A DNA stretch of 23,287 nt from NCBI GenBank assembly GCA_947588975.1, contig CANQAF010000012.1:1-23287 (forward strand). The letters are read 5' to 3'. Made by a program: the position numbers and the translations under genes. The notes below the pieces were generated by a model. That model was given only the letters and a program-made list of their open reading frames with translations, made no database searches and was not told the origin of the DNA. This DNA comes from an uncultured Bacilli bacterium (GTDB taxonomy: Bacteria > Bacillota_I > Bacilli_A > RF39 > UBA660). Positions 1-23,287 of this stretch are shown here, in pieces; the stretch's first letter is position 1; each line of letters opens with the position of its first letter.

Positions 1-1268
1 TTTACTACTAAAATGCTACAATGATCAAAATTAAAATGCTCTACAATCTTTTTAAAATCATCATAATTTAAACTTTGAAATTCTTCATATAAATTATTTC
101 TTACTTTACCATACTTCACGAAATCACTTACAATACGACTGTTTAGTCGAAAAATATTGTCACTCATAAAAATACATGAACTTAAAATAGTTTTCTTTTT
201 ACGATTAAATTCTTCTTCCGATATATTCTTTGTTTGAATTTCCTTTTGTACTCGTTGAATCAATTCATCCTTTTGTTCTGTTTCACCCTCAATACTGATT
301 ACCATATGAGTATCAATATTATAAAAGTCACAATATAAATCTTCTGCTACAATTTTATCGTTTTTCAAACATTCAGAGAATAAAGATGTAACTCCAAATT
401 TTGCATCTAAATAAATAGATAAATAAGTTGGAATTAAAGATGGTAAAATATCTTTAATTCCACTAATATTAATTTTATAATTGATAAATATTTTAGGAAT
501 TGTTACATTCATTTCAATTTCTTCATATTCCTTAGTTACTGCATCCGGTTCTTGGTATTCTTGTACAACAATTGGTTCAGATTTTGAAAACTTTTTTTGA
601 GATTGATTTTGTTTTACCAGTTTCATTACAGATTCCGGATTTACATTTCCAGTTATTACTAATGCCATGTTAGATGGATGATAAAACGTTTCATAACATG
701 TATATAAATCCTCCTTAGTAATAGAATTTACACTTTCTTTCGTTCCTCCTGTGGAAATACGAAGTGGATGTACTTGTAAAGTATTATAATTACTCTTTTC
801 AAATCCTACACGATAAGGGTCATCTAAATACATTTGTAATTCCTGTATAATAATTCCTTTTTCTTTTTCCACATTTTTTTTTGTAAAATAAGGATCTTGG
901 ACAAAATCTAATAAAAATTCTAAATTCTTTTCAAAATTATGAGGTCCTGAAAACCAATAATTTGTCTGCCATGGATTTGTCGATGCATTACATTCACTAC
1001 CACTTTCATCAAAGAAAGAGAAAGGATCAATACCATCTTTTTGCTCAAATAATTTGTGTTCTAAAAAATGAGCTACACCATCTGGAACACGAATCATTTG
1101 ATTTTGACCTTTGGGAATAAATTCACTTTGATTAGAGCCATAACGTGTCACAAATGTCGCACGAGCATTATTACAATTATTTTTAGGAATGATATATACA
1201 TGTAACCCATTATTTAATACTTCCTCATAGATTGTTAAATCTAAGTGATAAAATGGTATCTTATTCAT
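1..1268 (-). CDS. M16-family zinc metallopeptidase, catalytic type (HxxEH); C-terminal end runs off the window
   Basis: Absent from the ORF track because it is open at the window edge. The minus-strand ATG at 1268-1266 overlaps the stop of the upstream ORF by 8 nt (ATGAATAA). Hand translation gives MNKIPFYHLDLTIYEEVLNNGLHVYIIPKNN...RVPDGVAHFLEHKLFEQKDG, with the inverted zincin motif HFLEH. The frame stays open to position 3 (...DFKKIVEHFNFDHCSILVV). Confidence 0.8.
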   Translation of the reverse strand, partial: MNKIPFYHLDLTIYEEVLNNGLHVYIIPKNNCNNARATFVTRYGSNQSEFIPKGQNQMIRVPDGVAHFLEHKLFEQKDGIDPFSFFDESGSECNASTNPWQTNYWFSGPHNFEKNLEFLLDFVQDPYFTKKNVEKEKGIIIQELQMYLDDPYRVGFEKSNYNTLQVHPLRISTGGTKESVNSITKEDLYTCYETFYHPSNMALVITGNVNPESVMKLVKQNQSQKKFSKSEPIVVQEYQEPDAVTKEYEEIEMNVTIPKIFINYKINISGIKDILPSLIPTYLSIYLDAKFGVTSLFSECLKNDKIVAEDLYCDFYNIDTHMVISIEGETEQKDELIQRVQKEIQTKNISEEEFNRKKKTILSSCIFMSDNIFRLNSRIVSDFVKYGKVRNNLYEEFQSLNYDDFKKIVEHFNFDHCSILVV

Positions 1269-2535
1269 GTTTCACCCCTTCTAATAGGAAAATTGTATCA
1301 ACATGTATTTTACATGCAAGCTCTAAAATCATTTCTTTTGTTACTTTTTGAATATTGATTTGTTTTTCCTCCAATAGATCATTTCCTAGATATTCATGAG
1401 TTAAATATATATTAGAAAGCATATTGGGAGAGTCCTCTACTTCCTTACAGCTACTTAAAAAAGTTGCTTTTGCTTTTTGAATAGAATCTTCACTAAACTC
1501 TCCTTTTTTCATACTTTCAATTTGTTCATCAATCAAAGCAACTGTTTGCTCCATTGTTTCTGCATCAATACCTGCAGATATCACTAAAGTATGATGTAAG
1601 TAATTATAAGAGGATGAAATAGAGTAACAAAGCGAGTTCTCTTCTCGTACTGTCTGAAACAATTTAGAGTCTCCTCCACCACCTAATATAAAAGAATATA
1701 CATTCATGACATATTGGCGCTCAAATGGAGTTAACTCATCTACTTTACATCCTACAAATAATTGACTTTGAGTAATATCTGCCTTTTCTTTTACCAATTG
1801 TTTTTCTGATCGAACATCCATATAACTTAAAATATGCTCTCCATTGGGAATACGAGTTTCCGGTGGAATCACATATTGTTCCACCCATTGTTTTACTTGT
1901 TCAAATTCAATATCACCAATCACAAATATATCCACTGTAGACTCTTTTAACATTTTTTGATAATAAGTATATAAATTTTCTTCTGTTATTTGATTTAAAT
2001 CTTCTAAATACCCGGAAGAATGATAAGAAATTTTAGAATTTGGTGCCATCGTTTCATATAATCGTAATAATCCATATTTTCTGGGATTATCTTTTATACT
2101 ACGAATATTATCTTCTAAACTTTTCTTTACAATCGCAAATGAAACAGAATCAAAACAATCATTTTTAATATTAGGATGATAAAGCATGTCCATTAAAAAC
2201 GCAATAGACTTTTCATTGAATCCTTCTTCTGTATATTTTTCATTTAAAAAATGACAGCGAAAAGATAATATACTATATTTTCCAGAACGTACATTGGTAC
2301 CATCAACAGAAATATTATATAAATCCTCTGATGCAATTGCGAGTTCACGAGTCGTAGGATACTTTTTACATGTAGAAAGTAACATATCCAGTAAAAAATT
2401 ACGAATTGTAATCTCTTCTTTTTTAAGTTCATTTTTGTAATTAACAATAACCTCTACTGTTTTAAAACGATTCGTCTGAATCATATGTAAATTATAAGTT
2501 CCTTGATTTAACTTTTGATAATTCATAGGAATCAC
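1261..2535 (-). CDS. M16-family peptidase-like protein without the HxxEH zinc motif (non-catalytic partner type)
   Basis: 424-aa ORF with SD GAGGTGA 6 nt upstream of the ATG at 2535. It has M16-like length and layout, but the usual HxxEH position reads RNFLLDML. It is translationally coupled to the downstream catalytic M16 gene, recalling the Bacillus ymfF/ymfH pair. Confidence 0.7.
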   Translation of the reverse strand: MIPMNYQKLNQGTYNLHMIQTNRFKTVEVIVNYKNELKKEEITIRNFLLDMLLSTCKKYPTTRELAIASEDLYNISVDGTNVRSGKYSILSFRCHFLNEKYTEEGFNEKSIAFLMDMLYHPNIKNDCFDSVSFAIVKKSLEDNIRSIKDNPRKYGLLRLYETMAPNSKISYHSSGYLEDLNQITEENLYTYYQKMLKESTVDIFVIGDIEFEQVKQWVEQYVIPPETRIPNGEHILSYMDVRSEKQLVKEKADITQSQLFVGCKVDELTPFERQYVMNVYSFILGGGGDSKLFQTVREENSLCYSISSSYNYLHHTLVISAGIDAETMEQTVALIDEQIESMKKGEFSEDSIQKAKATFLSSCKEVEDSPNMLSNIYLTHEYLGNDLLEEKQINIQKVTKEMILELACKIHVDTIFLLEGVKHE

Positions 2536-2566
2536 CTCTTGTTTAGTATATGTATGATTTAAAAAT

Positions 2567-3268
2567 TTATAATATGGATTCTAAGGCAAGCTCTATCATA
2601 CGTAAAAATGAATTTTGTCTTTCCTCACTTGTCGTTTCCATATTTGTAACTACGTTGTCAGAAACCGTCAAAATACATGCGGCTCGTTTATTTAAAACAT
2701 TTGCATTATGAAACAAAGCAAAAGATTCCATTTCTACTGCTAAACAACCATATGTTTCATATAATTTTTTAAAATCAAAATTTTCATGATAGAAGCAATC
2801 GCTACTATGCACATTAGCAATTGTAATTGGATAGTTTAATTCTTCTGCTGTTTGCTTAATGACTAAATTCATACTATCCGATGCGTACATTATGTGTTCT
2901 TCTGTTCCATTTTGAGAATGAGCATAATTAGATTCTGAATAACAACCATTTACCAAAATCAAATCATATAAATTTAAATCTTTCGTATAAGCGCCACATG
3001 ACCCAACGCGTATAATTTTTTCTACATCATAAAATTTATATAATTCATAAGAATATATACCAATACTTGGCATGCCCATACCAGAACCCATAACCGTTAC
3101 CTTTTTTCCTTTGTAATAGCCTGTATATGCATACATACCTCTTACTTGATTTACAAGTTCATAATTTTCTAAATATTTTTCTGCAATCATTTTTGCACGC
3201 AATGGATCGCCAGGCATAATAACGATAGGTGCAATTTGATCTTTTCTAGCTTCAATATGTGGTGTCAT
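2567..3268 (-). CDS. deoD: purine nucleoside phosphorylase, DeoD type
   Basis: 233 aa. The N-terminus MTPHIEARKDQIAPIVIMPGDPLRAKMIAEKYLEN...GMGMPSIGIYSYEL...AVEMES is typical of hexameric DeoD PNPs. SD GGAGG lies upstream. Confidence 0.9.
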   Translation of the reverse strand: MTPHIEARKDQIAPIVIMPGDPLRAKMIAEKYLENYELVNQVRGMYAYTGYYKGKKVTVMGSGMGMPSIGIYSYELYKFYDVEKIIRVGSCGAYTKDLNLYDLILVNGCYSESNYAHSQNGTEEHIMYASDSMNLVIKQTAEELNYPITIANVHSSDCFYHENFDFKKLYETYGCLAVEMESFALFHNANVLNKRAACILTVSDNVVTNMETTSEERQNSFLRMIELALESIL

Positions 3269-3300
3269 ATTATTACCTCCATTTTTATTATAACATGTAT

Positions 3301-3720
3301 TTAAGAATTACATAATATTTTTTGCCTTAGTATTCTCAGTTCTGTTAACATATAATTTTTTTCATTATTGGAAGATGTACAAGATAATAACATTTGCTTC
3401 CTTTTTTTCATATCCTTTTCTTTTAATATTTTTAAATGTTCATTCCAAGAAATGTGTTTTAACATTTCTAAATTTTGATTGGAATACATTTGATAAAAAT
3501 GAATCATTGAGATAAAATTTCTAACTGTAAATCCAATTACAATACCATATATAGTTTGAAGTTCTCGTTCTAATATTTTAAGTTCACGTGATTGTAATTG
3601 TTTTTCTACCAAATAGCTACCAATTTTATAATATAGCAATATTACATCTTCATTAGAAATTTCATGTGATAACACATTTGTAATATATAAATTTATTTGT
3701 ATTACATATTCTTCTTGCAT
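3301..3720 (-). CDS. hypothetical protein resembling only the N-terminal domain of DUF1016/YhcG-type proteins
   Basis: 139-aa ORF with SD GAAGGAAG upstream. The segments LLYYKIGSYLVEKQ...ERELQTIYGIVIGFTVRNFISMIHFYQMY...ISWNEHLKILKEKDMKKRKQML resemble the DUF1016 N-terminal helical domain. No PD-(D/E)xK nuclease half follows. Confidence 0.4.
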   Translation of the reverse strand: MQEEYVIQINLYITNVLSHEISNEDVILLYYKIGSYLVEKQLQSRELKILERELQTIYGIVIGFTVRNFISMIHFYQMYSNQNLEMLKHISWNEHLKILKEKDMKKRKQMLLSCTSSNNEKNYMLTELRILRQKILCNS

Positions 3721-3850
3721 AATCCACTTCCTTCTTTATCAATATAGATGAAGTTAGACGATTTGTCAAAGTACAGATTTTATAAATTAGTAAAGAAAAA
3801 AATTCAGTTTTTTTAAATTGGCTTAACAAATTATTCCATTTAATACCTAT

Positions 3851-3891
3851 AAAAAAAGAATACATATTATTTGATAGCATTTTATGTATTC
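3851..3891 (-). terminator. rho-independent terminator of the small SOS-box ORF
   Basis: Minus strand reads GAATACATA-(16 nt loop)-TATGTATTC followed by TTTTTTT. It starts at the stop codon of the 45-aa ORF. Confidence 0.55.
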
Positions 3892-4028
3892 TATTTGATA
3901 TATAAAATTTCTTGATTAGATGCCTCTATTTGATTTAAACGATTCATTTGTATCGATCCAATATAAGTAAATCCTAACACAAAAATAATAAATCCAACCA
4001 TAACCTTACTTTTTAACATTTCTTTCAT
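3891..4028 (-). CDS. unannotated 45-aa single-pass membrane protein divergent from lexA; candidate SOS-induced cell-division inhibitor (YneA/SosA analogue)
   Basis: Hand translation: MKEMLKSKVMVGFIIFVLGFTYIGSIQMNRLNQIEASNQEILYIK*. SD GGAG lies 8 nt upstream (aaaaGGAGtgaaacatATG). The ORF has its own promoter, whose 17-nt spacer contains a perfect LexA box, and its own terminator. It is below the ORF-track size cut-off. Confidence 0.5.
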   Translation of the reverse strand: MKEMLKSKVMVGFIIFVLGFTYIGSIQMNRLNQIEASNQEILYIK

Positions 4029-4052
4029 ATGTTTCACTCCTTTTCTAATTTT

Positions 4053-4081
4053 AGTTTACTACGAACAGTTGTTCGTGTCAA
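4053..4081 (-). promoter_or_regulatory. promoter of the 45-aa ORF (-35 TTGACA, 17-nt spacer, -10 TAAACT)
   Basis: On the minus strand, TTGACA is the complement of 4076-4081 and TAAACT is the complement of 4053-4058. The spacer, 4059-4075, contains LexA box 1. Confidence 0.5.
4062..4075. promoter_or_regulatory. LexA operator (Cheo box) 1
   Basis: CGAACAGTTGTTCG is a perfect CGAAC-N4-GTTCG palindrome, matching the Gram-positive LexA consensus. Confidence 0.8.
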
Positions 4082-4090
4082 TATAAAATT

Positions 4091-4104
4091 CGAACAAATG
4101 TTTG
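4091..4104. promoter_or_regulatory. LexA operator (Cheo box) 2, overlapping the lexA -35
   Basis: CGAACAAATGTTTG has one mismatch to CGAAC-N4-GTTCG and overlaps TTGACT at 4102-4107. Confidence 0.7.
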
Positions 4105-4130
4105 ACTTTTTGTCAACAATGTGTTAAAAT
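4102..4130 (+). promoter_or_regulatory. lexA promoter (-35 TTGACT, 17-nt spacer, extended -10 TGTTAAAAT)
   Basis: TTGACT at 4102-4107, TG at 4122-4123 and TAAAAT at 4125-4130. SD AGGAGG lies ahead of the ATG at 4159. Confidence 0.65.
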
Positions 4131-4158
4131 GTACTTGTAAATATAAAGGAGGTCTTAT

Positions 4159-4776
4159 ATGAAAGAACTGACAACTAGGCAAAAAGAAATATTGAACTTT
4201 ATCAAAAAGTATATTGCAACCCACGGTTATCCCCCAACAATTCGTGAAATTGGGGCAGCAACCGATACATCTTCTACTGCAACCATCCATGCGCATCTAA
4301 CAAATCTAGAAAAAAAAGGATTTATTCGTAAACAAGGAACAAAAAATAGAGCATTAGAATTATTAGTAGAAAATGAATTTGACCCAAAGAATGATTTAAT
4401 TATTGAAGTACCTTTACTAGGAAAAATTACAGCAGGTTCACCTATTGAAGCAATTGAACATCCAGATGAAACATTTGCTCTTCCATCTTATCTTGTTCCA
4501 AAAAACAAAGAAGTATTTACATTAAATGTAAGTGGTACTAGTATGATTAACGCTGGTATCTTAGATGGTGATGTTGTAATTGTAGAAAGACAAAATACAG
4601 CTCGTAACGGTCAAATTGTAGTTGCAATGACAGAAGAAAATGAAGTCACTTTAAAAACATTCTATAAAGAAGATGGATATATTAGATTACAACCAGAAAA
4701 TGATACAATGGATCCTATTATTGTAGACAATGTAACAATTTTAGGTATTGCAATTGGTTTATATCGTAAATTATAA
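4159..4776 (+). CDS. lexA: LexA repressor (SOS regulator, S24 autopeptidase)
   Basis: 205 aa. MKELTTRQKEILNFIKKYIATHGYPPTIREIG is a winged-HTH N-terminus. The C-terminal part has the S24 motifs VSGTSMINAGILDGD and LKTFYKE. The gene is autoregulated by the upstream Cheo boxes. Confidence 0.95.
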   Translation: MKELTTRQKEILNFIKKYIATHGYPPTIREIGAATDTSSTATIHAHLTNLEKKGFIRKQGTKNRALELLVENEFDPKNDLIIEVPLLGKITAGSPIEAIEHPDETFALPSYLVPKNKEVFTLNVSGTSMINAGILDGDVVIVERQNTARNGQIVVAMTEENEVTLKTFYKEDGYIRLQPENDTMDPIIVDNVTILGIAIGLYRKL

Positions 4777-4800
4777 AAGAGAGTTTCTAACTCTCTTTTT
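4775..4800. terminator. bidirectional hairpin terminator between convergent lexA and the lipoprotein gene
   Basis: AAAAGAGAGTT-TCT-AACTCTCTTTT, with A and T runs on either side. Confidence 0.6.
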
Positions 4801-5530
4801 CATGGTTTTCTTTTAATTCTTGATACCAATTACTTACTTTTTCTTTTCCTTTTTCATACAATGAAGATGCACCTTCAGCAATGGCACTTCCAACATTTTG
4901 GAAAGACTCTTTCATATCATCTGCAGATTGTTTGAAATTATCATAATTTTCACTTCCCATAGCAGATTCAATCTTTTCTTTAGCTACATTTGTTTTTTCC
5001 TTCAAATAGAATAAAACTGTTTGATATTTTTCCTTTAAAGTATCTTTATAATTAGGAATTTTATTTTCAATTGCAGTATCCATACGTTCCAATATAGAAC
5101 GTACTTTATTTTGTAGACTAGCAGTTAAATCTTTAAAATACACATCATTGATTGGAACATCATAGTAAATAAAATCTACTAATATAATAAATTTATCTAT
5201 CACTTTTTCTTTTAAAGTAGTAGATGACTCTGACTGTAACATCGTATGAACTTCTTGATCTAACATTTCAATTTGTTGTACAGCAATCTCCTCCTTTGTC
5301 TCAACAGATCTATTAGGAGTTTCTTCAGATATGGTTGCATTAGAAGTATTTGATGTAATATTTTCTTCTATCATAGCCTCTTCTGGTTGATTTATATTTT
5401 GAGAACTATCGATCGTACTTTCAGCTACTTTTTCATTGGAGTGATCATCTATTTCAGAGCTCGGTTTCACCTTGTTTTGTTGACAACCAGTCATGCATAT
5501 CATACAGAATAATATAATAATAATTTTCAT
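4787..5530 (-). CDS. putative lipoprotein, function unknown
   Basis: The most likely start is the ATG at 5530, which overlaps the queH stop (ATGA) and has SD GAAGGTG upstream. MKIIIILFCMICMTGCQQ is a signal peptide with lipobox MTGC. The rest is hydrophilic and helical. Confidence 0.7.
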   Translation of the reverse strand: MKIIIILFCMICMTGCQQNKVKPSSEIDDHSNEKVAESTIDSSQNINQPEEAMIEENITSNTSNATISEETPNRSVETKEEIAVQQIEMLDQEVHTMLQSESSTTLKEKVIDKFIILVDFIYYDVPINDVYFKDLTASLQNKVRSILERMDTAIENKIPNYKDTLKEKYQTVLFYLKEKTNVAKEKIESAMGSENYDNFKQSADDMKESFQNVGSAIAEGASSLYEKGKEKVSNWYQELKENHEKES

Positions 5531-6135
5531 TGTATACACCTTCCTTTAGAAAATTCGCATCCACAATAGTTCTGTCTATATAAATGATATTTTTTAGAAA
5601 GTTCTATAGAACGTTTATAACCATTTTTCTTCTTAAAATCAGCATATAAATAAGGAATCCCATATTGTTGTTCTAATGTTTCCCCTATTTGGTTTAACCG
5701 TTGACTATCTTTATATGGGCTCACTGATAGTGTAGTGGTAAAATAATCATATTGTAATTCTTTTGCTATTTTAGCGGTTTCATTCATACGAAGGTAATAA
5801 CATTTTGTACAACGAGCTCCCCCTTCTTTTTCATCTTCTAAACCTTTACTCATTTTTAAAAATACATCTGGCTCATAATTACCTTCTATAAATGATACAT
5901 CAGGATGCGCTAATTGAATGAGACGTTTTTGTTCTTGTACGCGCATTTGATATTCTTCTTGTGAGGTAATATTGGGATTATAATAAAATACCGTAATTTG
6001 AAAATAGGAACTTAGATATTCTAAAACATAACTACTACATGGTCCACAACAACTATGTAATAACAAAGTTGGTTTTGGATTTTTTGGTAATATTTCTAAT
6101 ATAGTATCCAATTTTAATTGGTAATTGATCTTCAT
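5527..6135 (-). CDS. queH: epoxyqueuosine reductase QueH (DUF208)
   Basis: 202 aa. LLLHSCCGPCSSYVLEYL and the C-terminal YRQNYCGC cysteine motifs are characteristic of QueH. Confidence 0.8.
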   Translation of the reverse strand: MKINYQLKLDTILEILPKNPKPTLLLHSCCGPCSSYVLEYLSSYFQITVFYYNPNITSQEEYQMRVQEQKRLIQLAHPDVSFIEGNYEPDVFLKMSKGLEDEKEGGARCTKCYYLRMNETAKIAKELQYDYFTTTLSVSPYKDSQRLNQIGETLEQQYGIPYLYADFKKKNGYKRSIELSKKYHLYRQNYCGCEFSKGRCIQ

Positions 6136-6185
6136 AGTCCCACTTCCGGCCTTATTGTATCACGAAACATCAAAAAAAGAAATAT

Positions 6186-6869
6186 TTATAATTTCTTTTT
6201 ACGTTTTTCATTATAATTTTTTAAAATTGCTTGAACATTTGGAAAGGCCTTCATAAGACGTTTTCCAAAATAGGATTTATTTGCAAGTACCATACGAACT
6301 CGTTTGGATATTTCCTCTGTACTATCTTTACGTATTGTAGTAGCAACTGTAGCTACTTTTTTAAAATTTAAAATTACATTAAATGAAATTAAATTATCCA
6401 ATAGATAAATCATAAATAAAATACATGCCAATATCGTCTGACCAATATTTGGAATATATGATATACAATGTAATATAAATGGATTCACGAAATAAATAAT
6501 AAGACATCCACAAAGTCCAAATGGAATCATAGTATCTAAACAAATACGTCCATTTATATTAAATTTAGTATGACTATAATCCCACCATCTTGCTTTAAAT
6601 ATTTTTTCCATAAAATAACTAGTCATATATTCTAATGTAGAACAGATAAGAATTGTCATAAAGAATAAAAGCCATGGATTATCTTGATATGCGCTTAAAA
6701 AATATATAATAAACAAAGCTCCAAATCCATAAATTGGACAATATGGACCAATCAAAAATCCACGATTGACTAATTTTTTATTCATAATTAAAGTATCAAT
6801 AATTTCCACTACCCAACCAATAAATGAATAAATAATGAATAATAAAAACCATATTTTTAAATCGTACAT
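6186..6869 (-). CDS. multi-pass membrane protein, PF06541-like (so-called putative ABC-transporter type IV family)
   Basis: Start reassigned to the ATG at 6869 (MYDLKIWFLLFIIYSFIGWVVEI...RGFLIGPYCPIYGFGA...WWDYS), which has SD GGAG 7 nt upstream. The track's extra 30 N-terminal residues have no SD. Confidence 0.65.
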   Translation of the reverse strand: MYDLKIWFLLFIIYSFIGWVVEIIDTLIMNKKLVNRGFLIGPYCPIYGFGALFIIYFLSAYQDNPWLLFFMTILICSTLEYMTSYFMEKIFKARWWDYSHTKFNINGRICLDTMIPFGLCGCLIIYFVNPFILHCISYIPNIGQTILACILFMIYLLDNLISFNVILNFKKVATVATTIRKDSTEEISKRVRMVLANKSYFGKRLMKAFPNVQAILKNYNEKRKKKL

Positions 6870-6947
6870 ATAATAACTCCGTCCTACTTCAGCTAGTCTT
6901 ACGTACCTAGTATAACATAATTTATAGAAAAAAGAAAATAAAATGCA

Positions 6948-6976
6948 TTGGCAACTCATTTATATTATGCTATAAT
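6948..6976 (+). promoter_or_regulatory. tRNA-Thr promoter (-35 TTGGCA, 17 nt, -10 TATAAT)
   Basis: TTGGCA at 6948-6953 and TATAAT at 6971-6976, 15 nt before the tRNA 5' end. Confidence 0.6.
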
Positions 6977-6991
6977 AAATTTGTTTTAAGC

Positions 6992-7065
6992 GCCGCCTTA
7001 GTTAAGTGGTATAACGGAGCCATGGTAAGGCTCAATTGTAAGTTCGATTCTTACAGGTGGCACCA
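6992..7065 (+). tRNA. tRNA-Thr (anticodon GGU), CCA encoded
   Basis: Hand-folded cloverleaf. Acceptor GCCGCCT/AGGTGGC, D stem GTTA/TAAC, anticodon stem GAGCC/GGCTC with loop A-T-GGT-A-A, T arm GTAAG-TTCGATT-CTTAC, discriminator A and CCA. Confidence 0.85.
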
Positions 7066-7075
7066 GATTGATACC

Positions 7076-7103
7076 AAACTCGGACTTTTATTGTTCGAGT
7101 TTT
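7076..7103 (+). terminator. tRNA-Thr terminator hairpin (part of module copy 1)
   Basis: 9-10 bp stem (one G-U pair), 7-nt loop, followed by TTTT. Confidence 0.6.
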
Positions 7104-7161
7104 AAAATGGTTCAAATTTATGTTATAATTTTTATAGGTTGAATTGATATATTTGTCAATT
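7101..7161 (+). promoter_or_regulatory. cassette 1 promoter plus downstream palindrome
   Basis: -35-like TTTAAA at 7101-7106, extended -10 TG-n-TATAAT at 7121-7129, and an 8-bp-arm inverted repeat starting 12 nt after the -10. Confidence 0.5.
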
Positions 7162-7222
7162 TAGAAAACATATTTGCATATTGTCAAAACAATATTTGCT
7201 TAAATTATTTTTGGAGGTTTTT

Positions 7223-7924
7223 ATGAGGAAATACAATTTAGCATTAAATGATATAACTTCTAATTATTTTCATTTTACTAAAGAAAATAATCTAAAATCT
7301 ATTTCCGAAAAAGGGTTATTACCCAAAATTTCATTTCATGCTCAATCCCTTGAAGATACTAAAAAAGTGTTTTTTGTTCAAGGACTAGATAATTTATTAG
7401 TTTTGTTTGATTGTTGGATAAATGTTTGTGAAAAATATCCTTTATTTCCTGGAATGTTTAATTTAGGAACTAAAATTATGAAATATAAATGGTTTCCTAA
7501 AAAAATTATAAATGGGTATTTTAAATATACAGAATATAATAAAATACACAGATTTGTATCCTATAAATATTTTGATAGGTTCTTAAAAAAATATGTATTA
7601 TTAAATTTAGAAATTGAAGAAAAAAAAGATTTTGATTTTAACGATATTGATCAAATTAAATCTAAAGGATATAATAAAGAATACTTAATACAAGGTGGTT
7701 ATTCATTAAAATACTCAGATTTAGAGTCAGTAAAAATGGATAAATGGAATTTACATACTTTTTCTAATCATGGAATTAATGCATCAAAGGTGAAACTTTG
7801 TTATGCAAATAGCTCTAGTAAGATGGTAGATATATTAAATTTTGCACTTAACAATACACATTTAAATATTAAAGATGTTTGTCCAATGCTTTGGAAATAT
7901 CTAAGAAGTAGAAAATTGCTTTAA
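7223..7924 (+). CDS. hypothetical protein, cassette 1. Speculative ADP-ribosyltransferase (DarT/DUF4433-like) motif order
   Basis: Start reassigned to the ATG at 7223, which has SD GGAGG at 7213-7217; the track's TTG at 7181 has none. 233 aa. NYFHFTKENNLKSISEKGLLP sits near the N-terminus, KKVFFVQG at residues 47-54, and NKEYLIQ places E at residue 153. Confidence 0.6.
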   Translation: MRKYNLALNDITSNYFHFTKENNLKSISEKGLLPKISFHAQSLEDTKKVFFVQGLDNLLVLFDCWINVCEKYPLFPGMFNLGTKIMKYKWFPKKIINGYFKYTEYNKIHRFVSYKYFDRFLKKYVLLNLEIEEKKDFDFNDIDQIKSKGYNKEYLIQGGYSLKYSDLESVKMDKWNLHTFSNHGINASKVKLCYANSSSKMVDILNFALNNTHLNIKDVCPMLWKYLRSRKLL

Positions 7925-7931
7925 AAAAGTT

Positions 7932-8070
7932 TTCGTACTTCTTCCTTTAGGGTACCAGATTGGTTGATACTCGGACTTTTATAGTTCGAGTTTTAAAATG
8001 CTTAAATTCATGATATAATTTTTATAGTTTGAATTGATATATTTATCAATTAAGAAAACACACTTCCATT
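7932..8070 (+). repeat. cassette-boundary module copy 2
   Basis: Degenerate tRNA T-loop/acceptor-like TTCGTACTTCTTCCTTTAGGGT, then ACCAGATTG at 7954-7962. Hairpin ACTCGGAC-TTTTATA-GTTCGAGT plus TTTT at 7969-7994. TGATATAAT at 8011-8019. Perfect palindrome AATTGATA-TATT-TATCAATT at 8032-8051. GAAAACA at 8054-8060. By eye, about nine in ten positions match copy 1 from the hairpin onward. Confidence 0.85.
7991..8051 (+). promoter_or_regulatory. cassette 2 promoter plus downstream palindrome
   Basis: T-run/-35-like element, extended -10 TGATATAAT, and a perfect 8-bp-arm inverted repeat 12 nt after the -10. Confidence 0.5.
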
Positions 8071-8192
8071 TTAACAACTAATATGTGTTTTATACTATTA
8101 ACCCTTAATAAACATTGACAAAAATATTAATTTATGATAACTGTTAAAGCAAAGGAAAATATGATAAAATAACATGTAATGAAAGGAGTATT

Positions 8193-8465
8193 ATGATGAT
8201 AATAGAAATTGGAGTGGGAATCGTATGTATTACTCCATTAGCAATACATATAGCTAAAACTAAAAATTGGAAATTTAAAACTAAAAAAGAAATTGATCAA
8301 TTTAGAAAACATAATAATTTTACAACAAATGAAACTTATGTTGATAATGATATGAATCTATCTAAAGCATTATCAAATTTTAGTATGAAAAATAAGGAAA
8401 TGGATAACTCAGAAAATGTTCAAGTAAAAAAGAAAACATTAGGGAAAATAGAGCAAAAAAAATAA
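8193..8465 (+). CDS. hypothetical small membrane protein, cassette 2
   Basis: 90 aa with SD AAAGGAG 6 nt upstream. N-terminal hydrophobic segment MMIIEIGVGIVCITPLAIHIA, followed by a Lys/Asn-rich hydrophilic tail. Confidence 0.55.
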   Translation: MMIIEIGVGIVCITPLAIHIAKTKNWKFKTKKEIDQFRKHNNFTTNETYVDNDMNLSKALSNFSMKNKEMDNSENVQVKKKTLGKIEQKK

Positions 8466-8494
8466 GATGTAAATTTAAAGAGGACTGTAGTCTA

Positions 8495-8633
8495 TACTAC
8501 TTACATTACTTACACCAGATTGATTGATACTCGAACTTTTTATAGTTCGAGTTTTAAAATATTTCAACATATGATAAAATATCATATAGATTCAATTGAT
8601 AAAATTTGTCAATTAAGAAAACATACTTGCAAA
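8495..8633 (+). repeat. cassette-boundary module copy 3
   Basis: CTTACATTACTTA precedes CACCAGATTG (8513-8522), which is identical to the 10 nt spanning the tRNA-Thr 3' end. Hairpin ACTCGAAC-TTTTTATA-GTTCGAGT plus TTTT at 8529-8555. TGATAAAAT at 8572-8580. AATTGATA-AAATT-TGTCAATT at 8594-8614. GAAAACATACTTGCA at 8617-8631. Confidence 0.8.
8552..8614 (+). promoter_or_regulatory. cassette 3 promoter plus downstream palindrome
   Basis: Extended -10 TG-n-TAAAAT. The inverted repeat has a 5-nt spacer and starts 13 nt after the -10. Confidence 0.45.
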
Positions 8634-8679
8634 TTTAGCATGTGACAATATGAATACTGATTATCTAGGAGGTATACAA

Positions 8680-9132
8680 ATGATAATTAGAAAAGCAAAT
8701 TATAATGATGTAAAAATATTAAATAATTTTTTAACGCTTTTAATACAAGATGAAAGACAATATGATTTAGGAATTGATGAAAATTTTATTGTAACTAATA
8801 TGTATGAAAATTATATTGAAGATTCTAATAAATTGATTGCCGTTGCCGAAGAAAATAATGAAATTATAGGTTATTTATATGGAATCATCAAACCAAAGGA
8901 TAATACATATCAATATATAATTGCCAAATTAGATGCATTATATGTTGATAATAATTATCGTAATCAGGGGATCGCTACCTCTTTAATAGAATATTTTAAA
9001 AAATGGGCTATATCAAAGAATGCTCACAAAATAGAAGTAAATGTATGGAGCAATAATATTAAGGCTAAACGCTTATATGAAAAAGCCAATTTCAAAACAA
9101 CAAGTGAAACATTAACTATTGATAATCTGTAA
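8680..9132 (+). CDS. GNAT-family N-acetyltransferase, cassette 3
   Basis: Start reassigned to the ATG at 8680, which has SD GGAGG at 8668-8672. 150 aa. LDALYVDNNYRNQGIATSLIEYFKKWA...NIKAKRLYEKANFK is the acetyl-CoA-binding R/Q-x-x-G-x-A motif A/B region of GNATs. Confidence 0.8.
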   Translation: MIIRKANYNDVKILNNFLTLLIQDERQYDLGIDENFIVTNMYENYIEDSNKLIAVAEENNEIIGYLYGIIKPKDNTYQYIIAKLDALYVDNNYRNQGIATSLIEYFKKWAISKNAHKIEVNVWSNNIKAKRLYEKANFKTTSETLTIDNL

Positions 9133-9140
9133 AATTGTTA

Positions 9141-9279
9141 TACTTCTTCCTTAGCAGGTATCTTAAAAATTGCAAACTCGAACCTTTATAGTTCGAGTTT
9201 TAAAATGAGCTAAATTACACTATAATTTTTCATGTAAATCCAATTGACAATATATGAACTACAAAAACACAATTATATT
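9141..9279 (+). repeat. cassette-boundary module copy 4 (most degenerate, no gene after it)
   Basis: TACTTCTTCCTTAGCAGGTA matches the left flank of copy 2. Hairpin AAACTCGAAC-CTTTATA-GTTCGAGTTT at 9174-9200. TATAAT at 9221-9226. Only one palindrome half, AATTGACA, at 9242-9249. CAAAAACA at 9262-9269. ACCAGATTG is replaced by TCTTAAAAATTG. Confidence 0.7.
9198..9249 (+). promoter_or_regulatory. promoter-like element of module copy 4 (orphan)
   Basis: TATAAT with T-run -35-like spacing, as in copies 1-3, but no downstream SD or ORF on the plus strand. Confidence 0.3.
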
Positions 9280-9579
9280 GTTTTACTCTATTTATTAGGT
9301 TTTACAAATTGCTTTTCTCTTTGTTGTTCGTTCCACTCTTTCTGAAGTTCTGGTATGATGAAAGTATCACCTATAGCATTAGAACATTCTATAATTTGAT
9401 ATGTATCATATTTTGGATCATACTCTTTATACTGTTTTAATAAATCTATGTATGATTTTACTCATATTTTCATTCATATATTCAAATTTTATTTGTGTGC
9501 TCCCTTTCTTTCAAAACAATTATTTATATGACTATATCATATTTGTACAAACGAAACATGTTTTTGTAAGTCAATATAC

Positions 9580-10236
9580 TTATTGAAATGACATGTAATG
9601 AACCCCTAACTTAGAATAAATATCATAGGCTCTTGGTAAATGCAATATTCTAGCAATCAAACAATTGTATATCTCATCCATCAAAAAAATAACACATAGA
9701 ACAATCGTAATCCATAAAAATATTTTAGGATTTATCTTTTTAGCGAGATAAAAACAAATTGGTACTAAACCATACATTAAAATAAGTCCAGAAATTCCAA
9801 AAAATAATACACTTCTTAGACAAACATAACCACCAATATTTCCAAAATTCCATATTTCTTGGTTATAATCCCAACATCGATCTCCAGCCCTAACAATATC
9901 CATAACAAAACCAGTAATAAATTCTAATATACCACATAATAACATACTAATAAAAAACACTTTTAAGGGATTTTTTCTTTTTTTATATGTAGTAAAATAA
10001 ATTGCAAGACTACCATAAGCATAAATATTAATCCATGGTAAAAAATGTCCTCCACGCCAATAAAATTGATTCATTCCCCCATTAATATAATAAAAAATAT
10101 ATTCATATAAAAATCCATAAATTCCAGTAGTAATGATCAATAAACATATGATTCCTAACATTGTCTTTTTATTAAAAGAATGATCATGTTCAATATAATC
10201 TTTATATTTTTCTTTCATATAATCTACTCCATTCAT
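9580..10236 (-). CDS. multi-pass membrane protein, PF06541-like; distant paralogue of 6186-6869
   Basis: 218 aa. Shares the family signature around ...CWDYNQEIWNFGNIGGYVCLRSVLFFG..., compared with ARWWDYSHTKFNINGRICLDTMIPFG in the other copy. Confidence 0.6.
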   Translation of the reverse strand: MNGVDYMKEKYKDYIEHDHSFNKKTMLGIICLLIITTGIYGFLYEYIFYYINGGMNQFYWRGGHFLPWINIYAYGSLAIYFTTYKKRKNPLKVFFISMLLCGILEFITGFVMDIVRAGDRCWDYNQEIWNFGNIGGYVCLRSVLFFGISGLILMYGLVPICFYLAKKINPKIFLWITIVLCVIFLMDEIYNCLIARILHLPRAYDIYSKLGVHYMSFQ

Positions 10237-10361
10237 ATTAATTCTATTATATAATAATCATGAAAAAAAAGAAAATAGTTACTCAAAAATTTTAAACATC
10301 AACATTCAAAAATATGAATTTGTTAAAATTTGTAATATAATGTTTAAAATTGATTTATTCG

Positions 10362-10370
10362 TGTTATAAT
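10362..10370 (+). promoter_or_regulatory. extended -10 (TGTTATAAT) promoter for tRNA-Lys
   Basis: TG-n-TATAAT lies 18 nt before the tRNA 5' end. The -35 is weak. Confidence 0.4.
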
Positions 10371-10388
10371 ATATATGTCATTTGACAT

Positions 10389-10464
10389 GTCCCGTTAGCT
10401 CAGCAGGTAGAGCATTTGACTTTTAATCAAAGGGTCACAGATTCGAATTCTGTACGGGACACCA
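10389..10464 (+). tRNA. tRNA-Lys (anticodon UUU), CCA encoded
   Basis: Acceptor GTCCCGT/ACGGGAC, D arm GCTC-AGCAGGTA-GAGC, anticodon stem TTTGA/TCAAA with loop C-T-TTT-A-A, T arm ACAGA-TTCGAAT-TCTGT. Confidence 0.9.
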
Positions 10465-10474
10465 TAATAAAAAT

Positions 10475-10503
10475 AAAATATTCCTATGATAGGAATATTT
10501 TTT
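10475..10503. terminator. bidirectional terminator between tRNA-Lys and murE
   Basis: AAAATATTCCT-ATGAT-AGGAATATTTT: 11-bp stem with A/T runs on both sides. Confidence 0.65.
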
Positions 10504-11869
10504 ATTGATCACTTGTAAAATTCATAACCTCTTCATAATCAGAAAAATGAATTTTTTCAGTTCCAATAATTTGATATGTTTCATGGCCTTTCCCTAATAT
10601 CAATAAAAGATCATTGTCTTTTAGTTTCTGTAACCCTTTTTCAATTGCTTTTCTTCTATCTATTTCTACTTCATAATTATTTTGGTGAACTCCTTTTAAT
10701 ATATCTTCTATAATTTGATTGGGATCTTCTGTTCTAGGATTATCACTGGTAAAAATGACATAATCACTTTTTTCTACTGCAATATGTCCCATAATTGGTC
10801 TTTTTAAAGGATCTCTATCCCCTCCACAACCTAAAATTGTAATCATTTGACCATTTTTATCTTTCATAAATGACGATAATATTTTATCAACTGCATCTGG
10901 TGTATGTGCATAATCAATGATTACTTCTCCATGTGGAAGTATAATTTGTTCACACCTTCCCTTAGGTGCAACTACTTGAATCGACAAATGAAGAATTGAT
11001 TCTACCGAATAACCTAAACTATGAACTATAGCTAAACTCATTAAAAAATTATATACATTAAATTCACTTCTTAAATTCGTATTTACTTGATATACATGTC
11101 CATCTACCGCAAAATCAATTTGCGTACCCCTATCTAATGATTGATAGTCCAACAAAGTATAATTGACACCCTGATACCCTAAAGATTTACTATTCGCAAT
11201 TAGAAATTGTTTCCCATTTGGATCATCAACATTTGTAATCATGATGCCATCTTTCTTTAATTGTTTCAATATACACAATTTAGATTGTAAATAATGGTTC
11301 ATATCTTTATGATAATCTAAATGATCTTCTGTCAAATTAGTAAATGCTCCCACACAATACTGAAGTCCTTCTACTCTATTTTGATCTAAGGCATGACTGG
11401 AAACTTCCATTACAAGATGCGTACATCCTGAATCAATTGCCTTTAGGCAACACTGATAAACATCTACTAATTGTGGTGTAGTATTTGCTAAAGGTATGAT
11501 TTCATCATTACAATAAAATCCAATTGTTCCCATATAAGCTACTTTTACCCCTAACAATTTTAATATTTGATAAGTTACAAAACAAGTTGTAGTTTTACCG
11601 TTCGTACCTGTAACACCAATTATTTTAAGTTTATTTACTTGATCTTGATAATGACTTACTATATAGTTTTGTAGCCATGTTTTTGTATCTTCTACTACAA
11701 TTGTTTCCACATCATAGTTTCCTTTTTCACAGACAATTTTAGAAGCACCTTTTTGAATTGCTTCTAAAATATAATCATGACCATCTACTGTATAACCTTT
11801 AATCGCAACAAAAGTATCACCTTTTTGAATGGTCCTAGAATCTGTTTTGATTGTTAACAAACGAATCAC
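10502..11869 (-). CDS. murE: UDP-N-acetylmuramoyl-L-alanyl-D-glutamate--2,6-diaminopimelate ligase (MurE)
   Basis: Mur ligase P-loop GVTGTNGKTTT and a C-terminal TSDNPRTEDP. The DNPR motif is typical of meso-DAP-adding MurE. The start is uncertain. The track's GTG at 11869 lies inside an AGGTGA SD-like sequence, so the TTG at 11860 is an equally good start. Confidence 0.85.
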   Translation of the reverse strand: MIRLLTIKTDSRTIQKGDTFVAIKGYTVDGHDYILEAIQKGASKIVCEKGNYDVETIVVEDTKTWLQNYIVSHYQDQVNKLKIIGVTGTNGKTTTCFVTYQILKLLGVKVAYMGTIGFYCNDEIIPLANTTPQLVDVYQCCLKAIDSGCTHLVMEVSSHALDQNRVEGLQYCVGAFTNLTEDHLDYHKDMNHYLQSKLCILKQLKKDGIMITNVDDPNGKQFLIANSKSLGYQGVNYTLLDYQSLDRGTQIDFAVDGHVYQVNTNLRSEFNVYNFLMSLAIVHSLGYSVESILHLSIQVVAPKGRCEQIILPHGEVIIDYAHTPDAVDKILSSFMKDKNGQMITILGCGGDRDPLKRPIMGHIAVEKSDYVIFTSDNPRTEDPNQIIEDILKGVHQNNYEVEIDRRKAIEKGLQKLKDNDLLLILGKGHETYQIIGTEKIHFSDYEEVMNFTSDQ

Positions 11870-11964
11870 CTATTTCTATTCGTTTTATTATATTCATTTA
11901 TTTATAACTGGTGATAACCCACTCATTTTTATGTATTATCCATAAACTATAATTAGGTGATTCT

Positions 11965-12474
11965 ATGCATTTTATTAAGGAACAAATACAAACAATTCGT
12001 AAAAATGACCCTGCTTTACATTCTATTTTAGAAGTATTTTTATACCCTAGTTTTCGTGCCCAAATTTATCATAAAATCGCTAAATTTTTTTATCAAAAGA
12101 AACATTATTTTATTGCTCGATATTTATCCGAGCGCGCAAAACGAAAAACTGGAATTGAAATTCATCCAGGAGCCACCATTGGAAAGAATTTATTTATTGA
12201 TCATGGAACCGGTGTTATTATTGGTGAAACTACTATTATTGGGAATAATGTCATTTTATTTCATGGCGTAACTTTAGGAGGGACTGGAAAAGATAAAGGT
12301 AAAAGACATCCTACTATTGAAGATAATGTATATATAGGATGTGGTGCCAAAATATTAGGAAATATAACAATTGGCCAAAATGTAAAAATTGGTGCGAATG
12401 CAGTTGTATTAAAAAATGTAGAACCAAATACAACCATTGTTGGAATTCCTGGTAAGGAAACAAAAAAGAACTAA
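11965..12474 (+). CDS. cysE: serine O-acetyltransferase
   Basis: 169 aa with SD AGGTGA upstream. [25 protein letters not shown]...[31 protein letters not shown] shows hexapeptide-repeat CysE motifs. Confidence 0.85.
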
Positions 12475-12486
12475 AAAGTTCTTTTT
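12463..12486. terminator. weak bidirectional hairpin between convergent cysE and the ADH gene
   Basis: AAAAAGAAC-TAAAAA-GTTCTTTTT overlaps the cysE stop. It has only two G-C pairs. Confidence 0.35.
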
Positions 12487-13510
12487 ATTCTTGGTTTGGA
12501 TCTACTAATATTTTAATCACATCAGAAGTTCCTGAAGTAAGTTCTTCATAAGAAGCTTGTACTTGACTAAGTCCTACTATTTTAGATAAAAATTTTAATA
12601 CATCAATTTGTTTATTTGCCATTAAATCAATACAAGTTTTAAATTCATCTTTCGTATAAGCAATAGCGCCTTTAACAGTCAATTCTCTTGTGACAGCAAT
12701 TGCAGTTGGTACTTGAATTGGTCCTAAAGATACACCAACTAAGATAACACTACCACCAGGTTTTACAGCTGATAAAGCCGTACTTACAGCTGGTGCATTT
12801 CCACAACATTCAATTACTTTATCAAATCCATTTGGTATTTTTTGATACATTTTTTCTAAGATATTTTCTTTGGCATCGAACCATTCATCGGCAACTTGTA
12901 AATCTACTGATTTTTGACCACGTGCTGCATTCGTTTCAGATAATGCAACATAGCTTGCTCCTTCACTTTTGGCAAACATAGCTGACACTAATCCAATAAT
13001 TCCGCCACCAATAATCAAAACTTTATCTCCTACTTTAATATCTGCTAAATGAATAGCATGTAATCCAACGGCTGTAGGTTCTACCATAGCTGCTTCTTCA
13101 TCAGATACACTGTCAGGTACTTTTATAATCATATCAGAACGAATTTTCATCTTAGGAGCTAATCCTCCTGGATAGTCTAAAGAAAGGCCTGTTGCATGAT
13201 TCCAAGTCTCTAAACAATATTGTGGATTTCCACTTAAACATGCTGAACAATGGCCACAAGGACTGATTGGTAAAGCTGTAACACGATCTCCAACTTTTAG
13301 GTCTTCACATCCATTGGGATCTAATACAGTACCTACATATTCATGTCCCATGACCATACCAACTGGCGCACCAGCTTCCCAATAATGAATATCTGATCCA
13401 CAGATTCCTGTTTTCTTTACTGCAATGAGTACATCACCATTTTCTAATTTTGGTTCCTCTATATCTTTTATATTTAATTGTTTTGCTGAAGTAATTGCAA
13501 CACATTTCAT
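12485..13510 (-). CDS. zinc-dependent medium-chain alcohol/polyol dehydrogenase (sorbitol or threonine dehydrogenase-like)
   Basis: 341 aa. Catalytic-zinc motifs GICGSDIHYWE and GHEYVGTV, a structural Zn Cys cluster CGHCSACLSGNPQYC, and a Rossmann motif IIGGGIIG. Confidence 0.8.
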   Translation of the reverse strand: MKCVAITSAKQLNIKDIEEPKLENGDVLIAVKKTGICGSDIHYWEAGAPVGMVMGHEYVGTVLDPNGCEDLKVGDRVTALPISPCGHCSACLSGNPQYCLETWNHATGLSLDYPGGLAPKMKIRSDMIIKVPDSVSDEEAAMVEPTAVGLHAIHLADIKVGDKVLIIGGGIIGLVSAMFAKSEGASYVALSETNAARGQKSVDLQVADEWFDAKENILEKMYQKIPNGFDKVIECCGNAPAVSTALSAVKPGGSVILVGVSLGPIQVPTAIAVTRELTVKGAIAYTKDEFKTCIDLMANKQIDVLKFLSKIVGLSQVQASYEELTSGTSDVIKILVDPNQE

Positions 13511-13575
13511 ATGATCATCTCCTATATTTATTATATCATAAACAGATCTTTTCTTACGTAAGATATTTTTTTGCT

Positions 13576-14475
13576 TTACACTTTTCTTTCCTTTATGACA
13601 TCATCATCACATAAATGGCCAACTAGCAAAGAAGAACTATCATCATGTTGATGTCTATTTTCATTCACTTGTTCCTCATCATAATTAGCATAACAATATT
13701 TGCAAAAATGAAAGCAAGAATTATATACACCAATATCTACCATTTGAGCACAATTACAATTTTTATTATTTCGTGCATTCCATTTCTTACTAGTTTTTCC
13801 AGTTAGTTTCTTTACAAATTCTAAAGAAAGGCAATCTCCTTTTTGAAAACCATATTCTACTAAATTTCTTTTTTCGGCACAAGTTTGCACAATCATTCCA
13901 TTTTGTTTTGCAATGGAAGAAAAATTGCGTCCAATTGTCTCATAATCTTTTTCATCTAACGTTTTCCAATGTAATTGATATTGATGTTTTCTTACGTTTT
14001 TATAGTCATCCATAAAAGATACAATTATTGTTTTTACATAACCTTTTAGTAAACTACATAAATGAGAAAAAGCTTTTATATGGTATTCTAATGTATAAGT
14101 ATCACTAATAAAAATAGGATCATATCGAACATAAATTGCATCGGGACCAATCATAGATGATAACTGCTGAATTGCATTTATAATAGTTCCTTTAGGTGGA
14201 ACATGTGGTTCTATTTCTTTTCGATAAGGTGTTAATGTTATATGAAATAAAATTGGTTTTTTAATTGTATTTATATAGGGAATGATTGGAATTGGATTTT
14301 TGGTACAAAACAAAATGGCATCAACATGATCAAAATAAATTCGACTCACCTGTTTAGGATAAAATGGATTTCTTACATCAACAAACCCCTCTTGATAACG
14401 TTTCATAAACCAATTTGTATAAAAAGCAACAATATCTGTCCTACCACTAACATTTAAAATCATTACAATCACCAC
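13576..14475 (-). CDS. DUF1848 domain protein (uncharacterised, Cys-cluster)
   Basis: NVSGRTDIVAFYTNWFMKRYQEGFVDVRNPF...ILFCTKNP, with a C-terminal CNCAQMVDIGVYNSCFHFCKYCYAN, matches my recollection of DUF1848. The start is ambiguous (GTG at 14475 or ATG at 14463) and there is no clear SD. Confidence 0.6.
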   Translation of the reverse strand: MVIVMILNVSGRTDIVAFYTNWFMKRYQEGFVDVRNPFYPKQVSRIYFDHVDAILFCTKNPIPIIPYINTIKKPILFHITLTPYRKEIEPHVPPKGTIINAIQQLSSMIGPDAIYVRYDPIFISDTYTLEYHIKAFSHLCSLLKGYVKTIIVSFMDDYKNVRKHQYQLHWKTLDEKDYETIGRNFSSIAKQNGMIVQTCAEKRNLVEYGFQKGDCLSLEFVKKLTGKTSKKWNARNNKNCNCAQMVDIGVYNSCFHFCKYCYANYDEEQVNENRHQHDDSSSLLVGHLCDDDVIKERKV

Positions 14476-14564
14476 AATAATATCATAACATAAAATTATA
14501 TTTTAGATGGTAGTAATTTTTAACACGTTATATTTCACATATCACTTGAATTACACCCAAAACA

Positions 14565-14598
14565 AAAAATTAATGTAAATATTGTTACATTAATTTTT
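14565..14598 (-). terminator. terminator after srtB
   Basis: AAAAATTAATGTAA-ATATTG-TTACATTAATTTTT is a 14-bp, almost pure A/T stem. On the minus strand it is followed by TTTTTTGTT. Confidence 0.5.
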
Positions 14599-14622
14599 AT
14601 AATCTATCTAGACTTTAACTAT

Positions 14623-15423
14623 TTAATGAGATACTTTCTTTGCTACAACTACAAATCTTCCATTTTTTTGAGAATATTCACATGTAGAAAGAGTTAATAG
14701 TTGGTCTCCATAATTTGCGGTTACACCCGTTTCATATATACTATTTTTTTTAGCATTATTGATAAAATCATCATATTCTTTCTCATTTTTAGCATTTACA
14801 AAATAATAATATCGAAATACATTTTTCTCACTTTGATAATATACTCTTGAATAAAATACAGCTAATATTTCATATTCACAATCATCATTAATGGTCGTGA
14901 ATCGAATGGTTTTATGTTCTTGATAAAACTCTTCTTTCGCATACTTTATTAAATCTTCAAACATTAATCCTTGTTTTGTTCTATGACCATATATTAAATA
15001 ATTTGTACTGCCATGATTCCAATCATAATCTTTATCTAAAAATAAACTTCCCGCAGTGGACTTTTCTTTTTTATAATTGTGGGATAGATAAAAATCATTA
15101 TCGAGTCCTTGTGTCACTGGATAATTAATTCTTGTTCCACTTATTTCAAGCCAACCAATCACTTCAGTATTTTGTTTTCGAAGTTCCTCAATTTTTAACA
15201 TTCTTTCTGTTTTTTCCTCAGTGATTTGTGTATCATCCACTATGATTTTTTCTAATATATGTGTGTAATCTTTATAATTTTTATAATTATGATACAAATG
15301 ATAACCTAGATATATTGTTCCAATTAGAAACAATAAAATTAACAATGCAAATACGAATAGAATCACAATTTTACGACGCTTTTTTTTCGTTTTAGATGAA
15401 TTTTTATATTCCTGTTTATTCAT
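14623..15423 (-). CDS. srtB: class B sortase
   Basis: 266 aa. N-terminal membrane anchor, VIGWLEISGTRINYPVTQG, LIYGHR (catalytic His) and LLTLSTCEY (TLxTC catalytic Cys). It lies directly downstream of a wall-sorting-signal protein. Confidence 0.85.
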   Translation of the reverse strand: MNKQEYKNSSKTKKKRRKIVILFVFALLILLFLIGTIYLGYHLYHNYKNYKDYTHILEKIIVDDTQITEEKTERMLKIEELRKQNTEVIGWLEISGTRINYPVTQGLDNDFYLSHNYKKEKSTAGSLFLDKDYDWNHGSTNYLIYGHRTKQGLMFEDLIKYAKEEFYQEHKTIRFTTINDDCEYEILAVFYSRVYYQSEKNVFRYYYFVNAKNEKEYDDFINNAKKNSIYETGVTANYGDQLLTLSTCEYSQKNGRFVVVAKKVSH

Positions 15424-15443
15424 CGTTTATTCCTTTATAAAAT

Positions 15444-15474
15444 TAGAGTAGTAAATTTTGATATTACTACTCTA
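15444..15474 (-). terminator. intra-operon hairpin between the surface protein gene and srtB (possible partial terminator)
   Basis: TAGAGTAGTAA-(9 nt)-TTACTACTCTA: 11-bp stem, 13 nt after the upstream stop. Confidence 0.4.
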
Positions 15475-15486
15475 TGTTTTTATATA

Positions 15487-17193
15487 TTATTTGATTCTTT
15501 TTTCTAAAACTGTAATTCCTGCGAGTGAAACGAGTACCATAGCTCCAGCTATTTCCATATAATGTATAATACCTGTATTTGGAGTATCATCCAATTGATC
15601 ATTATCGTGATCATTATCATCATTAGTGTTACTATCGTCATCTTTTCCTGTTGTTTTGTCATCGTCAGAATCATCTGAAGTATCAATGGTTGTTTTTGAT
15701 AAAAAGTATGTAGAAGCATGGTCTATCAAAATAGTAGCTTTTCCATTCTTATCGATTGTAACGTTCTTTGATATTAATTCTGCTGTATCAGTTTTACTAT
15801 TATAGTAATATAATGCAACTGTGTCTCCTGCAGAATACATATCTGTTGCATCAAATGTAACCTTAGTTCCTGTTGGCAACGTTCCTGAATACTCTAAATC
15901 TATAAACAAGAGTTTAGAAGTACTATTGTCAAGAATATGACTTTCAAATGGTTGTTGTTTTGTAACTTCAATATTTAAATTTAAATCTTTTGTAAAGTCA
16001 GTTTTGATATCTTTTCCATTAAAAGATATCTCTACTCCATTTTCTACTTCAATTACTACATCTACATCTTTTCCTTTTAATTCATTTAATACTTCTTTAG
16101 AAATATAATCTGATGCAGACGCAAGTACCTCTATTTGTTCAGCAGAACTATCTACTAATTGTTCTGTAATTTGATTACTAGGTGTATCTACTGAATTAAG
16201 AATATCCAAATAATATTGTGTTTGCCCTTCTACCACTAAAGTAGTTGCAGTGAATGGAATTGTTCCTACTAAACTATTATTTGTTCCAACAGTCCATACG
16301 GTAGGCTGTTTATATTTTTCCGTTGTATTTACTAAAGTTGCATTTTCATAAGTAAGTTTTGATGTATTTGTTATACCAGTTCCTTGTGATAATTCAATTC
16401 CACCAAATTCATTTTCAGAAACATTAATTGTTCCTTCTAATGTAACATTAGAACCATTGACTAATAATGCAGCATCGCCACCAGCTAACACTACATTTTT
16501 GATAGTTGCAGTGGTATTATATACTTGTAAAACATAATTACCTTTCCATCCAGTGGTATCATCTTTAAAAGTAATGCTATGATTTTGACCATCAATTGTT
16601 ACATTTCTTGTAACATTGACTTTATTTGTAACTTCAATATTATTTGTTAATTTAATTTCTTTTATTTGATTATTTGCTAGAGCACTTAATAATTCTTCTT
16701 CTGTAGCAACTTCTTTTGTATCTTTTACTTCTATTGTTAATTCATTTTCAGCAATTACTACATCATCGCTCGCTCTTAATATTCTATATGTAACTTTATA
16801 TGTTCCTGCTTTACTAAATTGAGCTCTAAATGTACTTGTTGCATTTTGTAAAGGAAAACCTACTCCTTTTACTCCAAATGGTAACCCTATTAAGTTTTTC
16901 CATTCAGATCCCTCTTGATATTCAAGAATATCTAAACCAGATTCATCATTGATATTTCCTGTTCCATAAATATAAACTTTTTTTGCTTCTTCAGCATTTT
17001 CTGGTATCGTAGAAATGGTAAAATTGTTTAATTCACCAACGTAGAAATACCCATCTCCTAATACTTTCATTTCAATTTGTGCTTTTGGAAGTGTATCATC
17101 TGTAACCGCTTGTGCTTTTACATTTGGTAATAATAATAAACATATTGCAATTGACAATATACTTCCTGCTAAAAATGTAAAGTGTTTTTTCAT
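15487..17193 (-). CDS. cell-wall-anchored surface protein with beta-helix-like central region and C-terminal sorting signal
   Basis: 568 aa with SD AAGGAGG upstream. Signal peptide MKKHFTFLAGSILSIAICLLLLPNVKAQA. The segment NVTIDGQNHSITF...NVVLAGGDAALLVNGSNVTLEG resembles a right-handed beta-helix. An Asp/Asn-rich linker is followed by TPNTG (15571-15585), a hydrophobic stretch and a KRIK tail. Confidence 0.8.
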   Translation of the reverse strand: MKKHFTFLAGSILSIAICLLLLPNVKAQAVTDDTLPKAQIEMKVLGDGYFYVGELNNFTISTIPENAEEAKKVYIYGTGNINDESGLDILEYQEGSEWKNLIGLPFGVKGVGFPLQNATSTFRAQFSKAGTYKVTYRILRASDDVVIAENELTIEVKDTKEVATEEELLSALANNQIKEIKLTNNIEVTNKVNVTRNVTIDGQNHSITFKDDTTGWKGNYVLQVYNTTATIKNVVLAGGDAALLVNGSNVTLEGTINVSENEFGGIELSQGTGITNTSKLTYENATLVNTTEKYKQPTVWTVGTNNSLVGTIPFTATTLVVEGQTQYYLDILNSVDTPSNQITEQLVDSSAEQIEVLASASDYISKEVLNELKGKDVDVVIEVENGVEISFNGKDIKTDFTKDLNLNIEVTKQQPFESHILDNSTSKLLFIDLEYSGTLPTGTKVTFDATDMYSAGDTVALYYYNSKTDTAELISKNVTIDKNGKATILIDHASTYFLSKTTIDTSDDSDDDKTTGKDDDSNTNDDNDHDNDQLDDTPNTGIIHYMEIAGAMVLVSLAGITVLEKRIK

Positions 17194-17265
17194 AATTTCC
17201 TCCTTAAAAAAAACCTATATATCAAATAAAACCTACGATTCTACTTAATATATATTTACATATTT

Positions 17266-17313
17266 ATTATATACATAATCGCTATGATCTGTCAAATCAA
17301 TTTTACAGATCAT
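17266..17313 (-). promoter_or_regulatory. promoter of the surface protein-srtB operon with an overlapping inverted repeat
   Basis: On the minus strand, -35 TTGACA is the complement of 17290-17295, followed by an 18-nt spacer and -10 TATAAT (complement of 17266-17271). The 9-bp inverted repeat ATGATCTGT-N12-ACAGATCAT at 17284-17313 covers the -35. Confidence 0.45.
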
Positions 17314-17444
17314 TTGACAACTTGCATACATCATATAATATGATAATTTTGTATGTTTGTTGTAAATAATATTTTTATTTTTATCATCATTACGAATATT
17401 ATCAAACTCATTTAAAATCTATCAATAAAATTATTTTTATAAAA

Positions 17445-17520
17445 TGGTGTTCCCGACAGGACTCGAACCCGTATCGGTCCCTTAGGAGGGGACTGCTCTA
17501 TCCTGCTGAGCTACGAGAAC
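17445..17520 (-). tRNA. tRNA-Arg (anticodon CCU), CCA encoded
   Basis: The reverse complement is GTTCTCGTAGCTCAGCAGGATAGAGCAGTCCCCTCCTAAGGGACCGATACGGGTTCGAGTCCTGTCGGGAACACCA. It folds with anticodon stem GTCCC/GGGAC and loop C-T-CCT-A-A. Confidence 0.85.
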
Positions 17521-17570
17521 CTATTTATATTGTAACATATTTTTTATAATAAAAAAACAGGAAAAAAATC

Positions 17571-18083
17571 CTATTTTAGTATATTCAGTAAAAACAACAT
17601 AGAAAAGTTGACTGCATATGATAATTGGAATTTAAATTTACGGCCAAATTCATAGACACCTACACACTTGTCCACCAAACAAATAATCCAACTTTCTGCA
17701 TATTTTGGAATACGATAATCTACAGGAAACATATGTGTTTTAATCATATCCTCTTCTTTTTCCGTAAGTTTAAAATGTTTTTTTGCATTTTCTAAAGCCA
17801 CTTTCGGATGACCAGTTGTAAATAAGATTACTTTGTCTTTTGATTTTTTGTAATCTGTCGTACGATCTAAAAAGAAATCATGTAAAAGTCCAGCACGAGC
17901 CACTTGATCATAATCTAAGTGGAATAGTTTAGCTAGTTTATAAGAATAATATGAAACACGAATCGAATGATTCATACGTGTTGTTCCATGATGTTCAATT
18001 GTTCCTATTTGATTAAATTCTTTATTTTCTAAAATCGGTTTTACAAATCGAATATAATGCTTATCTTGATGATAATCAACCAT
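17571..18083 (-). CDS. HD-domain phosphohydrolase
   Basis: 170 aa with SD GAGGTGA upstream. HHGTTRMNHSIRVSYYSY...GLLHDFFLD provides the H...HD metal-binding motifs. Confidence 0.7.
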   Translation of the reverse strand: MVDYHQDKHYIRFVKPILENKEFNQIGTIEHHGTTRMNHSIRVSYYSYKLAKLFHLDYDQVARAGLLHDFFLDRTTDYKKSKDKVILFTTGHPKVALENAKKHFKLTEKEEDMIKTHMFPVDYRIPKYAESWIICLVDKCVGVYEFGRKFKFQLSYAVNFSMLFLLNILK

Positions 18084-18182
18084 ATTTTATCTTCACCTCA
18101 AGTACTATTACATTATATCATAGATTTGAAAAAATAATCATTATTTTTATAACATTTTAATAATTTATTTTAAAAGAATCAA

Positions 18183-18208
18183 AAAAGCGTTGATTTTTCA
18201 ACGCTTTT
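18183..18208. terminator. hairpin terminator after the DUF3048 gene
   Basis: AAAAGCGTTG-ATTTTT-CAACGCTTTT, located immediately beside the stop at 18210. Confidence 0.65.
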
Positions 18209-18209
18209 A

Positions 18210-19235
18210 TTATGAAATAACTGCTGTTTGGTATGTTGGAAAAATTTGAATAAACGTATTTCCGTCATTAACAGTAATTTCTGTTCCATCCATATAACTA
18301 TATACTGTCTGTGCTTGTCTAGATGGTTTACTCCAAGTGATTGGAACCGCATATCCATCTGTTATAAAATATCCACTGCCAGTACCAACTGTATCTAAAT
18401 TTTGTCTTCCATAAGAATCCAAATTATAATTGTTTACACTTGCTATAATAATATTTTTAAAATGATATTGTTCTTGAGTAACAGCATCTTTATGAATCTC
18501 TCCATTCACAGAACGATCGTATACTTTTTGTTCAGGATCATATACATAAGATGATGTCACATATGCCGAATAACGAAGAGAAATACTATTTGCAATCATG
18601 GCATCTTCTCTACCGTCCAAACCAATTTCATCAATACTATATTGTAATAATAATGGTTGTGAAGATGTTGTACGGTAACCTTTTTGTGATATGGTTTCTC
18701 GAATAGCTGACATACTTGTAAATGCTGTATGTTCATAGTCAACACCTAATGAAAAATCTCTATAAAATCCATTATCATAAAGGCCATTAATATTATTAAT
18801 ACCTAATGTACGAATATCACTTTCAGCTTGAGGACTCCATCCAAAATGCACATAAATTGCATCGTGTTCTAATGCATAATCTAAATAATTATGACGCGAG
18901 CTACGAACAGAACCAATACGGTCTGTATCTTGATCCTTGAAAACCGCCATTAATCGTGTTAACCCACCTTCTACAATCATTTCATAAACAACATAAGCAT
19001 CTTGTAACCCCGCATGATTTCTTCTTGCTTGTGCATGATTATTAATCATAACTGCAATTGGTCTACTATTAGATTCTTCATCAATAATCTGTAATTTTGG
19101 AACTGGTACCTCAGGTATTGGTTCTTCTATTGATTCTTCTTTTGGAGATTTTGTGAACATCCAAATCGCTACTCCAATTAATCCACCAATTAAAATAATG
19201 CCAAGTATTATAAAAATGATTTTTGATTTCTTCAT
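18210..19235 (-). CDS. DUF3048 (YerB-like) exported protein
   Basis: The most likely start is the ATG at 19235; the track's GTG at 19244 lies within the SD GAAGGTGGA. It has an N-terminal membrane anchor/signal. RPIAVMINNHAQARRNHAGLQDAYVVYEMIVEGGLTRLMAVF is the conserved DUF3048 core. Confidence 0.75.
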   Translation of the reverse strand: MKKSKIIFIILGIILIGGLIGVAIWMFTKSPKEESIEEPIPEVPVPKLQIIDEESNSRPIAVMINNHAQARRNHAGLQDAYVVYEMIVEGGLTRLMAVFKDQDTDRIGSVRSSRHNYLDYALEHDAIYVHFGWSPQAESDIRTLGINNINGLYDNGFYRDFSLGVDYEHTAFTSMSAIRETISQKGYRTTSSQPLLLQYSIDEIGLDGREDAMIANSISLRYSAYVTSSYVYDPEQKVYDRSVNGEIHKDAVTQEQYHFKNIIIASVNNYNLDSYGRQNLDTVGTGSGYFITDGYAVPITWSKPSRQAQTVYSYMDGTEITVNDGNTFIQIFPTYQTAVIS

Positions 19236-19265
19236 AACATCCACCTTCTAATTTTATTATAACAA

Positions 19266-19303
19266 AAAACATAGAAAACGTTTCAACCTATTTTCTATGT
19301 TTT
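19266..19303. terminator. hairpin terminator after the rhomboid gene
   Basis: AAAACATAGAAAA-(12 nt)-TTTTCTATGTTTT. Confidence 0.55.
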
Positions 19304-19311
19304 CATTTACT

Positions 19312-20475
19312 TTACAATACAAGTCCATGAAATGCCATGAACCATAAAAACAAAATAAATATAAGAGTCAAAATCCAACCATTTGTTTTTTCAAATTGCG
19401 TCGATTTAAAAGGAACTCCTAATGCCATAGTAATTAACGCTCCACCAACGAGTCCACCGATATGAGCAGCAGCATCAATTCCTGGAATCACAAAACTCAT
19501 AATTAAATTCACTAAAATAAGTGGAATAATTTGTGATTTTAAAACAGTACCTAAATAAATGCGATAATGATATCCAAAATATAAAAGAGAACCAAATAAT
19601 CCAAAGATAGCTCCACTTGCACCTGCACTTACATAATCAGAAAATACGATAGAAAGTAAATTGCCAGCAATGGCACTAAACAAATATACACAAATATACT
19701 TCGCTTTTCCTAAAAAACTTTCCAGTTGTGTTCCAATTACATATAAAGCATAATTATTCATTAAAAAATGAAGGATTCCAATATGCAAAAATGCGCTTGT
19801 TAGTAATCGATAATATTCTCCTGCACGAACCAAAGGTCCATAATTTGCTCCAAAATGAAGTAATGTATAGACATTTTCACTGCCATTCCCAAAAAAATAC
19901 ATTGCTAAAAACATAATGGTATTAATAGCAATCAATATATATGTTACAACTGGTTTTTTTGGTTCAAATACTTGATTGGCTTTTTTAGATTCTTCCTCGT
20001 TTTTTAAACTAATATCCTTAGTAATCTTCATGAATAGTTCTACTCCCTTTTCTTTAAAAGAAGTTTTTTTTGTAATAGTAGGAAATTCATCAATAATAAA
20101 TGGATATTTTTTTAAATCAGATATTTTTTTCACATTTGCACAAGAAATACTACCAACATGTGTATAATCATTCATATGAACACTATCTCCTAAATTAACA
20201 AATAAAGATAATGCTTCCATATGGAAAGAGCAAGTCTTTTTCTTTACCCTTTTTAAAATTTGTTCTGTACGATATAAATCAAAACTCATCTGTTCATCAT
20301 TATGAATATAATTTGATACAATGCGAACAACCTGATAAGAATTTTCTAAATTTTCTAACCAGATTTCATTTTTTGCGCCATGTAATACAATTGGACTATA
20401 ACCTTGTTCAGTAATAAAAAAATGTAAAAGTTTCATTACAAGTTCATCACTTTTTTCTAACATAACTTCTTCCAT
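19312..20475 (-). CDS. rhomboid-family intramembrane serine protease (GluP-like, with cytoplasmic N-terminal domain)
   Basis: 387 aa with SD GGAGG upstream. Rhomboid motifs HIGILHFLMN, catalytic GASGAIFGLFG and AHIGGLVGG lie in a six-helix C-terminal half. Confidence 0.85.
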   Translation of the reverse strand: MEEVMLEKSDELVMKLLHFFITEQGYSPIVLHGAKNEIWLENLENSYQVVRIVSNYIHNDEQMSFDLYRTEQILKRVKKKTCSFHMEALSLFVNLGDSVHMNDYTHVGSISCANVKKISDLKKYPFIIDEFPTITKKTSFKEKGVELFMKITKDISLKNEEESKKANQVFEPKKPVVTYILIAINTIMFLAMYFFGNGSENVYTLLHFGANYGPLVRAGEYYRLLTSAFLHIGILHFLMNNYALYVIGTQLESFLGKAKYICVYLFSAIAGNLLSIVFSDYVSAGASGAIFGLFGSLLYFGYHYRIYLGTVLKSQIIPLILVNLIMSFVIPGIDAAAHIGGLVGGALITMALGVPFKSTQFEKTNGWILTLIFILFLWFMAFHGLVL

Positions 20476-20539
20476 AATTTCCTCCAGTCAGTAATAATAT
20501 TGTACCTTATTTCATAGAATAAGTAAAGAGGTGAAACTG

Positions 20540-20995
20540 TTGAAAAAAATAATCCAATTTATTATTATTTTAGTTCCATGGTTTTTAGGAGGATTTTTAT
20601 TTTCAAGCAATATCAGTTATTATAAATCGTTAAATTTACCATTTTTTGCTCCACCCGGAATTCTTTTCCCAATTATATGGACAATTTTATATATTTTAAT
20701 TGCAATTAGTATTTATCTCATTTTAAAAGAATATCATTTAAAAGAAATTCCAGGTTATCGAAATGCACTCATTAGTAATTATATATTGAATCAGTTATTT
20801 ACATTTTTCTTTTTTACTTTAGAAAATACTTTTTTAGGATTTGTCGATGCCATTGCGACACTAATTACAGCATTATTCTTATATTATGAAACAAAATCAC
20901 TGAATAAAAAAGCAAGTCTGTTCTTGCTTCCATACTTATTTTGGTGCTTATTTGCAAGTATTTTAAGTTTATCAATATATTTTATGAATTTGTAA
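20540..20995 (+). CDS. tspO: TspO/MBR family tryptophan-rich sensory protein
   Basis: The segment LNLPFFAPPGILFPIIWTILYILIAIS and five hydrophobic helices are typical of the family. The likely start is the TTG at 20540, 6 nt after SD AGAGGTG; the track's GTG at 20531 is inside the SD. The 3' end overlaps convergent rluD by 14 nt. Confidence 0.75.
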   Translation: MKKIIQFIIILVPWFLGGFLFSSNISYYKSLNLPFFAPPGILFPIIWTILYILIAISIYLILKEYHLKEIPGYRNALISNYILNQLFTFFFFTLENTFLGFVDAIATLITALFLYYETKSLNKKASLFLLPYLFWCLFASILSLSIYFMNL

Positions 20996-21884
20996 CTTGC
21001 TTTAAAACATTCATAAAACATTCAGGTAATTCACTGGTAAATTCCATATACTGATTAGTAGTAGGATGGATAAATCCCAGTGTTTTTGCGTGTAAACATT
21101 GACCTGTATCGTCTATTTTTTTACGATGTCCATATACAGGGTCATTGACAATTGGATAGCCAATATAATTCATGTGAACACGAATTTGATGTGTTCTTCC
21201 CGTTTCTAGTTGTAATTCTAGTAATGTAGCATTAGAATATCGTTCCAATACTTTAAAATGAGTAATAGCACGTTTACTATTAACATCTGTCACAGCCATT
21301 TTTTTACGGTCATGCAAATCTCTTCCAATTGGAGCATCAATAGTACCTGTATCAGTATTCACTATACCCCATACCAATGCTACATATTTACGAGTTGTTG
21401 TTTTTTCTTCTAATTGTTTTGCTAAAGATTCGTGTGCTTTATTATTTTTGGCAATTACTAATAGACCTGTTGTATCGGCATCAATCCTATGTACAATGCC
21501 AGGTCGAAATTCTCCATTAATAGAACTCAACTTTTGAGAATGATATAAAAGTCCATTTACTAATGTTCCACTAGGATTCCCAACTGCAGGATGTACTACT
21601 ACTCCATTTGCCTTATTTACTACAATTATATCATCATCTTCATAGACAATATCTAAATCCATTTTTTCTGGTTTTAAATCCATAGGTTCTTCATGATATT
21701 CTTCAACTTCTATTTTATCTTTTTCTTTAATTAGATAACTACTTTTGGCAGGTTTAGAATTAACTAACACTTGTTGATTTATAATCATTTCTTGAATTTT
21801 ACTTCGACTTAAATCACAACATTGCGTCAAGTAAGTATCCAAACGTTCCCCACTATGATCAATTTCTACTTCATATGTTTGCAT
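20982..21884 (-). CDS. rluD: RluA-family 23S rRNA pseudouridine synthase (RluD-like)
   Basis: Start reassigned to the ATG at 21884 (MQTYEVEIDHSGERLD), which has SD GGAGG upstream. It has an S4 domain, the catalytic HRIDADTTGLLV motif and GRTHQIRVHM. It overlaps the lspA 3' end, consistent with a conserved lspA-rluD operon. Confidence 0.85.
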   Translation of the reverse strand: MQTYEVEIDHSGERLDTYLTQCCDLSRSKIQEMIINQQVLVNSKPAKSSYLIKEKDKIEVEEYHEEPMDLKPEKMDLDIVYEDDDIIVVNKANGVVVHPAVGNPSGTLVNGLLYHSQKLSSINGEFRPGIVHRIDADTTGLLVIAKNNKAHESLAKQLEEKTTTRKYVALVWGIVNTDTGTIDAPIGRDLHDRKKMAVTDVNSKRAITHFKVLERYSNATLLELQLETGRTHQIRVHMNYIGYPIVNDPVYGHRKKIDDTGQCLHAKTLGFIHPTTNQYMEFTSELPECFMNVLKQVTNS

Positions 21885-22330
21885 TGCCAGTCCTCCTTCC
21901 AAAAAATAGCCATCATAAGAATTGCCCCACATACTACACATATATCGGCAAAATTAAAAATCGCAAAAGAATAACCAAAAATTGTAAAATCTAAATAATC
22001 AATCACTCCTGCTCGAAAAATACGATCGATTAAATTTCCAAATATTCCACCATATAAAAGTCCAAAGGCAATTACTTTCCATATTGTTAATTCTTGTTTT
22101 TGAATCCATTTAAATAATCCAATTATAATCATAATAGCCAATAAAATAATTGGAATTTGTGAGCCAGAAAATAAGCTAAAAGCAACTCCTGTATTTTTAA
22201 CTAAAGTGAATGAAAAAAAATTGGGAATTATTATAATGCTCTCACCCATATTGATCGCATTACAAAATACATATTTCATTATTTGATCAAAAATAATTAT
22301 TGTTACAGCTATGCTAAATATTTTTTTCAT
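21866..22330 (-). CDS. lspA: lipoprotein signal peptidase II
   Basis: 154 aa with four TM segments. NTGVAFSLF, GNLIDR and FNFADICV are LspA signature motifs. Confidence 0.85.
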   Translation of the reverse strand: MKKIFSIAVTIIIFDQIMKYVFCNAINMGESIIIIPNFFSFTLVKNTGVAFSLFSGSQIPIILLAIMIIIGLFKWIQKQELTIWKVIAFGLLYGGIFGNLIDRIFRAGVIDYLDFTIFGYSFAIFNFADICVVCGAILMMAIFWKEDWQCKHMK

Positions 22331-22390
22331 ACTCTCACCACCAAATTATTATAACAAAATATAAAGAAAAAAGAAAGTTTCACCTTCTTT

Positions 22391-23287
22391 TTATGAATCA
22401 ATAGATATTAATGTAATTTTTGCTTTTCCTGATCCTGCATTAGCACCATTTTGTGTAGATGGAGTATAAGTAGTACCATTTACCACAATTGTTGGAACTC
22501 CACCGATGTAACCAGATCCTCCGGCACCTGATGGACCGTATGATGCACCATTACCACCAAACCAGCCACCTCCGCCGCCACCATTCCAACCTGTACTTGC
22601 CCCACCTTGGCCAAATGTTGCTTTGACTCCATTAGTACCAGCACCTGCTTGTGTACCACCATTTGGTATAGTACCATTTGAATCAGAACGGCGATTTGCT
22701 TGAGCTCCATTACCACCTGTTGTTCCACCACCTGTTCCACCTGCAGCTTGTCCTGCAGCATAATGTGTAGTTCCACCTCCACCGCCACCAGCAACAATTA
22801 ATACTTCATTACGGTAAGAATTATAATTAGATAATACACCGCGATCGGTTGTTGCAATATGAGTTGCTCCTCCACCTGCACCACTGCGATAATCATTACC
22901 TACTGTATAACTTCCAGCACCACCATTGTATGTTGAAGCAGAATCTGTTACACCACCACCTCCACAGACAATAAATAATTGTTCATTTGCTGATAATGTT
23001 TTGTATCCTTTTGAGTATCCACCATTACCACCTTGACCAACATATCCACCACTAGAACTGTTTACAGTAGAACCTTTGCCACCCCATACTTCTAATTGAT
23101 AAGTTCCATTACATGGTACTGTCCATGTGTCTACTTGTCCTTTATATGTAAAATCCCACGTATAATTAACTGCGTATGCACAAAATGCATTTTGATTGAT
23201 TGTAAAATCTTGAGAACTTACTTTCCCATATTTATCTTTTACCCATGCTGTATATTCTCCTGCTTCTGTTGCTTCATATGTTTTTGT
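22391..23287 (-). CDS. glycine-rich domain protein (PF12810-like, ALK/LTK-type glycine-rich fold), N-terminus outside the window
   Basis: Not in the ORF track because it is open at the edge. Hand translation in the frame ending at TAA 22393-22391: ...YTWDFTYKGQVDTWTVPCNGTYQLEVWGGKGS...LFIVCGGGGV...GAGGGATHIATTDRG...VLIVAGGGGGGTTHYAAGQAAGGTGGG...GWNGGGGGGWFGGNGASYGPSGAGGSGYIGG...AKITLISIDS*. The track ORF at 22480-22797 is an out-of-frame artefact of this gene. Confidence 0.75.
   Translation of the reverse strand, partial: TKTYEATEAGEYTAWVKDKYGKVSSQDFTINQNAFCAYAVNYTWDFTYKGQVDTWTVPCNGTYQLEVWGGKGSTVNSSSGGYVGQGGNGGYSKGYKTLSANEQLFIVCGGGGVTDSASTYNGGAGSYTVGNDYRSGAGGGATHIATTDRGVLSNYNSYRNEVLIVAGGGGGGTTHYAAGQAAGGTGGGTTGGNGAQANRRSDSNGTIPNGGTQAGAGTNGVKATFGQGGASTGWNGGGGGGWFGGNGASYGPSGAGGSGYIGGVPTIVVNGTTYTPSTQNGANAGSGKAKITLISIDS

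Follow-up and report, generated by a model that had tools for sequence, protein, structure and literature searches.

Probable integrase-less single-gene cassettes stacked at the CCA end of a tRNA-Thr gene in gut Bacilli

An array of module-gene units behind tRNA-Thr(GGU)

The window, by which we mean the whole 23,287-nt stretch of DNA from an uncultured Bacilli bacterium, probably carries an array of three miniature integrative cassettes that have no integrase of their own and are stacked at the 3' CCA end of tRNA-Thr(GGU). Four copies of a ~135-nt module lie 3' of this tRNA gene, with three unrelated single genes between the copies, and no earlier description of such a cassette system was found in the literature.

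The anchor of the array is an intact tRNA-Thr(GGU) gene (6992..7065, + strand; DNA anticodon GGT; ARAGORN, and 63.5 bits with the Rfam tRNA model), whose end, ..GGCACCA, is attB-like. Cassette 1 (7066..7957, +, 892 nt) comprises module 1, a variable leader, the SD GGAGG, a 233-aa ORF (7223-7924, +) and a pseudo-tRNA end, ..GTTTTCGTACTTCTTCCTTTAGGGTACCA. In cassette 2 (7958..8517, +, 560 nt), module 2 and a long leader precede a 90-aa ORF (8193-8465, +), whose product has a hydrophobic segment at its N-terminus, and the unit closes with a degenerate tRNA-like end, ..CTACTTACATTACTTACACCA. Cassette 3 (8518..9163, +, ~646 nt) is made up of module 3, the ORF of a 150-aa GNAT acetyltransferase (8680-9132, +; Pfam Acetyltransf_1, 3e-18) and a decayed pseudo-end, GTTATACTTCTTCCTTAGCAGGTAT, without CCA. 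The ORFs are as originally predicted, those of 233 and 90 aa having no Pfam match. At its distal end the array decays into a terminal, geneless module copy (9164..9290, +), in which the hairpin is intact, the -10 is without TG, and palindrome and leader are degenerate; comparable degenerate ends occur at other loci.

Module copies are spaced 891, 561 and 646 nt from start to start and can be aligned over ~170 nt with a mean column identity of 75%. The 10-mer said to recur from the tRNA end was found as CACCAGATTG at 7061-7070 and 8513-8522 and as TACCAGATTG at 7953-7962; the fourth copy retains the hairpin but not this repeat, its ACCA being gone (GGTATCTTAAAAATTGC), and has no gene behind it. 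On the left the array is flanked by the gene of a 227-aa PF06541 membrane protein (6186..6869, -; Pfam), which has identical counterparts in four to six further assemblies and served to retrieve sister strains, and on the right by that of a second, 212-aa PF06541 protein (9580..10218, -; Pfam), a distant paralogue of the first (31% identity). In agreement with the original prediction, a Pfam scan of the 20 largest ORFs of the window detected no recombinase domain.

Anatomy of the module

Each unit follows the same order: terminator hairpin, extended -10 promoter, 5'-UTR hairpins, variable leader, one ORF (rarely two) and a pseudo-tRNA 3' end, ..CACCA. The terminator-like hairpin of module 1 (7076..7102, +; RNA fold) is AAACTCGGAC-TTTTATT-GTTCGAGTTT, followed by a T-run, with equivalents in modules 2-4 at 7967-7993, 8527-8554 and 9174-9200 (+); in the window it conforms to A[A/T]ACTCGRAC-N7/8-GTTCGAGTTT, and the 31-nt hairpin pattern has three matches there against 0.00 expected (100 shuffles). 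It folds with -13.3 kcal/mol (z = -3.9), 97.6% of cells are paired across 82 copies, and its alternation of G.U and A-U pairs works on the + strand only. We propose that it insulates the cassette from upstream transcription.

Downstream, a promoter scan of module 1 picked out TTTAAA, 17 nt and an extended -10, TGTTATAAT (7101..7129, +), with equivalent sites at 7992-8019 and 8553-8580 and a weak one at 9199-9226 (+). The extended -10 reads TGnTATAAT or TGATAAAAT at 7121-7129, 8011-8019 and 8572-8580 (+), and the TG and the hexamer are conserved across 82 aligned module copies; the fourth copy in the window, CACTATAAT (9218-9226, +), has lost the TG. A palindrome follows at 7142-7161, 8032-8051 and 8594-8614 (+), and in degenerate form at 9242-9260 (+). 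Hairpin, -10 and palindrome were all located in each copy where they had been described.

The palindrome had been taken for a protein operator, a reading made less likely by its U.G wobble pairing, which works on the + strand only; for this reason an RNA hairpin in the 5'-UTR appears more likely. From folds and pair counts, the conserved 5'-UTR of module 1 (7142..7199, +) contains hairpin 1, AATTGATA-TATT-TGTCAATT, then TAGAAAACAYAYTT, and 3' of the latter hairpin 2, GCATATTG-loop-CAATAT... Cargo-specific sequence starts in or after the loop of hairpin 2, with cargo-linked identity from after ..ATTGACAA. The only palindromes of the module are a 10-7-10 hairpin and an 8-4-8 hairpin, and an Rfam scan of 6800-10600 (E<=1) returned nothing beyond tRNAs and two weak chance matches. 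Going by these features, the module would provide promoter, terminator and UTR functions.

Module copies across species and tRNA targets

The module was present in 88 of 91 pattern-matched loci in GTDB species genomes; these 88 come from 67 species-level MAGs of Bacilli, almost all from rabbit gut, and the module is 85-99% conserved over ~135 nt. One MAG has at least 10 copies at 6 loci. The comparative data are metagenome assemblies only, in which a 135-nt repeat can give mis-joins; the window's own array recurs in several independent assemblies.

Directly abutting the module are intact tRNA or tmRNA genes in 65 cases, of 16 identities, ending in CACCA (62) or TACCA (3). None of the five terminal tRNAs with ends other than YACCA was occupied, and 21 YACCA ends were empty. 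An array anchored at tRNA-Thr, as first described, therefore holds for the window locus but not as a rule, since 16 tRNA/tmRNA identities are targeted. More than 90% of module copies are preceded by ACCA, from a real tRNA/tmRNA end (the 65 cases) or a pseudo-end, and so the module, although found genome-wide, does not behave as a generic intergenic repeat: it stays tied to ACCA and to variable cargo. Conserved 'trailer' hairpins also occur 3' of some tRNAs free of cassettes, and the cassette model does not account for them.

Cassette borders and cargo

At its proximal border the module begins right after the tRNA CCA, and at its distal border each cassette ends in a tRNA-like ..CACCA of its own. 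(G)GCACCA is thus found at both borders, the distal one within a degenerate tRNA 3' half, and the exact direct repeat (the shared core) is only 5-7 nt. The tRNA-like sequence noted 5' of copies 2-4 is present, but it does not derive from the end of this tRNA-Thr: it consists of tRNA-like ends of two families, which move along with the cassettes. Pseudo-ends look like real tRNA 3' halves, of tRNA-Leu(GAG) in locus L100 and of tRNA-Thr(GGT) in L044. Those in the window array cannot pair with the 5' acceptor strand of tRNA-Thr and hence never completed this tRNA. In RNA folding, the right-end pseudo-tRNA had no structure of its own and no significant hairpin (z about 0).

The 85 cargo ORFs fall into 53 families, mostly small enzymes and some defence-like; none encodes a recombinase, and no reverse transcriptase was seen among them. 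The 233-aa family has 172 homologs and no Pfam match, and a homolog of this cargo is located in an ordinary operon in other Bacilli. GNAT homologs of the cassette 3 cargo lie directly behind tRNA-Glu (L010) and behind tmRNA (L018). Toxin-antitoxin-like units adjoin arrays.

Cassette movement between tRNAs, species and strains

Loci L037 and L076, from two species, have the same 626-nt unit at 100% identity, which follows tRNA-Thr(CGU) in one of them and tRNA-Thr(GGU) in the other. The identity begins with the base immediately 3' of the tRNA CCA and extends to ..GGGGCACCA at the end of the cassette itself, taking in rare module variants. Neither the tRNAs nor the flanks on the two sides are related. 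A single nucleotide in about 450 distinguishes the units of L024 and L040, which follow a tRNA-Ala and a tRNA-Thr end, respectively, and in three other pairs (L014/L075, L048/L053, L045/L049) matching likewise starts at ..GCACCA.

Strains differ as well. The sister strain at L001 has five cassettes compared to three in the window, between flanks 98.7-98.9% identical; cassette 1 is there 95.5% identical and in array position 2, and cassette 2 was found in all strains seen. Across species and strains, at least 8 different first cassettes occur behind tRNA-Thr(GGT). Neither a circular form nor a precise pair of empty and occupied sites within one strain was seen among the loci compared. The cassette reading of the original prediction is supported by identical cassettes behind different tRNAs, and the locus is not fixed among relatives.

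A putative route of insertion and its rivals

These observations point to site-specific recombination, and we infer an enzyme acting in trans and encoded elsewhere in the genome, most likely a tyrosine recombinase. In a circular cassette, the putative intermediate, pseudo-end, CACCA and module would together form a ~175-nt attP-like site, which would recombine with the ..YACCA terminus of a tRNA or tmRNA gene or with the CACCA of a resident cassette, the crossover falling at CACCA or within a few nt. Excision to a circle and re-integration find indirect support in the identical units at different sites. Insertion would keep the tRNA intact and move older cassettes distally, so that the array would grow. 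Because all modules are alike, homologous recombination also reshuffles cassettes by deletion, exchange and mosaic formation.

The closest rival, which we regard as unlikely, dispenses with a dedicated recombinase: it takes the module for a conserved regulatory repeat and would have cassettes move by RecA-dependent recombination only, either through loop-out between two modules followed by Campbell-type re-insertion at a different one or through exchange once DNA has been taken up. Initial tRNA junctions would be rare microhomology joins at GCACCA (homology-facilitated illegitimate recombination), retained if the tRNA survives. The 85-99% likeness over 135 nt suffices for homologous recombination, and modules are mosaic and unlinked to cargo, their identity in same-cargo pairs not being above background. 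Some shared segments end inside the hairpin (L028/L084) or at the module 3' end (L015/L077), and the breakpoints of the indels between the window and L001 are hidden within modules. Given this mosaicism and these breakpoints, homologous recombination is clearly active and could explain part of the pattern.

The failure to find a recombinase in cis fits this rival too. Across the 88 related 8-kb loci, recombinases amount to a single tyrosine integrase (L088) and a single large serine recombinase (L072), and an integrase-family HMM search of ORFs >=80 aa in related loci recovered only the former. The L088 enzyme is of prophage type and has ordinary prophage integrases as relatives, and no link between it and the cassettes was found. 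What speaks for a dedicated enzyme is the precision of the junctions. The two youngest events are identical up to the first base after CCA, rare variants of the module 5' end included, and hence a homologous crossover would need to fall within 5-7 nt; all 65 junctions, at 16 different tRNA/tmRNA genes, lie exactly at YACCA; and homologous recombination has no need of a tRNA-like cassette end.

It is improbable that the arrays are instead immobile fossils, the debris of integrase-bearing islands or prophages (tRNA accretion) reduced to one gene plus att repeats. Classical insertions do occur at the same sites, such as a 1.77-kb insert in L040 flanked by a 45-nt repeat of the tRNA-Thr 3' part; the L088 integrase adjoins a displaced tRNA end that is followed by a module; and type-2 pseudo-ends resemble displaced tRNA-Thr(GGT) halves. 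Independent decay, however, would not yield a uniform design of module and pseudo-end across 53 cargo families, nor units 100% or 99.8% identical at different tRNAs in different species, and the window pseudo-ends, as noted, are unable to pair with the tRNA-Thr acceptor.

Another transposition chemistry is more doubtful still. A single-strand HUH/Y1 transposase (IS200/IS605-like) could use the hairpins and insert 3' of CACCA, or cDNA of a CCA-ended transcript could be joined to a tRNA end by way of reverse transcription, and there is a hairpin 10-13 nt from the left end, insertion 3' of a fixed pentanucleotide without further target duplication, strand-specific structures and a tRNA-like ..ACCA end. 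Set against this are the unstructured right end, the lack of a reverse transcriptase in the cargo, a 5-nt target that alone would not confine insertion to tRNA ends, and the fact that the only Y1 transposase seen (L068) belongs to an ordinary IS inserted at TTAC within a leader. Local duplication of a terminator-promoter-operator region with co-regulated neighbour genes, the alternative first offered and suggested by four similar copies within 2.3 kb, is scarcely credible, as identity is 83-89% between array neighbours and 86-97% for best matches from other species, many loci in 67 species have the module and cassette content differs between strains.

Returning to recombinase-driven cassettes, the unit is found behind at least 16 kinds of tRNA and tmRNA genes in 67 species and hence seems to act like a gene-capture platform. 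We advance tentatively, by analogy with integrons, that gut Bacilli may possess such a platform, with tRNA docking, cassette exchange and a dedicated recombinase taken jointly. Docking, in the manner of attI, would be possible at any tRNA or tmRNA gene that ends in CACCA; the cassette would combine terminator, promoter and stabilising 5'-UTR with one gene and a tRNA-mimic end; the recombinase would read a tRNA-like 3' end, not one specific sequence; and hundreds of standardised 'plug-and-play' cassettes would be swapped within and between species. If true, the cassettes would constitute a new mobile-element class that has a defined site of ~175 nt and a recombinase of unusual tRNA-shape-like range (16 targets). 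They would offer a ready catalogue of accessory genes, some defence-like, currently exchanged in the gut community, and a natural portable terminator-promoter-UTR part for low-GC bacteria, and would help to explain the high variability of tRNA-proximal regions in small genomes.

Comparison with known systems

Correia, RUP and BOX elements are intergenic repeats of ~100-150 nt, conserved within a clade, that affect neighbouring transcription, and MITEs have terminal inverted repeats and target-site duplications, no gene and no tie to tRNA ends. The module resembles them as a ~100-150-nt clade-conserved intergenic repeat acting on the transcription of neighbour genes. We rejected a MITE as the cassette, since GATTGATACC.. 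and ..TTTAGGGCACCA, at its two ends, do not form inverted repeats and each unit has an ORF, and likewise an IS200/IS605-type derivative (hairpin at the left end only; sole Y1 transposase from an unrelated IS). Prophage 'morons' are self-contained promoter-gene-terminator units that add accessory cargo to a genome; the cassettes are also self-contained accessory expression units, but morons have no common module, tRNA-like end or defined insertion site.

As in tRNA-targeted elements, insertion at the 3' side leaves the gene intact (at the 65 junctions) and tRNA-end direct repeats flank the unit, though the exact repeat is just 5-7 nt. CIMEs and the tandem accretion of ICEs and IMEs share with the cassettes tRNA 3'-end insertion, att-type direct repeats and tandem arrays, and CIMEs also have no integrase of their own, mobilisation in trans being presumed for both. 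In autonomous elements the cognate integrase is encoded in cis, and for CIMEs by a related element of the same cell; none was found in cis in the window or, apart from the L088 prophage-type enzyme, by the integrase-family HMM in related loci. CIMEs measure kilobases to tens of kb and derive from a specific ICE, being bound to one attB with a 20-60-nt repeat (PMC5704250), whereas units here are 0.56-1.5 kb and uniform in design, with a 5-7-nt core and 16 targets. The ssrA-specific islands of Dehalococcoides, large and with their own recombinase and a single target (PMC3146451), are similar in being arranged in tandem at the tmRNA gene, whose 3' end is repeated at their borders. Tycheposons of Prochlorococcus have their own tyrosine recombinase per tRNA and replication genes, at 1-2 per genome (bioRxiv 10.1101/2020.12.28.424599). 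Like the cassettes, they bring cargo to several tRNA/tmRNA genes, newcomers push older elements distally, elements are separated by partial tRNAs, and a tRNA is the 'seed' from which a variable island grows; the cassettes differ in having neither recombinase nor replication genes, one module for all tRNAs and many copies.

Integrons and CALINs resemble the present arrays most in layout: co-oriented, mostly single-gene mobile cassettes at a fixed anchor, a conserved recombination-site-like repeat between them, and a varied set of small accessory enzymes, GNAT and NUDIX proteins among them. An intI adjoining the array is required in a complete integron and absent in CALINs; none was found in the 20 largest window ORFs (Pfam) or related loci (integrase-family HMM). 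The attC site is an imperfect palindrome at the cassette 3' end with R''/L'' and L'/R' boxes (RYYYAAC...GTTRRRY), and the module was rejected as an attC because it has no R''-L''/L'-R' bulged hairpin and the pseudo-end is unstructured. Integron cassettes mostly lack a promoter and depend on a shared Pc for expression, whereas each cassette here has its own terminator and TGnTATAAT promoter without Pc dependence, and arrays are anchored not at one attI but at the CCA ends of many tRNA/tmRNA genes. CALIN arrays can lack a nearby integrase, as can the arrays here, and genomes of Firmicutes and Tenericutes yielded no complete integron (PMC4889954). The host here, by contrast, is a clade of Bacilli, and the system is integron-like in logic but is not an integron. 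With integrons as the textbook system for single-gene capture, our analyses suggest that this gut Bacilli clade reached it by another route, that of self-expressing cassettes docking at tRNA ends.

A conserved module separates three genes behind tRNA-Thr(GGU)

The tRNA-Thr(GGU) gene at 6992-7065 anchors an array of three ORFs on the same strand: a 233-aa first cargo without a Pfam match (7223-7924), a 90-aa second cargo with a hydrophobic N-terminus, and a 150-aa GNAT as the third. The genes are set apart by a ~135-170-nt module present in four copies, the cassettes being 892, 560 and ~646 nt long, and two distantly related PF06541 genes on the opposite strand flank the array. All the motifs named in the original prediction were present in the window at the positions it gave, where the hairpin motif occurs three times against zero expected by chance. 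The surrounding DNA is chromosomal and of Firmicute type (GC ~28%), with housekeeping genes for LexA, QueH, MurC, sortase and others. The window's tRNA-Lys and tRNA-Arg both end in CACCA and run directly into unrelated AT-rich sequence, and hence are empty sites.

Two other features of the window lie outside the array. The gap from the terminal module to the PF06541 gene holds a small disrupted ORF (9290-9500, minus strand) that converges with the array; read through one stop, it would have ~62 aa (MNENMSKIIHRFIK*..KEYDPKYDTYQIIECSNAIGDTF..), and its only Pfam match is weak and sub-threshold. Short ORFs adjoin lexA at 3301-3880 and 4078-4296, one of which (139 aa) matches only the N-terminal domain of DUF1016 and may be a fragmented gene.

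Modules follow the ends of many tRNA and tmRNA genes

We scanned 185,579 species genomes with one pattern joining the hairpin arm to the palindrome of the module's 5'-UTR, and obtained 91 loci, in 88 of which the module was confirmed using a profile from ten copies. The module-bearing loci, drawn from metagenome assemblies throughout, as were all our comparative data, belong to 67 MAG species. Sixty-four of these belong to a single rabbit-gut data set ('Lapin'), in which they carry the label uncultured Bacilli or, in a few cases, Clostridia; the remaining three are a further uncultured Clostridia MAG, a Hadza human-gut MAG and an Erysipelotrichales MAG. Copies can be numerous in one genome, with at least 10 over six loci in MAG CANRCC01. 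A phage or plasmid origin of the module was rejected, with zero matches in IMG/VR, INPHARED phages and PLSDB plasmids, and the three matches in JGI metagenomes were all by chance.

The original prediction tied the modules to displaced tRNA ends, and more than 90% of copies indeed have ACCA before them, as part of either a real tRNA or tmRNA end or a degenerate tRNA 3' half. Sixty-five copies begin directly behind a tRNA or tmRNA gene that is intact and co-oriented. A tie to tRNA-Thr alone did not hold, however, as 16 gene identities are occupied: Thr-CGU, Thr-GGU, tmRNA, Leu-UAG/CAA/UAA/GAG, Arg-CCU/UCU, Ala, Glu, Met, Phe, Lys-UUU/CUU and Tyr. The occupied ends read CACCA in 62 of the 65 cases and TACCA in three. 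Module-free terminal tRNA/tmRNA genes in the same loci have a YACCA end in 21 of 26 cases, and none of the five with another end (AGCCA in three, GACCA, CGCCA) is occupied. The remaining module copies lie inside arrays, each behind a degenerate 3' half, or pseudo-end, of two or three kinds, with no significant secondary structure in RNA folds; type 1 (AAAGTTGTCGTACTTCTTCCTTTAGGGCACCA) is similar to the tRNA-Leu(GAG) end and type 2 (AAGTTGTAGATAACTACGTCATTCGCACCA) to tRNA-Thr(GGU) ends of other species.

Cassette borders and strain variation

Near-identical pairs of loci were the informative ones for mapping the crossover; BLAST match ends were uninformative, because the conserved module extends every alignment to CCA wherever recombination occurred. 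Loci L037 (behind tRNA-Thr-CGU, Lapin-027 bin78) and L076 (behind tRNA-Thr-GGU, Lapin-028 bin3) have in common a 626-nt segment at 100% identity that starts immediately 3' of the tRNA CCA and runs to the cassette's own ..GGGGCACCA, while the tRNAs upstream differ and the sequences downstream are unrelated. The two also have in common rare variants at the module 5' extremity (GGAAGCTCGGAC and the loop TTTTGTAA), which places the crossover at CACCA or right beside it. Similarly, L024 (tRNA-Ala) and L040 (tRNA-Thr end) differ by one base over ~450 nt in a match starting at CACCA, and three further pairs with 95-97% identity match from ..GCACCA onward. The borders of these segments therefore define the unit as module, leader, ORF(s) and pseudo-tRNA end.

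A cassette apparently without its gene was seen at L112:1320-1420, where a partial leader (TTTAGAAAACACACTTGCATATTGTCG..) is joined directly to a type-1 pseudo-end, with the next module behind it.

Cassette content behind tRNA-Thr also varies between strains, as the original prediction would have it. Exact-protein look-ups of the flanking PF06541 protein and the cargo proteins retrieved sister assemblies with three-cassette and five-cassette forms only. The window's three-cassette array is present in several other assemblies of the same organism, whereas the sister strain L001 and two similar contigs have five cassettes, encoding 197 aa, 233 aa, 277 aa (weakly PP2C-like), 91 aa and GNAT proteins. 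The extra cassettes of L001 occupy position 1 and one internal position, with the same borders as other cassettes. Flanks of the window and L001 are 98.7-98.9% identical, but their common 233-aa cassette only 95.5%.

The alternative of local duplication is excluded because modules of the window and L001 are only 83-89% identical to their array neighbours, compared to 86-97% for their best matches in other species. In 30 same-cargo pairs with different upstream contexts, module identity was not above that of random pairs, cargo-linked identity starting right after ..ATTGACAA. The segment common to L028 and L084 breaks within the hairpin, and L015 and L077, with the same tRNA and module but different cargo, diverge at the module 3' end. 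Modules, with identities unlinked to cargo and breaks at these points, are therefore mosaic. Judged from these alignments, homologous recombination between modules is active.

Predicted structure and role of the module

The module comprises a hairpin with a T-run behind it (RNA fold -13.3 kcal/mol, z = -3.9), a promoter-like part found by promoter scan (TTTAAA, 16-17 nt, TGnTATAAT), and a 5'-UTR with two hairpins in RNA folds. Nearly all positions, including loops, are 85-99% conserved. Hairpin pairing makes use of G.U wobbles, functional on the plus strand only (69 G.U against 13 A-U at one pair; 71 U.G, 5 U-A and 3 C-G at another). The palindrome, an operator in the alternative reading of the original prediction, is unlikely to be a protein operator, given that this U.G/U-A/C-G alternation works on the plus strand only; its RNA structure is unproven by covariation, as no double compensatory changes were seen among aligned copies. 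A known RNA family was not found: Rfam (E<=1 for window 6800-10600; gathering threshold for 19 related loci) returned tRNA, tmRNA and one glmS only.

Expression of the cargo is the most likely role of the module, which would shield the cargo from upstream transcription, drive its transcription and stabilise its mRNA. Additionally or alternatively, the module may hold recombinase-binding sites. At L032:5348-5621, a glmS ribozyme (Rfam 79.5 bits) is immediately preceded by a partial module that has the pseudo-end, hairpin and promoter but not the palindrome leader; a housekeeping gene may have co-opted this promoter.

Cargo genes

The 85 ORFs downstream of modules fall into 53 families. Pfam domains among them are GNAT, radical SAM, TatD, peptide deformylase, MatE, ADP-ribosylglycohydrolase, nucleoside hydrolase, peptidase C26, CYTH, NUDIX, GT2, Ppx/GppA, HAD, nucleoside deoxyribosyltransferase, Pol-beta nucleotidyltransferase and others, and PADLOC matched about eight defence families, including pVip-like radical SAM, PDC-S19, QatD and RmrA. 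The same cargo family can follow different tRNAs in different species, as does a 201-aa NUDIX protein behind Leu-CAA, Thr-CGU and Lys-CUU; conversely, at least eight different first cassettes occur behind tRNA-Thr(GGU).

The 233-aa cargo is a member of a well-conserved family of 172 homologues (53-91% identity) with invariant residues H17-F18-T19, H39, D56 and D63-C64-W65. One homologue (81%) lies behind tRNA-Glu(UUC) with a diverged hairpin, and another (65%) is part of an ordinary operon that has neither a tRNA nor a module close by, which is what capture of the gene would predict. The confident AlphaFold2 model of the window's 233-aa protein (pLDDT 87) gave no significant PDB match; DarT1 and Tpt1/KptA, of the ADP-ribosyltransferase fold, were the top matches but weak ones (E>=0.5).

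Search for a recombinase and other elements at these sites

As originally noted, no recombinase domain was present in the window ORFs scanned. Among the cargo, Pfam likewise gave none, save one IS200 transposase, which belongs to an IS inserted independently of the cassettes. Across the 88 related loci, a motif screen and an HMM from 120 integrase homologues found a single tyrosine integrase (L088:77-1195; Arm-DNA-bind_4, SAM_3 and Phage_integrase), immediately 5' of a displaced tRNA end (CCCTTCACTCGCACCA) and then a module, and one large serine recombinase, in L072, 3 kb from a module. As a cassette mobiliser the L088 integrase found no support: its homologues are standard prophage integrases that abut tRNA-Gln/Arg with no module nearby.

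At L040:5642-7540, a full tRNA-Thr(GGT) precedes a 1.77-kb insert that holds a 347-aa gene but lacks an integrase, and on the far side of the insert come a 45-nt repeat of the tRNA 3' part, a module and a cassette. The insert is a classical anticodon-loop-type insertion that displaced an existing cassette array from its tRNA. Such tRNA ends thus serve as hot spots for integration in general.

Some cassette-free tRNA and tmRNA genes (L025 tRNA-Phe, L094 tmRNA, L030 tRNA-Met, L040 tRNA-Ala, and tRNA-Lys at L112:938-1000) carry short trailers conserved across different tRNAs, for example CACCA-TTGRNRWWTCTRTTCGAAC..TTCGAA..TATAG or ..ACTCGG-N4-6-CGAGTAAAAATAGAAA. Such trailers also close many arrays, and could represent scars, or else the element in a cargo-less form. 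A second repeated unit, absent from the window, is often found behind arrays or trailers (L075, L014, L015, L030, L031, L060, L064, L069, L077, L088 and L112:960-1260; 15 copies, four in tandem in L088). It consists of a promoter-like ACTTGCAAAAAGTTCT..TGTTATGAT, a ~110-nt two-hairpin RNA with a terminator, and a convergent 30-aa hydrophobic ORF with a strong SD (MKTKTFILKVLKLITIILFLLIIMIVVIKK in L075) and no Pfam match. It looks like a type I toxin-antitoxin pair.

Interpretation and comparison with known systems

The data are consistent with miniature integrative cassettes that lack an integrase. A putative trans-acting site-specific recombinase would move them, with the pseudo-end, CACCA and module as the attP-like site and, as target, a YACCA terminus, whether of a tRNA/tmRNA gene or of a cassette already in residence; deletions, swaps and mosaics would arise in addition from homologous recombination among modules. 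One rival to such a recombinase is recombination without any dedicated enzyme, and another takes the arrays for fossil remains of classical islands. A third is single-strand transposition or retro-transposition; IS200/IS605-like mobilisation was rejected, as the L068 Y1 transposase is of an ordinary IS at TTAC and the pseudo-ends lack a hairpin. That element (L068:1530-2080; 139-aa Y1 transposase, GC-rich hairpins), inserted after TTAC in a module leader, appears unconnected with cassette mobility.

Full-text literature searches found no prior description of this arrangement of cassettes and tRNA ends. Its logic is like that of integrons, but none of their defining features (intI, attC and a common Pc) was found in the loci analysed, and complete integrons were not found in Firmicutes or Tenericutes genomes (PMC4889954). 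The position of the second unit recalls the toxin-antitoxin cassettes by which integron arrays are stabilised. In mechanism, the system comes closest to CIME-type elements with tandem accretion at tRNA genes (PMC5704250), tycheposons (bioRxiv 10.1101/2020.12.28.424599) and ssrA islands (PMC3146451). All three are large elements, each specific to one target. Tycheposons and ssrA islands carry their own recombinase, but CIME-type elements are integrase-less like the cassettes here.
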